In this document: piece by piece, positions 1-64,000 of the stretch
Numbering within the stretch: position 1 is the first letter of the stretch
How the letters are laid out: each line of letters begins with the position of its first letter
Source of the DNA: an uncultured delta proteobacterium
GTDB lineage: Bacteria > Desulfobacterota > Binatia > Binatales > Binataceae
Direction of reading: 5' to 3'
DNA length: 64,000 nt
Assembly: GCA_963783145.1 (NCBI GenBank)
Contig: CAWAMM010000009.1
Span: 287,717-351,716 of the forward strand
Position numbers and translations under genes: made by a program
Notes under the pieces: generated by a model
Database searches by the model: none
Told to the model about the DNA's origin: nothing
Seen by the model: the letters and a program-made list of their open reading frames with translations, nothing else

Positions 1-7
1 CCAAAAC

Positions 8-808
8 ATGGATTATGCGATCGAGGAGCTGCGGCGCACCGCGAAGATGCCATGCTTCCGCGGCGCATTCATTCGCCCGATGTTCATCGAAGGCCACTAC
101 TTTACGCATCCTTACTACGACCCATTGTGGGCAGAGCTCGAGAGCCTCGGGACTACCTTGGCTGTGCATCCTACCGCAGGGTTATGGAATCCCGAGTGGA
201 CCTCGCATGGTCCGTTCATCGAAAAAGTAAAGGGTCGTCTCAACCAGCATTCGGGGATCATGAATGCGGGTGGAGGCCCCAACGCCGGAGGTGGTGCCGC
301 GTCGAATTTCGCTTTGTTCAACGCGTCGCCGCCACTCGGCCATCCTATCTCACAGGTGCTGTCATACTGGCTCGACAACCATATGTTTGTCGCGGCGACT
401 CTTATTGGTTTCACTGTGATGCAGCGCTATCCGAATATGAAGGTGGTGGTCGCGCACGGCAAAGCGTCGTGGATGGAAGAGGTCCTTGAGAAGATGGAGG
501 CCTCCACGCGCACTATACCACTCCTGCATCATTATCCGGTGCGCACCGATACTGAGGAGATGTGGAAGGAAGGCAAAGTCATGCTCGGCTTTGATGCCGA
601 GGAACGATTGGTCCTTAAGTTACCCGAAGACTTCGCAGAAAAGATCGTTTGGGGCTCGCGCTATCCGCATCACGACACCACCAGTGCATGGGAAGCGATT
701 GAGAAGATGACCGACGCGAATGTCGCTGAGTCAACTATCGCTCGGATGCTGGGTGGAAACGCGGCCGAGCAACTCGGTATCAAATTAGCGCAGAGGGTGG
801 GCGCCTAG
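8..808 (+). CDS. Amidohydrolase-2 family protein, probably 5'-partial (continues upstream of window)
   Basis: C-terminal region (...WGSRYPHHDT...ARMLGGNAAEQLGI) is typical of PF04909-type metal-dependent hydrolases. 266 aa is short for the family and the ORF starts at the window edge. Confidence 0.55.
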   Translation: MDYAIEELRRTAKMPCFRGAFIRPMFIEGHYFTHPYYDPLWAELESLGTTLAVHPTAGLWNPEWTSHGPFIEKVKGRLNQHSGIMNAGGGPNAGGGAASNFALFNASPPLGHPISQVLSYWLDNHMFVAATLIGFTVMQRYPNMKVVVAHGKASWMEEVLEKMEASTRTIPLLHHYPVRTDTEEMWKEGKVMLGFDAEERLVLKLPEDFAEKIVWGSRYPHHDTTSAWEAIEKMTDANVAESTIARMLGGNAAEQLGIKLAQRVGA

Positions 809-1711
809 ATGCGCGTCGGGTTCATAGGCCTCGGCAACATGGGCGGCCCGATGGCGCTCAACATGATCAAGGCCGGCCACTCGCTGACTGTTTACGATGT
901 TCGGCGAGAAGTGGCCGAGCCTCATCTCGCAGCAGGCGCTCAATGGGCCGATTCGCCCGCCGCAGTCGCCGCGCAAAGCGAAGTCGTGGTGACCTCGCTG
1001 CCGGGACCCAAGGAAGTTGAAGCTGTCGCGCTTGGAGAAGGTGGTATCCTTGGAAAGCTTATGCGCGGCGCTGTCTACGCTGACCTCTCGACCAATTCGC
1101 CCAGTCTGATCCGACAACTGCATGCTGCGTTCAAAGCTAAAGGCATCGACCTACTCGACGCGCCGGTGAGTGGAGGAATTCCCGGCGCGCGCAGCGCTAC
1201 ACTCGCGGTTATGGTCGGCGGCAGCAAGGAAGCATTTGAAAGGATCAAGCCGGTCCTCGATGCGATCGGCGACAAAGTGTCTTACATCGGCGAGAGCGGC
1301 GCCGGTGCGGTCGCCAAGCTGGTGCATAACATGATCGCGATCTGCTCGACCCAGCTCCTTGCAGAAGCCTTCACTATGGGTGTTAAGGCTGGAGTGTCGC
1401 CGGAGTCCTTGCTGAAGGTTGTCGAAGACGGCGCCTACGGTCAGGGAATGCTGCTCAAGGGCACGATGCCGAAGATGGTGTTTCGCGGCAACTTCGATCG
1501 AGTGACCTTCGCGCTCAAGCTGGCGCGCAAAGACTTAGGTCTAGCCACCGAGATAGGTCGCGAGCTCAACGTTCCGATGCCGATTGCGGCGCTGGTCGAG
1601 CAGGACTTCCTGTCAGCTCTCGCGCGAGGTCTGGGAGACAAAGACTCGACTGCCGCAGTGACAATTCAGGAAGACCGCGCCAACGTAAAGGTTCGCGTTC
1701 CCAAGAGCTAG
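809..1711 (+). CDS. NAD(P)-dependent 3-hydroxyisobutyrate dehydrogenase family oxidoreductase (MmsB/GarR-like)
   Basis: N-terminal Rossmann motif MRVGFIGLGNMGGPMA. Length 300 aa. 6-PGDH-like C-terminal domain. Confidence 0.8.
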   Translation: MRVGFIGLGNMGGPMALNMIKAGHSLTVYDVRREVAEPHLAAGAQWADSPAAVAAQSEVVVTSLPGPKEVEAVALGEGGILGKLMRGAVYADLSTNSPSLIRQLHAAFKAKGIDLLDAPVSGGIPGARSATLAVMVGGSKEAFERIKPVLDAIGDKVSYIGESGAGAVAKLVHNMIAICSTQLLAEAFTMGVKAGVSPESLLKVVEDGAYGQGMLLKGTMPKMVFRGNFDRVTFALKLARKDLGLATEIGRELNVPMPIAALVEQDFLSALARGLGDKDSTAAVTIQEDRANVKVRVPKS

Positions 1712-1736
1712 AAAGCCATCCGGCCGGGAGGCACCT

Positions 1737-3059
1737 ATGTCATCGCAACTAAAGCTTGAAGAGTTGGTTCAGGACAGCCGGGTTCATCGCAGGATCTATC
1801 TGGAACAGGAAATCTTCGAGCTCGAAATGGAACGCATCTTCGAGCGCAATTGGGTTTTCGTGGGGCACGAGAGCGAGGTGGCCGCGCCGGGCGACTACAA
1901 GACGGTGCCGATTGGGACCCAGCCGGCCATCATGACGCGCGACGAGGACGGTGACATTCACGTCGTGATGAATCGCTGCATGCATCGCGGCGCGACCATC
2001 TGCCAGGACCCCCACGGCAATTCCAGTTCCTTCCGATGCTGGTATCACGGCTGGACCTACAACAATCAGGGCGATTTGATCGGCGTGCCGTATGCCAGCG
2101 GCTATGGAGGCAGCTTCGATAAGCGCAAGTTCGGCCTCATCAAGGCGGCACGGGTTGAGAAATATCGTGGGCTGGTGTTCGCGAGTCTTAGTCCCGACGT
2201 GGAGAAACTCGCGGACTATCTCGCAGCCGCCCGATACTACATCGATCTGTTCATGGATTTGTCGCCCGAGGGCGCGGTCGAGGCGCGCTCGGGAATCCAT
2301 AAGTATGGCTACGACGGCAACTGGAAGTTTCAAATGGAAAATGGCGTGGACGGGTACCATCCGAATTTCGTCCACCAGGCGTTTTTCGAAACCCAGGCGG
2401 GACCGATTGGCCGCAAGGTGATGCAACTGTTCACCGGCAATGCCGATTACGAGAGCAAGGATCTCGGCAACGGTCACTCGCTTCTCGATATGGCCCCGAA
2501 GCGTCCGACCGGGCCGCGGCCTACCTCGAACATCCTGCGCGGCGCGACCTCGCAAGGCGCCACCGCGAGTTACATGGCGAGTCTGATCACACGCTATGGC
2601 GAGGAGCGCACCGCGGAGATTTTGTCGGCTTCGAATGTCAACATCGCCGTTTTCCCGAACCTGCTGATTATCGGAATCCAGTTTCGCAACACGATGCCGA
2701 TAAGCGCGACGCGCACCGATGTTCACTTGCTGCCGACGACGCTCAAGGGTGTGCCCGAGGAGATCAACGTCGCGAGGCTGCGCGCGCACGAAGCTTTCTA
2801 CGGACCCGCCGGTGGTGGCGCTCCTGATGACGTCGAAATGTTCAACCGCTGTACCGATGGTCTTCGGGTGAAGGGCGCTGAATGGCTGGAGCTATCGCGC
2901 GGGCTCGAGCGCGAACAAGTCAGCGCCGACGGCATCATCAGCGGCCATATCACCGACGAGGTTCCGCAGCGCGCGTTCTATCGTCGTTGGAAAGCGTTGA
3001 TGTGCGGAACGGCTGAGGCGCAGCAGATCAAACCGCTGCGCGTCGCGCGAACTTCCTGA
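1737..3059 (+). CDS. Aromatic ring-hydroxylating dioxygenase, Rieske alpha (large) subunit
   Basis: Rieske motif CMHRG...CWYHGW. 440 aa. Followed by a small beta subunit. Confidence 0.85.
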   Translation: MSSQLKLEELVQDSRVHRRIYLEQEIFELEMERIFERNWVFVGHESEVAAPGDYKTVPIGTQPAIMTRDEDGDIHVVMNRCMHRGATICQDPHGNSSSFRCWYHGWTYNNQGDLIGVPYASGYGGSFDKRKFGLIKAARVEKYRGLVFASLSPDVEKLADYLAAARYYIDLFMDLSPEGAVEARSGIHKYGYDGNWKFQMENGVDGYHPNFVHQAFFETQAGPIGRKVMQLFTGNADYESKDLGNGHSLLDMAPKRPTGPRPTSNILRGATSQGATASYMASLITRYGEERTAEILSASNVNIAVFPNLLIIGIQFRNTMPISATRTDVHLLPTTLKGVPEEINVARLRAHEAFYGPAGGGAPDDVEMFNRCTDGLRVKGAEWLELSRGLEREQVSADGIISGHITDEVPQRAFYRRWKALMCGTAEAQQIKPLRVARTS

Positions 3060-3078
3060 CTCCGAGTGTGATCGTATC

Positions 3079-3555
3079 GTGGCAAGGCTGACTCGCTCGG
3101 ACGCGGAGGACATCCTTTATCGGGAGGCGCGCCTGCTCGACGAGTGCCGCCACCGCGAGTGGCTCGGCATGCTCACCGAAGAAGCGGTCTACTGGATGCC
3201 GGCCAATGGCGACGGCATCGATCCGAATCGCGAGGTGGCGCTGGTTTACGATAGCTCCGCGAAGTTGCGCGATCGTATCAACCGGCTCGCCTCAGGAGTC
3301 GCCCACGCGCAGAGCCCTCCCTCGAAGACCAAGCGACTGGTCTCGAATGTTCAAGTGGAAGCGTCCGAGGAAAACGCCGCGGCGATTGTTTGCGCGTTGA
3401 TTTTGTACGAATTGCGGCGCGGCAAGGAGCGCATCTTTGCGGGGCGCTGTGAGTATCGCCTGCGTTTGGTAGACGGTCATTGGAAGATCGCCTCCAAGAA
3501 GGTGGTGCTGGTTAATAATGGTGAGGTCATCGACAACTTGACCTTCATCGTTTAG
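3079..3555 (+). CDS. Aromatic ring-hydroxylating dioxygenase beta (small) subunit
   Basis: 158 aa SnoaL/NTF2-like sequence immediately downstream of the alpha subunit (20-nt gap). Confidence 0.7.
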   Translation: MARLTRSDAEDILYREARLLDECRHREWLGMLTEEAVYWMPANGDGIDPNREVALVYDSSAKLRDRINRLASGVAHAQSPPSKTKRLVSNVQVEASEENAAAIVCALILYELRRGKERIFAGRCEYRLRLVDGHWKIASKKVVLVNNGEVIDNLTFIV

Positions 3556-3583
3556 CCCTCAAAGGAGCTTGATCGTGAGTTAA

Positions 3584-3979
3584 TCAAACCCCCACGATGT
3601 CCGGTTTGAGGCTCTCGATGAACGCCACGACCTCGGCGCGTTCCTGTGCCGGAACCTGGAACGCATCCAAAGTGGCATTCAAATGGCCGCGGAACGACTG
3701 CCAGTCGGCCTCGTTAATTCGCATCCCGGTATGCGAGAGCTTCATGGGACGGCCAGTGTAGTAGGTTGGTCCCCCCGCGCAATTGCACAAGTAGTCGATA
3801 AGAAGTTGCTTTTCACGAGCGACGCCATCGGTGCCACGATGCGCCCAGAATCGCCCGAGCAGTTGGTCTCCCTCAAGCCGTGGCAAGAGGTCGTTTGCTA
3901 CAGCCGTAATCGCGCCGTGGCCGCCGAGACGTTCGTATAAGGTTTTCGGAGCATCACTACTCATCGATATTCTCTCCAC
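3584..3979 (-). CDS. Truncated haemoglobin (2/2 globin, group I-like)
   Basis: 131 aa; LYERLGG...AITAVANDL...FWAHRGTDG...MKLSHTGM pattern of trHb. Confidence 0.75.
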   Translation of the reverse strand: MERISMSSDAPKTLYERLGGHGAITAVANDLLPRLEGDQLLGRFWAHRGTDGVAREKQLLIDYLCNCAGGPTYYTGRPMKLSHTGMRINEADWQSFRGHLNATLDAFQVPAQERAEVVAFIESLKPDIVGV

Positions 3980-4132
3980 TCCGCAAAATTATGAGAATCA
4001 ACCTAAACCTCCCACACGCATAATGTCCAGAAGTGTTGTCGCGGGGCTTGCGAATCAAACTAGTCGCGATATTGTTGAAGAACAGCACGCGGCTCAGCCC
4101 TTCGAATCGGACCGCGCCATGGAGGCCACTTC

Positions 4133-5587
4133 ATGTCGGGAAAAATGAGTTCTAAAGAAATTCGCAAGCGCATCGGTCATCCGGTCATCGACGCCGACGG
4201 TCATTGGCTGGAGTTCGGCCCGTCGATCAATGACTACTTGAAAGAGGTTGCCGGGGAGGGCGCGGTTAATTCGTTTCGTCGCCGCGCCGGCTATGTCGCG
4301 AAGTCCCTCACCATGACTCCCGAAGAGCGTGCGCAAACGCGCCGCGCGCAGGAGGCGTTCTGGGGCGTGCCGGCGAAGAACACTCTGGACCGCGCCACTG
4401 CCATGCTTCCACGCCTCCTCTACGATCGCCTCGACGAGTTCGGCTTCGACTTCACGGTCCTCTACCCTACCGCCGGTCTCGCGGTTGGCTACATTCCGGA
4501 AGATGAGATCCGTCGCGCAAGCTGCCGCGCATTCAATATGTATATCGCGCATCAGTTCGGCGAATTCAGCGATCGCATGACCCCCGCCGCCGCGATTCCG
4601 ATGCATACTCCGGAAGAGGCTGTGGAAGAACTGGAGTATGTCGTCAAGGAGCTGGGCCTGAAGGTCATAGTAATGACCAGCCTGGTGCCGCGGCCGATTC
4701 CGGCATTAGGACAGAAATCCGGCGAAATGCGCGGGCTGGGAACCTGGTCCGACGTTTTCGGCATCGATAGCCCCTATAACTACGACTCGGTGTGGTCGAA
4801 GTGCGTTGAACTTGGAGTGATGCCCACCTTCCATGCCGGCACCCGAGGCGCGGGCTATCGCACCTCACCGACTAACTTTGTCTTCAACCACATCGGACAT
4901 TTCGGGGTTGCCGGCGAAGCGGTTGCGAAAGGACTCTTCCTCGGCGGTGTGACGCGCCGTTTCCCGACGCTGAAGTTTGCGTTCCTGGAAGGGGGCGTGG
5001 GATGGGCCTGCGGCCTCTACTCGGATCTGATCGGTCATTGGAAGAAGCGCAATCGCCGCGCGCTCGAGGAGGTCAATCCCGCTAACCTCGATCGCAAGCT
5101 GATGCATGAGCTATTCGAGCGCTTTGGGAGCAAGCAACTTGCCGATAGCCTCGATAGCAGCGCGATGTTTGACGGTCTCGGCGCGACCGGCACCGGCAAC
5201 ATCAAAGACCTCGACGATTTCTCGGCTTGTGGCATCGAAAGCCCCGAGGACATTCGTGAATTGTTCACCCGAAACTTCTATTTCGGTTGCGAGGCGGATG
5301 ACCCTATCAATGCTTGGGCCTTCAATTCCCGGGTGAATCCTTACAAGGCGCGCCTTAAGACGCTGCTCGGCTCCGATATCGGCCATTTTGACGTAGTGAA
5401 TATGAACGAAGTGCTGGAGGAGGCCTATGAGCTGGTCGAGGACGGACTCATAAGTGACGAAGACTTTCGTGAGTTCGTATTCACCAATCCTTTGCGCTTC
5501 TGGGCCGAGGGCAGGCCGGACTTTTTTAAGGGCACGGTTCTCGAAAGCGAGGCGGCCGACGCGCTTCGTGACTCGAAGTCGCATTGA
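4133..5587 (+). CDS. Amidohydrolase family protein
   Basis: 484 aa; IDADGHWLE and overall similarity to PF04909 amidohydrolases; sits in the aromatic-catabolism neighbourhood. Confidence 0.6.
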   Translation: MSGKMSSKEIRKRIGHPVIDADGHWLEFGPSINDYLKEVAGEGAVNSFRRRAGYVAKSLTMTPEERAQTRRAQEAFWGVPAKNTLDRATAMLPRLLYDRLDEFGFDFTVLYPTAGLAVGYIPEDEIRRASCRAFNMYIAHQFGEFSDRMTPAAAIPMHTPEEAVEELEYVVKELGLKVIVMTSLVPRPIPALGQKSGEMRGLGTWSDVFGIDSPYNYDSVWSKCVELGVMPTFHAGTRGAGYRTSPTNFVFNHIGHFGVAGEAVAKGLFLGGVTRRFPTLKFAFLEGGVGWACGLYSDLIGHWKKRNRRALEEVNPANLDRKLMHELFERFGSKQLADSLDSSAMFDGLGATGTGNIKDLDDFSACGIESPEDIRELFTRNFYFGCEADDPINAWAFNSRVNPYKARLKTLLGSDIGHFDVVNMNEVLEEAYELVEDGLISDEDFREFVFTNPLRFWAEGRPDFFKGTVLESEAADALRDSKSH

Positions 5588-6891
5588 CCGACTGGAAACG
5601 TACCTTTGCGGTCTATGCCGATCGGCGGGTCCTACTGATCCTGCCGCTCGGTATCGCGAGCGGCCTTCCACTGCTGCTGACCTTCTCCACGCTTTCCGCG
5701 TGGCTGGCTACCGCGGGTGTCAGCCGATCGGCGATTGGCGCGTTCGCTTTGGTCGGGACGCCCTACGCATTCAAGTTCCTATGGTCACCGCTGATAGATC
5801 GTTTGCCACCGCCATTGCCGCTGGGTAGGCGACGTGGATGGGGGATTACCATTCAGCTAGGACTGATAGTGGCGATCCTTGCGATGGGGAGCCGTGATCC
5901 TAAACGTGATCTACGACTGATAGGAATACTCGCGGTGCTGGTGGCCTTCCTTTCGGCCAGCCAGGACATTGTGATCGACGCTTACCGTGTCGAGCTGCTT
6001 GATGAAGAGCAGCAGGGCCCGGGCGCCGGAATGATCCAGACCGGCTACCGCATCGGAATGCTAATCGCGGGCGCTGGAGCGTTGATGATCGCGGCCCGCG
6101 CCAGCTGGTTCGGCGCCTACGCCACGATGGCCGCGCTCATCGGCGTCGGGATGTTGATCTTTCTATTCGGCCCGGAGCCGGTCGCGCGAATCGAACCCGC
6201 GACCATCCCATCACGCAGCCGATGGGACGCATTTCGCGAATGGCTCGCGGTCGCGGTGACCGGACCATTCGCGGATTTTATGCGCCGACCGGTGTGGGCG
6301 GCGATCCTCATTTTCATCCTCGGATACAAGTTGGGTGAGGCGATGGCGGGCGTGATGGCGATGCCGCTCTACGTCTCGCTCGGCTTCTCACTCGGACAGA
6401 TCGCCGCAGTCTCGAAGTTAGTGGGATTTTTCGCGACCGTGATAGGCGCTCTGGTGGGCGGAGTCATAACGGCCAAGCTTGGAGTTATTCGCGCATTGAT
6501 CGTATGTGGTGTGCTGCAGTCGCTCGGCAACCTATTTTACGTGTTACAAGCGGCCGGAGGTCATCGGCTCGACTACCTGGCCCTTTGCGTCGCCGCCGAG
6601 AACTTGACGGGTGCGATGGCGGGTGCGGCGCTGGTCGCTTATCTTTCGGACTTATGCTCCCCCGACTTCACCGCGACCCAGTATGCCTTGCTCTCCTCGC
6701 TCGCAGCAGTCGGACGCACCTTGGTAGCGTCATCCGGCGGCGTGCTGGCGGATAGGTTCGGTTGGGTGAGATTCTTTTTGCTGACCACGGTGGTGACGAT
6801 CCCCGCCTTGTTACTGCTGTTGTGGATCGGCAAAAGCGCTATCCCATTCGTGAAAAAGGATTCGCCACTGGCGGTCTCGACTGGTGGCTGA
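5584..6891 (+). CDS. ampG: AmpG-family MFS muropeptide permease
   Basis: GLPLLL...FKFLWSPLIDR signature; multi-TM; 435 aa. Confidence 0.8.
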   Translation: MTDWKRTFAVYADRRVLLILPLGIASGLPLLLTFSTLSAWLATAGVSRSAIGAFALVGTPYAFKFLWSPLIDRLPPPLPLGRRRGWGITIQLGLIVAILAMGSRDPKRDLRLIGILAVLVAFLSASQDIVIDAYRVELLDEEQQGPGAGMIQTGYRIGMLIAGAGALMIAARASWFGAYATMAALIGVGMLIFLFGPEPVARIEPATIPSRSRWDAFREWLAVAVTGPFADFMRRPVWAAILIFILGYKLGEAMAGVMAMPLYVSLGFSLGQIAAVSKLVGFFATVIGALVGGVITAKLGVIRALIVCGVLQSLGNLFYVLQAAGGHRLDYLALCVAAENLTGAMAGAALVAYLSDLCSPDFTATQYALLSSLAAVGRTLVASSGGVLADRFGWVRFFLLTTVVTIPALLLLLWIGKSAIPFVKKDSPLAVSTGG

Positions 6892-6907
6892 GAACCAGAA
6901 CGACGAT

Positions 6908-7231
6908 TCACATGGAGCTTCGAGGAGTGAGCGCGACAAATATCTTCCCGTCCACAATTTTTACCGGGTAACTACTGACTTTGAGTCCTTGGATGCTGGT
7001 GCAATGGCCGCTGGTAACATCGTAGCGGAAGCCGTGGGCGCGGCAAGTCACGATAGTGCCGTGAAGCTTCCCGGACCCGAGCGACGCTCCAGCGTGTGCG
7101 CATGCATCATTTGTTGCATAGATATTCCCATCGACATTGAAAAGTGCGACGTCGATACCTGCGACCCGCACGGCGAGAGCCCGTCCAACCGGCAACCGGC
7201 TAAGGGCTATGGTTTCGAGATAGTCGTCCAT
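6908..7231 (-). CDS. Rieske [2Fe-2S] ferredoxin
   Basis: CAHAGASL...CRAHGFRYD (CxH...CxxH); 107 aa. Confidence 0.7.
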   Translation of the reverse strand: MDDYLETIALSRLPVGRALAVRVAGIDVALFNVDGNIYATNDACAHAGASLGSGKLHGTIVTCRAHGFRYDVTSGHCTSIQGLKVSSYPVKIVDGKIFVALTPRSSM

Positions 7232-7362
7232 CGAGTTTAAGTATCGACCCCATGCACGGTAGATGAAAGCTTCAGGCTATCCGAGCTTGAGACCGAGGGT
7301 CGGGGCTCGTAAGCTGGCCTGCACCGGCGAAACGCGGCGATTCGATCGCGCAAGGGGAAGCC

Positions 7363-7773
7363 ATGAACTACTTTCTTGCCAAAACCGACCCGGATACCTA
7401 TTCCATCGATGATTTCGAACGCGAGCGGCGTACCGTGTGGGATGGGGTCGCCAATGCGCAGGCGGTTCGCGCGATTCGAGAAATGCGCCCTGGCGATCGC
7501 GTGTTCATTTATCATAGCGGCGGCCTTTCGAGTGTCGTAGGAATGGCGGTGGTCAAATCGGCTCCGCGTGATGACCCCGGGAACCCGAAATCCGCGGTGG
7601 TCGATTTGGAATTTGCCGGCCGCCTCGAGCCGCCGGTGACCCTGGCCGAGATCAAGCAGTCGCGAAAGTTCGATGACTGGAGCCTGGTGCGCCAGGGCCG
7701 GCTTTCGACCATGGCAGCTCCCGAGAAATTCGCGCTCTGGATGCGCGAGCGGTATCCGAAGGCCAAAATTTAG
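7363..7773 (+). CDS. EVE (PUA-like) domain protein
   Basis: MNYFLAKTDPDTYSIDD...VFIYHSGG is the typical EVE domain start; 136 aa. Confidence 0.7.
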   Translation: MNYFLAKTDPDTYSIDDFERERRTVWDGVANAQAVRAIREMRPGDRVFIYHSGGLSSVVGMAVVKSAPRDDPGNPKSAVVDLEFAGRLEPPVTLAEIKQSRKFDDWSLVRQGRLSTMAAPEKFALWMRERYPKAKI

Positions 7774-7922
7774 CGATGCGATCTTCGGGTTTCGAGAGCA
7801 AGATTCATCAGCCACGCGCGCGAACCTGGCGGCTGTGCAATCCGGCGCGAGAAAAGGCTAGTTTGGGTGGGAAGCAAATACGCCAGGGCCCCGGATATGA
7901 GGCAGTTTCGCGGAGAAGTTGA

Positions 7923-8843
7923 ATGATTCCTTTTGCCGGTAATCCTCTGAATCGCGCGAGCGAAAAGCGCACTGACACTAACTGGGTCGACTCCAAGTGG
8001 CGCGATCCATCTTCGCTGGTTCTGCCGATGTGGCGGCTGGAGCCGTTTCTGCTCGGCTCCGAAAAGTCCGGCCCGCCGATCGAGCTTGGTCTGATCCGAT
8101 CGGAAATCGCAATTTCGCTAACGGGCGGCGACCCCATCCGTATTTTTCTCGGGCTCGATGGCGAGCGGGCGGTATTTGCGCTCGATGTCACCGAGGCGAG
8201 CGAGCCTGCGAAAACAGGACCGCTCGCCGGGCTCGGCTATTTTCGCGATGCACGAACCGCGGCATCGATGCTTTCGATCAAGGATGCGGCATTGATCGCG
8301 CAGGCCAAGGCGATGATCGATTGGCATCAGCGTCACGGTTTCTGTCCGCGCTGCGGCTCGCCAACCAGAATTATGGATGCGGGCTATCGCCGGCTATGCG
8401 GCAAATGCAACGCCGAGCATTTTCCCCGCGTCGATCCGGTGGTCATCATGCTGGCGCTTCATGGCGACGCGTGTCTGGTTGGACGCGGCAAGCTGTTTCC
8501 CGCGGGAATGTTTTCCGCGCTGGCCGGCTTTGTCGAGCCTGGCGAAACCATCGAAGAAGCGGTGCGGCGCGAACTGATGGAGGAAGCCTCGGTGAAAGTG
8601 GGCGAGGTGACCTACTACGCAACGCAGCCCTGGCCGTTTCCTTCGTCGCTGATGATTGGATGTTTCGCAAAAGCCGAGAACCGTGAGGTGAAGGCCGACG
8701 AGAACGAGCTCGCCGAAGTGCGCTGGATCGAGCGCGGTGTCGCGCGTGAGCTGATCGAAGGAAAGGCGGTGGATGGTCTGCGAGTTCCGCCACCGATCGC
8801 CATCGCGCATCATCTAATCAGAACTTGGGCGCTGGGCGACTAA
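7923..8843 (+). CDS. nudC: NAD+ diphosphatase NudC (Nudix hydrolase with zinc ribbon)
   Basis: CPRCGS...CGKC zinc ribbon followed by Nudix box GFVEPGETIEEAVRRELMEEASV. Confidence 0.85.
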   Translation: MIPFAGNPLNRASEKRTDTNWVDSKWRDPSSLVLPMWRLEPFLLGSEKSGPPIELGLIRSEIAISLTGGDPIRIFLGLDGERAVFALDVTEASEPAKTGPLAGLGYFRDARTAASMLSIKDAALIAQAKAMIDWHQRHGFCPRCGSPTRIMDAGYRRLCGKCNAEHFPRVDPVVIMLALHGDACLVGRGKLFPAGMFSALAGFVEPGETIEEAVRRELMEEASVKVGEVTYYATQPWPFPSSLMIGCFAKAENREVKADENELAEVRWIERGVARELIEGKAVDGLRVPPPIAIAHHLIRTWALGD

Positions 8844-8865
8844 GGACGGAGCGGTTGGGACCTTT

Positions 8866-9555
8866 GTGGGACGCTACAACGAGTATAAAGACCGTGTGTT
8901 ACGGATGAGCCGAAAGCTATCGGAACAGGGCTACTTCGGCACCCGATCAGGCAGCGCGGGCAACGTCTCCGTCATGGTCGAAAATGAAACTGCGATGGTG
9001 GTGACGCCGACTCAGCTTTCCTATGACGTCATGACCGTCGACGATATCTGCGTGGTCGATTTCGATCTAAAGAGCATCGAGGGCCAACTGAAGCCGTCGA
9101 TCGAAGCTCCGATGCATGTGGCGGCGTATCAGACGCGACCCGATGTTAGCGCGGTGATTCATACCCATCAGGTTGGGGCCAGCGCGCTAAGCCTCATATC
9201 CCAGCCAATCCCGCCTCTGTTCGATGAGGTAACGCTGGCTATCGGCAATATCGTCGAAGTAATTCCTTATGCGCTATCCGGCACGCGCGAACTGCACGAC
9301 CTGGTGGCTACCAAGCTGACCAATCGATGCCACTGCTACATAATGCAGAATCACGGCGCACTCTGCGTCGGGCCCGATCTCGATCAGACCTTCACCTTTG
9401 TCGAACTGCTCGAAAAAATTTCGACGGTGTATGTGAATGCGCTCTCGACCGGCAAACCCATCAGCCCACTACCAGAGCCGATCGCGCAACAACTTTTCGA
9501 CGCGGTGATTGCGCGTCAGGATCGCGAAGTCGCTCGCAAGTCGAAACCTCACTGA
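8866..9555 (+). CDS. Class II aldolase/adducin-family protein
   Basis: GTRSGSAGNVSV...HTHQ motif characteristic of the fuculose-phosphate aldolase-like fold. Confidence 0.75.
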   Translation: MGRYNEYKDRVLRMSRKLSEQGYFGTRSGSAGNVSVMVENETAMVVTPTQLSYDVMTVDDICVVDFDLKSIEGQLKPSIEAPMHVAAYQTRPDVSAVIHTHQVGASALSLISQPIPPLFDEVTLAIGNIVEVIPYALSGTRELHDLVATKLTNRCHCYIMQNHGALCVGPDLDQTFTFVELLEKISTVYVNALSTGKPISPLPEPIAQQLFDAVIARQDREVARKSKPH

Positions 9556-9572
9556 GCGCCTGCATTTGCGCG

Positions 9573-11393
9573 CTAGGTCGCGGCACTGCGAGCTGATTCA
9601 ATTCGACGGATTTCTTGCGCGCGAGACTTTGCCCGGTCGGCCGCGATACGTGCCGAATCGGTTGCACGGTAAAGCTCCAGCTCCGCGTCGAACTCGTCGT
9701 CATGCACCGGGCTAAGCGCGAGATCGGTGTAGTTCTTTGATGTCGGGTCCTTCTCGATTCTGCGCCGTAAGCGCTCCAACCGCCAGAAATACATGAGTCC
9801 GGGCACGTAGGTTGAGATCATCTCGCCCGCACGCCGGATCGAGAACGTAAGCGGGTTCTCGCGTGGCAGTCCGGGACGTCGCTGCGAGCGCCGCTTGCGC
9901 CGGAGGATTCCCCCCTGAAGAGGATGCACATGTTCATAAAAGTGGCTGGCCGAGAAGTAGAACACCATCGAGGTGATTCGCGAGGTGCGAATCCCGACGG
10001 CTTTGGCGCGCTTGATCAGCGTCTCGATGTGCGCGGGCGTGTAGTAGAGATGCCAGGCGCGACGATAGATGTCCTCCCACTCTTCGGCGCTCATTCGCGG
10101 ATGGTCCGCGGTCGCGTGCTCCGCATCGTAGCGGTTAGTATCGGTTTCCATCCGCTCGCCGCGCAGATACATCTCCTGGTGATCTTTCGATCCAGGCAGC
10201 GGCGTAAGCATGAAGAACTCCATGATATCGATCGGGAGTTCGCGCTGGATAATCTTGATATCGCGCTCGATGCTCTGCGGGGTGTCGGACGGAAATCCGA
10301 GGATATAACCGGCGTAGGTCAGCACTTTGGCGCGCTTCCACGCCTGCAGCATCTTGCGATACTCGGTGATACGGTTCTGGCCTTTGGACGCGCCCTTGAG
10401 GCTTTCGGGATTGATGCTCTCGAGCCCGATAAAAACTTTCTTGCATCCCGCGCGCGCCGCCTTCTCCACAAAGTTGGGGATTTTGTGGCACATCGTATCG
10501 ACCTGCATGATGATGTTGATCTTCAGGCGGTCGCGGCGTTTCAGCTCGATGATGCGATCGAGAATCGATTCCCAGTTCTTGTTGCGGGCGAAGTTATCGT
10601 CGGTGATGAAGAAGCTTTTTACGCCCTGCGCCGAATGAGTCCGAATGAGCCGCTCGATGTCGTCGGCGCTGCGATGGCGCGACTTGCGCCCCTGTACGTT
10701 GATGATCGTACAGAAGCTGCAACTGAAGGGGCATCCGCGACCCGCGTCGAAGCAACCGATCGCGCCAGCATAGCGCTTTACATATCGCATCGGCAGGAAC
10801 GGCAACACCGTACCCTCCATCGCGGGCAAATCGGTCATGAAGTTGTAAAGCGGCTCCAGCCGATCCTCGAAGGCGGCGAGCAGCAGGCTATCGAGACGAT
10901 TTTCGGCCTCGCCCGCGAACAGGGTGATGCCGCGGGCGATTGCGTCTTTCAGCTCAGGCGGCATTTCGGGCAGCATCGCCACGCAACCGCTGACGTGGAA
11001 TCCGCCGATGGCAACCTTGATACCCGCGGTGCGCAACTCCGTGGCGATATCCACCGCGCGCGCGAACTGGTTGGTCTGCACCCCGATCATCAGCACCAGA
11101 CCGCGATTTGCGTTGCGGGCGAACCGGCGGACTATCTTCCGCACCGGGACCCTGGCGTTGGTCTCATCATGCGCGTGGATTTCGATCGCGACCTGCTTGC
11201 CGAGGGTGTGACGATCGCGCGCATCGAGCGCCAAACCGTAGATACTCGACAGCGAATTCGAGGGCACGAAACCCCGCCACCACTGGATGACGTAACCGTC
11301 GTCGTCGTAGTGCGACGGCTTGATTAGCTCGACCAGGAATTTTTCCTGCGTCAGCCTCCGGGCCTGCTCCATTTTTCTCCTGCCGCGATGCAT
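9573..11393 (-). CDS. B12-binding radical SAM protein with long C-terminal extension
   Basis: N-terminal cobalamin-binding region, CPFSCSFC (CxxxCxxC) radical-SAM cluster motif, 606 aa. Confidence 0.75.
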   Translation of the reverse strand: MHRGRRKMEQARRLTQEKFLVELIKPSHYDDDGYVIQWWRGFVPSNSLSSIYGLALDARDRHTLGKQVAIEIHAHDETNARVPVRKIVRRFARNANRGLVLMIGVQTNQFARAVDIATELRTAGIKVAIGGFHVSGCVAMLPEMPPELKDAIARGITLFAGEAENRLDSLLLAAFEDRLEPLYNFMTDLPAMEGTVLPFLPMRYVKRYAGAIGCFDAGRGCPFSCSFCTIINVQGRKSRHRSADDIERLIRTHSAQGVKSFFITDDNFARNKNWESILDRIIELKRRDRLKINIIMQVDTMCHKIPNFVEKAARAGCKKVFIGLESINPESLKGASKGQNRITEYRKMLQAWKRAKVLTYAGYILGFPSDTPQSIERDIKIIQRELPIDIMEFFMLTPLPGSKDHQEMYLRGERMETDTNRYDAEHATADHPRMSAEEWEDIYRRAWHLYYTPAHIETLIKRAKAVGIRTSRITSMVFYFSASHFYEHVHPLQGGILRRKRRSQRRPGLPRENPLTFSIRRAGEMISTYVPGLMYFWRLERLRRRIEKDPTSKNYTDLALSPVHDDEFDAELELYRATDSARIAADRAKSRAQEIRRIESARSAAT

Positions 11394-11712
11394 CCGCGCC
11401 CGCGCGTCGTGGGCTGCCCTACGTTGAAAAAATGCGGGCTACATACTTAAGCTCGCCTTAGAAGGAGGGTGTGGGAGTTGAAGTGGCGAGCTCCGACCAG
11501 TGAATGACCCGCCTCACAGTAGTACCGATCCGTCAGAAAGGCGAGCCGCAATCGGGAGCACGCGCTGCCCGATTTTGATGGGAACGCCACCGGCACGCAT
11601 TGGATGCGATTCCTGGCGCTTTCGGATATCTGACCGGATTGCTAGATCAATAACCGCGACCGGCTGCGCATCGCGGAAGAGCGGAGTCAGGCATTCATTT
11701 GGAGGATCGAAA

Positions 11713-12738
11713 ATGAAACTTGGACTAATGGCGGCTGGTTTCGGGCCGCAAATAAAGGTTGATGTAGCAAGAATCAAGGAAGCCGAAGCCCTCGGCTATG
11801 ACTCGGTGTGGACTGCCGAAGCATGGGGCAGTGACGCGATCACGCCGCTGGCCTGGATCGCCGCGCAGACCAGCAAAATCAAGCTCGGTACCGCGATCAT
11901 GCAGATGCAGGCGCGCACCCCGGCGATGTGCGCGATGCAGGTGATGACGGTGGATCAGCTTTCCGGCGGGCGCATGATCGTTGGCATCGGGCCCTCGGGA
12001 CCGCAGGTCATCGAAGGATGGCACGGCCAAGCCTATGGCAAACCGCTCAAGCGCACCCGCGAGTATATTGCCGTCATGCGCCAGATTTTCGCGCGCGAGA
12101 AGCCGGTCGAGTTCCAGGGCGAATACTACCAGTTGCCGTACAAAGGCCCCGATTCCTCCGGCCTCGGCAAGCCCTTGCGCAGCATCCTGCACGGCCGCAC
12201 TGACATCCCGATCTACACCGCGACCATCTCGCCGAAGGGCGTCGAAGTCGCCGGTGAAGTGGCCGACGGATTCATCCCGGTGTGGACTACGCCGAAGGGC
12301 CTCGACACCTTCGTCCCCAATTTGGAGGCGGGCTTCCGCAAAGCCGGCGGAGGCAAGGGATTTAACAATTTCGAGATCGCGGTCTCAGTCAACATCGTGG
12401 TGAACAACGATGTGAAAGCGGCGCGCGAATCACTCAAGCCGGGTATCGCGCTCTATGTCGGCGGGATGGGCGCCCGGGACAAGAACTTCTACACCCAACA
12501 TGTGAGCCGTCAGGGATGGGCCGAGGACGCGCACAAAATCCAGGATCTCTTCCTGAGTGGCAAGCGGCAGGAAGCGGTTGCCGCGGTACCCGATGCGCTG
12601 GTTGACGAGCTTTCTTTGGTCGGCCCCAGGGAGCGTATCCTCGAGCGCGCCGCGGCGTGGAAAGCGAGCAAGGCCACGATGCTGCTGCTGGGCGGCGATT
12701 CGAACGCGATCAAGGTGGCCGCGGAAGCTTTTCTCTAG
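11713..12738 (+). CDS. LLM-class (luciferase-like) flavin/F420-dependent oxidoreductase
   Basis: MKLGLMAAGFGP... start with GGAGGA RBS at 11701-11706; TIM-barrel LLM family features. The ORF-track start at 11500 is an upstream artefact. Confidence 0.75.
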   Translation: MKLGLMAAGFGPQIKVDVARIKEAEALGYDSVWTAEAWGSDAITPLAWIAAQTSKIKLGTAIMQMQARTPAMCAMQVMTVDQLSGGRMIVGIGPSGPQVIEGWHGQAYGKPLKRTREYIAVMRQIFAREKPVEFQGEYYQLPYKGPDSSGLGKPLRSILHGRTDIPIYTATISPKGVEVAGEVADGFIPVWTTPKGLDTFVPNLEAGFRKAGGGKGFNNFEIAVSVNIVVNNDVKAARESLKPGIALYVGGMGARDKNFYTQHVSRQGWAEDAHKIQDLFLSGKRQEAVAAVPDALVDELSLVGPRERILERAAAWKASKATMLLLGGDSNAIKVAAEAFL

Positions 12739-12787
12739 AAGTTTTGAGCATGCGATCGTTTAGGTAATCGCACAACGGAGGAACAAC

Positions 12788-13525
12788 ATGATCGATCTAT
12801 ATTTCTGGCCAACTCCGAATGGGAAAAAAATCACCATCCTGCTCGAAGAAGCGGGCATCCCCTACAACATCAAGGCAGTCAACATCGGACGCGGCGACCA
12901 GCTAACCGCTGATTTCCTCAAAATCGCGCCCAACGGCCGCATGCCCGCGATCGTTGATACCGAACCGAAAGGTGGTGGCGCGCCCATCACCATTTTCGAG
13001 TCCGGCGCCATCATGGAATACCTGGGTGAGAAGAGCGGCAAGTTCTTTCCGCAAGAGCCGCATCAGAAGGCCGAAGTCCTGCAATGGCTGTATTGGCAGA
13101 TGGGCAACCAGGGCCCAAAAATGGGCGAGCAGGGGCACTTCCGGCGTGCCTCGCAAAATCCCAAGAACGGCGATCAGACGTATGCGCTGCTGCGCTTCGA
13201 TAACGAAGTCCATCGCATCTACGGTGTGATGAACCTCGGCCTGCACAAGAAGCGCTACCTGGCGGCCGGCCAGTACACCATCGCGGATATGATCTGCTAT
13301 CCGTGGGCGATCACTGTACAGGGTCGCAATGTCGACCTCGCGGAATTTCCGAACGTCAAGCGATGGCTCGATGAAATCGGGGAGCGCCCTGCGGTGAAAA
13401 AGGCGATGGCCGCGGGCCCCGAGTATCGCGAGGACCCCGCAACGGTCACCCCCGAAGAGCAGGCGCGCCGTGCCAAGCTGCTTACCCATCAGCGGGCGCA
13501 GGCGGTTCCGAAAGAGTGGGCATAG
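12788..13525 (+). CDS. Glutathione S-transferase (Nu-class/YghU-like)
   Basis: MIDLYFWPTPNGKKI...FESGAIMEYL thioredoxin-like N-domain. Confidence 0.8.
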   Translation: MIDLYFWPTPNGKKITILLEEAGIPYNIKAVNIGRGDQLTADFLKIAPNGRMPAIVDTEPKGGGAPITIFESGAIMEYLGEKSGKFFPQEPHQKAEVLQWLYWQMGNQGPKMGEQGHFRRASQNPKNGDQTYALLRFDNEVHRIYGVMNLGLHKKRYLAAGQYTIADMICYPWAITVQGRNVDLAEFPNVKRWLDEIGERPAVKKAMAAGPEYREDPATVTPEEQARRAKLLTHQRAQAVPKEWA

Positions 13526-13544
13526 CCGCCGCGACCCACGACTG

Positions 13545-13610
13545 AATCTCCGCCCCCAGAGGCGGAGCGAGCAGGCTGTTGAAGGATTTTTTCAGCAGCC
13601 TGCTATTATT
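13545..13610 (+). terminator. Tandem hairpins downstream of the GST gene (putative intrinsic terminator)
   Basis: Two hairpins: ctccgcc-N6-ggcggag, then agcaggctg-N15(T-rich)-cagcctgct followed by attatt. Confidence 0.3.
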
Positions 13611-13650
13611 ATGCGCTCGCGATTGTCGCCTCGTTCCCGAGTCCAACTGG

Positions 13651-15174
13651 ATGGAATCCGAATCAATCCTCGCCGCCGCTACCGATGCCTCGATCGAGGT
13701 CGTCGCCGAGCATCCTCAACCGCACAAATGGCTGGTCGCCGCGGCGGTCTTGCTCGGCGCCATCCTGACGATCATGGACGGCTCCATCGTTAATGTTGCA
13801 CTGCCCTATATGCAGCGCAGTTTCAGCGTCGGCGTCGATCGGATCAGTTGGGTAGTCACCAGCTACCTCGCGGCGGTCAGCGTCATGATTCCGATGAGTG
13901 GATGGATCGCGGTCCGGATCGGACGCCGGCGCTACCTGCTGCTCTCAGTCGTACTTTTTGTAGCCGCCTCCGCGTTATGCGGGCTCGCGGAAAGCATTGG
14001 CCAGATGGTGGTGTTTCGCGTGATCCAGGGCGCCGCGGGCGCGGCGATGATGCCGCTGTCGCAAGCGATTCTCCTCGAGACCTTCCCGGTCGAGGAGCAT
14101 ACGCTCGCGATGACGACCTTCGGCATCGGCATGATGGCCGCGCCGGTCATCGGTCCGACGCTGGGCGGCTGGATCACCCAGACCTGGAGTTGGCGATGGA
14201 ATTTCTACATCAACGTGCCGACCGGAGCCTTCGCGGCGCTGATGGTTTATGCCTACGTGCACGATCCCGGATACCTGCGCGAGCAGCGCGGCAGCGGCAA
14301 AGTTGACTACCTCGGGATCATCCTGATCGCGGCGTCGCTTGGAATTTTCCAAATCGTGCTCGGCCGCGGCGGCCATGACGGTTGGTTTGCCGCGCCATGG
14401 GTCAGATATGGCGCCACACTCTCGGCGCTGTCGATGATGGCGCTGATCGTTCATGAGCTGCGCGTTCCCGAGCCGATTGTGGACCTGCGAATCTTTGGAA
14501 TTCTGGGATTCTCAATCGCGGTGGTGTTGATGTCGCTCCAGGGCCTCGCGCTGTGGACGGTCAACCTGTTAAATCCGCTCTTCCTCGAGAACGTTTTGCA
14601 CTACGACGCCTGGCGAGCCGGCCTCGCGGTCGCGCCGCGCGGACTTGGCGTGGTGGTCGCTTTGATCGCGGTAGGACAATTGTCGCGGCGTCAATTCGAC
14701 ATGCGACCGCTGGTGTGCGCGGGATTCCTGATGGGCGCCTACCAGGCGTACCGAATGTCGCAATGGACGGTCGGCGTGCACGAGGCCGAAATTCTGCTAC
14801 CGATTTTTCTTTTTGGTATGGGGTTGGGCGCGATTTTTCCGATCGTCACCGCACTCGGCATCGGGCAAATCAGCCGTGAGCGGATGGGCTTCGCCTCGAG
14901 CCTGTTCTCCGTATTGATCAATACCGGCGCGGCGGCCGGAATCGCGGTCGCAACCAACCTGCTGACTTCGGGTCATCGTCGCCACGAAGCGCAGCTCATG
15001 GCCACGCTATCGGCGCCTCATCAGCTGACGAGCGCCCTGAAGTCGCAGGCCTGGTTGTTGGCGTATAATGATGTGTACCGCGTGACCGCGCTCATGCTGG
15101 TGCTCCTCGCGCCGTGGGCGCTGCTGCTGAAGCGCGCGCAGGTTAATACCGATGCGGCAATCGGTTTGGAGTGA
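13651..15174 (+). CDS. DHA2-family MFS efflux transporter (EmrB/QacA-like, 14 TM)
   Basis: Multi-TM; MDGSIVNVALP and other MFS motifs. Start is probably M at 13651, since the ORF-track start at 13579 overlaps the terminator hairpin. Confidence 0.75.
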   Translation: MESESILAAATDASIEVVAEHPQPHKWLVAAAVLLGAILTIMDGSIVNVALPYMQRSFSVGVDRISWVVTSYLAAVSVMIPMSGWIAVRIGRRRYLLLSVVLFVAASALCGLAESIGQMVVFRVIQGAAGAAMMPLSQAILLETFPVEEHTLAMTTFGIGMMAAPVIGPTLGGWITQTWSWRWNFYINVPTGAFAALMVYAYVHDPGYLREQRGSGKVDYLGIILIAASLGIFQIVLGRGGHDGWFAAPWVRYGATLSALSMMALIVHELRVPEPIVDLRIFGILGFSIAVVLMSLQGLALWTVNLLNPLFLENVLHYDAWRAGLAVAPRGLGVVVALIAVGQLSRRQFDMRPLVCAGFLMGAYQAYRMSQWTVGVHEAEILLPIFLFGMGLGAIFPIVTALGIGQISRERMGFASSLFSVLINTGAAAGIAVATNLLTSGHRRHEAQLMATLSAPHQLTSALKSQAWLLAYNDVYRVTALMLVLLAPWALLLKRAQVNTDAAIGLE

Positions 15175-15648
15175 AGAACCGAACTCCTCTCAACGCTTCC
15201 GTTGAACGGGGCCCTGAAGGTATACACGCCTCGTTCAGTTACAAAGCTTGCAGCTGGCCTTTCCGGACGCGGCGAAACGCCTGGCCCACGGCGCCAGCCG
15301 ATCGCCACCTTCGAGGATTCGCGTGTCGATAGAAAGTTCCTTCACCATCGCATCGAGTTGTGGCTGCGATTTGTCGGCCAGCCTGTTCAGAACGATAGCT
15401 TTGCGTTTTCTGTTCACGAAATGAATTCTCCTCGCCTAATTCCATCTCATCGCTTTTGGCCGGTGTCAACGGTGCTGGCAGACGCCTCGAAAAAATCGCA
15501 CCGCTCCGCAAGTTTGAATGGCACAATCGCGGCAACAATTTATCTGTGCTACCGATTTGCCGAGGAGGCGCTGGACGCTCTCGGCACTGATGTACTAGTC
15601 CGGCCGTCGTCCGGCGCTGCGCTCAAGATGCGCATCGGAGGAATAAGT

Positions 15649-17043
15649 ATGTCGCTACATAGAAAACGTGACCACGGCGGGAAGGTGTCAGAGGTTATTT
15701 ATCCCTCCAGCGATCCCTCGCTGACAGTTCCAAAGTATAAAATTCCGCGTGCAGAGGGGACTGCGCGATCCGCCTATGCCCTCATCCACGATGAGTTGTT
15801 GCTCGATGGAAACGCGCGCCAGAACCTCGCCACTTTTTGCACCACCTGGAATGAACCTGAGGTGCAAAGTCTGATGGCCGAGTGCATCGACAAGAATATG
15901 TGCGACAAGGATGAATACCCGCAAACCGCAGAGATCGAGAGCCGCTGCGTGCACATTCTCGCCGATTTGTGGAATTCACCGGGCGCTGCGGACACCATCG
16001 GATGTTCCACCACCGGCTCCAGCGAGGCCGCTATGCTCGGCGGTCTGGCGGCCAAATGGCGTTGGCGAGCCAGGATGCGCGCGCAGGGCAAACCTACCGA
16101 CCGGCCGAATCTGGTTTGTGGACCGGTGCAAGTTTGCTGGCACAAGTTCGGCCGCTATTTTGATGTCGAGATCCGGGAGGTTCCGCTCGAAGCTGAGCGC
16201 CTGCTGATGGGCCCGGAACAAACGCTGGCTCTGTGTGACGAAAATACCATCATGGTCGTACCCACACTCGGCGTGACTACCTGTTGCCAGTATGAGCCCG
16301 TGCAGGCGATCGCGCAGGCTTTGGATCAGCTGGAGCAGAGAAGTGGATTGGACATTCCACTCCATGTGGATGCGGCGAGCGGCGGCTTTCTCGCGCCGTT
16401 TTGCGACCCCGACCTGGTGTGGGATTTTCGTTTGCCGAGGGTCAAGTCCATCAACACCTCGGGACACAAGTTTGGTCTGGCTCCGCTCGGCGTTGGATGG
16501 GTGGTTTGGCGCGACCGCACTGACCTCCCGGAAGATCTGATCTTTCGGGTCAACTACCTGGGCGGTGATATGCCGACCTTCGCGCTGAACTTTTCCCGTC
16601 CTGCCGGCCAGATTGTATGCCAATACTACAATTTTCTCCGGCTGGGTTTCGAAGGCTACCGGAAAATTCAAGACTCGTGCTATCGCACGGCACAACACCT
16701 GGCGGCTGAGATCGGCAGGATGGGACCGTTTCACGTCATTCACGACGGACACGGTGGACTGCCCGCGGTATGTTGGAGTCTGAAGGACGGCAGCGACTGC
16801 GGCTTCACTCTCTACGACCTTTCCGATCGCCTGCGCGCCCGCGGCTGGCAAGTTCCGGCCTACTCAATGCCGCCGAATCGCGAGGATCTCGTGGTCCAGC
16901 GCATCCTCGTCCGGCACGGGGTGAGTCCTGACCTGGCTAACATTCTACTGGAAGACATTCAGCGTTCGTTGACGCTTCTCGAAAAGCATCCTGTTTCACG
17001 ATCGCTCACGGAAACCGAGGCCGGCGGCTACAATCACAATTGA
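15649..17043 (+). CDS. gad: Glutamate decarboxylase (PLP-dependent)
   Basis: Strong GAD-like sequence throughout ([17 protein letters not shown]...[19 protein letters not shown] with the PLP lysine). GGAGGA RBS 7 nt before ATG 15649. The ORF-track start at 15202 is an upstream extension. Confidence 0.85.
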
Positions 17044-17085
17044 AGTTGCAAGGAGCGATTCGAACCCCCGCAACATCGAATTCGC

Positions 17086-18141
17086 TTAGGGGCGCGCTTC
17101 GAAAACGAGATTGAAGGGGGTCGCGGCGGCGCGGCGAATTCGGGTAAACCCGCCCGCACCCAGCACTTCGCGCAGACGGGCTTCGCCTGCCTGCGTACCA
17201 AGTCCGAGGCCGACCTCCTGCGAGAGCGATGCCGGCACGCAGATAGTCGTCGATGCCGCATAGTAGAGGCGTCCAATAGGATTGAAATTGTCCTCCGTCT
17301 GATCCGCCGCATATGGTTCAACGACCATCCAGGTACCGTCCTCGGCAAGTCGCGTCTTCACATGGCGCGCGGCGCCTACCGGGTCACCCATGTCGTGCAG
17401 GCAATCGAAAAAGGCCACCAAATCATAAGTTCCCGGGAAGTTTTTCGCGGTCGCCTGTGCGAAATGCGCGCGATCCAAAACACCCGCTTCCTGCGCGAGT
17501 TCGCGCGCGCGGAGGATGGACGGTTCGTGGTAGTCGAAGCCGTAAAACTCAGATTTCGGATATGCCTTAGCCATCAGAATCACTGATGCGCCATGACCGC
17601 ATCCCACATCCGCGACTTTTGCGCCTTGCGCGAGTTTTTCATTCACGCCCTCCAGCGCCGGTATCCACGCGGACACCAGGTTCGTCGCATAGCTCGGCCG
17701 AAAGAAGCGCTCAGTGCCGCGGAAGAGGCAGGGGTCGTGCTCGTGCCATCCGACCCCGCCGCCGCTGCGGAACGCCTGTGCAACCTTGGGCTCATCACGG
17801 AGGGCAGCGGCCGCGATTTCATAGATGCCGGGGAAGAACGCGGGGCCGTTTTCATCGGCGAGCAAAAGCGCTTGCTCGGCGGACATCGAGTATTTTCCCG
17901 TCGCAGGGTCGTAGTTGATGTACCCGGCGGCGGCCTGACCCGCGCACCATTCGCGTACGTATCGTTCTACCGTACCGGTTTGCGCGGCGAGCTCCACCGG
18001 CGTGGACGGACCCTGGGCGGCAAGGGTTTTGTAGAGGCCCAACTGGTCGCCGAGGAGCACCAGCGCGCCGCCCATCGCTGCGCCAACGTCGCCGAGCATC
18101 TTCCCAACGAGTTCCTGAAGCTTCGTTTCATTGATGGCCAT
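17086..18141 (-). CDS. Class I SAM-dependent methyltransferase (O-methyltransferase-like)
   Basis: VADVGCGHGAS SAM-binding motif I; winged-helix dimerisation N-domain; 351 aa. Confidence 0.75.
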   Translation of the reverse strand: MAINETKLQELVGKMLGDVGAAMGGALVLLGDQLGLYKTLAAQGPSTPVELAAQTGTVERYVREWCAGQAAAGYINYDPATGKYSMSAEQALLLADENGPAFFPGIYEIAAAALRDEPKVAQAFRSGGGVGWHEHDPCLFRGTERFFRPSYATNLVSAWIPALEGVNEKLAQGAKVADVGCGHGASVILMAKAYPKSEFYGFDYHEPSILRARELAQEAGVLDRAHFAQATAKNFPGTYDLVAFFDCLHDMGDPVGAARHVKTRLAEDGTWMVVEPYAADQTEDNFNPIGRLYYAASTTICVPASLSQEVGLGLGTQAGEARLREVLGAGGFTRIRRAAATPFNLVFEARP

Positions 18142-18686
18142 GTTTGCTCGCGGCCTCCTGATTTATGGATTTGAGTTGACGACCTGCGCGGATAGGTGCA
18201 CGGGAAAGAACATAGATAATCGGTCATCTCAGCGTCAACGACTCTTGGCGCCACTACAGGTCTTAGTGTCGGCCTCCCGTCTGCGATGACCGAACTCCCG
18301 GGACGCGTCGGTATCGTTCGCCCGATTGCCGCAGAATTCTCGAGTGAGCGCGAGGAATCTCTGAAGGGGAAGAGCGGCTAGCGGAGAGGAAGGGAACGCA
18401 TCCGGCGGACGCTTCATCCTCGGGCTCGGCGCGGGATGGTTCGAGTTCGAACATCGGAGCCTTCGGATTCGATTTCAAACCGGCGGCGCAGCGCCTCGCA
18501 GCGCTCGACGAAGCGTGCCGAAGTAGTGCGCGCTCTTCTGTTGCATGCGGGAGCTGGCGGCGAGGGTTTCGAAATAATCGACTGGAATCATTCCGGTATT
18601 TGCCGTACGCCTTTTACGAGACCTTTTCACCGAACGTCGTGGATCAGAGGGAGTGGTCTGGCGATGTTGGTCTGAACTCTGAGCTG

Positions 18687-19097
18687 ATGGGAGTCGCACC
18701 GCGAGCGCCGCTTATTTTGTTCGACGGAGTCTGCAATCTGTGCAACGGCTGGGTGAGATTCGTGGTCCGTCGCGATCCTGCCGGAGTGTTTCGCTTCGCT
18801 GCGCAGCAATCGCCTGCCGGTCAGGCGTTGATCGAAGAGCGGATGAGAGGCGCGGTTGAATTGTCCAGCGTGATTCTGATCGTGGATGACGCGGCCTACA
18901 CCGAATCTGACGCCGTGCTCCAGATCCTTGCCCGCCTCGGTCGGCCCTGGTCCTGGGTCGTGTTCTTACGGTTCATTCCGCGTCGAGTCCGCGATGTCTG
19001 CTATCGATTCATCGCCCGTCATCGGTATCGATGGTTCGGGAAAACTGAACTCTGTCAGATCCCATCGCCGGAGATCAGGTCGAGATTCATCGAGTGA
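18687..19097 (+). CDS. DCC-family thiol-disulfide oxidoreductase (DUF393)
   Basis: ILFDGVCNLCNGWVRFVVRRDP signature. Confidence 0.7.
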   Translation: MGVAPRAPLILFDGVCNLCNGWVRFVVRRDPAGVFRFAAQQSPAGQALIEERMRGAVELSSVILIVDDAAYTESDAVLQILARLGRPWSWVVFLRFIPRRVRDVCYRFIARHRYRWFGKTELCQIPSPEIRSRFIE

Positions 19098-19144
19098 TCC
19101 CACGGGCGTATGCCCAAATATCGCTTGCGCAGGAACGTCGAGGC

Positions 19145-19729
19145 TCATCGAACGACCTGGCGGACTGCTCGGTACATCGCCATTTTTGAGCCGTCGGCGA
19201 ATTGCTTTTGCAGCGAACGAGACAGCGGGTACCCGAGTTTCGCCAGCGCGTGCCAGGGGCGCGAAAAAGCGAGAACGTCGTAGCAGACCTTGTCGGTGGC
19301 GCGGTTCCACTCGACCATGAAGCGCTCCTCGCCAGTCTCTGCGTGATCGCGAAGCGTGCCGTAAGCGAAGCCAAATTGGTCGGTAGCTCCGCTCTCGTCG
19401 ACAACGTAGACGATCCGGCATGCGTTCAATGAAAAGAAACCGAAGGCGTGCGCGCAAACGGCAACAACCGCTCCGACCTGTAGCGATGTGTCAGGCCAAT
19501 AGAGACGTACCCACGGGATATTGAACATTTTCCAAGCGCGAACTGCGGCGACCGCGCGCAACCACATCTGTTCGCCGCGGCCGAGCTCAATGCGATTGTG
19601 ATCCACGTTGTAGCCGCCGGGCACAGTGCCGGCCGACGCGCCCACCTCAGGATAGGAAAACTCTGCGTCCTCCTGATTCGCGATGAACCGGCGAACCTCG
19701 TCGTCCGCCGGCCGAGTCAAACGGAACAA
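19145..19729 (-). CDS. DUF1990-like protein
   Basis: 194 aa; FSYPEVGAS...GGY pattern recalled for DUF1990. Low-certainty family call. Confidence 0.45.
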   Translation of the reverse strand: MFRLTRPADDEVRRFIANQEDAEFSYPEVGASAGTVPGGYNVDHNRIELGRGEQMWLRAVAAVRAWKMFNIPWVRLYWPDTSLQVGAVVAVCAHAFGFFSLNACRIVYVVDESGATDQFGFAYGTLRDHAETGEERFMVEWNRATDKVCYDVLAFSRPWHALAKLGYPLSRSLQKQFADGSKMAMYRAVRQVVR

Positions 19730-19958
19730 ATGGCGACGCTCTCCTTTAGCCGATTAGGGGTTGTGGCTACCGAAAACCTCAACCGCGTGACGCGCTGTAG
19801 CGACTGAGGGAGTATAAGACAGGATCTTTGGTTGGGTGATTCGAGTATTCCTGATTCTCCGGCGGTTGCTCAATCGCTGCGCGCAGCGAGAATCAAGCGC
19901 GTCCGCGGAACCGCTTGAATCTTCAGATTTACCCCGAGAATCTCCAATTTAAAGCTGG

Positions 19959-20627
19959 TTGGCGGAGAGGGAGGGGGCCGCCTCGGAATTCGAACGTGGG
20001 GTACGCGATTCCGTCCATACCGTCCTCAAAGACCAATCTGCCCTCGCCACGACATTGCATGATTCAGGCGTGCCCCCGGCAGAGATCCAGTCGATTCTCA
20101 GAACCCTCCAAGCTCTCGATATCTCAGGACAATCGGATCGCTCGGAAACAACGAACCTGGCGCCGGTCGTGAGGAGAGTGGATCTTCGAAAAGACGGGAT
20201 CGAACTGTCAGTTGACCTTGAATCGATCGTTCCGCGTGGTGCCGACTCTCCGCCACTGACGATCACAAGATTCATTCCGCTTCGGATCGGGCGTCGGGGG
20301 GTAGCTATGCGGCTTGTTTTCGGAGGCGGGGTCTCGGCCCGCAAGCCGGATCCCTCACTTTTGAAAGCGGTCGCACGTGGATACCGCTGGTTTCACGAAG
20401 TCATTTCCGATCAAGGTATACTTCCCAGAGATATCGCGGCTCGCGAACGGGTAAACGAACGCTTCGTCCGACGACTAATGCCGCTTGCGTTTCTTGCACC
20501 GGCGGTGATTGAGGCAATCGTGGAAGGACGACAACCCCCCGAACTCACCGGTGAATTCCTCAGCCGCGGTATCGAGATTCCCGTCCAGTGGACGAAGCAG
20601 GCTGCAGCGCTCGGGTTTGCTGATTAA
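19959..20627 (+). pseudogene. Remnant C-terminal portion of a serine recombinase/resolvase-family protein (TTG-initiated ORF, no catalytic N-domain)
   Basis: C-terminal tail ...IEAIVEGRQPPELTGEFLSRGIEIPVQWTKQAAALGFAD resembles tails of recombinase-family proteins. It starts inside the att-like repeat and lacks the catalytic domain. Confidence 0.4.
19960..19995 (+). repeat. attR-like direct repeat of the 3' end of tRNA-Ser
   Basis: tggcggagagggaggg (19960-19975) is identical to 23806-23821, then a 12-nt insertion, then attcgaac matching 23822-23829. Confidence 0.55.
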
Positions 20628-21048
20628 AAGGCCCGCGAGGCCTGCTGCAACATTACTGGTGTTACCGCTTTCACTAGAACTGAGGAACACCGAGCGCAGG
20701 CGGAAGAAGAAACGGCGGAGACCCAAAAAGGTCCCCGGGAGGGTCGGAATCTGCTTCAACCGTTCCTTCTCACGCCGTTGTCCGTGATGTTGATGGTGAC
20801 CCTCGTAACATACTCGATGCGCGCTGTTCTCACACCGAGTAACGCAAACCCGGATTGTCCCATCTGTAAAGCTAACCCTTACTACGGATTCGCAGACTCA
20901 GGACCAACAATCGGCTACGATTCGCCCGCTTGACGGCGATCATGTAACGACGCAGCGCGAGTGCTATCAACTTCGTTGCGGCCGCAAAGACAGGTTTTGC
21001 GTTTGGTTCCGGCACTCCTGCTGGTACTCTTTTTGTCGGAGGTTCGCG

Positions 21049-21369
21049 ATGAGTAACTCGAACCACAGGATCATTTGCACCGATTGCGGACGCGATCAGC
21101 CAGTCGTCGAGGATGCTATATCGAATCCGGCGATCAAGCCTCCGGAACCGACAAGCGCGACCCCGAATCCGCGGAGCACCGCTCGCGCGCATCTCCATGC
21201 GACCCGCGAGAACGACGCCTGCACCGAGAGGGGCAGTATAAACCACATCGACGTAGTTTGCAGAGGTTCTCCAATCTGCGGCATTCATGACAAAACCGAG
21301 TTCCACGATCCGTATCCGAAGTGTCCCGGTGACCACCAGTGGGTGGGCTGCGAGTCCGATGGCGCGTAA
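21049..21369 (+). CDS. Small Cys-rich protein (putative zinc-binding), first gene of a 3-gene island operon
   Basis: GGAGG RBS 7 nt upstream; 106 aa with CxxC...C...C...CxxC...C pattern; stop overlaps next gene's start (ATGGCGCGTAA). Confidence 0.45.
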   Translation: MSNSNHRIICTDCGRDQPVVEDAISNPAIKPPEPTSATPNPRSTARAHLHATRENDACTERGSINHIDVVCRGSPICGIHDKTEFHDPYPKCPGDHQWVGCESDGA

Positions 21370-22135
21370 ACAACAACCTCCACAGACAGCGCCCGATCTG
21401 CCGCCGGAAAAGGCCTACACCGCTCTCAATCGGCAACTCGAAAAACTGAAACAGTTTAACGGGCGCCGATATGAGCAGATGAAAGCCGAAGAAACCGAAT
21501 GGCAGCAGTTCACGGAAAAGCTCGTGATTCGCTCATTCGGCAGCGACAGCCCGAATCATACGAACTTTCGAAATGCGCTGTTTGCTGGCGAGCACTACAT
21601 CCAGATGTGGGGGGAACGAGATCCGACTCTACCGCAGAGAAATTTCGAAGCTCGGCAACAGGAGTGTACAGCGGCGCTGCGGAGCTGCCTATTGGAGCTC
21701 GAACTCGACATCGGTGAAGGGCCAAGGGGCGTTTACGATCAGGGGCAGGAGTATGAGTACTATCGCGACATTTCTGGAATCCTGAAGCTCGCACAAAAAG
21801 AAATCTTCATAGCGGACCCATATTTGAATAAGGAAATTTTCGAAGTGTACGCCGATGTTATCGACCGAAGCGTGCACTTCCGTTTGCTCGGCACGAACAC
21901 ACCCGCCGACGTTAAAGCAATCGCGCAGATGTATGCGTCAGGCCGCAATTTTGAATTCCGTCAGAGTTCGGCTTTTCATGATAGGGTCCTGTTCGCGGAC
22001 GATCGCGTATGGCTTTCCGGGCAGTCGATTAAGGACGCCGCGAAGAAGAAGCCAACTTACATCGTGGAGCACGACGAGAAGCTGATGCGGCCGGTTTACG
22101 AGACCATATGGCAGTCTGCGACGGTGCTGATCTGA
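21359..22135 (+). CDS. Hypothetical protein (island operon gene 2)
   Basis: 258 aa from ATG 21359, translationally coupled to the upstream gene; no recognised motif. Confidence 0.5.
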   Translation: MARKQQPPQTAPDLPPEKAYTALNRQLEKLKQFNGRRYEQMKAEETEWQQFTEKLVIRSFGSDSPNHTNFRNALFAGEHYIQMWGERDPTLPQRNFEARQQECTAALRSCLLELELDIGEGPRGVYDQGQEYEYYRDISGILKLAQKEIFIADPYLNKEIFEVYADVIDRSVHFRLLGTNTPADVKAIAQMYASGRNFEFRQSSAFHDRVLFADDRVWLSGQSIKDAAKKKPTYIVEHDEKLMRPVYETIWQSATVLI

Positions 22136-23139
22136 TCGTGGCGCCTCAGAAGTCCAAAGGCCGCTCGCCGGGTCCAGCTGGTGTTTCCGAGATCGAAGAT
22201 GGCTTCGCGTTGAGGAAGCTCCGATCGCTAGCCGCCGCCGAGAAATCCCGCACTCCGGAAGCGACGGACCAGTGCGCAATACCGGCCCCGCTGGCGAAGC
22301 ATATTCTTTCTAGCTACACGCTCGCTAATCCGACTAGCAAACGCGCTGTTTCCGATTACGTCTGGACGCAGGCTCGTGGTGAGAAGGTGTTGCACGCCGA
22401 GAAGGTGAAGACCGAACGCGCATTGGGCAGCGATCACGATTGTTGGGATGTTCATACAAATGCTGATCGCTATTGGGTGATAACCTCGCCGACGAATCTG
22501 TATTCGCAGCACGACTTCCCCAGCCTGGACTTCACGCTCTCGTTTCACATCGGTGTTACTGCTCGGATAGTGGAGCGCTCGCGCGGCGCACCGAACGACG
22601 CCCAAAAGGCGAGAATGCCACCGGTATGGCGACGGTGGGAGCAAGCCGCCGAGACGCTGGATATGGCGCAGGAGGCTGAAGATTTTCAGGCGGTGGGCAT
22701 GAAGTGTCGCGAATGCCTCCTCGAACTCGTACGCTCGCTTTCGCGACCTGGGATAGTGCCGTCCGGCGAAGATCCCCCACAGGGAAGTAACTTCTTAGCG
22801 TGGTCGGGATTCATCGCAAACAACGTGGCAGCAGGAACGAGCGCAGATCGAATCCGAGGGCATCTGAAATCCACCGCAAAATCGGCGTGGGAATTGGCGA
22901 GCTGGTTGACGCACGCAACCGGAGCCGGACATCACGATGCTGAATTCGTCCTCGACGCGACCCACAACGTAATCGCAATTTTCGGACAGGCGGTCATCCG
23001 GCATGAGAGCGGGATGCCGGAGCGCTGCCCCAGGTGCAGCTCGTACAATCTCGACGTGGGCTTCAATCCTGAACTGGCCCGTCCGTACGTTACCGAATGC
23101 GAAGAGTGCGGCTGGCAGAGTCCGGTCGCCGAGAAATGA
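22108..23139 (+). CDS. Hypothetical protein with C-terminal zinc ribbon (island operon gene 3)
   Basis: 343 aa; overlaps gene 2 by 28 nt; C-terminal CPRCSS...CEECGW. Confidence 0.5.
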   Translation: MAVCDGADLIVAPQKSKGRSPGPAGVSEIEDGFALRKLRSLAAAEKSRTPEATDQCAIPAPLAKHILSSYTLANPTSKRAVSDYVWTQARGEKVLHAEKVKTERALGSDHDCWDVHTNADRYWVITSPTNLYSQHDFPSLDFTLSFHIGVTARIVERSRGAPNDAQKARMPPVWRRWEQAAETLDMAQEAEDFQAVGMKCRECLLELVRSLSRPGIVPSGEDPPQGSNFLAWSGFIANNVAAGTSADRIRGHLKSTAKSAWELASWLTHATGAGHHDAEFVLDATHNVIAIFGQAVIRHESGMPERCPRCSSYNLDVGFNPELARPYVTECEECGWQSPVAEK

Positions 23140-23805
23140 CTAGTCTAACAGACTCACTTTTGGCGGCGGACATTGCCAAATCACCTAGTTCGCTGCTTCG
23201 GTTAACAGCTTCTCTCTGGCCTTATTGAGCCGAGATACAATTGATGCATGCAATGTCTCCAGCTACGACTGTCATCTTCCCGCGGCAGTGATCGAGATGG
23301 TCAAGCACGGATTCAAAATCCGGATAGTCGTCACGGATAAACTCGATTGGTCAAAGGGCTACAAGGAGGGACGCAGAGACTCCCCACGGTCCATCCCGAA
23401 GCCGATCTGTCAGATTACGTGGCTGGAATGCCGTTTCCGCTGGTGGACACAGCTTTGGCTATTCGGGTTCGGGCGCGGCAACAAAGCAGGTACGGCGAGC
23501 CGCACTTCCCTTCGTCTGCGATCAGTTCAGCGTCATCCGCATCGCAGCGAGGTAGGAACTCGCCAAACCGGCTCCTTCCAGCAGGGCGCCAACGGCTTTG
23601 CCCCGACACGCCCTCATTTGAACGGCCTCCGAAATTTCGCCTGATTTGTCACGGCACCAGCAGAAATTAAATCAGAGAAAAAGCTCTCGGATTCCTCCAT
23701 TGCCGGCTTGTGCGGCTTTCTCTGGTGCCGTTAGTGATCCAAAATCGGCCCGAAAAGCGGCGATTTTGAGAAAATTTGTGAAGAATCTAGGATCCGACGG
23801 ACTGA

Positions 23806-23896
23806 GTGGCGGAGAGGGAGGGATTCGAACCCCCGGAGCCGTTAGGCTCACCTGATTTCGAGTCAGGCCGGTTAAACCAAACTCCCGAACCTCTCC
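23806..23896 (-). tRNA. tRNA-Ser (anticodon CGA), class II with long variable arm
   Basis: Reverse complement folds as GGAGAGG acceptor, 3-bp D-stem, CCTGA/TCAGG anticodon stem with loop CTCGAAA, 16-nt variable arm, T-arm GGGGGTTCGAATCCCTC, discriminator G and CCA. Confidence 0.9.
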
Positions 23897-23989
23897 GCGC
23901 GAGCCTTCCAGCATTTCCGTTACAGGCCGAACAGTCAAGCGAGTGCCCCGGCTGGCGAGCGCGCCGCGATGTTGCCATAAGCTAGTCGC

Positions 23990-24616
23990 GTGTTCCGAGG
24001 AAAATGGATCGTCGCGCTAACCATCGCAGGTTGCCTCGCCGGCTTCACGCGGGTGTGCGCGGACTCCGGCGATAACGATGCCAACGTAGGCTTCTTTGCG
24101 AAGCCCAAATATATTGGCAGCGTTTATTGTTACGCCTGTCACCTCGATCTCTCTCGCGAGTTTGCCAAAACCAAAATGGGCCGGCTCTTCCAGCTCAAAC
24201 CGCGCAACGACCTCGAGCGCCGCGGGTGCGAAGGATGCCACGGGCCAGGCAGCAATCACGCAATCACCGGCGGAGGCCTCGGGATGGGCGGGCTGGTCGA
24301 GTTTCGCATCGACCCCAACCAATCGCCGCGGCAATCGATCACGACCGCCAACCGCGTTTGCCTCAACTGTCACGACGAAGCCTTCTGGCATGGCGCCACC
24401 CACGGCGCGCAAACCCTGGCGTGTTTCGATTGCCATCTGGTGATGACGCGGATGAGCCGCACCGCGCAGCTGATGCCGGCCTACGTCGCGCCGTGGAATA
24501 CCCGGCGCACCTGGAGCCTCGCCATCGGAGGAGGAATCATCGCGGGAATTTTTACCGGCGCGTTTTTTCGCCGCCGCCGTATCCCGCTCGAGGAGCGCTC
24601 CGATGAGCCTGCTTGA
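23990..24616 (+). CDS. Tetrahaem c-type cytochrome with C-terminal TM anchor
   Basis: Four CxxCH motifs (CYACH, CEGCH, CLNCH, CFDCH); N-terminal signal peptide; C-terminal hydrophobic helix. Confidence 0.8.
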   Translation: MFRGKWIVALTIAGCLAGFTRVCADSGDNDANVGFFAKPKYIGSVYCYACHLDLSREFAKTKMGRLFQLKPRNDLERRGCEGCHGPGSNHAITGGGLGMGGLVEFRIDPNQSPRQSITTANRVCLNCHDEAFWHGATHGAQTLACFDCHLVMTRMSRTAQLMPAYVAPWNTRRTWSLAIGGGIIAGIFTGAFFRRRRIPLEERSDEPA

Positions 24617-25211
24617 TTTCGCGCGCGGCGCGGGCCTGCATTGGGCGCTGGTGATCATGGTCACCGGATTCTTCTGGCGCGGCACCGATTTTGCCCTGCG
24701 CCGCGGCGAGCGCGACCTGCATTGGCTGCGCAAGGGACTGCATGTCCCCAATCGTCGATGGCAAATCGATAGCTACGTGATGCACGCCGGGTTGCTGATT
24801 GCACTGTTCGGCTTCGCGCCGCACATACTCTTCATCAGCACGCTGACCGGCCTTGGATGGCCGAGTTTCCCGATCGTGGTGGTGCTCGCGGCCGCGGTGA
24901 TCTCCGTCGCCTCGATGGTCGCGGTCCTGCTTCATCGCCTGAAGACGGCCGAGCCGAGTATTTTCTCTTCCTTCGACGACTACTTCACCTGGAGTGCGGT
25001 CTTCATTGCGATGGCGACCGGGCTCCTGTGCTATCCGCACCTCGGCGGCGCGCCCGCGTTCGGTCCCTATGCGATGCTGCTGACGGCGCATCTGCTGGCG
25101 GTTGAGATGCTGATGATCTGGCTGCCGTTCGGCAAGCTGATCCATGTCGCCTTCATGCCGATGCTCCAGGCGGCCGCCGCGATCCGTCATTTTGTAGTGA
25201 AATCATCGTAG
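24603..25211 (+). CDS. NarI/DsrM-like dihaem cytochrome b membrane subunit
   Basis: 202 aa, 5 predicted TM with conserved His in helices 2 and 5; 14-nt overlap with the cytochrome c gene. Confidence 0.6.
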   Translation: MSLLDFARGAGLHWALVIMVTGFFWRGTDFALRRGERDLHWLRKGLHVPNRRWQIDSYVMHAGLLIALFGFAPHILFISTLTGLGWPSFPIVVVLAAAVISVASMVAVLLHRLKTAEPSIFSSFDDYFTWSAVFIAMATGLLCYPHLGGAPAFGPYAMLLTAHLLAVEMLMIWLPFGKLIHVAFMPMLQAAAAIRHFVVKSS

Positions 25212-25587
25212 AGGGGCGGTTCGGCGCGGCAGGTTGTTGCGGCCTCGCAACGATAGTTGTAACGCGCGCTGATAGCGCAACGCGGCGCTCCGTAATCACT
25301 GACTTTTCTGGTGGGCGTCCAGCTGGCATGGCACATGCTCTACGCCCACCCAGAACGGACGCTGCATCTCCATTGCTACGGCAAAGGGGGAAGATGCCGA
25401 GGTCCGATTCCGGGGGAAGGGGTGGATGACGCGCGCGACGGAACATTACATCGACCTGGTTCCGAGGTGACCGCCCACGCGCCGTTTTTCTCCGGATCGA
25501 CACGCCACGATTTTCTTTGGGACGCGGGAACTATGAACAGGGAGCCGGCTGCCAAAGTCGGGTAACAACCTAAGGAGGGACACGGGA

Positions 25588-25758
25588 ATGGAATTGATCA
25601 CCAAAATGTTCGTGAAGGCGCAGAATTGGCAGAAGGGCCAGACGATGACCGAGTACGCCTTGATCCTGGCCGCGGTCGCGGTCGTGGTGTACGGAGGCTA
25701 CAAAGCGATGGGCACCTCCATCACTACCTTGCTCAGCTCGATCGACTCGAACCTGTAA
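25588..25758 (+). CDS. flp: Flp/Fap-family type IVb pilin (56 aa, absent from ORF track)
   Basis: MELITKMFVKAQNWQKGQTMTEYALILAAVAVVVYGGY: prepilin peptidase site G/xxxxEY plus hydrophobic helix. AAGGAGGG RBS at 25572-25579. Confidence 0.8.
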   Translation: MELITKMFVKAQNWQKGQTMTEYALILAAVAVVVYGGYKAMGTSITTLLSSIDSNL

Positions 25759-25928
25759 GCCAGGCGCGAACCTAGGACCGATCGGAATGCCGGCGGCGGC
25801 GCGATCTGCGAGCGGCCGCCGGCAATCGATTCGCGCCCGGCCCCATAGCGTATCAAGAAGATCGAGAAGGCGCCGAGGTCGGAATCATTAGCGGGAGTTC
25901 CTGTCATCGGCGTACGAAATGTCTGAAA

Positions 25929-26867
25929 ATGAGTATTGCCAGGCATATCGACGAGAGCGCTCCCGGTGACGGGCTTTGGTGGGGATGGTTTACAGTTGGA
26001 TTGGTCGGTGCGATCGATTCGGTCTGGGCCTGGCACACCGGCTTCGATTTCCACGGTTTCCCGCAGGCGATTCTAATCGTCGGCACCCTGGTAACGATCG
26101 GGCTCTACTATGGCTATAGCGGGCGCAATCCGCGCTTTCGCGATCTCGGTCACTATCTCGCGTTGTGGTTGGTCTTTCCGCTCGCACTAAACATTTATTC
26201 TTACCTGGCTGCCACCTTGCACTTTCCGCTGTGCGACGCCCAGTTGTCGGCACTCGACGAGTCGCTTGGATTTCATTGGTTGCTATGGGCAAGGCCGATC
26301 TATGCGCATAAAGTCGCGAAGCTGGCTCTGCTGCTGGCCTATGACAGTATCTTTCTTCAAGGCTTTGCTTCGGTCGCATTTTTCGCGCTGACGGGTAATA
26401 CCCAGCGCAATCGCGAACTCCTCTGGATTGCAATGCTGGCGGCTATCGCGACGGTGGTTATCTCAGGTTTTGCCCCCGCGCTCGGGCCGATGACTGCCGG
26501 TCACGTCCCGGAGTGGACGAAGGTATTGCTCAAGCTCCGTGACGGCTCGATGACCAGTACTGCGTTATGGAATATGAATGGAATTGTCGCGTTCCCTTCT
26601 TTTCATACCGTCCTTGGCGTGGTCTTTATCTACGTCCATCGGCCGCCCTCCTGGACTTTCATACCGATCGCCGTGCTCAATAGCGCCGTGCTCGTCGCCA
26701 CCCCGTTCATGGGGCATCATTACCTGATCGATGTATTTGCGGGGGCGGCGATTACGATGCTTGCTATCATCGCATACCGTCTCGCGACCGCGCCCGCCCG
26801 TGAGCGCAGCGGCATCGTCGCGGCGACTCGGCCAGTGATGGCGATGCAGCAAGCCGAGCGTCACTAA
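25929..26867 (+). CDS. PAP2-superfamily membrane protein
   Basis: Multi-TM; PSFH...GHHYLIDVFAG PAP2 phosphatase motifs. Confidence 0.65.
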   Translation: MSIARHIDESAPGDGLWWGWFTVGLVGAIDSVWAWHTGFDFHGFPQAILIVGTLVTIGLYYGYSGRNPRFRDLGHYLALWLVFPLALNIYSYLAATLHFPLCDAQLSALDESLGFHWLLWARPIYAHKVAKLALLLAYDSIFLQGFASVAFFALTGNTQRNRELLWIAMLAAIATVVISGFAPALGPMTAGHVPEWTKVLLKLRDGSMTSTALWNMNGIVAFPSFHTVLGVVFIYVHRPPSWTFIPIAVLNSAVLVATPFMGHHYLIDVFAGAAITMLAIIAYRLATAPARERSGIVAATRPVMAMQQAERH

Positions 26868-26937
26868 GAGACGGCAGAAGACTCGCCGCGGCGAGGTAGT
26901 CGTCGCCGGCCGTCCTTAGCACTGTTGGACGAGCGCC

Positions 26938-28191
26938 ATGCTTGCCGCTAGCCACGCGCTGAAGGATGATTGGCGGCGCATGGCTTCCAACCCTGATCGA
27001 TTTCCCGAGGATTGCGATCCGACCCTGCCCGGCTATCCCGATCCCTATCCTTACTATCATCGTCTGCGCAGCGCCGATCCGGTTCACTTCAGTGAGTTCA
27101 TGCGCGGTTGGGTTCTCACGCGGCATGCGGATGCGGTCGCGTATCTGAAAGATCGGCGCTTCAGCCGCGCCGCATACCTTCAGAAGATGCGCGCCGAGTT
27201 TGGCGCCGATGAACCGATCTTTGCCTTCCAGGCTCATGAGCTGGCGTTCACCGATCCTCCTGACCACACCTGGATGAAAAATGTCTTCGGTAAGGCGTTC
27301 AGTCCCGCAGCGATCGCACATATCCGTCCGAAGACCGAGGAAATCGTGCGCGCGAGGCTCGACGCCTTAGCCGGCCAAAGTGAAATCGATATCGTCGCGG
27401 AGGTCGCCTATCCGATTCCAGCCGACGTGATCGCGGCGATGCTGGGTGCGCCCGCCCAGGATTGGGAGCAACTGCGCGAGCTGGTCGACGGCATCGTAAT
27501 CTCGCGCGGCATCGTGCGCACGCCCGAAATGATGGAAGAAGGCAGCCGTTCGGTGCGGCGCTTCAATGATTACTTCGTCGGACTGGTGGATGAACGGCGG
27601 CGCAAGCCCGCGGACGATCTGCTGAGCGCGATCCTGGTCGCCGAGGAGAACGGACGCAAGCTCTCGGCGGAGCAGGTCCTGTCGATGGTGGAGACCTTGT
27701 TCGCGGCGGGTCACGCGACCACTCGCAGTCTCATCGCAAATGGCATGCTGGCCTTGCTGAAGCATCCGGAGGAGCTGAAGAAGCTGCGCGAAAAACCCGC
27801 TCTGATAGCTAGCGCGGTCGAGGAAATGCTACGTTACGAATCACCCACTCAGGCGCCTTCGCCGCAGGCCGCGCTGGAGGATATTCAAATCGGCGGTAAG
27901 ACGATTCGAAAGGATGACATCGTTACGGTGCTCTTCGGAGCGGCCAATCGCGATCCGGCCAGATTTCCCGATCCCGATCGCTTTGATATCGAGCGCGCCG
28001 ACAACGAGCATCTCGCCTTCTCGATGGGAATCCACTACTGCCTGGGTGCCGGCCTCGCGCGCCTCGAAGCACAGATCGCAATCGCAGCGATAGTCGCGCG
28101 CTATCCGAATATTCAACTAGCGGGCGGTGAGCCGGAGTGGCGCAGCATGGGGCGGTTTCGCGGACTCAAATCGCTGGCGGTACGCATCTAG
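26938..28191 (+). CDS. Cytochrome P450
   Basis: Haem-binding FSMGIHYCLGAGLARLE (FxxGxHxCxG); ETLFAAGHATT I-helix; EEMLRYESP. Confidence 0.9.
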   Translation: MLAASHALKDDWRRMASNPDRFPEDCDPTLPGYPDPYPYYHRLRSADPVHFSEFMRGWVLTRHADAVAYLKDRRFSRAAYLQKMRAEFGADEPIFAFQAHELAFTDPPDHTWMKNVFGKAFSPAAIAHIRPKTEEIVRARLDALAGQSEIDIVAEVAYPIPADVIAAMLGAPAQDWEQLRELVDGIVISRGIVRTPEMMEEGSRSVRRFNDYFVGLVDERRRKPADDLLSAILVAEENGRKLSAEQVLSMVETLFAAGHATTRSLIANGMLALLKHPEELKKLREKPALIASAVEEMLRYESPTQAPSPQAALEDIQIGGKTIRKDDIVTVLFGAANRDPARFPDPDRFDIERADNEHLAFSMGIHYCLGAGLARLEAQIAIAAIVARYPNIQLAGGEPEWRSMGRFRGLKSLAVRI

Positions 28192-28215
28192 AAGCGCGCG
28201 ATCCGGCAACCTTTT

Positions 28216-29601
28216 CTACGGAATCGGGATCGCGGCGGACGCGGGATTCCAGAACGTGCTCCCATTGATACCGCCGGTCGGGCTCGCGCCGAAAACCGGC
28301 TGCGAAAGGTCAACCTGAACCACAAACAGTGGCGTAGTTGCGCCCGGCACCCACGGATGGGGCGTCTGATTAGTATCGGCCAGCATATAGGCCAGATTGC
28401 GCCGCGGATCGATCGCGAGCGAGCCCGGATCGTCGATGACGACGAGTTGGGTCTCAACTCCACCCACATCGCCCTTAGGAATCACGCCGGCCGCGATCGT
28501 ATAGGCTGAGTTACGGCCAGGTCGGGTGTTGGTGCCGGGCTGGCCATTATTGTCGAGGCCCCCTTTCGCGATATGGGTGGGCAACTGGATCAGCTTGAAG
28601 TTCTGGCCGAACTGATCCGCGATGAATCCTTGATGAGTCACGCAGTCTACTATCGCGAGTCCGCCCGGCCCTTGCCCGACCGGGTCAAGGAAACCTAGCC
28701 CACCGACATAGACGTTGGTTGCATAAGCCGGTGAGGCGGTCAGATTTACGTTGGTGAAATTGAAGGCATAGCTGCTATCGGACTTGTTCATCTGGGACTG
28801 AAACAGGATGTTGGTGCCGACGTCGAACGCGACTCCATTGGAGAAGCTTTCGTTAGGATCGATTTGGAAACCGATCGGCGTCAGCGGTGTGTCTCCAGTG
28901 TCGATGACAAGGTTGTTGCCCAGATTGGAAATAAAGAGCAGCCCGGTGAAAGAGTCGAGCGCCATCGAGTCGATGGTGATTTGCATACTGGACAGGTCAA
29001 CGATCGAGGCCGGATTCCACGTCGGCGGGCTGGTCGAGGTATCCAGAATTCCCAGGTCGCTGGTACCCGCGACAATCGCGGTGTTGGACACGAAATTCTC
29101 TACGATGCCGCCGCTCATGCCGGTGTCACTCAGATCAGTCGCAACTATCGAGTTCACCACGGACTCGGTGGTTGGATCGATCTGGTAGATGTGAACCTGA
29201 TTGGCGCCGTCGCGTGCTTCGGCCAGGATCGAAGGTCCCTGCGGATTGTAGACCTCGGATATAGGTTGGACGGAGCCGGTCAGCGAGATGGTCTTCAGGA
29301 CCGGATTGGCGGCGCCCACCGTGAGATCGATGACTGCGAGTTGCGCGTTCCTGCTGTTATCGAGCTGATAGATCGCGACGTAGCCGACATTACGCACCGG
29401 GTCGATCGCGATGAGCGATTGACCCGAGCAGGCTTGCGGGAACGGCACCGGCGTTGGCGTCGGCGCCGCGGAAGGAGCGTGATTGTCGGCGCCGCATGCC
29501 ATCAGCATCACTACCTGAGCTACTAACAGCGCGACTAACAGCAGCCACGACAGGGGATGTCGAATCCTCGAGGCGCGGGTGGATGCCGGCCGGTCAGCCA
29601 T
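28216..29601 (-). CDS. Secreted lipoprotein with LVIVD-like beta-propeller repeats
   Basis: Signal peptide with lipobox LMAC; repeated LAVIDL/LVIDTGD/LAIVD/LVVIDD motifs. Confidence 0.5.
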   Translation of the reverse strand: MADRPASTRASRIRHPLSWLLLVALLVAQVVMLMACGADNHAPSAAPTPTPVPFPQACSGQSLIAIDPVRNVGYVAIYQLDNSRNAQLAVIDLTVGAANPVLKTISLTGSVQPISEVYNPQGPSILAEARDGANQVHIYQIDPTTESVVNSIVATDLSDTGMSGGIVENFVSNTAIVAGTSDLGILDTSTSPPTWNPASIVDLSSMQITIDSMALDSFTGLLFISNLGNNLVIDTGDTPLTPIGFQIDPNESFSNGVAFDVGTNILFQSQMNKSDSSYAFNFTNVNLTASPAYATNVYVGGLGFLDPVGQGPGGLAIVDCVTHQGFIADQFGQNFKLIQLPTHIAKGGLDNNGQPGTNTRPGRNSAYTIAAGVIPKGDVGGVETQLVVIDDPGSLAIDPRRNLAYMLADTNQTPHPWVPGATTPLFVVQVDLSQPVFGASPTGGINGSTFWNPASAAIPIP

Positions 29602-30178
29602 GGTTCACGATCCGTCCGATGTCTTCGGCGATCAGCTCCGGGCGCGTGTGGTTGGGAGAAAATTCCGCCTGCAACCCGCCGTCGCCGCGCACCAGGAAGA
29701 ATGCTAACACGTGGTCTATAGAGCCATCGGGCTGACGTTGGCGCTCTACCTTGAAGGCTGATAGCAGCGTGGTCACCTGTTCGGGAGTGCCGGTGAGAAA
29801 TAGCCATCCGTTGCGATTCGCGCCGAACGCCTTGGCATAGCTGAGCAACTTCGGCGGCCCATCGTGCTCGGGATCGATGGTGACCGAGACGAACCGAACC
29901 TTGGTGCCGAAACTGGGTCCCAACTTGTCTGCCACCATCGCCATCCGCTGCGTCATCAGCTCGCAAGGTCCGGGACAGCTGGTATAGATGAAATCAAACA
30001 GCACCGGCGATCCCTTCAATGACGCCAGGTTGACGGCCTGCGCATTCTGATCGGTTAGAGTCAGGTTGGGCAGACAATCCGCCGATGAGACGGGAGCGAT
30101 AGGTGTCGCGCGAGGATTACATGCCGATACCATCGCGAGGATCATCAGCACCATCAGCAGATGAGTGTAGAATCGCAT
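29594..30178 (-). CDS. SCO1/SenC copper chaperone (thioredoxin fold)
   Basis: FIYTSCPGPCE CxxxC motif; signal peptide with lipobox. Confidence 0.8.
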   Translation of the reverse strand: MRFYTHLLMVLMILAMVSACNPRATPIAPVSSADCLPNLTLTDQNAQAVNLASLKGSPVLFDFIYTSCPGPCELMTQRMAMVADKLGPSFGTKVRFVSVTIDPEHDGPPKLLSYAKAFGANRNGWLFLTGTPEQVTTLLSAFKVERQRQPDGSIDHVLAFFLVRGDGGLQAEFSPNHTRPELIAEDIGRIVNHG

Positions 30179-30180
30179 AG

Positions 30181-31947
30181 CTATCTTCGCGAGATAACCG
30201 CCGGTTTCACGCCACTCAATGGTAGGGTAGCGTCGCCTGAGCCGCCGGGTGGCGGAAGTACCATCAAGGGCCGCATCATTTCCTGGTCCTCATGCTCGAG
30301 GATGTGGCAATGCCAAACGTATTGGCCGCTAAAACCTTCGAACTGCGCGATGACCTGAGTTACCAGACCCGGCTCGACGCGGACCGTATCTTTCCATCCC
30401 ATTTCGTTAGGATCAGGAGGCATAGTCGGTCCGGTAAAGACCAGGTTCCCGGTTGCAACATACTGGTCGACATCGAAGGGAGTGCGGCCGGTAATCTGAA
30501 ACCGAATCAGGTGGATATGAATCGGATGTCCATCACCGGTGGTGTTAACCATGTTCCAGATTTCGATGGTGTTCTGAGTAGGTGTCTCGGTGACCGGTTC
30601 ATCCCAGTGTTTCCCATCGAGGAGATCGATCAGCGGGTAACCAAGGTCGTCATCGAACTCGACCAGCGACAGATTGCGCGTCATCACCGCCATCGACGGA
30701 TTGAGCGGTACGATCGTCTGCAGCATCGAAGGCACTACGCTGGTGTCCTTGTGCGCGAGGTGCTTGGCCACTCGGAATTGCATCACCTGAGTGGGGGTGA
30801 TTTGGCCGCCCCCCGGCCACGGCGCGGGAGCGTCGTTGGTTAGCTCGATGCTCTGCCCGGCGAATTGGGAAAAATCCAGCACGATGTCGAAGCGTTCGGC
30901 AGGCGTCATCAGGATGGTTGGCAGGGTGACCGGCGCCTGCAGCAATCCCTGATCGGATCCAATCTGAATGAAGGGCTGACCCGACGACAGACTCATATGA
31001 AGGAAACGCCCGTTACATGCGTTGACGATCCGGAAGCGATACTTTCGCGGCTGCACGTTGAGGAACGGCATCACCTTGCCATTAACCATCATCACGTTGC
31101 CGAAGTACTCGGGCACGTGCGGGACCGACGGATTGCCTGACACCGGATAGTTGAACTGCCCGTTCGGATCGAATGATCGATCGAAAATCACCAGCGGAAT
31201 CTCGAATTGGCCGCTGGGCAGATTCAGCGCGGCTTCGGTCTGGTCGCGAATGAAGAACACCCCGACCAGCCCCGCGAAAACATTGAGCCGCGTGATGCCG
31301 AGCGCGTGGTCATGGTACCAGAGCATGGTCGGGTCCATCTGGTTGGGGTAGAAGTAGTTCGCCTGATTTCCCGGGGTGAACCAGGCCTCGGGAAAGCCGT
31401 CGCTATCGGGTTGAACCTTGGCTCCGTGCAGATGCACCACGTTGCGTACGTCTGGATTGCTGGTCTGGGCGCCGTGGACGGTGTGATCGATGGGCAGGAA
31501 ATGCTGGGTCGGCAACGCGCTAATCCAGTTGACGAAGATCGATTGGTTGCTCATCGTCTCGAAGGTCGGACCGGGAACCAGACCGTTGTAGCCCCACAGC
31601 AGGGTCGGCTTCAGATCGCGATGCAGCTTGAGATGCACCTGCTTCATGGTGATGGAGTAGACCGGCGACAGTCCCGGTGACCCATCGAGCGGCGGTTGCG
31701 ACCCGGTGGGGCGCGCGACCGGCATGATCGGCAGCGGATCGACGAACGGTTTCAACGCGTAGGGGTCGAGTAGTGCCCTCTCCCATACGTACTTGAGCTT
31801 ATGATTGTGGCGCGGGCTGGCGAGAAAAGCCGAACTGGTGAGGGAGCCGCCTTTGCAGAATTCCCGCAACCCCACCGACAGCGAGGCGCCGAACATTAGC
31901 CCGCCTTTGAGGAACTCGCGACGATCGATCAGCCGGAGCTTTTTCAT
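30181..31947 (-). CDS. Multicopper oxidase, Tat-exported
   Basis: Twin-arginine RREFLKGG signal; HCHILEHEDQEMM copper site; HLHG site. Confidence 0.85.
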   Translation of the reverse strand: MKKLRLIDRREFLKGGLMFGASLSVGLREFCKGGSLTSSAFLASPRHNHKLKYVWERALLDPYALKPFVDPLPIMPVARPTGSQPPLDGSPGLSPVYSITMKQVHLKLHRDLKPTLLWGYNGLVPGPTFETMSNQSIFVNWISALPTQHFLPIDHTVHGAQTSNPDVRNVVHLHGAKVQPDSDGFPEAWFTPGNQANYFYPNQMDPTMLWYHDHALGITRLNVFAGLVGVFFIRDQTEAALNLPSGQFEIPLVIFDRSFDPNGQFNYPVSGNPSVPHVPEYFGNVMMVNGKVMPFLNVQPRKYRFRIVNACNGRFLHMSLSSGQPFIQIGSDQGLLQAPVTLPTILMTPAERFDIVLDFSQFAGQSIELTNDAPAPWPGGGQITPTQVMQFRVAKHLAHKDTSVVPSMLQTIVPLNPSMAVMTRNLSLVEFDDDLGYPLIDLLDGKHWDEPVTETPTQNTIEIWNMVNTTGDGHPIHIHLIRFQITGRTPFDVDQYVATGNLVFTGPTMPPDPNEMGWKDTVRVEPGLVTQVIAQFEGFSGQYVWHCHILEHEDQEMMRPLMVLPPPGGSGDATLPLSGVKPAVISRR

Positions 31948-32255
31948 TTAGACAAACAAACGCCTTAAAATCGGACCAAACACTCGATGACGCCAGGATG
32001 CGTCGGCAGGCGCAATTAAAATCACGCCGCGACTTCAAGATCAAGCCGGTGATGCTCAACTGCTGGGCATCAACCCGTGCTCTTTTCGTTGAAACAGCGA
32101 GCCTCGCTCAACTAAACTTTCTGACTGATAAAGTTACAGCTTGCATTACAACGCGCACCAGACTAACTTTCGGCTATGGTTAGCGCGGATTCCTTCCACT
32201 GCGAGGGCTAACTTTCTCGTAAGAAGGAAACTTACTTGTTGGAGTAGCCAGCGCG

Positions 32256-35200
32256 ATGCCGCAGTCAGGCACGGTCACGCTTATGTTCACGGATCTCGTG
32301 AACTCGACTGCACTCTTGCAGCAGTCTGGCGATGAGAGCGGCGCGGATCTTTTCCAGTTCCATCACAAGCTTCTTTCCGAGGCGATTAGCGCCACCGGCG
32401 GGGACGAGCTGGAATGGCTCGGCGACGGTGTGCTGGCGGCATTTTCATCCACGGCCGACGCGGTCCGCTGCGCGATTGCGATCCAGCAAAATACGCGACG
32501 CCCGACCGGCGGCACTCGCTTCGAGATTCGGATCGGAATTCATTTGGGCGAAGTTCTGCGCCGCGATGGAGGCTACTTCGGCACTCCCATCGTAACTGCG
32601 CGGCGCTTGTGCGATCGCGCCACCAGCGGACAAATTCTCTGCAGTCGCTTGATCGCGAACGTCCTCGCCTCGCGCCAGACCTTCAGCTTCCACGAGCTGG
32701 GAGATTTCCAGCTAAAAGGCCTCACCGCGCCGGTCGGCGTTTGCGAGGTCGTCTACGAAAGCGGCGATCCCGCCGCCTTGCTCAACCGCACCCCTTTCGT
32801 TGGGCGGACCGAGCAACTCGATCGGTTGTCGGCCAGGCTCAGCGAAGCCGTCAAAGGACGCGGCGCGGTCGCGATGCTCCGCGGCGAGCCCGGGATCGGC
32901 AAAACCCGCACCCTCGAGGAATTTGCCGATCGCGCACGCCATCAGGGCGCGGTGGTTCTGCAAGGTTCCTGTTACGACGGCGAATGGCACCCACCATATG
33001 GCCCGTTTGCGGAGGCGATCCTCGGTTACGCACGTGAAGCTCCCGACCGCTTCACCGACGCGATCGGAAAACGCGCGCCGATCCTCGCGCGCATCGCTCC
33101 GGCCCTGCACGACACCCTCGGCGATATTCCGGAACCGGTCGCGGTCGACAAGGAAGATGAACGCTTCCGCTTGTTCGATGCGGTCGCGCAATTTCTGATC
33201 GCGGTTTCGCAGCACAAGCCCCTGGTTCTCATCCTCGACGATTTGCATTGGTCCGACCGTGGCGTGATCTCGATGCTGAGTCATGTCGCGCACTTCGTTC
33301 CCGAGAATCCGATTTTACTCATCGGCGCGTACCGCGACGCCGAAGTCGATCGCAAACATCCGCTGTCCGGTGCGCTCGCGAGCCTGAGTCGCTTGCGCAG
33401 CTTTGAAAGTCTCCCGCTCAAGGGCCTTGAAGGTAAGGAACTTGCCGATCTGCTGGAACTGGTCGGCGATCAAAATGCGCCGAAGGAACTGGTCGAGGCG
33501 CTCAGCGAGGCTACCGAGGGCAATCCACTCTTCATTCGCGAGGTGCTCCTGCATCTGCTGGAAGAGGGAAAAATCCTGCGCGATGGCCGGGGCTGGAGCT
33601 CCAATCTCAGCATCGCCGAATTGGGCATCCCCGAAGGCGTGCGCCAGGTTATCGGCCGCCGCCTGCAGCGACTATCCGATCAGGCCAATCAGCTGCTCTC
33701 GGTGGCCTCGGCCTTTAACGGTGCGTTCGACTTCGAGATTGCCGCCGCGGTCGCCCAACTCGATGAACCGGTGGCGCTTAGCGCGATCGATGAAGCGCTG
33801 GAGGCGCAACTGCTGAAGCCGGGGGCCAGGTCGGAGAGCTTCGATTTCTCGCATGCGATGATTCGCCACACTCTTTATGGCGAACTTAACCCCGCGCGGC
33901 GGGTCCGGCTCCATCGCAAGATCGCCGAAGAAATGGAGCGCGTGTGGGGCGAGAAGGCCGCGCATCATGCCGCCGAAGTGGCATTTCACTTCTGGCAGGG
34001 CGCCGCCGCCTCCGTTGGTGCCGCCAAAGGTGTCGAGTATGCCATCGCGGCGGCGAACAATGCCGAGTCCGCCTACGCTCATGACGATGTCGCGGCGTTT
34101 TTGCGCATCGCGCTGGAATTGCTTCCCACCAACGATCCCCGGCGGCCTCGCCTCATGGCGCGGATGGCATCCGCGATGACCTGGACGCTGGCCGGCGAAG
34201 ATGCGATCAAGATCGCGCTGGAAGCTGCCGGTCTAATCGCCACCGCCGAAGGCGCCGATCATGCGGCGGACTATTGCGAGGCGGCGGCGCGCGACATGCT
34301 GGGGGCCGGCCAGATGTCGTCTGCGTTCGACCTGGCCAAAGCGGGCTTGCGCTACATCGGTGAACGGCGCGATATCACCTGGGCCAGCCTGGACGAGATC
34401 GACGGTTACCGCACCGACAACGAGGACCCCACCAATCCTGGCATCAGCATGGACACCGAGCGCTTGCGCATCCGCCGCGCGGTCCTCAAGAAGATTCCCT
34501 CCGAGCAGGCTACCGCGCGCAGGATCGATGAATATCCATACGACTCGCGCGCGGAAGTTATTCGCGATCCAAACTGTGACAACATCCCTCTGCTGTTTCT
34601 CGGCGGTGATTGTCGGCGCAGCCTTCCTATCTGGCAGCGGCGCGCAGCCGACGCGGAACGCAGCGGACGCATCGCGCCGGCGCTGGACGCGTGGGCCTTC
34701 ACCGCTCACTGCCAGATCGCGCTGGGTGATTTCACCGCCGCGCGCGCGGCTTATGATCGCGCGGTCGCGATGTCCGCGCGAGTCAATCGCGTCGCGCTTC
34801 CGCTGCTGAATCTGGTCTCGGTGCGCTTCGAATTTCTGATCGCGCTCGACAGTGGTTTCGATGAGATGGGTCAGTTCCCTGGCGAAGCGGAACTCTACGC
34901 CAACCCGCCACCGCAATTCCGCTGGGCCATGGTCGCCGGCTTTGCCAGCAACGCTCACATCCTGGCGCAGCGCAATCTGGTGGACCCCGCGCTAAGTTTG
35001 CTCGAGCGGGTTCGCGACGGACTCCTGCGCGGAGCGGCGTGGGGACTGAGTTATGGCGTTGCCGCGGGTGATGCGGCTTCTATCCTGTGGTTGCTCAATC
35101 GCACGGACCATATCGACGTCATCGAAGCGAGTATTCGGGACAAGGTTTTGGGTCCCGATTTTCGCTTTCCGATGCGTGACGGCAGGCTCTCGATGGCGCG

Positions 35201-35480
35201 GCTGTGCGCGCTTCAGGGCCGCTATGATGAGGCCTCCAGCTGGTTTACCAAGGCGCGTCAGGTGCTGGACGAGGAAGGCTGGCGTCCTTTGCGCGCGATT
35301 GCGGACTACGATGAAGCGCTGATGTACCTGCGTCGCGGTGGACCCGGAGATAACTTGCGCGCGCAGCCACTGCTGGTGAAGGCGTTGCAACAATTTCGCA
35401 CCCTCGACATGCCCGGATGGATCAAGCGCGCCGAGCAGGCCTCCGAGCCAAAGACCATCCCTACCAGTCTGGCCTCCTAG
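32256..35480 (+). CDS. Class III adenylate/guanylate cyclase domain + AAA+ (STAND-like) ATPase + TPR-like repeats regulator
   Basis: N-terminal cyclase domain (MFTDLVNSTAL...WLGDGV...IGIHLGEV); Walker A GEPGIGKT; 1074 aa; helical repeat C-terminus. Confidence 0.8.
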   Translation: MPQSGTVTLMFTDLVNSTALLQQSGDESGADLFQFHHKLLSEAISATGGDELEWLGDGVLAAFSSTADAVRCAIAIQQNTRRPTGGTRFEIRIGIHLGEVLRRDGGYFGTPIVTARRLCDRATSGQILCSRLIANVLASRQTFSFHELGDFQLKGLTAPVGVCEVVYESGDPAALLNRTPFVGRTEQLDRLSARLSEAVKGRGAVAMLRGEPGIGKTRTLEEFADRARHQGAVVLQGSCYDGEWHPPYGPFAEAILGYAREAPDRFTDAIGKRAPILARIAPALHDTLGDIPEPVAVDKEDERFRLFDAVAQFLIAVSQHKPLVLILDDLHWSDRGVISMLSHVAHFVPENPILLIGAYRDAEVDRKHPLSGALASLSRLRSFESLPLKGLEGKELADLLELVGDQNAPKELVEALSEATEGNPLFIREVLLHLLEEGKILRDGRGWSSNLSIAELGIPEGVRQVIGRRLQRLSDQANQLLSVASAFNGAFDFEIAAAVAQLDEPVALSAIDEALEAQLLKPGARSESFDFSHAMIRHTLYGELNPARRVRLHRKIAEEMERVWGEKAAHHAAEVAFHFWQGAAASVGAAKGVEYAIAAANNAESAYAHDDVAAFLRIALELLPTNDPRRPRLMARMASAMTWTLAGEDAIKIALEAAGLIATAEGADHAADYCEAAARDMLGAGQMSSAFDLAKAGLRYIGERRDITWASLDEIDGYRTDNEDPTNPGISMDTERLRIRRAVLKKIPSEQATARRIDEYPYDSRAEVIRDPNCDNIPLLFLGGDCRRSLPIWQRRAADAERSGRIAPALDAWAFTAHCQIALGDFTAARAAYDRAVAMSARVNRVALPLLNLVSVRFEFLIALDSGFDEMGQFPGEAELYANPPPQFRWAMVAGFASNAHILAQRNLVDPALSLLERVRDGLLRGAAWGLSYGVAAGDAASILWLLNRTDHIDVIEASIRDKVLGPDFRFPMRDGRLSMARLCALQGRYDEASSWFTKARQVLDEEGWRPLRAIADYDEALMYLRRGGPGDNLRAQPLLVKALQQFRTLDMPGWIKRAEQASEPKTIPTSLAS

Positions 35481-35774
35481 TCCCAGCCCCGCACATAGGT
35501 GCGTGGCCTGTGGATTAGATTTACCCGCTACCAACCGCTAGCTGGCTGTCTGGAACCCGAAAACCCGCGCTTCCGCGCGGTGTTAACAAAACTGCCAGTC
35601 TAGAGTGGACAAAAGAATCACGATTTGCTAACCACTCGCGAACGGCAACAGTGTGTGGGGGTTGCCTGGGGAGTCGACATAGTCCGCGCGTGACCTGACG
35701 AAGAGTCCGGCAGTGGCGGGCGCTGGATACGAATCCAGTACCACGGATTAGCATTTTTTCTACGGGAGGGGAAA

Positions 35775-37301
35775 ATGCGGCGATTCCCTAGGTATCTTAT
35801 TGCCGGCGGGCTGGTGGCCTGCCTCGTTGCGGTCAGTTGTTCTTTCAACGAACCCCGGATCCGTTCCGAACCGGTCATTCTTCAGCCGCAAGGATATAAC
35901 AATAAGATTCCGCTTTCGGCAGGAGCGGTCCCAACGGCAACTGCTGCGGTGCCAGGCAGCGTGGCTCCCCTTTCGACATCCAGTGAGGAAGAGGGAGAGG
36001 ACGCAGCAAGCCTGGATACGCGATGCCAGGAAAAAACTGCCTGGTATACGCGCTGGTTGGGTTGCATGGTTGGAGGAACCGCCGGCAACGAATGTGTGTA
36101 TGAGGTCGTAACGGAAGACAGTCTCGATAGAGCACTCCTTTCGCCAAGTCAGGCGACTCGGGACAACGCCATTTTGACCGTCCTCTATCTGTCAGATCGA
36201 AGTTGCGCAAACTTTCGCGCCAAAGTGTTCGCTTTTCGTACCAGCGCAAGTTTTGCCGGCGGATTTTTTAATTCCATTCTGTCCGGTACCTCCGCGATTA
36301 CGGCTCTCGTAAGTGGCCCTGCCGGTTCAGCCTTGTCGGCCGCCAACTTGGCAACCGGGAGCGCCCTGAACGGAATCAACTCCAGCTACTACGCGAACAA
36401 GATGATGGATCAACTAGACGCGGAAATGGACGCTCAGCGTAACGCTCTTAAAGCGCAAATCCTGGCGCACATCCCGCCGCAAAACTCGGGCGGGCAAGAT
36501 GGCGGAAACGGCTCGCCAGTTCCGACTCCTACGGCCGCCGCCAGACCCTATAGCGGCCTCGATGCCAAATTGGATCTCCAAGCCTACGACAATCTTTGTT
36601 CACTGGAGACCTTGACCCACTCCGTGACCGCCACTCCAACACCTACGGCCACCGCTACGCCGGCCGCTACTCCCACCTCTAATGCTCTGGTCTTCAATCC
36701 CGGCAAGTTAAACATGAGCGTTGAGTGGGGGAACGCGACCCCCGACGCTGTCAGCGCTTCAGTAAAGCTTGGTAACCCACTTCCGACGCCTGTTACTGTC
36801 ACGGCTGTTGCGAAGTCAGGCGCCGGTGCCGCCGCCTTCACGCCAGGAGCGTGCTCGACCCCGATTACGGCTAATGGTGGATCTTGCACGCTTTCAGTTT
36901 CATTCTTGCCCCCCTCCGCGACCGGTAGTCCTTGGAACGCGTCCATTGCAGTGACGGATGACGCACCGGGAAAAGCAACGCCACTACAAGTCAGAGGGAT
37001 GGTCAAGGTCGCTCTCTTGAAAGCTCCCGAGTCAGTCAAACTACTCAAAGAAAATACTGCCTATGCATTTACATTGGAGAATACAGGTAAGACGGCCACA
37101 GTTCAGATAGACAGCATAACGCCCAGCGATAGTATTTTCAGCGTGGCGACCAATAACTGTACGACTATTACGCACGGGGCTTCCTGCCAATCGGCCGTCA
37201 CGCTCACCTCGTCCCCTTGTAAACCCGGCAAGCTGACTGTTGCTTACGACACGACCGAGACAAAACAGACAAAAAATATCACACTTGCGTGTTCTCATTG
37301 A
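35775..37301 (+). CDS. Lipoprotein with conserved 4-Cys N-domain, T/P-rich linker and Ig-like C-terminal domains
   Basis: Lipobox VAVSC; N-domain paralogous to the 38525-39193 product. Confidence 0.5.
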   Translation: MRRFPRYLIAGGLVACLVAVSCSFNEPRIRSEPVILQPQGYNNKIPLSAGAVPTATAAVPGSVAPLSTSSEEEGEDAASLDTRCQEKTAWYTRWLGCMVGGTAGNECVYEVVTEDSLDRALLSPSQATRDNAILTVLYLSDRSCANFRAKVFAFRTSASFAGGFFNSILSGTSAITALVSGPAGSALSAANLATGSALNGINSSYYANKMMDQLDAEMDAQRNALKAQILAHIPPQNSGGQDGGNGSPVPTPTAAARPYSGLDAKLDLQAYDNLCSLETLTHSVTATPTPTATATPAATPTSNALVFNPGKLNMSVEWGNATPDAVSASVKLGNPLPTPVTVTAVAKSGAGAAAFTPGACSTPITANGGSCTLSVSFLPPSATGSPWNASIAVTDDAPGKATPLQVRGMVKVALLKAPESVKLLKENTAYAFTLENTGKTATVQIDSITPSDSIFSVATNNCTTITHGASCQSAVTLTSSPCKPGKLTVAYDTTETKQTKNITLACSH

Positions 37302-37431
37302 GTAAAAAGCGATCGGCTGGACGAACTCTGGAAGGCGAATGATCTTTTGTGAAAGCTCGAACGGAAGCTCGGGGAAAAGAGTGGCTACGGTAGCGATTCG
37401 AAACAATCGATGTGGTAGGCCTGGGGCCTCG

Positions 37432-38430
37432 ATGAGGACCGCGTTTTGTTGCCTCGCAATTGCTTTGCTTGCGGTGTTCCCTTCGACTTGGGCGTTGGCG
37501 CAGACCCCGATCACAACCTGCGGCACCAATATTACCACCGCGGGCTTTTACTTCCTTCCATCCCAGATCGACTGTAGCCAGACCGCCAACCAGGTCGCGA
37601 TCGCGGTGAACGCCAGTGGCGTCGATCTCAATCTCAATGGTCAAACCATTATAGGTTCACCTGTCGGTGGCAACGCGGTCGCGGTCGCGCTCGGGACTAC
37701 CGCAACCGATTGCTCTTTAGCAACCGGGGCAATCGCCAATGTCAGAGTACATGGTGTAATGGCGACCATGGACATCTCCACGGCAATCATTGCTTGTCAA
37801 ACCAGCAATTCCATTTTTGATCATGTTACGATCGACGGTCCTGCTGACGGGATCGTGCTCGAAGAAAAATCCAACAATAATTTTGTGCTGGCCAATACCA
37901 TCACTGCCTCCGACATCGGAATTCAAATCGGCGCAAACAACGACGGATCGGACTCTGACACCACCAACAGCATCGAAGGCAACACCATAATAACGCCATC
38001 TAAGGTGAGCCAGTCACCTAGCCCTCCGGAGACCGCGGGAATCCTGCTCTATACCGGCGCTACGGAAACTCAGGTCACTGCCAATACCGTGATGAACGGC
38101 TGGCTCAATGGGATTGACCTAAGACGCTGCGCCTCACCGGTGGGTCATTCACCCTGCGATAGCGGACCGAGCGGGAATTTCCTTCAACAGAATATATCAA
38201 ATGGAAACATTACCGGCATCAGGCTTTCCGGAGCGGCCGGCAATCGCATCCAGGACAACAACGCAAAGAACAATCAGACTGGAAAAGATATGGCGGGCGT
38301 CATCGACGACAACAATAGCGCACCTCGCAAACCATGCGCTAACACCTGGGTGGACAACTTCTACGACGGAAAACTGGGCAAACTGCGGTGCATTCCAGGC
38401 AGCAAGCGCAATTCAGTTTCCGGGAACTGA
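37432..38430 (+). CDS. Secreted right-handed parallel beta-helix repeat protein
   Basis: Signal peptide MRTAFCCLAIALLAVFPSTWALA; repeated N/G/T-rich beta-helix coils (NxI/GI motifs). Confidence 0.5.
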   Translation: MRTAFCCLAIALLAVFPSTWALAQTPITTCGTNITTAGFYFLPSQIDCSQTANQVAIAVNASGVDLNLNGQTIIGSPVGGNAVAVALGTTATDCSLATGAIANVRVHGVMATMDISTAIIACQTSNSIFDHVTIDGPADGIVLEEKSNNNFVLANTITASDIGIQIGANNDGSDSDTTNSIEGNTIITPSKVSQSPSPPETAGILLYTGATETQVTANTVMNGWLNGIDLRRCASPVGHSPCDSGPSGNFLQQNISNGNITGIRLSGAAGNRIQDNNAKNNQTGKDMAGVIDDNNSAPRKPCANTWVDNFYDGKLGKLRCIPGSKRNSVSGN

Positions 38431-38524
38431 GGTCGATCCGTTCGAGGATAGCAGCTTTCGCGATTACTGTTTGCAAAAGCATTGGCCGTCGTCTCATTGC
38501 AGGAGCTTCTGTGGGGATCCGAGA

Positions 38525-39193
38525 ATGCTTCGATTCTCGACCTACGCGATTCTGGCCGGGCTGGCCGCTTCCCTTTGGATGGTGGGCTGCGGCTTGAATG
38601 GAACTAAGAACTGTTGCGAACCGACACTGATTCATCAAACTAGCACTCAACCACTGTCGCCGCCCGCGTCCGGGGCACTCGAAGTGACGTGCGAGCAGTA
38701 CAACTCATGGTACTCGCGCTGGTGGAGCCGCTCCTTTGGAGGGAGCCCGGCCAATGAATGCGTGCATGAAGTGGTGACCGAGGAAAGCCTCGCGAACGCG
38801 CTGGCCGGCAGTCAAGACCTACGCGATGACGCCATCCTGACGGTGCTTTATATATCGGATCGCAATTGCGATAACTTCCGCGCAAACCGCTTCGCCTCCT
38901 GCACCGCCAGGACCTACGTGGAAGGAGTCGCGACTTCCTTCCAGGTGGGCGCATCCGCGGCCAAGTTCCTCGCGCTCGGTTCGAGGGCATCGGCAGACGC
39001 GGCCCGGCTGGCAGCATCTAAGAATATTCTCAGCGAAAACTGCGTCGCCACAACGGATGCTCGACGAGCGCAGCTGAGATCGCAGATTCTGGCCGGCCTC
39101 GGGAATTCGAATGACGATGCTGAATCCAATCTCAAGACTTATGACGGCCTCTGCTGCGTTTCTCCACCAACAGGTCCGGCTAGCGCTCAATGA
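38525..39193 (+). CDS. Lipoprotein paralog sharing the 4-Cys domain
   Basis: Signal plus Cys (LWMVGC). Shares with the 35775 product: C-x3-WY(T/S)RW, NECV(Y/H)EVVTE(D/E)SL, RD(N/D)AILTVLY(L/I)SDR(S/N)C(A/D)NFRA, QILA. Confidence 0.5.
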   Translation: MLRFSTYAILAGLAASLWMVGCGLNGTKNCCEPTLIHQTSTQPLSPPASGALEVTCEQYNSWYSRWWSRSFGGSPANECVHEVVTEESLANALAGSQDLRDDAILTVLYISDRNCDNFRANRFASCTARTYVEGVATSFQVGASAAKFLALGSRASADAARLAASKNILSENCVATTDARRAQLRSQILAGLGNSNDDAESNLKTYDGLCCVSPPTGPASAQ

Positions 39194-39199
39194 TACCAT

Positions 39200-39745
39200 C
39201 TAGCTCCCCGAGGCCTTCTGCTTGTCCGCGCGCGCGATAGACTTAAGGATCTCCTTAGCCGCCTCCTTAACGTTCATCCAGCGCATGATCCGCACCCATT
39301 TGCCGGCTTCCAGGTCCTTGTAGTGCTGGAAGAAATGCGCGATCTGATTGCGCAGCATCGCCGGCAGGTCAGTATAGTTCTCCACCTTGCTGTAGTAAGG
39401 GTTCAACTCGTCCACCGGCACCGCGATGATCTTGTCGTCGCCGCCCGCCTCGTCCTGCATCATCAGGATCCCGATGGGCCGGCACCTGATGATCGCGGTT
39501 GCCATCACCGGGACCTGCGTCACCACCATGATGTCGAGCGGATCACCGTCGCGCGAGAGCGTATGCGGGATGAAGCCATAGTTGGCCGGATACACCATCG
39601 AGGTATGCAGGAAGCGATCGACGAACAGGGTGCCCGAAGCCTTGTCGAGTTCATACTTGATGGGAAGGCCGCCTTGCGGGATTTCGATTATCGCATTGAC
39701 ATCGAAGGGCGGATTCCGCCCGATCGGAATTTTGCTGATGTCCAT
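39200..39745 (-). CDS. ppa: Inorganic pyrophosphatase
   Basis: Family I PPase sequence (DPLDIMV..., 181 aa). Confidence 0.9.
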   Translation of the reverse strand: MDISKIPIGRNPPFDVNAIIEIPQGGLPIKYELDKASGTLFVDRFLHTSMVYPANYGFIPHTLSRDGDPLDIMVVTQVPVMATAIIRCRPIGILMMQDEAGGDDKIIAVPVDELNPYYSKVENYTDLPAMLRNQIAHFFQHYKDLEAGKWVRIMRWMNVKEAAKEILKSIARADKQKASGS

Positions 39746-39893
39746 GGCGCAAGCTTAAACGGACGACCCGCGGAGTGCGAGTGAAATCGCCACTATGGGT
39801 CACGTCGCATCGCAGAATCAAGGCGCGCCCTCGCGTTGAACCCAGCCTGGAAAAGGTTTTGCCACTCGGTGTGATGAGGTTTAAAATTCCCTC

Positions 39894-40847
39894 ATGACTC
39901 CCGCCGAAAAAGACGATCAACTCGCTACGCTCAGTCGCAATCTCCTCGATGCCTTCGATGCGGTTAATGCAGGAGTTCATTCCGGCTATCGCGCGGCACA
40001 TGCCAAGGGCATCATGCTGTCCGGCACCTTCACGCCGGCGCCCGGCGCGACCGCGCTGACCCGCGCGCCGCATCTGAATCGCCCCTCGACGCCGGTGAGC
40101 GTGCGCTTTTCCGATTTCGCGGGGATTCCGACCGTAGCCGACAACGATCCCAATGCGAGCCCGCGTGGTTTTGCGATCCGGTTTCATCTCGAGGGTGAGG
40201 CTTACACCGACATCGTCAGCCATTCTTACGACGGCTTCCCGGCGCGCACCGCGGAAGAACTCGCGGAGTTCCTGCGCGCGATTGCCGCGAGCGGTCCCAA
40301 TGCCCCGAAACCGTTGCCGATCGAATCCTATCTCGCGACGCATCCGGCGGCGCTGGAATTCGTGCAGGCGCCGAAACCGTTTCCCAGCAGCTTCGCCAAG
40401 GAAACTTTCTTCGGGGTGAATGCGTACAAGTTCACCAACGCGGCAGGCGCCGTACGATTCGGTCGCTACCGCATCCTCCCCGATGGCGCAGGCGAGTACC
40501 TTTCCGCCGCAGTCGCCGCCGCGAAGCCGGCCAGCTACCTTATCGATGAGATCAAGGAACGGGTCGCGAAAGGTCCGGTTAAAATGCACCTCGCCGTGCA
40601 ACTCGCCGAGGCCGGCGATGTGGTGGATGACTCAACTATCCATTGGCCTGCGAATCGGCCGCTGCTCGAACTCGGCACTATCTCGTTGAGCGCGGTGATG
40701 CCTGACAATGAGGCCGCGCAGCGCGAGCTGATTACCGATGTGATTCCACGCGTCGAGGGCATCGATCCTTCGGCAGATCCGCTCATCGAGGCTCGCTCGG
40801 CGGCCTATCTGATGAGTGGCCGCCGCCGCAACCGCAGCACCAAGTAG
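39894..40847 (+). CDS. Catalase-related peroxidase (small catalase-family haem protein)
   Basis: GYRAAHAKGIMLSGTFTP...RFSDF catalase core-like N-domain; 317 aa. Confidence 0.7.
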   Translation: MTPAEKDDQLATLSRNLLDAFDAVNAGVHSGYRAAHAKGIMLSGTFTPAPGATALTRAPHLNRPSTPVSVRFSDFAGIPTVADNDPNASPRGFAIRFHLEGEAYTDIVSHSYDGFPARTAEELAEFLRAIAASGPNAPKPLPIESYLATHPAALEFVQAPKPFPSSFAKETFFGVNAYKFTNAAGAVRFGRYRILPDGAGEYLSAAVAAAKPASYLIDEIKERVAKGPVKMHLAVQLAEAGDVVDDSTIHWPANRPLLELGTISLSAVMPDNEAAQRELITDVIPRVEGIDPSADPLIEARSAAYLMSGRRRNRSTK

Positions 40848-40859
40848 AGATCCCGGCGG

Positions 40860-41579
40860 CTACACGTAGGAGACCTGACTGCGGTGGACCTCGAGCAGCT
40901 CTGCCATGCGCACCAGCTCGGCCATTGAGTCCGCGTTCATCTTGCCCATCACGCGTCCGCGATGAGTCTTGATGGTCCGTTCGGTCGCTCCCAACGTTGC
41001 GCCGACCTGCTTGTTTAACAGACCCGCGGTTACCAGGGCGAAGACCTCGCGCTCCCGAGGCGTAAGGGTCTGCTGGCGTCGCTGCAGTTCGGTACGCTTC
41101 GAATTCTCCGCTCGCCTGGTGCGCGCAAGCTCGCCCGCTCGCATCACCGCGTCCAACAGCATTTGATCGTCAATCGGTTTTTCCAGGTAATCAACCGCCC
41201 CTTCGCGCATCGCCTGAACCCCGCATGCAACGTCGCCACACCCAGTCAGGAAGACCATCTGCGCACTGCTCATCGATTGCTTAATCTCGGCCAGCAGTTG
41301 CAACCCATTCATGCGCGGCAGGTAAATATCCGCTACGATGCAGTCCTTGTCCCGAAAGCCTTGCGACTCCAGGAAGCTTTCCGCCGATGCATAGGCTGAT
41401 AGGTCAAAGCCCGCGGTCGCGAGCTGGAAGGTGAGGGCCTCGCGGAAGCCTTCATCATCTGCCACCACGGCGACGGTGAGTCTCGCCGGCGTCTCATTCG
41501 CGATGTTTGCACTGGTGATTCTTTCTCGGCTCTGCTCGGTCATCATATGCTGGTTCCCCACCCCCGGCTGTTCGGCCAA
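40860..41579 (-). CDS. FixJ/NarL-family response regulator (REC + LuxR HTH)
   Basis: REC domain with conserved D; C-terminal LTPREREVF...KTIKTHRGRVMGKM LuxR HTH. True start is probably M at 41546. Confidence 0.8.
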   Translation of the reverse strand: MAEQPGVGNQHMMTEQSRERITSANIANETPARLTVAVVADDEGFREALTFQLATAGFDLSAYASAESFLESQGFRDKDCIVADIYLPRMNGLQLLAEIKQSMSSAQMVFLTGCGDVACGVQAMREGAVDYLEKPIDDQMLLDAVMRAGELARTRRAENSKRTELQRRQQTLTPREREVFALVTAGLLNKQVGATLGATERTIKTHRGRVMGKMNADSMAELVRMAELLEVHRSQVSYV

Positions 41580-41712
41580 TTTTCCTCGCGCAACGACTGA
41601 GCGGCACCATAGCCGCGCGATCGATTTGCGGGAAATGCAAAATGTTTATGCTCTCGATGCACGCCCTGCATGATCGATGGTTACTCTCGCGAGGCAATGT
41701 TAATCTGCGCGC

Positions 41713-42798
41713 ATGAATTTCGACAGGCTCCGTCACTTCGAGGCGGTCGCACGACGCGGCAGCTTCATCCATGCCGCGGAGGATTTACACCTCACCCAGC
41801 CCGCTTTGACGCGCAGCGTGCAGGTTCTGGAACGTGAAATCGGCGGACCGCTGTTCGATCGAGGGCGGCGCCGGGTGGCGCTGACCGGGTTCGGCAGGTT
41901 CGTGCTGGAGCGCGTCCAGGTGCTGGTTTCCTCGCACAATCAGCTGAGCCATGAGATCGAGCAGTTTCGCGGTGTCGAGAGCGGCCATCTCCACGTCGGC
42001 TTCGGTCCGCTCTCCGCCGAGACCCTCGGGGCGCGCTCCATCGGCCGCTTCCAGAGCGAGCACCCGGGGATCAGTTTGCGCGTATCATTCCCGGCCGTTG
42101 ACGAGATGGTGGAGGCCGTCAGCAGCGGCCGCATCGAGGTCCTGATCGGCGAGCCCGATCCGCAAAAGGCGCAGCCCGAATTGCTTCAGGTTGGGTTGCG
42201 GAAACGGCCCGGGTTCTTTTATTGCCGCGCCGGCCATCCGCTGCTCAAGAAACAGCCGCCCGCGCTCAACGACCTGGCCGACTACCCCTTCGTCGGTTTC
42301 AAATTGCCTCCCGAGTTTGGGCATATGGCGGAGATGGGGAAATTCGGCGATATCGAACCGGGAACCGGGATGTTGGTGCCCAAGGTCGAATGCTACTCGA
42401 TCTCCGCCACCAAACAGATTGTCGCGGTCAGCAATGGTCTCGGGGCGGCAACCCTCTCCATGATGTGGAAAGAAATCCGCGACGGCGAGCTGGCCCCGAT
42501 TGCGCTGGAGATTCCCGGCTTCGCCACCGGCTACTCGACCATTACCTTGCGGGGCCGGATGCTGACGCCCGCGGCTCAGGCTTTCGTGGAAATCGTGCAG
42601 GCGGTCGACGAGGAAACCGAGGAATTGCTGCCGCGCGCGCTGGGGACCAAAGCGCACTATCTCGCGGGTATCGCGCGGCGCACACGCGATCGAGTTTCGG
42701 CGCAGGCGGCCGGCTCCGGGTTCGCGCTCGGATCGCCCAGCAAGCGCACTCAATCCGGCAATCCTACTGCGGCGCGCAAGCACTCCTCCTCGCGCTAG
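41713..42798 (+). CDS. LysR-family transcriptional regulator
   Basis: N-terminal HTH LRHFEAVARRGSFIHAAEDLHLTQPALTRSVQVLE; substrate-binding domain. Confidence 0.85.
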   Translation: MNFDRLRHFEAVARRGSFIHAAEDLHLTQPALTRSVQVLEREIGGPLFDRGRRRVALTGFGRFVLERVQVLVSSHNQLSHEIEQFRGVESGHLHVGFGPLSAETLGARSIGRFQSEHPGISLRVSFPAVDEMVEAVSSGRIEVLIGEPDPQKAQPELLQVGLRKRPGFFYCRAGHPLLKKQPPALNDLADYPFVGFKLPPEFGHMAEMGKFGDIEPGTGMLVPKVECYSISATKQIVAVSNGLGAATLSMMWKEIRDGELAPIALEIPGFATGYSTITLRGRMLTPAAQAFVEIVQAVDEETEELLPRALGTKAHYLAGIARRTRDRVSAQAAGSGFALGSPSKRTQSGNPTAARKHSSSR

Positions 42799-42840
42799 CG
42801 CGATGCGATTGCCGTTTCGATCCACCATCGCGGCGGTCGA

Positions 42841-43059
42841 TTACGCTGCCGCGAAACGGTCAGACCTTACCACTTCGATAGGGATGCCTGCTTCAGTCAA
42901 TCGGCTGGTGGTCAGCTCGGCGTAGGAATCGGCGACGTAAATCACGCCCTGCGATTCATGATAGGCGACGATGGTGGGATGGAGGAGCACACTCAGGGGC
43001 GTCTTGAGCACCTCAAAAACCGGGGCGGCGGCTTCCGACGAGAGAACGATTTTGGTCAT
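42841..43059 (-). CDS. Small hypothetical protein (72 aa)
   Basis: ORF only; no motif recognised. Confidence 0.25.
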   Translation of the reverse strand: MTKIVLSSEAAAPVFEVLKTPLSVLLHPTIVAYHESQGVIYVADSYAELTTSRLTEAGIPIEVVRSDRFAAA

Positions 43060-43166
43060 GGCGAGTACCGGGCAAAGTTCCGAGTGATCCGGGAGGGCTG
43101 GAGGTCGATACGGAGAGGTGGTCGAGGGCTTCCGGGCGCAGTCTTAGTGTCCGCCGCTATGGTTAC

Positions 43167-44264
43167 CTAGTGCAACCGGCTTATGTTCTCTGTATAACCA
43201 ATTCGTTTCGTTCGTAATCGTGGATCTTGGGTGTAAATGGTTATCGGAGTGCCGGGATTGTTCGGATTTAGCACTTCGATGGTCGAGCCAAAAATATCGA
43301 AGAGCGGCACTTTAACCCCGGTCAGTCCTGGCTCGGTGTAGCTCGCCGAGGCCGCAAGTCCCCCGCCCGGAGGAGTCAGGAAGCTGACGTACTGTGTCAG
43401 CTGCTGGAATCCGACGAGCGCGCTCCCATCGTGAAGGAAGTACTGCGGAAAGCTGTAGGCGCTGTTGGTCAGGGTTTCCCGCCGCCCCAGCGGATCGAAG
43501 GTGTTGGCGATAGTGGACCCCGCTCCTGCGAGCGTGGTTAGCTGATTACGGGAGTTCCAGCTGTAGGTAAGGCCGGTGCTGGGATCGAACTTGATATTGT
43601 CGGCGGTGTTGTTGCTGCCCACGGTCTCGTAAGTCACCTGCGTGCCGTTCCAGGTGAAAAGTTGGTCGATCGCTGTATAGGTCGCGCTCTCGCCGATCGG
43701 GGCGCTGATGGCCGCCAGAGTCCCTCCTTCGTCGATCAAACGCCCATCCAGATCGTAACCGTAGGAAAGATTGCCCAAGCTACTACCGCCCAAGATCTGA
43801 AATGTCTGTAGCGTCGGGCGTTCGTCGGCGTCCGGCGTGAAAATCGTCTCGATGCCATTCGCGATCGTGTTGGCTAGCCCGCCATCCATGTCGTAGTTGT
43901 ACGCAGTTTGAGTGGTGGTATTTCCCGTGTAGCTAACCGACCCCGAGGGTCCACAGCTCGGAAGTTGGGTTCCATTGTTGGACATGGACACCAGCTCGTC
44001 TGCACAGTCGTACCCATAGTTGACGGTCGGCATGGAGAAGTTGTTGAGCGTACTCGTCATCTGGGTACGGCGCCCGTTCTCATCGTATTTAAAGCCGAGA
44101 GTAGGGCTGGTCGTCCCCGGTGTATTCACAGGGGGGAGCGAGAGGACTGTGGTGCCGGGGGTTTCCGCTTCCGAGAGAACGTTGTCCACCCCGTCATAAG
44201 TATAGGCGATTGAATCGTAGAAGAGCGTGGCTGGGCTGCCGCCGTTCTCGTACCAGGAGGTCAA
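43167..44264 (-). pseudogene. RHS/YD-repeat protein fragment (no N-terminus, no RHS core or C-terminal tip)
   Basis: Multiple YD repeats (YTYDGVDN, GFKYDENGRR, YGYDLDGRL, YNYDMDGG). Only 365 aa. Abuts the repeat element at 44283. Confidence 0.65.
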
Positions 44265-44282
44265 TCCGGTGGGGGAGGTGGG

Positions 44283-44474
44283 GGCGGGCGCGGTGGTCGC
44301 TCTTCATCTTGCGACCACTGTGACCGCGAGGCGGGGGGTGGGGATGGCGCGGCGGTCGCTCGGTTTCTCTCTGCGACCGGCGTGCCATCTATCCGGGAAT
44401 CCTCGCTGCGCGGGCGCCATTGGCGCACGCGCCTCAACATTCAGGCATCAATCACAATAACGCGCGACCGTGCG
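44283..44474 (+). repeat. ~192-bp dispersed repeat (MITE-like), copy A, direct orientation
   Basis: Near-identical to 49611-49804; further inverted copies at 51540-51790 and 53810-53950. Confidence 0.8.
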
Positions 44475-44475
44475 A

Positions 44476-46791
44476 TCAGGCGGCTTGCTGATACAGGTAG
44501 CGCTGGAAGCCGACGAAGGTTTTGTTGATGTCTTCCGGCTTTCCGAGGTCGGCAACCGCATCGGCAATCGAGTTGTGGTACTTCAGGCGCAGCAGAGGCG
44601 TCAGTTTTTCCGGGTCGAGCTCATCGACGCCTACGCTCACGTAGTGAGATAGGACGAAGTCGAGGAACGCCTGCTGCCGGGCTGGGAAGCTCGTCCCGAT
44701 CACCACTTTGGCGTTCGCCGCGCGCTCCTCGCGCGTAAGCGGCGCCAGCGCGTACGCGATGTGCGCCAGCACATCGAAGAGGTCGCTCTTCTCCGCGTCG
44801 ATGATCTTTTGCATCTCGTCGAGCTGCGCGCGCCCGAAGCCTTTTTCGGCGAGGCCATCCAATAACTTGCGCCGCGTGTCGGGCGCGCTCCACAGCGTGC
44901 GCAATTCCGCTTCATCTTTGAAAAACTCCGGCAGCTTGCCGAACAGCAACTGCATGAACTGCTGCGCCGACATCGGCTTGCCGTCGGCATGCCAGAACGT
45001 GGTGCACATCATGTCCTGGATCGAGCGCGCCTTGCCGTCCGAGAGTTTGATCTTGATCTTCTGCGGACGCGGACGCGGTTCCAGCGGAGGCCCAGGGTCA
45101 ATCGGCGGCCCCTCGATTTTCGGCTTTTTCGGTTCTTCCGGCTCCGGCTCGATCGGCTCGCCGTCCCACTCAGGATCGCTGAAATGATGATGGGCCTTTA
45201 CGAAGTCGAGGATCGTGAAGTAATCCTTGCCATCGTAGAGCCGCGTGCCGCGTCCGATGATCTGCTTGAACTCGATCATCGAATTGATCGGCCGCATCAG
45301 CACGATATTGCGGATGTTGCGCGCGTCGACGCCGGTCGAAAGCTTCTGCGAGGTCGTCAGAATGGTGGGGATGGTCTTTTCGTTGTCCTGGAACGCGCGT
45401 AGATGCTGCTCGCCCAGCGCGCCGTCATCTGCCGTGACCCGCTGGCAGTAGTTGGGCTCCTTGCTGGTCTTGAGCTGATTGATAAGGTCGCGCACCGCCA
45501 GCGCATGCGCCTGGGTCGCGCAAAACACCAGCGTCTTTTCGTTCTGGTTGATCTGCTCCATCAGCAGCTTCACCCGATGCGCCTCGCGTTCCTTGATCTC
45601 GATGATCTTGTTGAAGTCGCTTTCGGTGTAGCGCTTGCCTTCCTGGACCTCGCCCTCGATCAGCGTGTCGTCGGCGGTATAGACGTATTCATCGAGGGTG
45701 GTGGAGATTTGCTTGACCTTGAACGGGGTCAGGTAGCCGTCGTTGATACCGTCCTTCAGCGAGTAAACGTAAACCGGGTCGCCGAAATACTTGTAAGTGT
45801 CGACGTTGTCCTGGCGCTTGGGCGTGGCGGTGAGACCTAGCTGCACCGCAGGCGCGAAGTACTCCAGGATGCCGCGCCAGTTGCTCTCGTCGTTGGCGCC
45901 GCCGCGATGGCATTCGTCGATCACGATGAAATCGAAGAAGTCGGGCGGATACGCTCCGAAGTTCGATGACTTCGTCCCATCTTTGGACTCGGTCATGAAG
46001 GTCTGAAAGATGGTGAAGAAGAGGCTGCCGTTCTTGGGCACCTTGCCCTTCTTGCTGATTTCTTCGGGACGAATCCGCACCATCGCGTCTTCGGGAAATG
46101 CGGAGAACTCGTTATAGGCCTGATCCGCCAGGATGTTGCGGTCGGCGAGGAACAAGATGCGCGGACGGCGCTCGGGCTTACGGCTCAGATTCCAGCGTGC
46201 GTGAAATAGCTTCCACGCGATCTGAAACGCGATGAAGGTCTTGCCGGTGCCGGTCGCGAGCGTGAGCAGGATGCGCTGCTGGTTCGCCGCGATCGCCTCC
46301 ATCACTCGATCGACGGCGATGTCCTGGTAGTAGCGGCTCAGATGCGAACCGCCCTTGTCCTGAAAGGGCACTTTCGCGAAGTCGTCACGCCATTGGTTTT
46401 GTTCGGCGAAGGTGCGGTTCCAGAGTTCTTCGGGGCTGGGATAAGCGGCCAACGGACCTTCGGTGCCGTCAACCATATCGACGCCGTAGATGCCCTGCCC
46501 GTTGGAGCAATACCCGAAGCGTACTTTCAGCTTGTCGGCATAGTCCTTGGCCTGCGCGAGGCCCTGGGTAAGTTCCTCATCCCACGCCTTGGCCTCGACC
46601 ACGGCCAGCTTGTGGTTGCGATATTCCAGCACGTAGTCGAGCTTGAGGCCTTTGGCGCGCTTTCCGAAACCTTCCAGCCGACCGAGGGAGATGGGATATT
46701 CGCACCGAAGGCGGCTGCCCTCGACCACGCCCCATCCAGCGGCTCTAAGGGCAGGGTCGATGTACTCGTTTCTGGTTTCGGCCTCGTTCAT
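44476..46791 (-). CDS. hsdR: Type I restriction enzyme R subunit
   Basis: N-terminal nuclease domain (VVEAKAW), helicase motifs LATGTGKT, DECHRG, and further SF2 motifs; 771 aa. Confidence 0.85.
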   Translation of the reverse strand: MNEAETRNEYIDPALRAAGWGVVEGSRLRCEYPISLGRLEGFGKRAKGLKLDYVLEYRNHKLAVVEAKAWDEELTQGLAQAKDYADKLKVRFGYCSNGQGIYGVDMVDGTEGPLAAYPSPEELWNRTFAEQNQWRDDFAKVPFQDKGGSHLSRYYQDIAVDRVMEAIAANQQRILLTLATGTGKTFIAFQIAWKLFHARWNLSRKPERRPRILFLADRNILADQAYNEFSAFPEDAMVRIRPEEISKKGKVPKNGSLFFTIFQTFMTESKDGTKSSNFGAYPPDFFDFIVIDECHRGGANDESNWRGILEYFAPAVQLGLTATPKRQDNVDTYKYFGDPVYVYSLKDGINDGYLTPFKVKQISTTLDEYVYTADDTLIEGEVQEGKRYTESDFNKIIEIKEREAHRVKLLMEQINQNEKTLVFCATQAHALAVRDLINQLKTSKEPNYCQRVTADDGALGEQHLRAFQDNEKTIPTILTTSQKLSTGVDARNIRNIVLMRPINSMIEFKQIIGRGTRLYDGKDYFTILDFVKAHHHFSDPEWDGEPIEPEPEEPKKPKIEGPPIDPGPPLEPRPRPQKIKIKLSDGKARSIQDMMCTTFWHADGKPMSAQQFMQLLFGKLPEFFKDEAELRTLWSAPDTRRKLLDGLAEKGFGRAQLDEMQKIIDAEKSDLFDVLAHIAYALAPLTREERAANAKVVIGTSFPARQQAFLDFVLSHYVSVGVDELDPEKLTPLLRLKYHNSIADAVADLGKPEDINKTFVGFQRYLYQQAA

Positions 46792-48032
46792 GCGACGCGT
46801 TCCTGGAGTTTTTCGGATGCGGCTAGCTCACCGTTGAAGGCCTGATGCAGCAGGGACTTCTTGAGCGCCTCGATTGCTACGAGTTTGCGCTTGTAAATGG
46901 ATTCGAGGCGCTGGGTTTCCTCCGCGAGAGTATCGAGTACCGTTACCGCTGCGCGCTGCTGATGCGGGGTTACTCTTGGGACCTCGAAGCTTCTCAGTAC
47001 TTTCAACGACACGGTTTTCTGAGCCGTGCCAGTGGCGCGTTCGTCCGCTTGCTTGAACACCTGAGGCGACAAGAGCAGGTAGTAAAGCCAAGCACTCTGG
47101 ATTTCCGCCTTCGGTCGAATCAATCCAATGTGCCGCTGGAAGCAGAATTCAAAATTGTTCTCAAGGATCACAGGAATGCCGAACGAGCCTGTGACCGTAT
47201 AGAGCACGTCGCCTTTGCTTGGCTTTCGATGCGTCTTTATGCGGTCAAAATAATTGCGAGGCACCATGAACGTATTGGTGAAGTCGATGGTCCGCGTCTC
47301 CTTGTTAATATTCCCGATCGTGACCAAAGGGACTCCGGCTTGCGACTTGGGCGGCGGAACATGATCTCCGTCAGTTATGTCGGTCGCCAGGTCTGAGAGA
47401 GCGACCAACTCGCAGGACGACCACATCTCCGCGAACACGGATTGGAGGTGGCTCTCGAAAATGGCGCGGGCGTTTTGGAGGTTCTTTTCGGCGTTGGCTT
47501 TGGCGGTCGCGATGCCCTCGAACGCCTCATCGAGGATGCCTACGATCCGCCGCTGCTCCGGAAGCGGAGGAACCGGAATGCGATAACTCTCTATGAATTC
47601 CTTCGCAACTCGCTGCTGACCGACCGCGCCACCCATTCGCGCCTCCCCTTCAATTCGAAAGTCGGCACGAGACAAGTAGTAGTAGAGGAACTCTTTGTCG
47701 AGACCTTGGGGCGGACGAAAGACAATGAACTCGCTGGAACCGAACCCAATGCCGTTGGTCAACCCTGACGCAATTCCAAGCTTTCCGTTCTCGAAACAGG
47801 GGGTGATCTTTGCAAGCAGTACGTCGCCGTCGGCGAAGTAGGTGTAACTCCCCTCTACTGACGCGAGTGGTTTAGCCTGTGTCGGAGTCAGGACCTTTCG
47901 GTCGATCCCGAGATCTTCCATCGGGACAAACGATACGAGCGCTTCGGGATCGACTCGCTTTCGCGCTTCCGACTTTGGCGGCCGTATCTCGCAGACCTCG
48001 GCCAAACTCTTTGTCGGCCATCCATTCTTCAT
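46788..48032 (-). CDS. hsdS: Type I restriction-modification specificity subunit
   Basis: Two TRD-like halves with conserved central/terminal repeats; 4-nt overlaps with hsdM and hsdR. Confidence 0.8.
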   Translation of the reverse strand: MKNGWPTKSLAEVCEIRPPKSEARKRVDPEALVSFVPMEDLGIDRKVLTPTQAKPLASVEGSYTYFADGDVLLAKITPCFENGKLGIASGLTNGIGFGSSEFIVFRPPQGLDKEFLYYYLSRADFRIEGEARMGGAVGQQRVAKEFIESYRIPVPPLPEQRRIVGILDEAFEGIATAKANAEKNLQNARAIFESHLQSVFAEMWSSCELVALSDLATDITDGDHVPPPKSQAGVPLVTIGNINKETRTIDFTNTFMVPRNYFDRIKTHRKPSKGDVLYTVTGSFGIPVILENNFEFCFQRHIGLIRPKAEIQSAWLYYLLLSPQVFKQADERATGTAQKTVSLKVLRSFEVPRVTPHQQRAAVTVLDTLAEETQRLESIYKRKLVAIEALKKSLLHQAFNGELAASEKLQERVA

Positions 48033-49489
48033 AGCAGCGCTCGAATGTTGTTCAGCACTTCGGCGCTTTCAGCATCGAGTGCGACGATTTCGTCGATGAT
48101 CTCTGTCGGGCTGCGATGCGCCACTTCTTCCGCGCTGTTGGGATTCTTGACCGACAAGTCGAAGGTCCTCGGGTCGATGCTCTTCGCATCGACGCTCCAA
48201 CTGTTCGACGAATCCGCGAAGGTCTTTTGCAACTTCACGAACTCCGCGAGGTCATCATCATTCGGCGGATTGGTCTTGCCGAGGTTGCGGCCTGGGTCAA
48301 GCTGATAAAACCAGATCTTCCGCGTCGGGGCGCCTTTCTCGAAGAACAGCACGACGGTCTTCACACCCGCACCTTGGAACGTGCCGCCCGGAAGGTCGAG
48401 GACAGTGTAAAGGTTGCAATCCTCGAATAGCTTCTTGCGCAGACTCACGGAGGCATTGTCGGTGTTGGAGAGAAACGTATTCTTGATGACGATGCCGCCG
48501 CGTCCGCCCGCCTTGAGAATCCGGATGAAGTGCTGGAGGAACAGAAACGCAGTCTCACCCGTGCGAATCGGGAAGTTCTGCTGCACTTCCTTGCGTTCGC
48601 TGCCGCCGAACGGCGGATTCGCCAGCACCACCTCGTAGCGGTCCTTTTCCTGGATGTCGGCGAGATTCTCGGTCAGCGTGTTGGTGTGGATGACATTAGG
48701 CGCCTCGATGCCGTGCAGAATCATGTTCATGATCGCCATCACATAGGCGAGCGACTTCTTTTCCTTGCCGTAGAAGGTGCGGGTCTGCAGCGTCTCGAAC
48801 TCCTTGACGGTCAGTTTCTTGTCGCGCTGCATAAAGTCGTAGGACTCGCACAGGAAGCCGGCCGAGCCGCATGCGCCGTCGTAGATACGCTCGCCGATCT
48901 TCGGCTTGACGACCTGTATTATCGCGCGGATTAGGGGGCGCGGCGTGTAATACTCGCCGCCGTTGCGCCCGGCATTACCCATGTTCTTGATCTTGGCTTC
49001 ATACAGGATGCGACAGCTCGTGCTTCTCGGTCTGGGAGCGGAAGCGCAGCTCGTCGATATGGTCGATGATCTCGCGCAGGTTGTAGCCGCTCTGGATCTT
49101 GTTTTTGATCTCGCCGAAGATTTCGCCGATTTTGTACTCGATGGTGTTCGGTTCGGTCCGGTGGCCTTCAGCTTGAAGCCCTGCAGATAGGGAAAGAGCT
49201 TCTGGTTGACGAAGTCGCAGATATCGTCGCCGGTCATCGCACGGTTATGGTCGAGCTTGCCGTCTTTGCCTTTGGGCGCCGCCCAGCTTATCCATCGGTA
49301 ATCCTTATCGAGGAGGTAGCTGTAGCTTCGGCCGTCGATCTGGGCGATGGTCAGCCGTTCCTGCTCCAAATCATCGAGATATTTGAGGAAGAGCAGCCAC
49401 GAAGTCTGCTCGATGTAGTCGAGCTCGGTGGTGCATCCGTCCTCCTTACGGAGGACATCATCGATGTTGCGAAAAGCCTGTTCGAACAC
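48029..49489 (-). CDS. hsdM: Type I R-M N6-adenine DNA methyltransferase subunit (with apparent paired internal frameshifts)
   Basis: HsdM_N-like N-terminus, GGEYYTPR, DGACGSAGFL (motif I), VLANPPFG (motif IV). The 49020-49160 segment is S/T/R-rich in-frame but protein-like in an alternative frame. Confidence 0.8.
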   Translation of the reverse strand: MFEQAFRNIDDVLRKEDGCTTELDYIEQTSWLLFLKYLDDLEQERLTIAQIDGRSYSYLLDKDYRWISWAAPKGKDGKLDHNRAMTGDDICDFVNQKLFPYLQGFKLKATGPNRTPSSTKSAKSSARSKTRSRAATTCARSSTISTSCASAPRPRSTSCRILYEAKIKNMGNAGRNGGEYYTPRPLIRAIIQVVKPKIGERIYDGACGSAGFLCESYDFMQRDKKLTVKEFETLQTRTFYGKEKKSLAYVMAIMNMILHGIEAPNVIHTNTLTENLADIQEKDRYEVVLANPPFGGSERKEVQQNFPIRTGETAFLFLQHFIRILKAGGRGGIVIKNTFLSNTDNASVSLRKKLFEDCNLYTVLDLPGGTFQGAGVKTVVLFFEKGAPTRKIWFYQLDPGRNLGKTNPPNDDDLAEFVKLQKTFADSSNSWSVDAKSIDPRTFDLSVKNPNSAEEVAHRSPTEIIDEIVALDAESAEVLNNIRALL

Positions 49490-49610
49490 GAATCCCCCAA
49501 AGCCCCAATCAGCTTGCCTTCGCTAAGCTGAAAGCAAATTAAGTTAGCATGAGCGAGACGGATAGTGGGGCGAAAGTATCATTGTTGGGGGTGGCAGTCG
49601 AATGGCGGGG

Positions 49611-49804
49611 GCGGGCGCGGTGGTCGCTCTTCATCTTGCGACCACCGTGACCGCGAGTGGCGGGGCGGGGCGGGATGGCGCGGCGGTCGCTCGGTTTCTC
49701 TCTGCGACCGGCGTGCCATCTATCCGGGAATCCTCGCTGCGCGGGCGCCATTGGCGCACGCGCCTCAACATTCAGGCATCAATCACAATAACGCGCGACC
49801 GTGC
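49611..49804 (+). repeat. ~192-bp dispersed repeat (MITE-like), copy B, direct orientation; overlaps the 3' end of the RR gene
   Basis: Alignment with copy A is ~95% identical. Its last 27 nt encode RTVARYCD-stop of the REC-only RR. Confidence 0.8.
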
Positions 49805-50147
49805 GCAGAAGAGCATCGACATCGACGGGCTTGTGCAGCACCGAGACCGCATCGATGCCCGCGGTCGCGGCGATCGCCGTGACCACCAGGACCGGAACCT
49901 TGGCGAGTTCGGGGTCCTCTTTTTGGCGCATGCGGAATTCCCATCCATCCATCACCGGCATCAGCAGGTCGAGGACGATGAGGTCGGGGCGGGGGCGCGC
50001 GGTCTTGAGAAATTCGAGCGCCTCCAGGCCGTTTTGCGCGCGCTGGACGTGGTAACCCTCGTATTCGAGGATGTCGCTGAGCGCTTCCATCGCGCCCCGG
50101 TCGTCATCGACAACCAGAATAGTGCCCTTTTGATGGCCGTTGGTCAT
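49779..50147 (-). CDS. Single-domain response regulator (CheY-like receiver only)
   Basis: ILVVDDD...DLIVLDLLMPVMDG...K receiver motifs; 122 aa. Confidence 0.8.
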   Translation of the reverse strand: MTNGHQKGTILVVDDDRGAMEALSDILEYEGYHVQRAQNGLEALEFLKTARPRPDLIVLDLLMPVMDGWEFRMRQKEDPELAKVPVLVVTAIAATAGIDAVSVLHKPVDVDALLRTVARYCD

Positions 50148-50882
50148 TTACCCCGATGGCGTCGCTGTCCCTGCCGAGTCTAGTTTTGGCAGTTTTACGA
50201 CAAAAGTCGAGCCCATGCCGGGGGTGCTGGAGACGCTGATGTCGCCATGATGGGCGCGGGCGATGGCGCGGGCGACCCAGAGGCCGATGCCGAATCTGAC
50301 GTTTGGCTCATCTTTACCGAGTTTTACGAAGCGTTCGAAGATGCGCTCCTGGTCGGCCTCGGCGATCCCGATGCCCTGGTCGACGACTTCGAGGCGGATG
50401 GCGTCGTGGTCGGCCTCCAGGCGTACCTCGATGGGGCGCTGGTTGCCATACAACATAGCATTAGAAATGAGATTATAAGCAACCTGAGCGAATCTTGCGC
50501 GATCGCCTCGGATGAGCAGGGAGGGCGGCATTGAGACAGAGATAGGTGGAGGATCGGCGGCATCATTGAGGGAGCTGACAACCTCGGTCAACTTCAGTGA
50601 AACATCGAAGTCTTCGACCTGAAGCTGTAACCTCCCCGCGGAGATTCGGCTGACATCCAACATCTCCTCAACGAGCCGTGCCAGTCTTGAGACTTGCACC
50701 GTAGCACGATTGATGCGAGATGCAACCTGCTCTGATGGGAGCGGATTCGCGCCGCTATGTCCTCGAAGCAGGCTGGCCAGCGTCAGATGCAACGCGTTGA
50801 GCGGATTGCGAAGCTCATGCGCCACGGCCGAAAAAAATTCGTCGCGCGCGAGGAGTTCAGACTCGAGGTTTTCTTTCACCAT
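50148..50882 (-). CDS. Sensor-less cytoplasmic histidine kinase (HisKA + HATPase_c only)
   Basis: H-box FFSAVAHELRNPLNAL at the N-terminus; N, G1, G2 boxes; 244 aa, no TM. Confidence 0.8.
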   Translation of the reverse strand: MVKENLESELLARDEFFSAVAHELRNPLNALHLTLASLLRGHSGANPLPSEQVASRINRATVQVSRLARLVEEMLDVSRISAGRLQLQVEDFDVSLKLTEVVSSLNDAADPPPISVSMPPSLLIRGDRARFAQVAYNLISNAMLYGNQRPIEVRLEADHDAIRLEVVDQGIGIAEADQERIFERFVKLGKDEPNVRFGIGLWVARAIARAHHGDISVSSTPGMGSTFVVKLPKLDSAGTATPSG

Positions 50883-50943
50883 AGTTGATGCTGTTTCACA
50901 TCCGCGATGCTTACCATGACGACGATTCCTACCCCTCCGCCAT

Positions 50944-51324
50944 TCACTTCGCCGTTCTTTCGATGCCCAGCAGCGTACGCACCAGGAACGATTCGCGCTT
51001 GAAAAACCCCATCGTGTGATACGAATCCTCCAGCTTCAGCATCGCATAGTCCAGGTAATGGCAAAGCTCATGCAACAAGGTCCGCAAAAAGGTCCGCGGC
51101 TTCACCACCTCATGGCGCTGCGCCGTGCGCATCCACAACACGATCTCCGGCGGCCGGCTGAGGCGAAACAGCCCATGCAGCTCCCCGCGCGCATTATGCG
51201 GCCGCACCCCGCGCACTTCCACCCGGATCGCCGCGACGCCGAACCCGCGGCATAGCTCGCTCATCAGCGCCGCCGCCCCCTCCTGCACATGCCGCAAGGT
51301 GCCCCCTTCCAGCGCGTCCTGCAA
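50944..51324 (-). CDS. DUF45/YgjP-like zinc metallohydrolase (possibly N-terminally truncated)
   Basis: HELCHYLDY...SYHTMGFF resembles the HExxH...H motif of YgjP/M48-like proteins; 126 aa is short for the family. Confidence 0.45.
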   Translation of the reverse strand: MQDALEGGTLRHVQEGAAALMSELCRGFGVAAIRVEVRGVRPHNARGELHGLFRLSRPPEIVLWMRTAQRHEVVKPRTFLRTLLHELCHYLDYAMLKLEDSYHTMGFFKRESFLVRTLLGIERTAK

Positions 51325-51539
51325 ATCGGCCAGCCGCCGCTTCGCCTCGAGGCCCGCCGCGAAGCCGTCGAATCCGGCAATCGAGTCGCTCTTTAGATAG
51401 CAACGCTGCGCGCGCTGGGGCAGCTTGTAGAAGAAGGCCGGCAGGCGTTTGGGCGCCTCGCGATGCGGTCCCGGTACTTTTAGATACTCGTCGATGGGAT
51501 TTCTCGCCTCGATGGCATCTTCTTATCATGTCGATGGGA

Positions 51540-51790
51540 TTTCCTACAGCAGGATGCGGAGGCGCGTGCGCCAATGGCGCCCGCGCATCGAGGATTCCGA
51601 AAAACAGAGAAGAGCAGAGCAAAGAAGAGCAGAGAAGAGCAGAGAAGAGCAGAGAAGAGGGGAGGGATGGCACGCCGGTCGCAAAGAGAAACCGAGCGCG
51701 ACCGCCGCGCCATCCCGCCCCGCCGCCCACTCGCGGTCACGATGGTCGCAAGATGAAGAGCGACCACCGCGACCGCCGCGCCATCCCCCC
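51540..51790 (-). repeat. Inverted copy C of the 192-bp repeat, interrupted by a 10-bp microsatellite
   Basis: Reverse-complement alignment to copy B on both sides of the (gagaagagca)n tract at ~51606-51658. Confidence 0.7.
51606..51658. repeat. Tandem 10-bp repeat (gagaagagca) x ~5
   Basis: Direct reading of sequence. Confidence 0.8.
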
Positions 51791-51931
51791 ATCTTCTTTT
51801 CTGTCATCCCGAGCGAGCCTTGCCAGTCGCCAAGCGAGCGAAGCGAGCGCGTACCAGGGACCTCCGCGCAGCGAGGGTGCCTGCTCTGGAACGGCTTGCG
51901 CGAAAGTCGGCGGAGCGGTTTACTTCTTGGT

Positions 51932-52156
51932 GTGAGGTTTGAAAAGTACATCACCGTCAAGCCCGGGGTTCGCAACGGCAAGCCTTGCCTCAAAGGAACC
52001 CGCATCACGGTCACCGACGTGCTCGAATATCTTGCCGGCGGGATGACCGAGGCGCAGATCCTGGCCGACTTCCCCGCGCTTAAACCTGAGCACATCCGAG
52101 CATGCCTCGCTTTCGCCGCCGCACGGGAACGCCGCCTCGCGAGCAGCGCGGCGTAA
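51932..52156 (+). CDS. DUF433-domain protein (putative antitoxin of DUF433/DUF5615 pair), GTG start
   Basis: YITVKPGVRNGKPCLKGTRITVTDVLEYLAGGMTEAQILADFPALKPEHIRACLAFAA is a classic DUF433 sequence. Confidence 0.65.
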   Translation: MRFEKYITVKPGVRNGKPCLKGTRITVTDVLEYLAGGMTEAQILADFPALKPEHIRACLAFAAARERRLASSAA

Positions 52157-52506
52157 AGCTGCTGCTCGACGAGAACCTCAGCTATCGGCTGGCGGCCCAA
52201 CTCGAAACTGGCTTCCCCGGCACTCGGCATGTCGATGCGGTCGGGCTTGGTGCCAAATCAGATGCCAGGATATGGGAGTATGCGGGTGACAATGGTTTCA
52301 CCGTGGTCTCGAAGGATGACGATTTTCGCCAGCTCAGTTTTCTGCACGGCGCGCCGCCGAAAGTCGTTTGGCTCGAAGTCGCTAACGCTTCGACGCAAAA
52401 GATCCTGCGCCTACTGAATGCCCGGCGGCCGGCGATCGAGGCCTTCGCCCGAGACGATGAGGAAGCGCTTCTCATCCTGAAGCTTCCGCGCGGTCCGAGG
52501 CGATAA
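52102..52506 (+). CDS. DUF5615-family PIN-like nuclease (putative toxin); start uncertain
   Basis: KLLLDENLSYRL...FTVVSKDDDF, conserved acidic residues of PIN-like Mut7-C fold; overlaps/abuts the DUF433 gene. Confidence 0.6.
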   Translation: MPRFRRRTGTPPREQRGVKLLLDENLSYRLAAQLETGFPGTRHVDAVGLGAKSDARIWEYAGDNGFTVVSKDDDFRQLSFLHGAPPKVVWLEVANASTQKILRLLNARRPAIEAFARDDEEALLILKLPRGPRR

Positions 52507-52590
52507 GATCTACAACTCCGCCGCGCCATCCCGCCCCCCTCCGGCCTTGGCCCTTTCGCAATTTTGCGAAACCTGCCAGGATGATCTGCG

Positions 52591-52971
52591 GTGCCGCGAA
52601 CCAGAGTGGTCTTTTACCGCGAGGCTGACGGGGCAGTTCCCCTGCTCGATTGGTTTGATGGGCTTCCGACCAAAGCCCAGGACAAATGCCGGATCAAAAT
52701 CCAGCGGCTAGCGGAACTGGGATATGAATTGCGGCGACCCGAGGCAGATCTGCTCCGCGACGGTATTCATGGATTGCGCGTTGGACTCCACCACGTAAAC
52801 TATCGGATTCTTTATTTCTTTTCCGGACGAGAGGCAGTCATTTTGGCGCACGGCTTGACCAAACTGAACCGAGTTCCTGAGACAGCGATCGAAACAGCGC
52901 TCAAGCGAAAACGAAACTTTGAGCAAGATGCCGAGCTTCACACATTGGAAGAGCCGCACGCCCGCTCTTGA
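52591..52971 (+). CDS. higB: HigB-like (Gp49/RelE-ParE superfamily) toxin
   Basis: RILYFFSGREAVILAHGLTK motif of Gp49-like killer proteins; HTH gene 10 nt downstream. Confidence 0.65.
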   Translation: MPRTRVVFYREADGAVPLLDWFDGLPTKAQDKCRIKIQRLAELGYELRRPEADLLRDGIHGLRVGLHHVNYRILYFFSGREAVILAHGLTKLNRVPETAIETALKRKRNFEQDAELHTLEEPHARS

Positions 52972-52981
52972 GGCAACTCAC

Positions 52982-53317
52982 ATGAAACGATCAGGTAAAA
53001 AATCTCTGACCAGCGACGCCATCGAAATAATTCATCGCCGCTACTACCAGGGCCGTCCCCAGCGAATCGCCGGCTTGGCCGAAGCGGAAGCCAACGACAC
53101 GGTGGCGCGCAAAATTTATCGAATCCGCAAGCGCGCAGGGCTCACTCAGCAACAACTGGCCAAGCTGGTCAGCACCACTACCTCGGTCATTTCGAGGCTG
53201 GAAGACGCCGATTACGAAGGGCACTCGCTGACGATGCTGCACCGCATCGCCGCGGCGTTGGACAAGCGGCTTGAGGTTCGCTTCGTGAGCGTCGGGCGCA
53301 AGACGAGAGTGGCATAG
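52982..53317 (+). CDS. higA: HigA-like XRE-family HTH antitoxin
   Basis: RKRAGLTQQQLAKLVSTTTSVISRLE HTH_3 motif; ATG 10 nt after higB stop. Confidence 0.65.
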   Translation: MKRSGKKSLTSDAIEIIHRRYYQGRPQRIAGLAEAEANDTVARKIYRIRKRAGLTQQQLAKLVSTTTSVISRLEDADYEGHSLTMLHRIAAALDKRLEVRFVSVGRKTRVA

Positions 53318-53402
53318 GGAAGGGTGCCCACCCCGCTCATCTGCAAGTGGCGCAGACTTCAGTCTGTGCTTCCAAATCCACAAAGGACACAGGCTGAAGC
53401 CT

Positions 53403-53696
53403 GTGCTACCTTCAGAGCTGATTTGTCGTCATGAAAAGCGCCTGCCAAAATTCAAGAATGAGGATGCGGAACGGAAGTTCTGGGCCTCGCACGATTCGAC
53501 CGAATACATCGATTGGCGTGGGGGCAAGCGCACCATCTTTCCCAATTTGAAGCCGACCTCGCAGACGATTTCCCTGCGCCTGCCCAAACCGATGCTCGAG
53601 CGCCTCAAGCAACTCGCGAATAAGAGAGATGTTCCCTATCAATCATTATTGAAGATGTTCGTCGCGGATCGGCTCAAAGCCGAATTGGGCGATTGA
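53403..53696 (+). CDS. brnA: BrnA/CopG-like antitoxin-family protein, orphan (no BrnT/DUF497 partner)
   Basis: KFKNEDAERKFWASHDSTEYIDW...ISLRLPKPMLERLKQLANKRDVPYQSLLKMFVADRL matches the recalled BrnA-type antitoxin family. Confidence 0.6.
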   Translation: MLPSELICRHEKRLPKFKNEDAERKFWASHDSTEYIDWRGGKRTIFPNLKPTSQTISLRLPKPMLERLKQLANKRDVPYQSLLKMFVADRLKAELGD

Positions 53697-53809
53697 GGTT
53701 GTCCGCGCGACCTTCCGATCTTTGCGCTTGAGCGAGCCCCACTTTTTGTCATTCTGAGGTGAGCGCGCAGCGCACCGCCGAAGAATCTCGATCCTTGCGA
53801 ACACCACCG

Positions 53810-53950
53810 CCTCGCGTGGCGACCGTTACCATCTCGCGCCCGCCCGCGCATCGAGGATTTCCCGACCGCGCGGCTCCGCAGGCAGGGATGGCACGCCGGT
53901 CGCAAAGAGAAACCGAGCGCGACCGCCGCGCCATCCCGCCCCCCGCCGCT
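53810..53950 (-). repeat. Partial inverted copy D of the 192-bp repeat
   Basis: ...ggatggcacgccggtcgcaaagagaaaccgagcgcgaccgccgcgccatcccgcc aligns to the reverse complement of copy B. Confidence 0.6.
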
Positions 53951-53995
53951 CTGCATTGGCTACTCTTCCGACATTCAAACTTGCGCCCAAATTGA

Positions 53996-54421
53996 CTACC
54001 GAGCGGCCGTGTGGGCCTCGCGAAGCCGTCTCTCTTCTTCCGCCTTCGTGGCTTCGCGGGTCAGGCGCTCAGCACGGTCTTGCTGTGCGATTCGGCGTCC
54101 GAAAGTGAAGACAAAAATCCCCGCTGCAATAGCCACCCACAGCGGCATCAGCGAGACAATCACAAATGGCGTGAAAAACTGTGACATCGTTAACGCGGCT
54201 CACCGGCGACGTTCCAAAACCATACCGAACCACTCCAGAAATGCGCTGCCGATGACGCCCGCGACAAGAATTACCATAATCTGAACTCGCGAAAGAGACA
54301 ATTGATCCTCCGCGATGCCGAGCCCTAAATCCAAAGGTATGAAGACCAGAAACAGAACTGCCGCCTCACGAAAGGTGTCGCCGAGCATCTCGGCGTTTCC
54401 CCTTGGCGCATGTTCATCCAC
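53996..54421 (-). CDS. Two small adjacent membrane-protein ORFs (73 aa + 63 aa), possibly a disrupted single gene
   Basis: Hydrophobic helices in both ORFs (54200-54421 and 53996-54187), only a 12-nt gap between them; no motif recognised. Confidence 0.25.
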
Positions 54422-54487
54422 AAACAGTCGTGATACCAGAACGATCAGTTAGCCACAAGCGTAAAAATCACTCCCTCTGGATGTCAA

Positions 54488-54619
54488 ACGATTTCCCTGC
54501 GCCTGCCCAAACCGATGCTCGAGCGCCTCAAGCAACTCGCGAATAAGAGAGATGTTCCCTATCAATCATTATTGAAGATGTTCGTCGCGGATCGGCTCAA
54601 GGCCGAATTGGGCGATTGA
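54488..54619 (+). pseudogene. Duplicated 3' fragment of the brnA-like gene (part of a ~237-bp segmental duplication)
   Basis: 54488-54727 is near-identical to 53564-53800; it encodes ...ISLRLPKPMLERLKQLANKRDVPYQSLLKMFVADRLKAELGD* without a 5' half. Confidence 0.6.
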
Positions 54620-54962
54620 GGTTGTCCGCGCGACCTTCCGATCTTTGCGCTTGAGCGAGCCCCACTTTTTGTCATTCTGAGGTGAGCGCGCAGCGCGCAG
54701 CGGAAGAATCTCGATCCTCGCGAATGCAACCGTCGCACGCGAAAACCGCCCCGCTCGGATTCTCCACTCTCTGTCATTCCGGGGGAGCCTTGCGAGTCGA
54801 AGGATCTACGCGAAGCGTCGACCTATACGGCCCGCAACTACCCGAACGGCGCCGCCGCTCGAGTCTTTGTTGCCCTAGGTAGACCCCAGCAAATAAAGAA
54901 TCCCCTCCTCGGCCGTACGTCTCACACGCTCAAACAGACCCTCGTCTTTCCCAAGCAGGCTT

Positions 54963-56042
54963 GTGAATTTAAGACTTGGCCATTCAACCCGGTTGGGTTG
55001 CGCAGCGGGCAAAAGTCTGGCTTCCTCGAAGAGAGGTGCAAAGAAATTGATCTCAGAAAGTGACGCGGATCACGCATACGTTCGCCTCAAGGAGCTGCTA
55101 GAGAAGAAGGCCCTCTTTCGTCGTTCAGATCCAAAGCTAAGCGAGGCCGACACTCGCGCTAAATTGATCGATCCCCTCTTCCGCGATGTCCTCGGATGGC
55201 CGGAAGTAGAAATCCGAAGAGAAAAGCCGGTTGACAGCGGGTTCGCGGACTATGTTTTAGGTGCGGACGTAGCGTTCCTATTGGTCGAGGCAAAGAGGAC
55301 CAATCCACGTTTTCACATAGATGCGCCAACCCGACCGCGGAAGGTGCGCTTGGACGGGCCCCACCTCTTGGGGCAAAAAAAAGTGAAACCTCTCATAGAG
55401 CAGGTACAGGCTTATGCGAGCTCGCAGGGGGCTCAGTTCGCGATTCTGACAAATGGATCTCAGTTAGTGATTTTCAAGCCCTATCTTCCCGGGCGTTCTT
55501 GGTCGACTGGAACCGCCATCGTATTTCATGACCACGACGACATCGTCCAAGACTTCGCGCTGTTCCACCGGCTGCTTTCAAGAGATCGGGTCTATGCAGG
55601 TTCCCTGTTGGAGGAGTTCGAACAAATCGAAGGCATCACTACAACGTTCTATACGCCAATACAATTTCTCGATGATCCTGATGCCGAATTAGTACGAAAT
55701 CCGCTCTGGATAAAGATCGCGACCGTGTTAAGTCCCCTGTTCACCGACAATTTTGAAGATCCAGCTTTGCAACGCGAGATAATTGAAAATTGCTACGTGA
55801 CCACACCGCTCTCTGACCAAGCAGACGCTAGTCTCGACCGAAGGATAAGAGACACGCTCCCTATCAGCCTGAAAAACGCCGGAATTCAGGAGCTGGCACC
55901 CGGCTCCGGAATGCACAGCGCCTTCGGCCAGGGTTTAGAAAAGGACATTAGTATCCTCTCGTCGTCCAGGTACTTACGTTCTGACCGGCGGAGTGGGGAG
56001 CGGGAAGACAACGTTTTTGCGGCGTTTCGTCATGATTGGTAG
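54963..56042 (+). CDS. HsdR_N/Mrr-like PD-(D/E)xK restriction-endonuclease-fold protein
   Basis: SEADTRAKLIDPLFRDVLGW...ADYVLG...FLLVEAKR...AQFAILTNGSQLVIF matches the HsdR N-terminal nuclease domain pattern. The last ~20 aa are R-rich and look off-frame. Confidence 0.6.
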   Translation: MNLRLGHSTRLGCAAGKSLASSKRGAKKLISESDADHAYVRLKELLEKKALFRRSDPKLSEADTRAKLIDPLFRDVLGWPEVEIRREKPVDSGFADYVLGADVAFLLVEAKRTNPRFHIDAPTRPRKVRLDGPHLLGQKKVKPLIEQVQAYASSQGAQFAILTNGSQLVIFKPYLPGRSWSTGTAIVFHDHDDIVQDFALFHRLLSRDRVYAGSLLEEFEQIEGITTTFYTPIQFLDDPDAELVRNPLWIKIATVLSPLFTDNFEDPALQREIIENCYVTTPLSDQADASLDRRIRDTLPISLKNAGIQELAPGSGMHSAFGQGLEKDISILSSSRYLRSDRRSGEREDNVFAAFRHDW

Positions 56043-57513
56043 AGGATTTGTTGAGAACTACTGCATCTGGACACACGTCGACTTCCTTCCGTTTGGAAAT
56101 ATCGACCAAAACGTGGTCGATTCAGAAGTCCGCAGTTTTGTCTACCGACAAATCAGAAACGAGTTGGTGCGTTTGTATTCATCCAATATCCCGAGCAGCG
56201 GTTCGGAAATCCGTCAGCTGTTCTCAAGCGAGCTCGAGCGAGCGGAGAGAACGAAGCTTTATTCGATACCTCCAGATTCTCCAGAGTGGACCAAAGAAGT
56301 GAACGCTATCGTCGAGGCGCTTTATTCCGACGATGCGGCATTCGTAGACGCTCTTTTGAGAAAATTCGTCACCGGCGGTCTTCGACCGGTTTTCGTCTTA
56401 GATAACACCGATCAGTTGGGAGAACAATTTCAGGAAAGAGTTTTCCTTCTAGCCCAGAAGCTATCTCAGGAGCATAAGGCTCTTTCGATCGTAGCCTTGC
56501 GGGAAGAAAAGTTTTTTGCCGCTTTCCGACGCGGCATCTTCGATGCCTTTGGAGATAGGAGGTTTCATATTGGTTCGCCGGATCTCCGTAAGGTTCTCCA
56601 AAGGCGGCTCAACTACGGCCGCGAGAAGTTCCAACGGATCATGCAGGAAGGAAATTACCTGTCTAAGGAGGAGCTGCTAGATATTGATACCCTGCTGGAT
56701 GTACTCATTCGGTCCACCACTTCAGGTAATGCGAACATAGTTCGGATGCTGGCCTGTGTATCTAACGGCGACATGAGACATGCCCTTGATATGTTCCGGG
56801 AGTTCGTCAGTTCCGGAAACACCAACGTTAGTAAGATTATGAGTATAGGACGCGGCTACAAGGTGGCATTTCATGAGTTCGCCAAGTCAGCGATTCTCGG
56901 CTCCCGAAAGTACTATCGTAGCAACGTTTCGCACGTAGTAAATCTGCTTAAACCCTCGGCTGCTCGCCGGGCATCTCACTTGACTGCCATCAGAACACTA
57001 GCGAGACTTTCTCGCGCTGAAGAGGCTTCGTCACCCCACGGGGAGGGTTTTGTAAAGACAAAATCGCTTTTGCGAGAATACCGAGAATCGTTCGGTATTG
57101 CGGAGGACTTTCAAGAATGGGCCAACGAGCTCTTGCTACGTGGTCTCATAGAATCGGAGCCTCCACGGGTCGAAGGACTGGATAAGGCCGAGGCGCTAAG
57201 AATTACCGCGTCGGGAGCTTACTATTGGAAGTATCTTGTTCGAGCGTTTGCGTACATGGACTTGGTGTTTGTCGATACGCCCATCGAGGACAAGAATCTA
57301 GCCCACGAGCTCGCAAACCTCTCGGACGAGAACGACATGCCAGCTCGCTTTAAGAGGGTTCGGCTGTTTATGGACTACCTTGAAAAAGAGGAGAGGAGGG
57401 AGCTTTTGGAGGCAGCCCGGCGGACGGGACCTTATCAGGAGTCGCTGATGGGCCAAGTTCGAGAGCAGATCGAGGAGGAGATCCGCGTGATATCCAGCAA
57501 ACTGGATCTCTAA
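55993..57513 (+). CDS. P-loop NTPase (Walker A/B) with large C-terminal helical domain; probably the C-terminal part of a frameshifted fusion
   Basis: Frame continues upstream to stop at 55936 as RRPGTYVLTGGVGSGKTTFLRRF (Walker A); Walker B VFVLDNTDQ; GTG start lies inside the P-loop. Confidence 0.65.
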   Translation: MGSGKTTFLRRFVMIGRGFVENYCIWTHVDFLPFGNIDQNVVDSEVRSFVYRQIRNELVRLYSSNIPSSGSEIRQLFSSELERAERTKLYSIPPDSPEWTKEVNAIVEALYSDDAAFVDALLRKFVTGGLRPVFVLDNTDQLGEQFQERVFLLAQKLSQEHKALSIVALREEKFFAAFRRGIFDAFGDRRFHIGSPDLRKVLQRRLNYGREKFQRIMQEGNYLSKEELLDIDTLLDVLIRSTTSGNANIVRMLACVSNGDMRHALDMFREFVSSGNTNVSKIMSIGRGYKVAFHEFAKSAILGSRKYYRSNVSHVVNLLKPSAARRASHLTAIRTLARLSRAEEASSPHGEGFVKTKSLLREYRESFGIAEDFQEWANELLLRGLIESEPPRVEGLDKAEALRITASGAYYWKYLVRAFAYMDLVFVDTPIEDKNLAHELANLSDENDMPARFKRVRLFMDYLEKEERRELLEAARRTGPYQESLMGQVREQIEEEIRVISSKLDL

Positions 57514-58018
57514 GTCCGGTGGAATTACAATCATGGTGCGCGCAACGATCGAGATTTTTCGGCGGCGCGCTGCGCGCGCCGCGGAATGACATGAGGCAGA
57601 AGCAGCCTCGCTCGGGTGACAGACGAGGAAAGCATGGCAGCCGACGAAGATTCTAAGCGAGCGGTGGGTGAACCGCCCCTATCAAGAATTGGCTACAGGA
57701 TTTGTCCGGAGACCAGAATTCCGAAGTCGCGCGCGGCGCGCTGAATAAGGTCCCACTCCAGCGCCATCAGATGGCGCAACCTCTCCCATCGGGAGAGGGG
57801 CAGGCACATCGCTGCGCGGAGGTCCCTCGCCTCGCAAGGCTCGCTCGGGATGACATACGGCGGTTGTGGTCGCCGCGAAAATCCTGGGGCGCGCAACAAT
57901 CGAGATTCTTCGGCTGCGCGCTTTGCGCTCCCCTCATGTAATTTCCACTGGATCGCGTTTTCATCATTCGCACGCTATTCTTTCCGCGATTTATCGCGCG
58001 GTATTTTTCGGCGCGCGA

Positions 58019-58552
58019 ATGATGGAGGACCTGAAGGAAATGTTTTGCCGTTCTCGCGATGTAGCTGCTCTTCCGATCCTGTGCCTGGCGATGCTGGCGC
58101 TGGCGGCGTGCGCATCCAACACCGCCACGCCCGCGCCTCCTCCCTTCAACCCCACGGCCGGGTTTCCCGTGCAGCCTCCGGTCGTTCCGAACCTCAATCA
58201 ACAGATTCTGGGCAATTGGTCCGCGAGCTATCCCGGCGGGCCGTTTCGCGTGGCGATTCAAAACGATCCGCTGCTCGGTGGCACCAACTATATTGCCACC
58301 CTCATCGATGGCGGATATGGCAGCTTTCATGCCGGCTCCATCGTATTCAAGGCGACGCCCGATCAAGTCGTCCCGAATCTCGTAGTTGGAACGCAAAAGT
58401 GTCCGGACCCTGGTTACGCCGGGCCTTATGACGTGTCGATGACGATAACTGTCATCGATGCCAACGATTTCACCGAAGACCTGGTGCATAAGACTGCTTG
58501 CCATGGGTTTCCGGTGAAGTTCACCCGGATCGCTGCGTCCGGGTCACCCTAA
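58019..58552 (+). CDS. Lipoprotein of unknown function
   Basis: Signal peptide with lipobox LAAC; P-rich linker. Confidence 0.5.
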   Translation: MMEDLKEMFCRSRDVAALPILCLAMLALAACASNTATPAPPPFNPTAGFPVQPPVVPNLNQQILGNWSASYPGGPFRVAIQNDPLLGGTNYIATLIDGGYGSFHAGSIVFKATPDQVVPNLVVGTQKCPDPGYAGPYDVSMTITVIDANDFTEDLVHKTACHGFPVKFTRIAASGSP

Positions 58553-58687
58553 GAAAGTTGTCTTTTTCCTTTTTCCCTCTCCTGAAGGGAGAGGGTGGCG
58601 CTACTGCGCCGGGTGAGGTCTGCCAATGACGGCCTCGTCCCGTTGTGTTACAACCGTGCGGCAAGATCCGATGCAGGGGAACTTGTG

Positions 58688-59116
58688 ATGATGGAGTTGA
58701 GAATGCGCAAGGCGATACGAACCACAGCGATGATAACGTTGATGCTCGCTCTGGCGGGATGTACACATAATCCGATGCTGGGCAAGTGGACTATCGCGAG
58801 CCGCGACAAGGAGGCCGATGCTTCTTACCTCGATGAGCTTACCACTAATGTCAGAAAGTCAACCGGCGCGACTACTATCGAGTTCCTTAAGGATTCGATT
58901 GTGACCAGCGGTGGCCCGCAGGACCACACCATCACCGGGGTCACCTATATCATCACCGAACTGGAGGGCGGCGCCACCGACGTGCAAATCGTACAGGCGC
59001 GCAAGAGCGACCCGGATAACAATGATGTCGACGTTTGCCACATCGACAAGACCGGCAACACCGCGCAACTCGAATCGCGCACCGAGGTGCTGGGGCTTAC
59101 CCGCGCAGGGCAATGA
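58688..59116 (+). CDS. Small lipoprotein of unknown function
   Basis: MMELRMRKAIRTTAMITLMLALAGC lipobox. Confidence 0.5.
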   Translation: MMELRMRKAIRTTAMITLMLALAGCTHNPMLGKWTIASRDKEADASYLDELTTNVRKSTGATTIEFLKDSIVTSGGPQDHTITGVTYIITELEGGATDVQIVQARKSDPDNNDVDVCHIDKTGNTAQLESRTEVLGLTRAGQ

Positions 59117-59132
59117 TTATAGATAGCGCGAC

Positions 59133-60463
<1,331 letters not shown>

Positions 60464-60464
<1 letters not shown>

Positions 60465-62248
60465 CAGGCTTGCGCACCCACCGGGAGTTGCACGATGAAG
60501 CGGCTGCCGTGGCCGTTGTTGCTCTCGACGAAGATACGGCCGCCGTGCGCCTCGACGATGTCTTTCACGATTGCGAGCCCGAGTCCGGCCGAACCGGGCG
60601 CATAGCCATTGGCGCCGTACTGGGCGAAGCGTTCGAAGACGTGGTCGCGAATTTCCGGCGCGATCCCGGGGCCGCTATCCGCCACTTCGAGTTGCGCGAA
60701 ATCAATACCCGACGGCCCGGCCGCAACCTGGATGGTGCCGCCCTCGGGGGTGTAGCGCAGCGCGTTGCCGATGAGGTTGGAAATCACCCATGAGAGCTTG
60801 ACCGGGTCGCCCTCGATCTCGGGGAGTTTCGCGATTTGAGTCTCGATGTGAATTTTCTTCTCCTGCGCCTGGATGTCGAAGCGCGCGGCCACGTCGTTAA
60901 CAATCTTAGCAAGATCGAGCGAGACGCGTTGGACCGCGATGAGCGGAATTTGTCCGCGCGCCAGATTGAGCAGATTGTCGGCCATCTGCTTCATCCGCGA
61001 GGCCTCTTCGAGAATCGCGCGCAGCACGTCGCGCTGCTTGGGGGTCAGATTCTCTTCATCGCGGCGCAAAAGTTCCGCCAGCAGCGCGAGCGAGGTGAGT
61101 GGCGTGCGCAGCTCATGCGAGAGCGTCGCGACGAGATTGGTGCGCGCGCGATCCTGATCGCGCAGGTAGGTAACATCCTGCAGGATGAGCAGGGTGCCGA
61201 GCGCGCGACCCTCCTGGCGCAGCGGCACCGGCTTGAGCACATAAGAATGATCGCGGCCACGCACGTGCAGTTGCACCTCGACGCGCTGCAGGTCGGCCTC
61301 CGGCTTGCTCAGGTTGCGGATGGCGTCGCGCACCCGCAAGTAATGCGGATGGTTGCTGCTCAGGTCATCGAAGCTGCTGCCCAGCGCGTCGGCGGGCTCG
61401 ATGCCCATGATCAGCGCGGCGACCTCATTGATGTGCGCGACGATGCCGTCCGAATCGATCAGCACCACGCCGTCTTCGAGGCTTTCGATGATCGCCTCGG
61501 TCTTGCTCTTCTCGTAGACGATGCGCTCGACGTTCATCCGATCGTAATGCTCGAGGCGCTCCGCCATCTGGTTGAATTCGCGCGCAACCTCATCGAGTTC
61601 GGCCAGCGTCTGCGGGCCGAGGCGGACGTGGCTCTTGCGCTGGGTGATGCCGCGCAGCCGCTCCGCCAATTCGGTGAGTGGCCGCGACAGCGCCCATCCC
61701 ATCCAAATCGAAAGCGCAGCGCCGACCAGCAACAGGATCGCGAATCCGGCCGCCACCTCGTAGGTGAGATGCGTACCCAGCCTGGTGGCGCGGCTGTCGG
61801 CGCGGAACATCGCGGCCTTATTGAGCGCGATCAGATCGTCGATGCGCGCGTGGAGCTGATCGTATTCATTGTCGTGACGCTCGCCGGGCGGCGCGCTGGC
61901 GATCTCGTCGAAGAGCTTCTTACCGCGCGCCTCGATATCGTCGGCGATCTCGGGCTCGCCGACCTCGGTGATGTCGTGGCGCTCGATATCCATCCAATGC
62001 ATGAAGTCGGAGCGCGCGGCAGGTAGCGCGTCGCGGCCCTTGCCGTCGCGTTCGGCGCGTTCGAGTTTGCGCAGCGCCGCATGTTGATGCTGGCCGACCT
62101 CGATGCTGATGTAGTTGCGATAGAGGGTCTCGCGTATCGCGCCGCCGAGGCTGTTGAGACGCGGCAGGGCATAGGCGCCGAGGACAATCACCAGTGCGAG
62201 CAGCAGCAGGGTACCGTTACGGATTCGGCTGCGGAGCGAGGAAGTCAT
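60464..62248 (-). CDS. Membrane sensor histidine kinase (2TM-HAMP-PAS-HisKA-HATPase)
   Basis: H-box LSHELRTPLTSL; HAMP after TM2; PAS-like region; N/G boxes. Confidence 0.85.
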
Positions 62249-63408
62249 GGCTTGCTCTCCTCGAGAGCCTGGTCACCAACAATTTCAATGTCCAGGTCTT
62301 TACCGTTAGCGAGGAAGCGCTCGGTTACATTCTTGCCCAGCAGACGGCGCCAGAACGGCTGATGGGTTCGCCCGATAATGATTTTTTCCACCCCATGCTC
62401 GCGGGCGAAATCGAGCATCGCCTTGACTGGATCCGCGGACTTGAGCCAGACCGTCTCGGCGCCGAGCTCGCCGGCCAGATTGATGTTGTCGAGTAGCGCG
62501 ACGAAACTGCGGGTATCGATCTTGCGCACCGATTCCGCGGGGGTCTCGACGTGGACCGCGAACCAGTCTGCATTGAGCTGTCCCGCGATGCGCGCGGCCT
62601 TATGCAGCAGGCGTTTGCCGTCATCAGGATTCGATGAGAGCCCGACCATGACGCGTTCAAAGATTTGCCGGCGGCGTCCGCCTTCGCGCCGCCGGGACTC
62701 CTGCTCTTCGCGCTGGCGATTGATGCCGCGGGCGACCTCGCGCAGGGTCAGCTCGCGCAGCGAGGTCAGGTTGCTGGGCTTGAAAAAATTCTTGAGCGCC
62801 TGCTCGACCTGCGCTGCCGGATAAATTTTTCCCTCGCGCAGGCGTTCGCGAAGTTGCTCCACGGTCACATCGATGTTGACGATTTGATCGGCCTTGGCGA
62901 TGAAAGAATCGGGCACCACCTCGCGCACGTCGATGCCGGTGATGCGCCGCATCAGCGGGTTGAGCGTCTCGATGTGCTGGATGTTGATCGCGGTGATGAC
63001 GCTGATGCCGGCCGCGATCAGATCCTCGATGTCCTGGAAGCGCTTCTCGTGCCTGGAGCCGGGCACATTGGTGTGCGCCAGCTCGTCAACGATGGCGACC
63101 TCGGGCTTGCGCGCGATGATCGCGTCGACATCCATCTCGGTCTGGGTGGTATCGCGATACTCGATGGGGCGGCGCGCAATGACCTCGAGGTCGCCGACCT
63201 TGTCCATGGTCTCGGCGCGATTGTGCGTTTCGACGAGACCGATGACGACATCGATCCCCTTGGCGCGAAGCTGATGCGCCTCTTCCAGCATCTTGTACGT
63301 TTTCCCTACACCAGCCGCGGCGCCAATGTAGATCTTCAGCCGCCCTTTGAGCGGCTGCGCGACCAGATCAAGAAACGATTCAGGTTCGGGGCGCTGGTCA
63401 TCCTTCAT
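62245..63408 (-). CDS. kdpD: Stand-alone KdpD N-terminal sensor domain (KdpD-N + Usp) protein
   Basis: IYIGAAAGVGKTYKMLEEA...GIDVVIGLVETHNRAET...VDELAHTN pattern of the KdpD N-domain plus Usp; no TM/GAF/kinase portion. Confidence 0.8.
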   Translation of the reverse strand: MKDDQRPEPESFLDLVAQPLKGRLKIYIGAAAGVGKTYKMLEEAHQLRAKGIDVVIGLVETHNRAETMDKVGDLEVIARRPIEYRDTTQTEMDVDAIIARKPEVAIVDELAHTNVPGSRHEKRFQDIEDLIAAGISVITAINIQHIETLNPLMRRITGIDVREVVPDSFIAKADQIVNIDVTVEQLRERLREGKIYPAAQVEQALKNFFKPSNLTSLRELTLREVARGINRQREEQESRRREGGRRRQIFERVMVGLSSNPDDGKRLLHKAARIAGQLNADWFAVHVETPAESVRKIDTRSFVALLDNINLAGELGAETVWLKSADPVKAMLDFAREHGVEKIIIGRTHQPFWRRLLGKNVTERFLANGKDLDIEIVGDQALEESKP

Positions 63409-63435
63409 GCGATCTGTTCAACGCCCCGCAGCATA

Positions 63436-64000
63436 CTACTTTTCGGCCCTGGCTTGCGCTTTTTGCGGCGACAGTTTATCCAGCGCCAGGTTGACCGCGA
63501 GCACGTTGACGCCGGGCTCGCCGACTATACCCACATAGCGCGCGCGCGTGTTCTGCCGGATCAGCAACCGCACGTCATCCTCGCCGATACCGCGCGCCTT
63601 GGCCACCCGCGCGACCTGGATGTCGGCGGAGGCCGGGCTGATCTCGGGATCGAGGCCGCTGCCGGACGCGGTCACCAGGTCGATTGGCACCTGGCTCACA
63701 TCGATGCCGGGATTAGCTTCTACCACATCCTTGACGCGCTGCTGCACGGTGGAAATCAGGGTCTTGTTGGTGGGCCCAAGGTTGGAGCCGCTGGAGTTCG
63801 ACGCATCGTAGCCCTTGTCGCCGGCGGCCGACGGGCGGCTGTGAAAATATCCCGGCGCGGCGAAGGTCTGGCCGATCAGCTCGGAGCCGACCACCTTGCC
63901 GTCGCGCTCGATCAGGCTTCCCTGCGCCTGATGGGGGAACAGGGCGTTGGCGATTCCAGTCATTGCCAGCGGGTAGATTATCCCGGTCAGGATAGTCAGC
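63436..64000 (-). CDS. kdpC: Potassium-transporting ATPase subunit C, 5'-partial (N-terminus beyond window end)
   Basis: [26 protein letters not shown]...GYFHSRPSA...[10 protein letters not shown] matches the KdpC family; the ORF stays open to the window edge. Confidence 0.8.

What the first reader, a model, noticed from the sequence alone, without database searches (positions are those of the whole stretch)
19960..23896. ~3.9-kb genomic island integrated at tRNA-Ser(CGA), delimited by a direct repeat of the tRNA 3' end
The 3'-terminal 16 nt of the minus-strand tRNA-Ser (plus-strand tggcggagagggaggg, 23806-23821) recur exactly at 19960-19975. A 12-nt insertion and then attcgaac (matching 23822-23829) follow. 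This is the classic attL/attR signature of site-specific integration into a tRNA gene. Between the repeats the GC content drops visibly (e.g. 23160-23300). The first ORF, 19959-20627, starts with TTG inside the repeat. It looks like only the C-terminal tail of a serine-recombinase-family protein (…IEAIVEGRQPPELTGEFLSRGIEIPVQWTKQAAALGF) with no catalytic N-domain, i.e. a decayed mobility gene. Flanking genes (DUF1990, cytochromes) look like core genome.
Basis: partly seen in the sequence, partly recalled or inferred. Interest (0 to 1): 0.7.

Follow-up and report, generated by a model that had tools for sequence, protein, structure and literature searches.

The report
Decayed recombinase island at tRNA-Ser
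A 3.8-kb piece of foreign DNA sits at the end of a serine tRNA gene. Some strains of the same species have it and others lack it. It is the worn-down remnant of a mobile element that carried probable anti-virus genes, which is a common kind of thing, though the element family itself seems undescribed.

Summary
TGGCGGAGAGGGAGGG occurs exactly at 19960-19975 and at 23807-23822, the 3' end of tRNA-Ser(CGA).

The island reading is strongly supported. Four independent assemblies of the same species carry an empty site with one copy of the 16-mer. They differ from the window by exactly 3,847 bp.

ORF 19959-20627 is the C-terminal ~215 aa of a large serine recombinase (LSR). No catalytic part is left anywhere in the window.

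Five other loci with this LSR family share one layout: LSR, then 0-6 kb of cargo, then a conserved ~165-nt non-coding module, then the tRNA-Ser 3' end. The window matches it (module 23637-23806). So the fragment is probably the island's own dead integrase.

The cargo is a PLD-fold, Nuc-like protein (PADLOC candidate PDC-S05), a widespread ~321-aa zinc-ribbon protein, and a 106-aa ORF.

- 'attcgaac' lies in recombinase codons.
- The compositional shift is not significant.
- DUF1990 probably lies in an older island, bounded by a decayed att remnant at 18317-18395.

This is an ordinary, non-autonomous tRNA island. The closest precedent is the Dehalococcoides ssrA islands.

The parts
19960..19975 (.). 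Distal direct repeat: a displaced copy of the last 16 nt of tRNA-Ser (pseudo-tRNA).
   Evidence: Exact 16/16 match. The empty-site alleles keep only one copy.
19976..20627 (+). 5'-truncated gene for a large serine recombinase. Only the C-terminal ~215 codons remain (the mechanical ORF is 19959-20627 with TTG inside the repeat). Probably the island's own inactivated integrase.
   Evidence: 106 homologues; the longer ones carry PF07508 or PF00239 upstream. tblastn homology starts at 19977. PHROG 14161 'recombinase' at 8e-18. The same family lies next to tRNA-Ser in L035, L044, L021, L022 and L023.
20628..21048 (.). Spacer with no convincing gene.
   Evidence: Only short ORFs. No similarity to the module.
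21049..21369 (+). 106-aa Cys-rich ORF, function unknown. It overlaps the next gene by 11 nt.
   Evidence: ORF list. Called as a gene on conspecific contigs. No hit in Pfam, NCBIfam, PADLOC or PHROGs.
21359..22135 (+). 258-aa cargo protein: N-terminal helical domain plus C-terminal PLD-fold (Nuc-like) domain with an HxR...D...GxS motif. Candidate defence gene.
   Evidence: PADLOC PDC-S05 at 2.4e-13. AlphaFold2 pLDDT 92.7. Foldseek matches to Nuc 1byr, NucT 6ehi, Zucchini and TrmBL2 at E 1e-5 to 1e-7. Conserved H207, R209, D214, G221, S223.
22108..23139 (+). 343-aa ORF; homologues suggest a true protein of ~321 aa starting near 22174. Conserved family of unknown function with a C-terminal CxxC...CxxC zinc ribbon.
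   Evidence: More than 1,000 homologues at 60-76% identity. Invariant Cys pairs. Neighbours elsewhere include Abi_C, SduA_C and DUF2924+LSR. No fold match; pLDDT 59.7.
23140..23636 (.). Non-coding stretch between the cargo and the module.
   Evidence: No ORF with a family hit.
23637..23806 (-). Conserved ~165-nt non-coding module directly downstream of the tRNA 3' end. It includes an inverted repeat, CGGCACCAGAGA ... TCTCTG-N12-CTGGTGCCG. It is part of the LSR islands' integration end; function unknown.
   Evidence: nhmmer E 1.3e-21 with a model built without the window. Found next to tRNA-Ser in 26 other loci. Found downstream of the LSR in L021, L022 and L023 at E ~1e-43. No Rfam hit. No covariation.
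23807..23896 (-). Intact tRNA-Ser(CGA). Its last 16 nt (23807-23822) are the proximal copy of the repeat.
   Evidence: ARAGORN. Rfam RF00005 at 48.7 bits. Identical in filled and empty alleles.
18317..18395 (-). Older, decayed attachment remnant: 17 nt of the tRNA 3' end with 2 mismatches, plus the first ~30-60 nt of a module.
   Evidence: 14/16 match at 18379-18394. Adjacent nhmmer hit 18373->18317 at E 0.011. 47-nt local alignment scores 49 against 16.7 +/- 2.3 for shuffles.
18396..19959 (.). Inferred older island of the tandem array, carrying the DCC1-like gene (18600-19097, +) and DUF1990 (19145-19729, -). Fixed in all alleles seen.
   Evidence: Bounded by the remnant at 18317-18395 and the repeat at 19960. 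Its tRNA-side end resembles the start of the module. Present in every conspecific contig. This is inference only.

Best explanation
Region 19976-23806 plus one copy of the 16-mer is the remnant of an integrative element. The element inserted by site-specific recombination into the 3' end of tRNA-Ser(CGA).

The element belongs to a family built as: (DUF2924 gene) - large serine recombinase reading towards the tRNA - 0 to 6 kb of cargo - a ~165-nt conserved non-coding module - a copy of the tRNA 3' end. On integration, the element's copy of the tRNA end rebuilds an intact tRNA. The chromosome's original end is pushed to the far side, where it becomes the direct repeat.

In this window a later deletion removed the distal part of the element, including the DUF2924 gene and the catalytic two-thirds of the recombinase. 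That deletion ran from within or at the displaced tRNA end into the recombinase gene. This is why the recombinase tail is flush with the repeat, and the 16 nt may be only what is left of a longer pseudo-tRNA.

The island can no longer move by itself. It could still be lost or moved by a related recombinase acting in trans, or by recombination between the repeats. It is one unit of a tandem array at this tRNA.

Shown: the repeat, the exact indel polymorphism, the recombinase homology, and the shared architecture. Inferred: that the LSR was the integrase, the deletion history, and the defence role of the cargo.
For: - Exact 16-mer repeat, far above chance.
- Empty-site allele in four independent assemblies, differing by exactly 3,847 bp with one core copy. 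Filled allele in at least four others. Flanks are 99.6-100% identical.
- A third allele, L014, has the same tRNA and cytochrome but a different module type.
- Recombinase homology.
- L035 was found by a DNA pattern alone. A Resolvase+Recombinase+CTD protein of the same family (E 3e-36) ends 257 nt before an intact tRNA-Ser(CGA), with a module in between.
- L044 has the same family followed by a 231-aa ORF, a module and a pseudo-tRNA.
- All three loci fetched only by protein homology to the fragment (L021, L022, L023) carry a module 0.2-5.9 kb downstream in the same orientation, at E 5e-44 to 8e-43.
- Cargo in the same position elsewhere is defence-like. L023 has HamA plus a helicase. A contig with DUF2924-LSR upstream of a homologue of the 343-aa ORF has SduA_C and a methyltransferase.
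- The window's 258-aa cargo protein has a PLD-fold, PDC-S05-like domain.
- The remnant at 18317-18395 supports a tandem array.
- Precedent: Dehalococcoides ssrA islands, with an LSR next to the att site, a 20-bp repeat, tandem islands, and some islands without an integrase (PMC3146451).
Against: - No complete member of the family with both ends was recovered, so the natural repeat length and the distal arm are unknown.
- The recombinase fragment lies at the far end of the island, not next to the tRNA as in L035 and L021. The cargo-in-between layout rests on L022, L023 and L044.
- The module also occurs next to tRNA-Ser with no LSR nearby and with housekeeping-looking neighbours (L025, L027, L028, L048). 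It may be native flank rather than element DNA.
- Composition gives no support for foreign origin.
- Whether the empty allele is ancestral or the product of excision cannot be told.
- All comparison sequences are metagenome assemblies.
Confidence: 0.7

Rival explanations
1. The island was integrated by a tyrosine integrase of the classical tRNA-targeting kind (P4-like) that has since been lost. On this reading the serine recombinase fragment is unrelated debris of another element nested in the island.
For: A 16-20-nt repeat of a tRNA 3' end is the textbook footprint of tyrosine integrases (established knowledge). Other element types do use tRNA-Ser genes with the same 3' end. L039 has an integrase-like N-terminal ORF beside tRNA-Ser(UGA). 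L042, L043 and L045 have a 20-nt pseudo-tRNA. L041 is a conjugative element with a 58-nt pseudo-tRNA.
Against: No integrase remnant lies between 23140 and 23806. The LSR family is linked to the module and to tRNA-Ser in five independent loci, three of them chosen without reference to the tRNA. That linkage is very unlikely for a passenger gene.
Confidence: 0.12
2. The repeat is not a recombinase footprint. DNA from a donor strain (tRNA, module, cargo, part of an LSR gene) entered by homologous recombination in the tRNA/cytochrome region on one side. On the other side it joined by an illegitimate event inside the recipient's tRNA end, which left 16 duplicated bases by accident.
For: This would explain why the recombinase gene is cut flush with the repeat, why no integrase is present, and why the tRNA-side end looks like the flank seen beside tRNA-Ser in other species. 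There is an 8-nt coincidence, GGTTGGCG, between the chromosomal flank plus core and the homologous point of LSR genes.
Against: The older remnant at 18349-18395 ends at almost the same tRNA position (17 nt), which suggests repeated use of one site. Other islands (L031, L032, L021) show recurrent, identical pseudo-tRNA junctions. The microhomology predicts a junction that lacks the 11 tRNA bases actually present.
Confidence: 0.08
3. The attachment site lies inside the recombinase gene, so integration splits the gene. This is what happens to SSV-type integrases of archaeal viruses, and it was raised as a possibility for DsiB in Dehalococcoides. The tail at 19976-20627 would be the C-terminal half, and it would rejoin its N-terminal half only in the circular form.
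For: Recombinase homology begins within one base of the end of the repeat. In Dehalococcoides the LSR gene dsiB overlaps attL/attP.
Against: The other end of the island holds the non-coding module, not an N-terminal recombinase part. The reconstructed circle has a TGA stop directly before the tail's frame. No N-terminal part exists in the window. In L035 and L021 the LSR is complete upstream of the module, so the family is not split by integration.
Confidence: 0.03

Closest known systems
Dehalococcoides ssrA-specific genomic islands (ssrA-GIs) with the large serine recombinase DsiB (McMurdie et al. 2011, PMC3146451)
   Same: Integration into the 3' end (T-arm region) of a small stable RNA gene. 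A short direct repeat of that end lies at the far boundary (20 bp there, 16 bp here). An LSR sits at the RNA-gene-proximal end and reads towards it. Islands form tandem arrays, and some lack an integrase and may be mobilised in cis.
   Different: The target is tRNA-Ser, not tmRNA. The recombinase is a different LSR lineage, paired with a DUF2924 gene rather than DsiA/ParB/Mom. A ~165-nt conserved module lies between cargo and att site. The cargo looks defence-related rather than dehalogenase. The member in this window has lost its catalytic domain.
Classical tRNA-associated genomic islands with P4-type tyrosine integrases (e.g. HPI at asn tRNA, E. coli PAIs)
   Same: An intact tRNA at one end, a 16-20-nt repeat of its 3' end at the other, accessory cargo, and presence/absence between strains.
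   Different: No tyrosine integrase or remnant is present. The associated recombinase is a serine recombinase. There is no clear compositional deviation.
Cis-mobilizable elements (CIMEs) and site-specific accretion (ICESt1/ICESt3 of Streptococcus thermophilus)
   Same: Flanked by att-type repeats but encoding no working recombinase or transfer genes. Sits in a tandem array at a hotspot, and so could be moved only by a related element in trans.
   Different: No cognate active element was identified in this genome, and mobility in trans is untested.
Integrase-adjacent defence hotspots and defence islands on integrative elements (e.g. pipolins, PMC11551731)
   Same: Variable defence-type cargo (PLD-like nuclease here; Hachiman-like, Shedu-domain and Abi genes in relatives) sits between a conserved integration module and a tRNA att site.
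   Different: Different integration machinery. Defence activity of this cargo is untested, and the 321-aa family is in no defence catalogue searched.

Membership tests
tRNA-integrated genomic island | Intact tRNA gene at one boundary | tested here: met
   tRNA-Ser(CGA) 23807-23896 by ARAGORN. Rfam 48.7 bits.
tRNA-integrated genomic island | Direct repeat of the tRNA 3' end at the other boundary | tested here: met
   16/16 at 19960-19975. Expected 0.04 matches at up to 2 mismatches.
tRNA-integrated genomic island | Empty site (one repeat copy, flanks contiguous) in close relatives | tested here: met
   L002, L003/L011, L004/L012 and L060. The difference is exactly 3,847 bp.
tRNA-integrated genomic island | Functional integrase gene inside the island | tested here: not met
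   Only the C-terminal ~215 aa of an LSR remain. There is no Resolvase or Recombinase domain and no N-terminal part in the window.
tRNA-integrated genomic island | Composition different from the host genome | tested here: not met
   GC at the 9th percentile, dinucleotide signature at the 48th, tetranucleotide distance exceeded by 14% of windows.
Large serine recombinase (the ORF 19959-20627 product) | N-terminal catalytic resolvase domain (PF00239) with the active-site serine | tested here: not met
   No Pfam hit. The alignment shows the ORF starts after the zinc-ribbon motif YRYYVSR of full-length relatives.
Large serine recombinase (the ORF 19959-20627 product) | Recombinase domain (PF07508) and zinc ribbon | tested here: not met
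   Absent from the ORF and from the window.
Large serine recombinase (the ORF 19959-20627 product) | Homology to the C-terminal region of bona fide LSRs | tested here: met
   57% identity to the tail of the L021 DUF2924-linked LSR. 34% identity to the L035 LSR, which carries PF00239 and PF07508. PHROG 14161 at 8e-18.
LSR-cargo-module-tRNA-Ser island family (defined here) | LSR on the same strand, upstream of a ~165-nt module that abuts the tRNA-Ser 3' end | tested here: met
   Window: tail 19976-20627 (+), module 23637-23806, tRNA from 23807. Same order in L035, L044, L021, L022 and L023.
Cis-mobilizable element (CIME) | att repeats at both ends with no recombinase or transfer genes | tested here: met
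Cis-mobilizable element (CIME) | Excision or transfer promoted in trans by a cognate element | not testable with these tools
   Needs experiments or read-level data. The attP-type junction was not found in viral contigs.
SSV-type partitioned recombinase gene | The N-terminal half of the same gene at the opposite end of the integrated element, in frame across the att core in the circular form | tested here: not met
   The opposite end is the non-coding module. A TGA stop precedes the tail's frame in the reconstructed circle. No N-terminal part is present.
PLD superfamily (the 21359-22135 product) | PLD fold with an HxK(x)4D(x)6GSxN-type motif | tested here: inconclusive
   The fold is met: Foldseek to Nuc, NucT and Zucchini at probability 1.00. 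The motif is a variant, H207-x-R209...D214...G221-x-S223, with Arg in place of Lys. Catalytic competence is unknown.
Structured RNA (the module) | Covarying base pairs or a match to a described RNA family | tested here: not met
   No Rfam match. The covariation term is +0.18 and 1 of 15 pairs has a double change. The 5' arm was fixed by the search pattern, so this test is weak.

The most novel reading that the evidence does not exclude
The LSR, the variable cargo slot and the ~165-nt module together define an undescribed family of tRNA-Ser-specific, serine-recombinase-driven defence islands in Binatia-like soil and peat bacteria. In this reading the module is a functional cis element, such as an accessory recombination site, a circularisation-dependent regulatory region, or an RNA. 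Every element carries it and so duplicates it at each integration. That would explain why it follows both tRNA-Ser and its pseudo-copies in tandem arrays.
Probability: 0.3. Interest if true: 0.55.

Novelty: new member of a known kind. Interest (0 to 1): 0.35.

Why it matters
For this window the result is mainly housekeeping. It marks 19960-23806 as accessory, strain-variable DNA, and probably 18396-19959 too, and it shows the tRNA-Ser locus to be an integration hotspot.

The wider value is modest but real. The work ties one lineage of large serine recombinases to a defined natural target, the 3' end of tRNA-Ser genes. Serine integrases with known natural targets are sought as genome-engineering tools.

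It also points to a cargo slot that collects candidate anti-phage genes. One of these is a very widespread ~321-aa zinc-ribbon protein of unknown function. Finally, it exposes a conserved 165-nt non-coding element whose role is open.

Tried and rejected
- **Clustered homologue lengths.** I asked whether the 210-227-aa lengths of many recombinase-tail homologues mean the gene is regularly cut at the att site. They do not. L021, L022 and L023 show frameshifted or IS-interrupted full-length genes.
- **Split recombinase gene (SSV-like).** Rejected: no N-terminal half is present, and there is a stop codon in the reconstructed circle.
- **'attcgaac' as part of the att site.** Rejected: it lies in recombinase codons and is not needed to explain the indel.
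- **Module remnant downstream of the recombinase stop (20628-21060),** which would indicate two fused elements. No similarity above shuffles.
- **The module as a structured RNA.** No Rfam hit, fold z-score -1.5, and no covariation.
- **The module as a sigma-70 promoter or terminator.** Nothing above background.
- **Synteny of the flanking genes in the six MAG loci.** None found.
- **Fold of the 343-aa protein.** The model is of mediocre confidence and has no significant PDB match.
- **PDB sequence search for the 258-aa protein.** Nothing with the single sequence. A profile gave only weak TrmBL2 and FAM83 hits. The fold search resolved it.
- **attP-type junction in viral contigs.** None found.
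- **Compositional evidence for foreign origin.** Not significant.
- **Literature on DUF2924-linked recombinases.** One incidental paper only.

Full report
**1. The observation**

ARAGORN finds a single tRNA in the window, tRNA-Ser(CGA), at 23807-23896 on the minus strand. Rfam confirms it at 48.7 bits.

The last 16 nt of the tRNA are the CCA, the discriminator base, the 3' acceptor strand and the 3' T-stem strand. On the plus strand they read TGGCGGAGAGGGAGGG at 23807-23822. The same 16-mer occurs exactly at 19960-19975.

Allowing two mismatches, the window holds three matches where 0.04 are expected. The third, at 18379-18394, becomes relevant in section 7.

The 12-nt insert followed by attcgaac, and the TTG-initiated ORF 19959-20627, are in the sequence as described.

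**2. Is it an island? The empty site**

I looked up contigs that encode exactly the same DUF1990 protein, cytochrome and methyltransferase as the window.

- Four independent assemblies carry an empty site: ENA ERZ25039528, ERZ25039491 and ERZ25039522, and JGI 3300055389. They are loci L002/L054, L003/L011/L055, L004/L012/L056 and L060.
- In the empty site the left flank ...aaagctggt runs directly into TGGCGGAGAGGGAGGG-attcgaaccc... of the tRNA.
- DUF1990 and the cytochrome gene are 413 bp apart there, against 4,260 bp in the window. The difference of 3,847 bp equals the repeat-to-repeat distance.
- BLAST shows that the two flanks overlap by just the 16-mer.
- The filled allele occurs in ERZ25039493, ERZ25039507, two Logan runs and a JGI contig, at 99.5-99.98% identity.
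- A third allele, L014, has the same tRNA and an identical cytochrome. A different sequence follows the tRNA.

So the segment is a strain-variable indel bounded exactly by the repeat.

**3. Composition**

The island is 56.4% GC against 59.2% for the window. That is 1.4 sd below the mean of equal-sized windows, at the 9th percentile.

The dinucleotide signature is unremarkable (48th percentile). The tetranucleotide distance is exceeded by 14% of other windows. GC3 of the island ORFs (0.57-0.68) overlaps that of the neighbouring genes.

The compositional argument therefore fails, though this does not weaken the indel evidence.

**4. The recombinase fragment**

- Pfam and NCBIfam find nothing in ORF 19959-20627.
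- A database search returns 106 homologues. Sources that name them call them site-specific recombinases, and the longer ones carry PF07508 or PF00239.
- The alignment places the ORF after the YRYYVSR zinc-ribbon motif of full-length proteins.
- PHROG 14161 'recombinase' matches at 8e-18.
- tblastn with the nearest full-length relative (L021, a DUF2924 gene plus Resolvase-Recombinase-tail, 57% identity) starts at 19977. That is one base after the repeat. No N-terminal part is found anywhere in the 64 kb.

The 'attcgaac' lies in codons E-F-E of this homology; relatives read GAACTGGAAC there. It is best seen as coincidence.

Many homologues are 210-227 aa long. These turned out to be frameshifted or IS-interrupted full-length genes, not a regular truncation.

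**5. The tRNA-side end: a conserved module**

The 170 nt next to the tRNA (23637-23806) share short motifs at identical spacing with the L014 flank.

I scanned one genome per species, and then the metagenomes, with the pattern CTCTGGTGCC-N72-82-core. This gave 6 and 20 loci. In them, tRNA-Ser(CGA), tRNA-Ser(GCT) or a pseudo-copy of their shared 3' end is followed by an alignable ~165-nt element. The MAGs are labelled Deltaproteobacteria, Candidatus Binataceae (phylum Binatota) and Marinacidobacterales.

The element contains an inverted repeat: TCTCGCGGCACCAGAGAC ... GTCTCTG-N12-CTGGTGCCGCGAGA. It matches no Rfam family. It shows no covariation, and the window copy does not fold unusually well (z = -1.5). 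Its function is unknown.

**6. Link between the recombinase, the module and tRNA-Ser**

Two loci found by the DNA pattern alone carry the same recombinase family on the strand that reads towards the tRNA:
- In L035, a Resolvase+Recombinase+tail protein ends 257 nt before an intact tRNA-Ser(CGA). It gives tblastn E 3e-36 to the window's fragment.
- In L044, the recombinase is followed by a 231-aa ORF, the module and a pseudo-tRNA.

Conversely, all three loci fetched purely by protein homology to the fragment carry a module downstream in the same orientation:
- L021: module 170 nt after the stop codon (E 5e-44), followed by a 31-nt pseudo-tRNA.
- L022: module 5.9 kb downstream (E 5e-43).
- L023: module 4 kb downstream (E 8e-43). 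A HamA-plus-helicase pair, which is Hachiman-like, lies in between.

A further contig has DUF2924-LSR followed, a few genes on, by a homologue of the window's 343-aa ORF and a Shedu-domain gene.

The family layout is therefore LSR, then cargo, then module, then the tRNA-Ser 3' end. The window has exactly this order: tail 19976-20627, cargo 21049-23139, module 23637-23806, tRNA from 23807.

This makes the fragment the likely remnant of the island's own integrase. It parallels the Dehalococcoides ssrA islands. There, the serine recombinase DsiB sits beside and overlaps the att site. A 20-bp repeat marks the far end, islands lie in tandem, and some lack an integrase (PMC3146451).

**7. Tandem array**

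A module model built without the window hits 23804-23637 (E 1e-21). It also hits 18373-18317 weakly (E 0.011), directly beside the 14/16 core copy at 18379-18394.

A 47-nt local alignment of tRNA end plus module start scores 49 there, against 16.7 +/- 2.3 for shuffles. The flank left of 19960 also resembles the start of the module.

In L031, the order is tRNA, module, a 5-kb island without an integrase, a 31-nt pseudo-tRNA, and a second module.

L048 and L041 are an empty/filled pair for a conjugative element at tRNA-Ser(GCT), with a 58-nt pseudo-tRNA.

I infer that 18396-19959, which carries the DCC1-like and DUF1990 genes, is an older island. It is fixed in all alleles seen. I also infer that tRNA-Ser genes sharing this 3' end are a hotspot used by several element types.

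**8. Why the fragment is flush with the repeat**

The simplest account is one internal deletion. It would run from within the displaced tRNA end into the recombinase gene. In that case the 16 nt are what remains of a pseudo-tRNA of unknown original length. The flush junction is then partly an ascertainment effect, because without a surviving repeat the island would not have been noticed.

A recombinase-mediated event at a secondary site, or an illegitimate join during transfer, cannot be excluded. There is an 8-nt coincidence, GGTTGGCG, between the attB flank plus core and the homologous point of LSR genes.

A split-gene (SSV-like) model is rejected. The other end of the island is non-coding. 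The reconstructed circle has a TGA stop before the tail's frame. L035 and L021 have complete genes upstream of the module.

**9. Cargo**

- **ORF 21359-22135 (258 aa).** It hits the PADLOC candidate PDC-S05 at 2.4e-13. It has over 1,200 representative relatives. The AlphaFold2 model is confident (pLDDT 92.7). Its C-terminal domain matches Nuc, NucT, Zucchini and TrmBL2. The conserved motif is H207-x-R209, D214, G221-x-S223.
- **ORF 22108-23139.** It belongs to a family of more than 1,000 proteins of ~321 aa at 60-76% identity, with two invariant Cys pairs at the C-terminus. The family is found beside Abi_C, Shedu-domain genes, transposases and the same LSR family, and in a few viral contigs. 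No fold match was obtained.
- **The 106-aa ORF.** No hits.

A defence role for the cargo is an inference from context only.

**10. Verdict**

This is a genuine but ordinary tRNA-associated island. It is non-autonomous, with a dead serine-recombinase gene. It is a new member of a known kind.

The points of wider interest are three. First, the inferred LSR target, the tRNA-Ser 3' end. Second, the cargo slot. Third, the unexplained 165-nt module.

Main caveats:
- All comparison DNA is metagenomic.
- No complete family member was recovered.
- Whether the empty allele is ancestral or derived is unknown.

Noticed in passing
window 18317-18395: A decayed copy of the tRNA-Ser 3' end (17 nt, 2 mismatches) followed by the first ~30-60 nt of the conserved module. 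It implies that the DCC1-like and DUF1990 genes (18600-19729) lie in an older island.
   Followed up: partly
window 23637-23806; also L014, L021-L049: A ~165-nt conserved non-coding module always directly follows tRNA-Ser (CGA or GCT) or its pseudo-copies. It has a 14-bp inverted repeat, TCTCGCGGCACCAG / CTGGTGCCGCGAGA. There is no Rfam match and no covariation, and its function is unknown. It also occurs where the neighbouring genes look housekeeping (L025, L027, L028, L048).
   Followed up: partly
window ~52750-58800: This region has the lowest GC (about 0.534-0.546) and the largest tetranucleotide deviation in the window. It is more deviant than the island under study and may be another foreign segment.
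   Followed up: no
L041 1966-11846 versus L048: An empty/filled pair for a conjugative element at tRNA-Ser(GCT). The element carries VirB9-, VirB10-, TraF-, VirD4- and VirB11-like ORFs, named from my reading of the translations. It leaves a 58-nt pseudo-tRNA that ends in the anticodon loop. The same P450 gene and module lie on the other side in both loci.
   Followed up: partly
L031 2400-7516: A 5-kb integrase-less island at tRNA-Ser(CGA), carrying a large AAA-type/STAND-like ORF pair. It is flanked by the tRNA plus a module on one side and a 31-nt pseudo-tRNA plus a second module on the other. L032 and L021 share its distal arm (…CGGTACCGCGAGC…GGGCGGAATTCAGCCCGA…).
   Followed up: partly
L023 5204-9033: A HamA-domain gene and a DEAD/Helicase_C gene (Hachiman-like pair) occupy the cargo slot between an IS-truncated LSR and the module. 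Only 7 nt of the tRNA end remain after the module.
   Followed up: no
L021 ~10000-10056: The closest full-length relative of the recombinase has a 1-nt frameshift exactly at the GWRL codons, the same point where the window's gene is cut. Several other homologues (P0005, P0006, P0010) also start within about 10 codons of it. This could be a domain boundary, a slippery spot, or an assembly artefact.
   Followed up: no
L016-L020 (conspecific short contigs): Many short-read contigs that carry the cytochrome gene end 121-181 nt upstream of it, that is, inside or just beyond the tRNA. This fits assembly breaks caused by the polymorphism, or by the 3' end being shared among tRNA-Ser genes.
   Followed up: no
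L039 3638-4327: An ORF resembling the N-terminal part of a tyrosine integrase lies next to tRNA-Ser(UGA), which has the same 16-nt 3' end. L042, L043 and L045 show a 20-nt pseudo-tRNA of that type. Several recombinase classes therefore use this site.
   Followed up: no
window 22174-23139 and P0107-P0226: The ~321-aa zinc-ribbon protein family is very large and unusually well conserved (60-76% identity across more than 100 clusters). It has no Pfam, PADLOC or PHROG assignment and sits in variable mobile or defence contexts.
   Followed up: partly

Follow-up and report, generated by a model that had tools for sequence, protein, structure and literature searches.

Genomic islands that have integrated at tRNA genes, defence islands among them, are recognized by a site at the tRNA 3' end, a direct repeat of the tRNA end, a recombinase, accessory cargo and a slightly low GC content. 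Within the PLD superfamily, an 'HDR' motif has been described for the MIT_C and PB-PLD1 domains (PMC12065111), and for the HDR-PLD domains of Menshen NsnC and BrxL a role as nuclease effectors has been predicted in the literature; the PLD-like domain of MITD1 has been described as a membrane-binding module (PMC11962514). One representative of the PADLOC family PDC-S05, expressed in E. coli, cut the plating of T7 and T5 about 1000-fold and was also protective against T4, and the validated protein is reported to carry a RhuM domain (bioRxiv 10.1101/2024.09.26.614923).

The locus described here lies in a 64,000-nucleotide stretch of DNA (the window) and has all the elements of the tRNA-integrated islands listed above, although it differs from them in being very small (3.8 kb) and in its recombinase, a truncated one of the serine type placed at the end far from the tRNA. 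Its cargo is a set of three overlapping ORFs, here called genes and numbered 1 to 3 in the direction of reading. We consider it probable, on the combined evidence set out below, that a decayed island carries two independently mobile single-gene defence-type genes (genes 2 and 3) that became abutted secondarily, together with the orphan gene 1. The coordinates of the features are collected in Table 1.

Table 1. Positions of the features discussed in the text, numbered from the first nucleotide of the window.
Feature	Position	Strand	Remarks
Distal att-like direct repeat	19955..19975	+	Copy of the tRNA-Ser 3' end: 16 nt exact (TGGCGGAGAGGGAGGG), 19/21 including 5 nt past the tRNA end
Large serine recombinase, truncated	19959..20627	+	C-terminal ~215 aa of ~560 aa kept; catalytic N-terminal domain gone
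Gene 1, orphan 106-aa ORF	21049..21369	+	7 Cys, 7 His; GGAGG RBS; stop overlaps gene 2 start
Gene 2, 258-aa ORF	21359..22135	+	
Gene 2, N-terminal all-helical half (aa 1-124)	21359..21730	+	Long helix 91-118; AF2; PDC-S35 N-terminus weakly related
Gene 2, C-terminal PLD-superfamily domain, MIT_C-like 'HDR' type	21731..22135	+	Foldseek, profile and PDC-S05 matches
Gene 2, putative active/ligand-site motif	21977..22036	+	H207-D208-R209 ... G221-Q-S223-I-K225-D226; plus D153-P-Y155 at 21815-21823
Gene 3, 343-aa ORF, native ~320 aa	22108..23139	+	Alternative GTG start 22138; conserved part from 22175
Gene 3, C-terminal zinc ribbon	23026..23109	+	C307-x2-C310 ... C331-x2-C334; weak zinc-ribbon Pfam matches only
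Spacer, gene-poor	23140..23806		Frameshifted ORF fragments only, minus strand
tRNA-Ser(CGA), integration target	23807..23896	-	ARAGORN; Rfam tRNA 48.7 bits; 3' end 23807-23822 = proximal repeat copy

The locus at tRNA-Ser(CGA)

The original prediction had placed the genes between a recombinase remnant and a tRNA gene, as cargo of a genomic island, and both the setting and the assignment as cargo were borne out. The last 16 nt of the tRNA-Ser gene are repeated exactly at 19960-19975 and 23807-23822, two copies in 64 kb against 0.01 expected, and the island has its boundaries at 19976 and 23801. As part of the overall reading given above, we regard this stretch as probably a small, decayed integrative island of 3.8 kb at the tRNA-Ser(CGA) 3' end. 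The recombinase remnant matches phrog_14161 ('recombinase', E = 7.9e-18) and shares 35-38% identity with the C-termini of recombinases at three other loci (L032, where the enzyme is full length in a 561-aa frame, L049 and L101). No intact integrase or recombinase, nor any other intact mobility gene, was found on the 3.8-kb island. A scan with Rfam found the tRNA as its sole family and gave no match in the spacer. Over its first ~240 nt the spacer has 91% identity with the DNA 3' of a gene 3 homologue at another locus, L027. Scans for sigma-70 promoters and for terminators gave no signal above shuffled expectation, and a hairpin 5' of gene 1 had z = -0.2. The low GC content ascribed to the genes held for gene 2 (0.533) and for the island as a whole (0.564), both below the window (0.5915), and did not hold for genes 1 (0.589) and 3 (0.592), which are close to it; the deviation is weak overall, the value for 3.8-kb windows being 0.591 ± 0.019, with 9% of such windows lower than the island.

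All three ORFs were found on the plus strand with the predicted lengths, and they are not an artefact of assembly: the identical triplet (100%) is present in four independent assemblies (ENA, JGI and Logan), and in one same-lineage assembly gene 2 is split into 119 + 147 aa. The overlap between the gene 1 stop and the gene 2 start (ATGGCGCGTAA) is as described, and the start of gene 2 at 21359 fits homologues of ~260 aa, which cover 91% of a longer, 282-aa ORF. The 28-nt overlap of genes 2 and 3 stands as an overlap of ORFs, but the ATG that produces it is not used by the homologues, whose starts fall at about residues 22-26 of the window ORF; translation could equally well begin at the GTG at 22138, 2 nt past the gene 2 stop. 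The three genes may be co-transcribed.

Gene 1 is an orphan ORF, putatively coding, which may or may not be translated. Its GGAGG ribosome-binding site was found as predicted, 6 nt before the ATG, whereas the claim of at least eight cysteines in CxxC-like pairs proved wrong: there are seven, with one true CxxC (C10/C13) and the others in Cx5C or Cx8C spacing or isolated. No family model matched the protein. A search of 5.8 billion proteins gave three matches, each of them from this same lineage, and tblastx against 100+ related loci returned none; when the gene 1 region and the spacers were compared by tblastx and blastn with all the loci fetched, the L027 match 3' of gene 3 was the only one. 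In codon usage, where long ORFs score 0.30 ± 0.14 bits per codon, gene 1 is marginal at +0.08, and its frame scores best of the six, slightly above the antisense frame. A seemingly 'diverged' relative (P0242, at L107), with fragmented gene calls on the 3.9-kb contig_18467, comes from an assembly that also contains the 372-kb contig_18466; we judged it to be an error-prone duplicate, and therefore useless for a dN/dS test.

Gene 2, a PLD-superfamily protein of the HDR type

A segment of gene 2 (FHDRVLFADDRVWLSGQSIKD) had been described as vaguely PLD-like without the canonical HxK, and both parts of this description are supported: the segment contains family-invariant residues, H-D-R stands in place of HxK, and Foldseek matches proteins of the PLD superfamily. 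The accompanying statement that the gene carries no recognizable motif was mistaken, because H-D-R / G-x-S-x-K-D is the described MIT_C-like 'HDR' variant of the HxK motif in the PLD superfamily. The AF2 model of gene 2 (pLDDT 86.7) has the beta-alpha-beta-alpha-beta sandwich domain of the PLD fold, and Foldseek matches to it at probability 1.0, with E-values from 1e-8 to 5e-3 over the whole range, comprised TrmBL2 (1e-8), Zucchini/PLD6, FAM83, F13, PssA and PLD3 (4e-5 to 1e-3) and also PLD1/2. Profile searches of the PDB gave TrmBL2 (1.5e-5, the match beginning at the long helix), MITD1 (0.004) and Nuc (0.095). In the alignment with MITD1 (PDB 4A5Z), DPY pairs with DPY and HDR with IHDR, and gene 2 possesses both of the features that define the HDR-PLD clade, namely the HDR and an acidic residue past an early strand (PMC12065111). 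Of the Pfam models, PLDc_2 (PF13091) remained below threshold for gene 2 (12.8 bits, E = 0.11, with a cut-off of 27) and reached 16.2 bits for a relative from Nitrosospira; MIT_C gave no match to gene 2 or nine of its relatives at E up to 5, although the HMMER filters may hide weak ones.

Members of the gene 2 family, of ~260 aa, are seen mostly in Acidobacteriota (MAGs). None of the motifs DPY, HDR and GxSxKD varies among 45 family members or in relatives at 29-38% identity, while D214 is conserved in only ~90% of the family; the canonical HxK(x)4D(x)6G(S/T)xN is absent throughout it, with R replacing K and GxSxKD replacing GSxN. The constancy of the HDR and GxSxKD residues, even in relatives as distant as 29% identity, suggests a site for catalysis or for a specific ligand. 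Gene 2 would most likely act alone, as a homodimeric PLD-superfamily phosphodiesterase or nuclease of the MIT_C-like 'HDR' type. The presence of one motif per chain, as in the single-domain PLD nucleases, implies a dimeric active site, and two gene 2 subunits may contribute their H-D-R and G-x-S-x-K-D motifs to one such site, by analogy with Nuc and Zucchini; the N-terminal helical half would then serve in dimerisation and/or sensing.

The same C-terminal domain matched the PADLOC models of PDC-S05 (E = 2.4e-13 and 9e-12), over model positions 152-300 of 306 only, and the N-terminal part matched PDC-S35 (E = 3.7e-5; model positions 6-99 of 264), a family on which we found no literature. Since both models are covered only in part, gene 2 is a domain-shuffled relative and no clear member of either family; the RhuM domain is absent from it. 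Genes next to its homologues encode GmrSD, HNH, a UvrD-like helicase, MazE/PIN and integrases, and both the gene 2 and the gene 3 family are near absent from 2.9 million viral contigs. The anti-phage or accessory habits predicted for the locus are supported, as regards genes 2 and 3, by their variable and defence-rich neighbourhoods and, for gene 2, by the match to a PADLOC candidate, and we regard both genes as candidates for an anti-phage role.

It might instead be that gene 2 is not an enzyme but binds DNA as a regulator, in the manner of TrmB/TrmBL2, or membranes, in the manner of MITD1, with its PLD-like domain serving for dimerisation or for a ligand, so that the locus would be regulatory or accessory, not defensive. 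TrmBL2 and TrmB are its best matches by profile as well as by structure, and these span both the long helix and the PLD-like domain; the membrane-binding role described for MITD1 and the absence of the canonical HxK/GSxN also agree with such a reading, and the nearest solved relatives, TrmBL2/TrmB and MITD1, are not enzymes to our knowledge. TrmBL2, however, lacks the H-D-R and G-x-S-x-K-D residues, the invariance of which argues for a catalytic or specific ligand site. In addition, the N-terminal half of gene 2 is all-helical in the model, with no winged-helix strands, no HTH family was detected in the protein, and the neighbourhoods of its homologues, rich in defence genes and varying from locus to locus, are unlike those of a local regulator. 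We consider a non-enzymatic gene 2 unlikely.

Gene 3 and its neighbourhoods

The family of gene 3 comprises 1455 clusters at 50% identity, and no Pfam, PADLOC, NCBIfam or PHROG model matches it outside the C-terminal zinc ribbon. In gene 3 itself a disordered N-terminus is followed by a beta domain of four strands (aa 94-133), a bundle of helices (aa 140-301) and the zinc ribbon. The latter, predicted from its CPRC...CEEC pattern, was confirmed: the four cysteines are invariant in 64 diverse family members, and in the model two CxxC knuckles flank beta hairpins (strands 315-319 and 327-331). Y132, H147, R201, R250 and H269 are the conserved polar residues, carried by the beta domain and the bundle. 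The beta domain was also considered as a PD-(D/E)xK nuclease, which was unsupported, no matching motif pattern being present, and in a Foldseek search of viral structures (BFVD) no match had an E-value under 0.07. Gene 3 looks like a nucleic-acid-binding protein, with its basic disordered tail, its zinc ribbon, a weakly HEPN-like bundle and the conserved beta domain, and would most likely act alone or with variable neighbours.

Homologues of gene 3 are found beside cytidine deaminases, Schlafen AlbA_2, TIR, the Shedu SduA_C nuclease, GmrSD/HEC-06, Abi_alpha, Abi_C (adjoining in three loci) and mREase_IV; a large number of the neighbours, katG and a tRNA synthetase among them, are housekeeping genes. 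The same neighbour family is found in four loci at most, and of the PADLOC families PDC-S05 turns up most often in the 109 immediate neighbours. Of the 46 loci in which 1 kb or more follows gene 3, 29 have a co-directional ORF that starts -54 to +142 bp from the gene 3 stop, a closeness that longest-ORF calling exaggerates; what these ORFs encode varies (deaminase, Schlafen, SduA_C, DUF6602, DUF5677, SEC-C or PLD), and some relatives of gene 3 are themselves fused to SEC-C or AIG2/GGACT domains. We rejected the idea that gene 3 and its tight co-directional neighbours form integron-like cassettes, because these spacings leave no room for an attC site.

The three genes are independent of one another. 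The triplet itself is confined to four same-lineage contigs and is never co-conserved elsewhere, an outcome that the original prediction had itself named as speaking against it, and a single three-gene system fails on each gene in turn: gene 1 is lineage-bound, gene 2 has loci without gene 3, and gene 3 has loci without the gene 2 family. Nineteen loci have gene 2 only, and 17 gene 2 loci, some 12 of them independent and all extending 1.4 kb or more downstream, lack gene 3. Conversely, the N-terminal domain of gene 2 has no match in 77 independent gene 3 loci, and apart from the triplet contigs there are 83 gene 3 loci without a member of the gene 2 family (77 with gene 3 only, four with a recombinase and two with a distant HDR-PLD gene). 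At L027, a copy of gene 3 with 91% nucleotide identity shares only the stretch from 22175 to 23379 with the window, adjoins katG and has its own start codon. As the homology begins at 22175, the junction of genes 2 and 3 in the window is secondary, and as this nearest relative of gene 3 stands alone by katG, the tight coupling is a recent, lineage-specific junction. An HDR-PLD gene nevertheless lies immediately beside gene 3 in three arrangements: upstream on the same strand in the window; upstream, divergent and 64 bp away at L034; and downstream on the same strand at L100, where the gene 3 copy is frameshifted and the PLD gene intact. Distant HDR-PLD proteins encoded beside gene 3 homologues match PDC-S05 (2.7e-21).

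These three independent juxtapositions exceed what chance predicts and allow for a functional connection. Genes 2 and 3, perhaps together with gene 1, could cooperate as a loosely conserved two-gene system, with gene 3 as a sensor or adaptor for interchangeable effectors, here the HDR-PLD nuclease. On a broader version, the whole gene 3 family would be the conserved sensor/adaptor in a modular, as yet undescribed immune system drawing on adjacent, interchangeable effectors, which may include HDR-PLD nucleases, cytidine deaminases, Schlafen-like proteins, Shedu-type nucleases and SEC-C proteins, and the pair in the window would be one working instance. Cooperation would account for the rank of PDC-S05 among the immediate neighbours, for the close co-directional ORFs of varying identity and for the fusions, but gene 3 is near the gene 2 family in 0 of ~12 independent loci, 75 of the 77 gene 3 loci are without any PLD gene, and where a PLD partner does occur its orientation, position and N-terminal domain differ each time. 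The frameshifted gene 3 beside an intact PLD gene at L100, the inflated tightness of the spacings and the demonstrably secondary junction in the window weigh in the same direction, as does Shedu SduA, one of the 'partners', which is a single-gene system. We consider cooperation of genes 2 and 3 rather unlikely, and hold the modular immune system to be improbable. The opposite case, that the cargo of a decaying island is functionally dead, its ORFs open by chance and gene 1 a chance ORF in a leader region, is in keeping with the truncated recombinase, the 670 nt beside the tRNA that hold frameshifted fragments only, the split gene 2 of one assembly, the lack of gene 1 homologues outside the lineage, its marginal codon statistics, and promoter- and terminator-like signals no better than shuffles. 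It is very unlikely, however, given that genes 2 and 3 are full length with every family-invariant residue kept, that the triplet is 100% identical in three other assemblies, and that gene 1 has a strong, ideally spaced RBS and the top codon score of the six frames.

The reading that we prefer, two independently mobile single-gene defence-type genes abutted by a secondary event, makes the triplet ordinary defence-island cargo with a one-off junction. Because the operon is a local accident, a three-gene system matters little; the gene 3 family is interesting and uncharacterised.

Comparison with known systems

Gene 3 belongs to a very large unannotated family that stands consistently among defence genes, often followed by a variable co-directional gene, and the family is a reasonable candidate for systematic screens for defence systems. 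In fold, its aa 140-301 bear a weak resemblance to the HEPN abortive-infection or toxin proteins (2Q00, 8YUF, Abi_C), the best fold matches having E-values of 0.1-0.5. It differs from these proteins in its additional conserved beta domain, in its zinc ribbon and in lacking the Rx4-6H motif, which was not found in the gene 3 family, where the conserved R201, R250 and H269 are spaced otherwise; nor did the Pfam and PADLOC models of HEPN match any of the 64 members.

For gene 2, the best matches among solved structures are TrmB and TrmBL2 (5BOX, 3QPH), in which, as in gene 2, a long helix is followed by the PLD-like domain. TrmBL2 has an N-terminal winged helix and is without the H-D-R / G-x-S-x-K-D residues, whereas the N-terminus of gene 2 is all helical and unrelated in sequence. 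With the single-domain nucleases Nuc (Salmonella, 1BYR) and Zucchini/PLD6, and with the catalytic domain of BfiI, gene 2 has the fold in common (Foldseek 4e-5 to 1e-3; target-normalised TM 0.5-0.64), but its motif is HxR...GxSxKD where theirs is HxK(x)4D(x)6GSxN.

The MIT_C-like HDR PLD domains (the C-terminus of human MITD1, 4A5Z/2YMB; PB-PLD1 of Menshen NsnC; some BrxL C-termini) also share with gene 2 the fold, the acidic residue past an early strand, which is part of a DPY in gene 2 and in MITD1, and the invariant H-D-R at the position of the PLD HxK. The relationship in sequence amounts to a profile E-value of 0.004 only, and, unlike the described members, gene 2 stands alone at ~260 aa, with a different helical N-terminal half and no MIT, ParB-associated or AAA+ domain. 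We know of no member of the clade with proven enzymatic activity, and a small, soluble bacterial protein such as gene 2 is a handy test case for whether the clade is enzymatic. The gene 2 family adds a compact, stand-alone member to an HDR PLD clade that comprises MITD1, the BrxL C-termini and Menshen NsnC.

Layout of the ORFs and of the tRNA-Ser island

The positions predicted for the three ORFs (Table) were borne out. Gene 1 (106 aa) is preceded by a GGAGG ribosome-binding site 6 nt before its ATG, and its TAA lies within ATGGCGCGTAA, the same stretch that contains the ATG of gene 2. The gene 2 frame is open from 21287, but the start at 21359 is favoured: homologues of ~260 aa span just 91% of the longer ORF. 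The predicted 28-nt overlap of genes 2 and 3 holds for the 343-aa ORF, but gene 3 homologues are ~320 aa long, starting at about residue 22-26, and an alternative GTG start lies at 22138, 2 nt past the gene 2 stop. Two further descriptions fared less well: gene 1, said to have at least eight cysteines in CxxC-like pairs, has seven and only one true CxxC, and the low GC of the operon is weak (0.589, 0.533 and 0.592 for genes 1, 2 and 3, vs 0.5915 for the window), the island having 0.564 vs 0.591 ± 0.019. The lowest-GC kilobase bins in the window, 37001-38000 (0.518) and 55001-57000 (0.494-0.528), against 0.59, fall below the island and may be other acquired segments.

Coordinates of the features (L-numbers, loci fetched for comparison; all others, window)
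Feature	Position	Strand
Gene 1	21049-21369	+
Gene 2	21359-22135	+
Gene 3	22108-23139	+
tRNA-Ser(CGA)	23807-23896	minus
Distal repeat of tRNA 3' end	19960-19975
Insertion	19976-23801
Serine recombinase remnant	19959-20627
Spacer, ORF pieces	23140-23806
Spacer, ORF pieces	23222-23700	minus
T-arm part of tRNA-Ser	23817-23835
Copy of the T-arm part	17052-17070
Methyltransferase gene	17086-18141	minus
DCC1-like gene	18600-19097
DUF1990 gene	19145-19729	minus
Split gene 2	L011:1390-2167
Gene 3 loci, examples among L012-L106	L032:8982-9638, L051:9031-10233, L061:2469-3482, L081:8938-10119, L096:1244-1807
Serine recombinases near gene 3	L032:3113-4795; L049:13513-15027
Serine recombinase near gene 3	L101:2302-2946	minus (match)
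Distant HDR-PLD gene	L034:6922-7749	minus
Distant HDR-PLD gene	L100:3324-4112	+

The 3'-terminal 16 nt of the tRNA (TGGCGGAGAGGGAGGG) are repeated exactly at the distal end of a 3.83-kb insertion that the two copies bound, the match being 19/21 once 5 nt past the tRNA end are counted; the 16-mer occurs twice in the 64-kb window, vs 0.01 expected. The recombinase ORF, which begins within the distal repeat, is indeed truncated: of large serine recombinases, which have ~560 aa, it matches just the C-terminal third. The 670 nt from gene 3 to the tRNA contain only frameshifted ORF pieces, matched no Rfam family and look like a decayed gene. In locus L027, the DNA that follows the gene 3 homologue shares 91% identity with the first ~240 nt of this spacer, directly 3' of gene 3, and this stretch therefore travels with gene 3. 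Further out, GGAGCGATTCGAACCCCCG, an 18/19 copy of the T-arm part of tRNA-Ser, is a possible relic of an older att site, in which case the methyltransferase, DCC1-like and DUF1990 genes would come from an earlier insertion.

Distribution of the three genes

An assembly artefact, for which the original prediction had allowed, is ruled out because four independent assemblies contain the triplet in identical form. In a contig of the same lineage (L011; ENA ERZ25039553 contig_89154), a frameshift splits gene 2 into 119 and 147 aa; either it is a sequencing error or this variant is a natural pseudogene.

The data do not support the proposal that the triplet is a novel three-gene system. tblastn and HMM searches covered 106 fetched loci (for gene 2, 12 from GTDB genomes; for gene 3, 80 from metagenomes; and others from look-ups of individual homologues), and the triplet was confined to four contigs of the same lineage. 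Gene 2 alone was found in 19 further loci, all gene 2 loci having at least 1.4 kb of downstream flank, and gene 3 without a gene 2 family member in 83 (77 alone, four with a recombinase and two with a distant HDR-PLD gene, a variant of the PLD superfamily with H-D-R where the enzymes have HxK); no family of neighbours was shared by more than four of the loci. In L027, where the closest relative of gene 3 adjoins katG and has its own ATG, nucleotide identity is 91% across window positions 22175-23379. The homology starts exactly where the conserved N-terminus of the family begins, and the first ~22 codons of the window's gene 3, with the gene 2 overlap, are therefore a secondary junction.

Gene 1 had no match in Pfam, PADLOC or NCBIfam and none that was meaningful in PHROG, and only three among 5.8 billion proteins: an identical copy, one from the same assembly on a duplicate contig that is small and fragmented, and a fragment. 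No DNA resembling its region was found in more than 100 related loci. Its codon score (+0.08 bits per codon) is the highest of the six frames, far under that of long genes (0.30 ± 0.14) and comparable to that of the recombinase remnant; we regard it as an orphan ORF that may or may not encode a protein. The best-supported reading is of a decayed tRNA-Ser island in which two autonomous defence-type genes were recently joined, together with this orphan ORF.

Gene 3 and its neighbours

Gene 3 belongs to a large zinc-ribbon family that lacks annotation, in which clustering at 90% identity gave more than 1071 clusters and clustering at 50% gave 1455 representatives. Beyond weak zinc-ribbon matches, neither the window protein nor any of 64 diverse members matched a Pfam, PADLOC, NCBIfam or PHROG model. 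In the AF2 model (pLDDT 78.8), a disordered N-terminus (residues 1-72) is followed by a four-stranded beta domain (94-133), a helical bundle (140-301) and the C-terminal zinc ribbon. Y132, H147, R201, W261, S312 and four cysteines are invariant over 28-46% identity. Fold matches were weak, HEPN-like at best (E ~0.1), with no conserved Rx4-6H motif and no match among viral structures. A few members carry C-terminal extensions of ~200-250 aa, with a SEC-C motif or a gamma-glutamyl cyclotransferase-like (AIG2/GGACT) domain (proteins P0245, P0304 [SEC-C] and P0338 [AIG2/GGACT]). Gene 3 is probably nucleic-acid-directed and defence-associated.

The neighbourhoods of genes 2 and 3 are a defence-island signature. 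Gene 2 homologues adjoin GmrSD, HNH, a UvrD-like helicase, MazE/PIN and integrases, and gene 3 homologues TIR, GmrSD/HEC-06, Abi_alpha, Abi_C and mREase_IV; both families are near-absent from IMG/VR viral contigs. In three more independent loci, a gene 3 homologue is found 3-6 kb from a large serine recombinase with 35-38% identity to the remnant in the window, which suggests that gene 3 is often carried on such elements.

This signature fits genes that are stacked but independent, or else a sensor whose effectors can be swapped. At 29 of the 46 gene 3 loci with enough flank, a close co-directional gene of variable identity lies 3' of gene 3 (-54 to +142 bp), the followers including cytidine deaminases, Schlafen AlbA_2, a Shedu SduA_C nuclease, DUF6602, DUF5677 and SEC-C proteins; this could be a variable-partner architecture or simply reflect dense defence islands. 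Distant HDR-PLD genes directly adjoin gene 3 homologues in L034 (upstream, divergent) and L100 (downstream, co-directional, beside a frameshifted gene 3 pseudogene), their products being 28-31% identical to gene 2, with unrelated N-termini, and matching PADLOC candidate PDC-S05 (E 2.7e-21). With the window, these make three independent juxtapositions, which we judge to exceed chance but to be far from obligate. We consider it improbable that gene 3 serves interchangeable effectors as their conserved partner.

Gene 2 and related PLD proteins

The gene 2 family (326 matches; the named genomes mostly Acidobacteriota MAGs) is tightly conserved. In the AF2 model (pLDDT 86.7) the N-terminal half is helical and includes a long helix (91-118), and the C-terminal domain is alpha/beta; Foldseek placed this domain firmly in the PLD superfamily, with matches to TrmBL2/TrmB, Zucchini/PLD6, FAM83, vaccinia F13, phosphatidylserine synthase, PLD3 and PLD1/2. 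A domain profile matched TrmBL2 (1.5e-5), the human MITD1 C-terminal domain (0.004), in which DPY and IHDR align with the same residues of gene 2, and Nuc (0.095); Pfam PLDc_2 was below threshold (E 0.11). D153-P-Y, H207-D-R209 and G221-x-S223-x-K225-D226 are invariant, even in relatives at 29-38% identity.

PADLOC phage-defence candidates matched both parts of the protein, PDC-S35 the N-terminal part (3.7e-5) and PDC-S05 the C-terminal domain (2.4e-13, model positions 152-300 of 306). One PDC-S05 representative lowered T7 and T5 plating ~1000-fold in E. coli (bioRxiv 10.1101/2024.09.26.614923); a RhuM domain is reported in that protein, whereas gene 2 lacks one. Compared with the PLD signature HxK(x)4D(x)6GSxN, gene 2 keeps the spacing but has R for K and GxSxKD for GSxN. 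Exactly this 'HDR' variant was reported in a 2025 analysis of the Menshen system, as common to MIT_C, PB-PLD1 and BrxL C-termini and as a predicted nuclease effector (PMC12065111). Gene 2 joins the HDR/MIT_C-like PLD group as a new member, is related to the PADLOC candidates, and most likely acts as a dimeric effector with phosphodiesterase or nuclease activity.

What the first reader, a model, noticed from the sequence alone, without database searches (positions are those of the whole stretch)
54963..57513. HsdR_N/Mrr-like PD-(D/E)xK nuclease ORF followed by a P-loop NTPase ORF: apparently one ~850-aa gene split by a frameshift; candidate undescribed restriction/defence protein
ORF1 has the hallmark HsdR N-terminal nuclease pattern (E-x-DTR-x-KLIDP…LGW, D…EAK, …ILTNG). 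Its last ~20 residues (RYLRSDRRSGEREDNVFAAFRHDW) look like off-frame translation. In the +1 frame, an ORF opens right after a TAG at 55936-55938. It reads RRPGTYVLTGGVGSGKTTFLRRF, a beta-strand plus Walker A. It continues 506 aa with Walker B VFVLDNTDQ and a long helical C-domain. The annotated GTG start at 55993 falls inside the P-loop, which is implausible for an independent gene. I therefore infer a nuclease-ATPase fusion, either inactivated, mis-sequenced, or expressed by frameshifting. It sits in a defence island beside hsdRSM and TA modules. I cannot match the architecture (restriction-fold nuclease + non-helicase P-loop NTPase + unknown C-domain) to a named system from memory.
Basis: partly seen in the sequence, partly recalled or inferred. 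Interest (0 to 1): 0.7.

Follow-up and report, generated by a model that had tools for sequence, protein, structure and literature searches.

The report
Frameshifted nuclease–AAA+ ATPase defence-type pseudogene
The two overlapping reading frames are one gene for a roughly 820-residue protein, broken by a real frameshift; it belongs to a large, uncharacterised family that joins a restriction-type DNA nuclease to an ORC/Cdc6-like ATP switch, and intact relatives in E. coli prophages and Klebsiella plasmids can be tested directly.

Summary
ORF1 (54963/55047-56042) and the +1-frame ORF (open from 55939, ends 57513) are two halves of one gene. More than 100 intact 805-875-aa homologues (39-70% identity) cover 92-100% of the repaired protein. 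The two halves hit complementary parts of one 833-position profile, phrog_14719 ("unknown function").

The break is a net +4 nt at 55948-55965, best read as one extra base near 55950 plus an in-frame CGT codon. It is not an assembly error: the identical 30-mer occurs in seven other assembly records. Apart from the frameshift the gene is pristine (207 of 209 highly conserved residues kept), so the lesion is recent. No recoding signal is present.

The family has three parts: an HsdR/type-IIG-like PD-(D/E)xK nuclease (D96, E109-x-K111, QxxxY), an ORC/Cdc6-STAND-grade AAA+ ATPase, and a lid plus winged helix. There is no repeat sensor and no conserved partner gene. It sits in mobile or defence contexts and is absent from PADLOC and NCBIfam. 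Five other loci carry independent lesions and a sixth has frame changes that may be sequencing errors.

The most likely function is an ATP-switched, oligomerisation-activated nuclease for defence; this is inferred, not shown. This copy is dead, and overall interest is moderate.

The parts
55047..55949 (+). 5' part of the pseudogene in its native frame (frame of ORF1). The probable start is TTG 55047; the alternative is GTG 54963. It encodes the PD-(D/E)xK nuclease domain and a helical linker, and the native reading ends at ...GLEKDI.
   Evidence: ORF list. Homologues align from about residue 28-33 of ORF1. The 331-aa call starting at TTG appears in other assemblies. RBS-like GAGG lies at 55033-55036. 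phrog_14719 positions 25-267, E 9e-38.
55125..55562 (+). HsdR/type-IIG-like PD-(D/E)xK nuclease core. Motifs: ExDTRxKxIDP (55143-55175), D96 (in 55239-55256), E109-A-K111 (in 55284-55298), Q147xxxY151 (55401-55415) and TNG (55443-55457).
55948..55965 (+). Frameshift site: ...GAC ATT [A] GTA TCC TCT CGT CGT CCA GGT... It carries a net +4 nt relative to the closest homologues. The best reading is one extra base at about 55948-55950 plus one in-frame CGT codon.
   Evidence: DNA and protein comparison with L002, P0089 and P0001. The identical 30-mer is in L001, L019-L022, L030 and L031.
55950..56042 (+). Off-frame tail of ORF1 (SILSSSRYLRSDRRSGEREDNVFAAFRHDW*). This is not native protein.
   Evidence: No homologue has it; the same DNA read in the +1 frame gives the conserved strand beta1 and P-loop.
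55951..57513 (+). 3' part of the pseudogene in the +1 frame: AAA+ ATPase, lid, winged helix and C-terminal helices. Motifs: Walker A 55987-56013, Walker B VFVLDNTDQLGE 56389-56424, LREE (Arg sensor-1) 56488-56508, FHIGSP 56563-56580, sensor-2-like SNGDMRHAL 56761-56787, winged-helix ESEPPR 57151-57168, stop 57511-57513.
54485..54817 (.). Upstream flanking repeats. These comprise the second copy of a 264-nt direct repeat (54485-54748; first copy 53562-53825) and the left arm of an inverted repeat (54678-54817).
   Evidence: the repeat finder; pattern search; alignment.
57534..57936 (.). Downstream flanking repeats. These are inverted copies of the same core at 57534-57577 and 57885-57936, and the arm at 57810-57855.
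   Evidence: Short-read contigs of this locus break in these repeats.

Best explanation
Window 55047-57513 is a single gene, recently inactivated by a small insertion at 55948-55965. The insertion shifts the reading frame between the linker and strand beta1 of the ATPase. As it stands the locus can make only two products. One is a truncated nuclease-plus-linker protein with a 31-residue nonsense tail. The other, at best, is an ATPase fragment lacking beta1 (GTG 55993) or the whole P-loop (ATG 56032). The locus is therefore a pseudogene, and this allele is fixed in the sampled population.

The intact protein belongs to a large, uncharacterised family of stand-alone proteins of about 820 aa (phrog_14719). 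Each member has an N-terminal HsdR/type-IIG-type PD-(D/E)xK DNA nuclease, a helical linker, and an ORC/Cdc6-STAND-grade AAA+ ATPase with a helical lid and a winged helix.

The mechanism is inferred, not shown. The AAA+ module probably acts as an ATP-dependent switch rather than a motor, because the Walker B catalytic Glu is invariably Asn (DNxDQ). The winged helix and C-terminal helices would bind DNA or another trigger. ATP-dependent oligomerisation would then bring the nuclease domains together so that they cut DNA. This would restrict incoming DNA or abort infection, as shown for nuclease-bearing Avs and bNACHT proteins.

My probabilities are about 0.9 that this copy is a genuine pseudogene and about 0.55 that the family's role is defence against phages or mobile DNA.
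For: One gene: the repaired fusion finds more than 100 intact 805-875-aa proteins at 39-70% identity covering 92-100%. Both halves hit complementary parts of phrog_14719. The profile search finds 903 cluster representatives at E<=1e-30, and nearly all of the top 150 are full length.

Real lesion: the identical frameshift 30-mer, with no gaps, is in L001 (NCBI), L019 and L020 (Logan runs), L021 and L022 (JGI), and L030 and L031 (ENA contigs of 1.03 Mb and 372 kb, same neighbours).

Recent lesion: 207 of 209 columns conserved at 90% or more are kept, against a family median of 5.5 mismatches.

Accessory, defence-type context: the gene has 51.5% GC against 59% for the window. It lies next to Type I R-M and TA genes. 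Relatives lie beside an integrase plus AbiE, transposases and TA genes. Others sit in the moron region of an E. coli lambdoid prophage beside hokD, next to phage terminase and capsid-packaging gene remnants in K. aerogenes, and on Klebsiella conjugative plasmids. No partner gene is conserved.

Repeated independent decay: L002 has an IS21-family insertion plus a frameshift, L014 a 1.3-kb insertion and L029 a deletion of about 60 aa. L017 has five frame changes, though these may be sequencing errors. Two of eight E. coli copies are disrupted.
Against: There is no experimental or read-level evidence. No defence-association statistic was computed, and some neighbourhoods are ordinary metabolic genes (L003, L027). 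None of 50,697 phage genome records carries the gene.

The family lacks the large repeat sensor of characterised Avs and NLR proteins, and all its domains are about equally conserved (0.56-0.67). A protein-sensing, arms-race model therefore fits poorly.

The oligomeric state, the ligand and ATP hydrolysis are all unknown. Low-level ribosomal +1 slippage cannot be formally excluded from sequence alone. The near-perfect preservation of the gene would also be expected if it were still expressed in some way.
Confidence: 0.72

Rival explanations
1. Sequencing or assembly artefact: the gene is intact in the organism and the extra base or bases are an error in this record.
For: A single-base indel is the commonest assembly error, and the gene is otherwise perfectly preserved. 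Two of the supporting records (L030, L031) carry neighbouring ENA assembly accessions and so may share a project and sequencing method. This is my inference; the records give no platform.
Against: The identical 30-mer across the site, with no gaps over 3.1-7 kb, is present in seven other records. They come from at least five different samples and pipelines: NCBI GCA_052916165.1, Logan ERR10755938 and ERR11523662, JGI 3300079084 and 3300055389, and ENA ERZ25039491 and ERZ25039507. These records differ from the window by 0-11 SNPs. The site is not a homopolymer.
Confidence: 0.03
2. The locus is still functional. Either programmed +1 ribosomal frameshifting in the 55939-55968 overlap would make the full-length protein, or the two ORFs would work as separate nuclease and ATPase subunits.
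For: The two frames overlap by 104 nt (55939-56042), so a +1 shift before about 55968 would restore a near-native protein. The gene shows no further decay, and the allele persists across several samples.
Against: The overlap contains no known +1 motif: there is no stop-codon pause, no CUU-UGA-type site with an upstream Shine-Dalgarno sequence and no homopolymer run; frame 0 stays open to 56040. More than 100 relatives need no shift at this position. The first start codon in the +1 frame is the GTG inside the P-loop. Any separate ATPase would therefore lack beta1, or would lack Walker A entirely if it started at ATG 56032. Sister lineages are broken by unrelated lesions, which points to decay rather than recoding.
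Confidence: 0.05
3. The family is not an immune protein but a mobile-element maintenance or transposition factor. This would be a TnsA-like nuclease fused to a TnsC/MuB/ORC-like AAA+ target selector or replication initiator. In the window the gene would be the cargo or engine of an element bounded by the flanking inverted repeats.
Against: No transposase or integrase partner is conserved next to it. Flanking inverted repeats are not seen in ten homologous loci beyond short pairs that look like chance matches. The window repeats also occur as a 264-nt direct repeat covering the 3' end of the CopG gene, so they look like the genome's own interspersed repeat. The nuclease is of the HsdR/type-IIG type with a QxxxY motif.
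Confidence: 0.1
4. It is a decayed second HsdR-like subunit or accessory of the neighbouring Type I R-M system, not an independent system.
For: The N-terminal domain is of the HsdR_N type, and an hsdRSM operon lies 5.5 kb upstream.
Against: The neighbouring HsdR (44476-46791) is complete, with ResIII, Helicase_C and EcoEI_R_C domains. This protein has an AAA+ ATPase instead of the SF2 motor. Homologues occur without any hsd genes nearby.
Confidence: 0.02

Closest known systems
Nuclease-bearing antiviral STAND proteins (Avs3/Avs4; bNACHT25 with an Mrr-like REase)
   Same: It is a single polypeptide with an N-terminal PD-(D/E)xK nuclease effector, followed by an NTPase, a helical domain and a winged helix. 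Structure searches hit the plant NLR NRC3, CED-4, Dark and SeAvs3. It has an Arg at the sensor-1 position. It occurs in defence and mobile contexts. For this kind, the activation logic shown or proposed is trigger-induced oligomerisation that switches on the nuclease (PMC13581612; preprint 10.1101/2022.07.19.500537).
   Different: There is no C-terminal repeat sensor; only about 90 residues of helices follow the winged helix. The Nature 2026 survey analysed only sensors of at least 400 aa. No Avs or NLR model in PADLOC matches. The NACHT signature D[GAS]hDE is not met, since the family has DN[TS]DQ. A GDxRxAL sensor-2-like motif is present, which to my knowledge is typical of classical AAA+ proteins rather than STAND. 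All domains are evenly conserved, with no fast-evolving sensor.
ORC/Cdc6-clade AAA+ ATPases, including conflict-system members (BrxC/DUF499, SspC, TnsC/MuB, and Cdc6-like NTPase with a C-terminal REase 'CR-effector relatives')
   Different: The nuclease is N-terminal and of the HsdR/type-IIG type, not C-terminal or inserted. The catalytic Glu of the DExD box is invariably Asn. Sensor-1 is Arg. No partner genes are present (no PglZ, PglX, HerA or transposase). Pfam ORC-CDC6-like matches only 3 of 51 members, and weakly.
Type I HsdR and type IIG (MmeI/BpuSI) restriction enzymes
   Different: It has no SF2 translocase, no methyltransferase and no target-recognition domain. The nuclease is coupled to an AAA+ switch instead.
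phrog_14719 (PHROGs v4, 'unknown function')
   Same: This is the same family: the match is full length for the E. coli prophage homologue (E 2.9e-301) and for P0002 (8e-102). The two window ORFs hit complementary halves of the profile.
   Different: It is a catalogue entry only, with no function, mechanism or name attached.

Membership tests
Single-gene nuclease-AAA+ family (phrog_14719) | Full-length collinear match to the profile of about 833 positions | tested here: met
   ORF1 matches positions 25-267 (E 9e-38) and the +1 ORF matches positions 303-787 (E 1.6e-58). Close relative P0002 matches positions 25-809. The match is met only after joining the two frames.
Single-gene nuclease-AAA+ family (phrog_14719) | Uninterrupted reading frame of about 820 aa | tested here: not met
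   There is a frameshift at 55948-55965, so the window copy is a pseudogene member.
Type I restriction HsdR | N-terminal PD-(D/E)xK nuclease with D...ExK and QxxxY | tested here: met
Type I restriction HsdR | SF2 (ResIII/DEAD plus Helicase_C) translocase motor | tested here: not met
   No helicase family is detected. The NTPase is of the AAA_16/AAA_22 type with an ORC/Cdc6 fold. The true HsdR of the island is at 44476-46791.
Avs / antiviral STAND | Tripartite NTPase, helical domain and winged-helix module with an N-terminal effector | tested here: met
Avs / antiviral STAND | Large C-terminal repeat sensor (TPR, WD40 and similar; at least 400 aa in the 2026 survey) | tested here: not met
   Only the lid, the winged helix and about 90 aa of helices follow the NTPase, about 310 aa in all.
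Avs / antiviral STAND | Match to a known Avs or NLR-like model | tested here: not met
   PADLOC 2.0.0 gives no Avs or NLR hit for six family proteins. Pfam nSTAND_NTPase5 and NACHT hits are only sub-threshold.
NACHT | Walker B signature D[GAS]hDE | tested here: not met
   The family has an invariant D479-N480-x-D482-Q483. The signature is as defined in preprint 10.1101/2022.07.19.500537.
ORC/Cdc6-clade AAA+ | AAA+ core, helical lid and C-terminal winged helix, closest in fold to Cdc6/Orc1 | tested here: met
ORC/Cdc6-clade AAA+ | Sensor-2 arginine in the lid (GDxRxA-type motif) | tested here: met
   SNGDMRxAL (residues 599-607) is at least 90% conserved, and D-V-R-x-AL is kept in the E. coli homologue. 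Assigning it as sensor-2 rests on position in the model and on my knowledge of Cdc6 and RFC.
ORC/Cdc6-clade AAA+ | Catalytic Walker B glutamate (DExD) and arginine finger | tested here: inconclusive
   Glu is replaced by an invariant Asn (DNxDQ). The candidate Arg residues (R521, R530/531) lie in a low-confidence loop and are not kept in the E. coli homologue.
ORC/Cdc6-clade AAA+ | Sequence-level family match | tested here: inconclusive
   Pfam ORC-CDC6-like matches 3 of 51 members weakly; AAA_16 matches 51 of 51 and AAA_22 matches 49 of 51 at E<=0.01, and for the window copy both fall below the gathering score. A PDB profile search finds only P-loop-level hits.
Anti-phage defence system (generic) | Experimentally shown protection | not testable with these tools
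   No paper or supplement searched names the family or its accessions.
Programmed +1 frameshift gene | Conserved shift site with a slippery or pause motif, shared by homologues | tested here: not met
   Homologues are in frame at this position, and no motif is present in 55939-55968.

The most novel reading that the evidence does not exclude
The intact relatives of this pseudogene may form an undescribed, widespread single-protein immune system. The family has at least 900 clusters at 50% identity and is found from Acidobacteria-type metagenomes to E. coli prophages and Klebsiella plasmids. In this reading a hydrolysis-impaired ORC/Cdc6-like ATP switch (DNxDQ) senses DNA directly, using its own winged helix instead of a repeat sensor. 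It then licenses an HsdR-type nuclease by oligomerisation. That would make it a minimal link between replication-initiator-type AAA+ proteins and NLR-like immune receptors.
Probability: 0.3. Interest if true: 0.65.

Novelty: new variant of a known kind. Interest (0 to 1): 0.4.

Why it matters
Annotation: public records of this lineage call the locus as two 'hypothetical proteins' of 331/359 aa and 493 aa. It should be annotated as one pseudogene.

Biology: the finding leads to a large family of uniform architecture with no functional description. The family pairs a restriction-type nuclease with an ORC/Cdc6-STAND-grade ATP switch and lacks the usual sensor repeats. Intact members exist in E. 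coli lambdoid prophages (WP_001349602.1) and on Klebsiella conjugative plasmids (WP_047062017.1). The hypothesis of a single-gene defence system with a DNA-sensing AAA+ switch can therefore be tested with standard phage-challenge and biochemical assays.

Evolution: five other loci carry independent lesions (frameshifts, IS21-family and IS1 insertions, another insertion, a deletion), and a sixth has several frame changes that may be sequencing errors. This suggests the gene is costly or often dispensable, which is typical of self-toxic immune effectors.

Tried and rejected
1. Sequencing error. Rejected: the same allele is present in seven other assemblies.

2. Programmed +1 frameshift or a functional split. 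No motif is present, relatives are in frame, and the +1 frame has no start before the P-loop.

3. A 4-nt 'TCGT' duplication as the lesion. This was my first model and I used it for the query in A1. A single extra base near 55950 plus an extra CGT codon fits the closest homologues better: EKDI-VSSRR-PGTY against EKDIVSSDPGTY. Both models give a net +4 nt.

4. Transposon-like unit bounded by the flanking inverted repeats. Not supported: ten homologous loci lack such repeats.

5. Second HsdR, NACHT or canonical Avs. Each fails a defining feature (see the membership table).

6. PDB sequence profile search. Only P-loop-level hits were found.

7. NCBIfam and PADLOC on six family proteins. No family was found.

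8. Rfam and tRNA scans around the locus. Nothing relevant was found.

9. Promoter and terminator scan. No signal above the shuffled expectation.

10. Literature and supplement searches for accessions or the PHROG id. Nothing was found.

11. The AFDB50 fold library was unavailable.

12. Host taxonomy was not resolved. The window's other proteins are not in the exact-match index, and I ran no further search on this.
Full report
**1. The observation**

ORF1 runs 54963..56042 (+, 359 aa). A second ORF runs 55993..57513 (+, GTG start, 506 aa) in the +1 frame relative to ORF1. The +1 frame is already open from 55939, immediately after TAG 55936-55938. It reads KRTLVSSRRPGTYVLTGGVGSGKTTFLRRF. ORF1 continues in its own frame as ...GLEKDISILSSSRYLRSDRRSGEREDNVFAAFRHDW*. 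The GTG at 55993 is the valine inside GGVGSGKT (55987-56013).

**2. One gene, not two**

A conceptually repaired fusion was searched against 5.8 billion proteins. It returned more than 100 single-chain proteins of 805-875 aa at 39-70% identity covering 92-100% of the query. In them the junction reads ...LE(K/Q)DIV(S/N/G)S(D/R)PGTYVLTGGVGSGKT.

A profile of 51 members was searched against 1.84 billion cluster representatives. It finds 903 proteins at E<=1e-30 and 1823 at E<=1e-10, and almost all of the best 150 are full length.

The family is catalogued as phrog_14719, 'unknown function', with a profile of 833 positions. The window's ORF1 matches positions 25-267 (E 9e-38) and the +1-frame ORF matches positions 303-787 (E 1.6e-58) of that single profile.

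**3. The lesion**

Compared with the nearest relatives, the window carries a net +4 nt between GAC AT. and CC. GG.. The reading that best matches the closest proteins is GAC ATT [A] GTA TCC TCT CGT CGT CCA GGT. This means one extra base at about 55948-55950 plus one extra in-frame CGT codon. It gives EKDI-VSSRR-PGTYVL against EKDIVSSDPGTYVL in P0089. The site is not a homopolymer.

The identical 30-mer GACATTAGTATCCTCTCGTCGTCCAGGTAC, with no gaps over 3.1-7 kb, occurs in seven other records:
- NCBI GCA_052916165.1 (L001);
- Logan assemblies of ERR10755938 and ERR11523662 (L019, L020);
- JGI 3300079084 and 3300055389 (L021, L022);
- ENA contigs of 1.03 Mb and 372 kb with the same toxin-antitoxin neighbours (L030, L031).

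These records differ from the window by 0-11 SNPs. The frameshift is therefore a real allele, fixed in the sampled population.

The rest of the gene is untouched. The window copy keeps 207 of 209 columns conserved at 90% or more, where the median family member has 5.5 mismatches. This argues for a recent event.

**4. Can it still be expressed?**

The +1 frame has no start codon between 55939 and the GTG inside the P-loop. A separate ATPase would therefore lack strand beta1. From the ATG at 56032, the start used in public annotation for the 493-aa product (P0006), it would lack Walker A altogether.

The overlap contains none of the known +1 recoding signals, frame 0 has no stop until 56040, and relatives need no shift. 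I rate recoding or a functional split at about 0.05.

**5. What the protein is**

*N-terminal domain, residues about 55-200.* The motifs are E61-x-D-T-R-x-K-x-I-D-P, D96, E109-A-K111, Q147-x-x-x-Y151 and T163-N-G. All are invariant or at least 90% conserved. Supporting hits are:
- PADLOC, N-terminus of type IIG enzymes, E 5e-6;
- Pfam HSDR_N and HSDR_N_2, weak;
- BFVD, an HsdR_N-domain phage protein.

D...ExK plus QxxxY is, to my knowledge, the HsdR/RecB-family catalytic set.

*ATPase and C-terminal half.* The AF2 model has mean pLDDT 80. It shows a P-loop core with the following elements:
- strand beta1 and Walker A at residues 335-348;
- a helical insert of about 95 residues between beta2 and beta3;
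- Walker B VLDN(T)DQxGE at 477-486;
- LREE at 511-514, following strand beta4;
- FHIGxP;
- a helical lid carrying SNGDMRxAL at 599-607;
- a winged helix at about 665-760;
- two long terminal helices.

At the sequence level only sub-threshold Pfam hits appear. Of 51 members, AAA_16 matches 51, AAA_22 matches 49, nSTAND_NTPase5 matches 48 and NACHT matches 30.

*Mixed character.* The module mixes traits. Arg at sensor-1 is STAND-like. The GDxRxAL lid motif and the beta5-Pro motif are Cdc6/RFC-like. The NACHT signature D[GAS]hDE is not met. The catalytic Glu of a DExD box is invariably Asn, also in the E. coli homologue at 25% identity. I therefore describe the module as an ORC/Cdc6-STAND-grade AAA+ switch, not a member of any named STAND clade.

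No repeat sensor follows the winged helix. All domains are about equally conserved, at 0.56-0.67.

**6. Context and distribution**

The gene has 51.5% GC in a window of 59% (locally 60-64%). Its neighbours in the window are:
- a complete Type I R-M operon, with HsdR 44476-46791, HsdS 46788-48032 and HsdM 48029-49489, all on the minus strand;
- a DUF433/DUF5615 pair;
- a Gp49(HigB)-type toxin with an HTH protein;
- a CopG antitoxin.

Relatives have no conserved neighbour. They lie in several kinds of place:
- beside an integrase plus AbiE, transposases, and TacAT or DUF433/DUF5615 modules, and sometimes beside plain metabolic genes;
- in the accessory region of an E. coli lambdoid prophage, between replication genes and hokD/rusA/Q;
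- next to phage terminase and capsid-packaging gene remnants in K. aerogenes;
- on Klebsiella IncF conjugative plasmids between IS elements.

The close clade is rare and patchy. Eight loci were found in 185,579 species genomes, spread over Myxococcota, Planctomycetota, Acidobacteria, Eisenbacteria, Gemmatimonas and Bdellovibrionaceae. Eight of 5,426 complete E. coli genomes carry the distant branch. None of 50,697 phage records does.

PADLOC 2.0.0 and NCBIfam have no model for six family proteins. I found no paper naming the family.

**7. Repeated decay**

Besides the window lineage, other copies carry independent lesions:
- L002 (81% identity) has an IS21-family insertion and a frameshift.
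- L029 (81% identity) has a deletion of about 60 residues with a frame change.
- L014 has a 1.3-kb insertion.
- L017 has five frame changes, which may be sequencing errors.
- Two of eight E. coli copies are broken, one by IS1 and one by a 1-nt indel.

**8. Mechanism**

*Shown:* the domain composition and the conservation of the nuclease and nucleotide-binding residues.

*Inferred:*
- ATP binding to a slow or non-hydrolysing AAA+ switch;
- DNA or trigger binding by the winged helix and terminal helices;
- oligomerisation that juxtaposes the nuclease domains;
- DNA cleavage that restricts incoming DNA or aborts infection.

This follows what has been shown or proposed for nuclease-bearing Avs and bNACHT proteins (PMC13581612; preprint 10.1101/2022.07.19.500537). 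It also fits the recurrent ORC/Cdc6-plus-REase theme in conflict systems (PMC10853773, PMC12839542).

The even conservation and the lack of a repeat sensor favour a nucleic-acid ligand over a fast-evolving phage protein. Whether discrimination is type-IV-like (modified DNA) or trigger-based is open.

**9. Verdict**

The locus is a genuine, recent frameshift pseudogene of an uncharacterised family of single-gene nuclease-AAA+ proteins. It is a new variant of the 'NTPase-switched nuclease' kind, not a new category, and this particular copy is dead. Interest is moderate (0.4). The value lies in the family, which can be tested through its intact E. coli and Klebsiella members.

Noticed in passing
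window 53562-53825, 54485-54748, 54772-54817, 57534-57577, 57810-57855, 57885-57936: An interspersed repeat brackets the pseudogene. Its core is ...TGTCATTC.G.GG.GAGCGCGCAGCGC.C.GC.GAAGAATCTCGATC... Two copies lie upstream in one orientation and two lie downstream inverted. These are the only four matches to the core pattern in the 64-kb window, against none expected by chance. Short-read contigs of this locus end in these repeats. Homologous loci elsewhere lack them, so they look like the genome's own REP/MITE-like element rather than ends of a mobile unit.
   Followed up: partly
window 54485-54619: This stretch is a duplicated 3' fragment of the CopG/BrnA-type antitoxin gene (53403-53696), comprising its last 44 codons (QTISLRLPKPMLERLKQLANKRDVPYQSLLKMFVADRLKAELGD*). 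It is part of the 264-nt direct repeat. Two small ORFs with no Pfam match (53996-54187 and 54200-54421, minus strand) lie between the two copies. This is a trace of recombination or insertion just upstream of the pseudogene. No BrnT-like toxin partner was identified.
   Followed up: partly
L002 11717-14513; L014 11731-13057; L029 about 5484-5487; L017 10001-12440; E. coli NZ_CP010171.1 397890-401170 and NZ_CP043414.1 3155641-3158146: Independent inactivating lesions occur in other copies of the same family. They are an IS21-family insertion plus a frameshift, a 1.3-kb insertion, a deletion of about 60 aa, multiple frame changes (possibly sequencing errors), an IS1 insertion and a 1-nt indel. 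This suggests the gene is costly or often dispensable.
   Followed up: partly
L025 12001-14505 (E. coli MS 119-7, NZ_CP146653.1 3255229-3257733): An intact distant homologue (WP_001349602.1, 834 aa; hhalign probability 100%, E 1e-51) sits in the accessory region of a lambdoid prophage, between replication genes and hokD/rusA/Q. It is a convenient experimental entry point for the family.
   Followed up: partly
window 44476-49489 (-): A complete Type I R-M operon. HsdM is at 48029-49489, HsdS at 46788-48032 with two target-recognition stretches, and HsdR at 44476-46791 with ResIII, Helicase_C and EcoEI_R_C domains. The genes overlap by 4 nt. GC here is 56-60%, slightly below the 62-64% seen at the window's right end.
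   Followed up: partly
window 50148-50882 (-): A 244-aa ORF with only HisKA and HATPase_c domains and no sensor or transmembrane part lies at the edge of the island. It may be a truncated histidine kinase.
   Followed up: no
window 55375-55382: An A8 run lies inside the nuclease-coding part (CAA AAA AAA GTG, giving QKKV). It is a potential slippage tract, but it is in frame here and unchanged in all seven other assemblies.
   Followed up: partly
window 51920-52506 and L007/L008/L009: The same DUF433/DUF5615 pair that lies upstream of the pseudogene in the window also lies just upstream of an unrelated family member (P0035) in three groundwater and soil contigs. This may be a recurrent island neighbour or a coincidence.
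   Followed up: no
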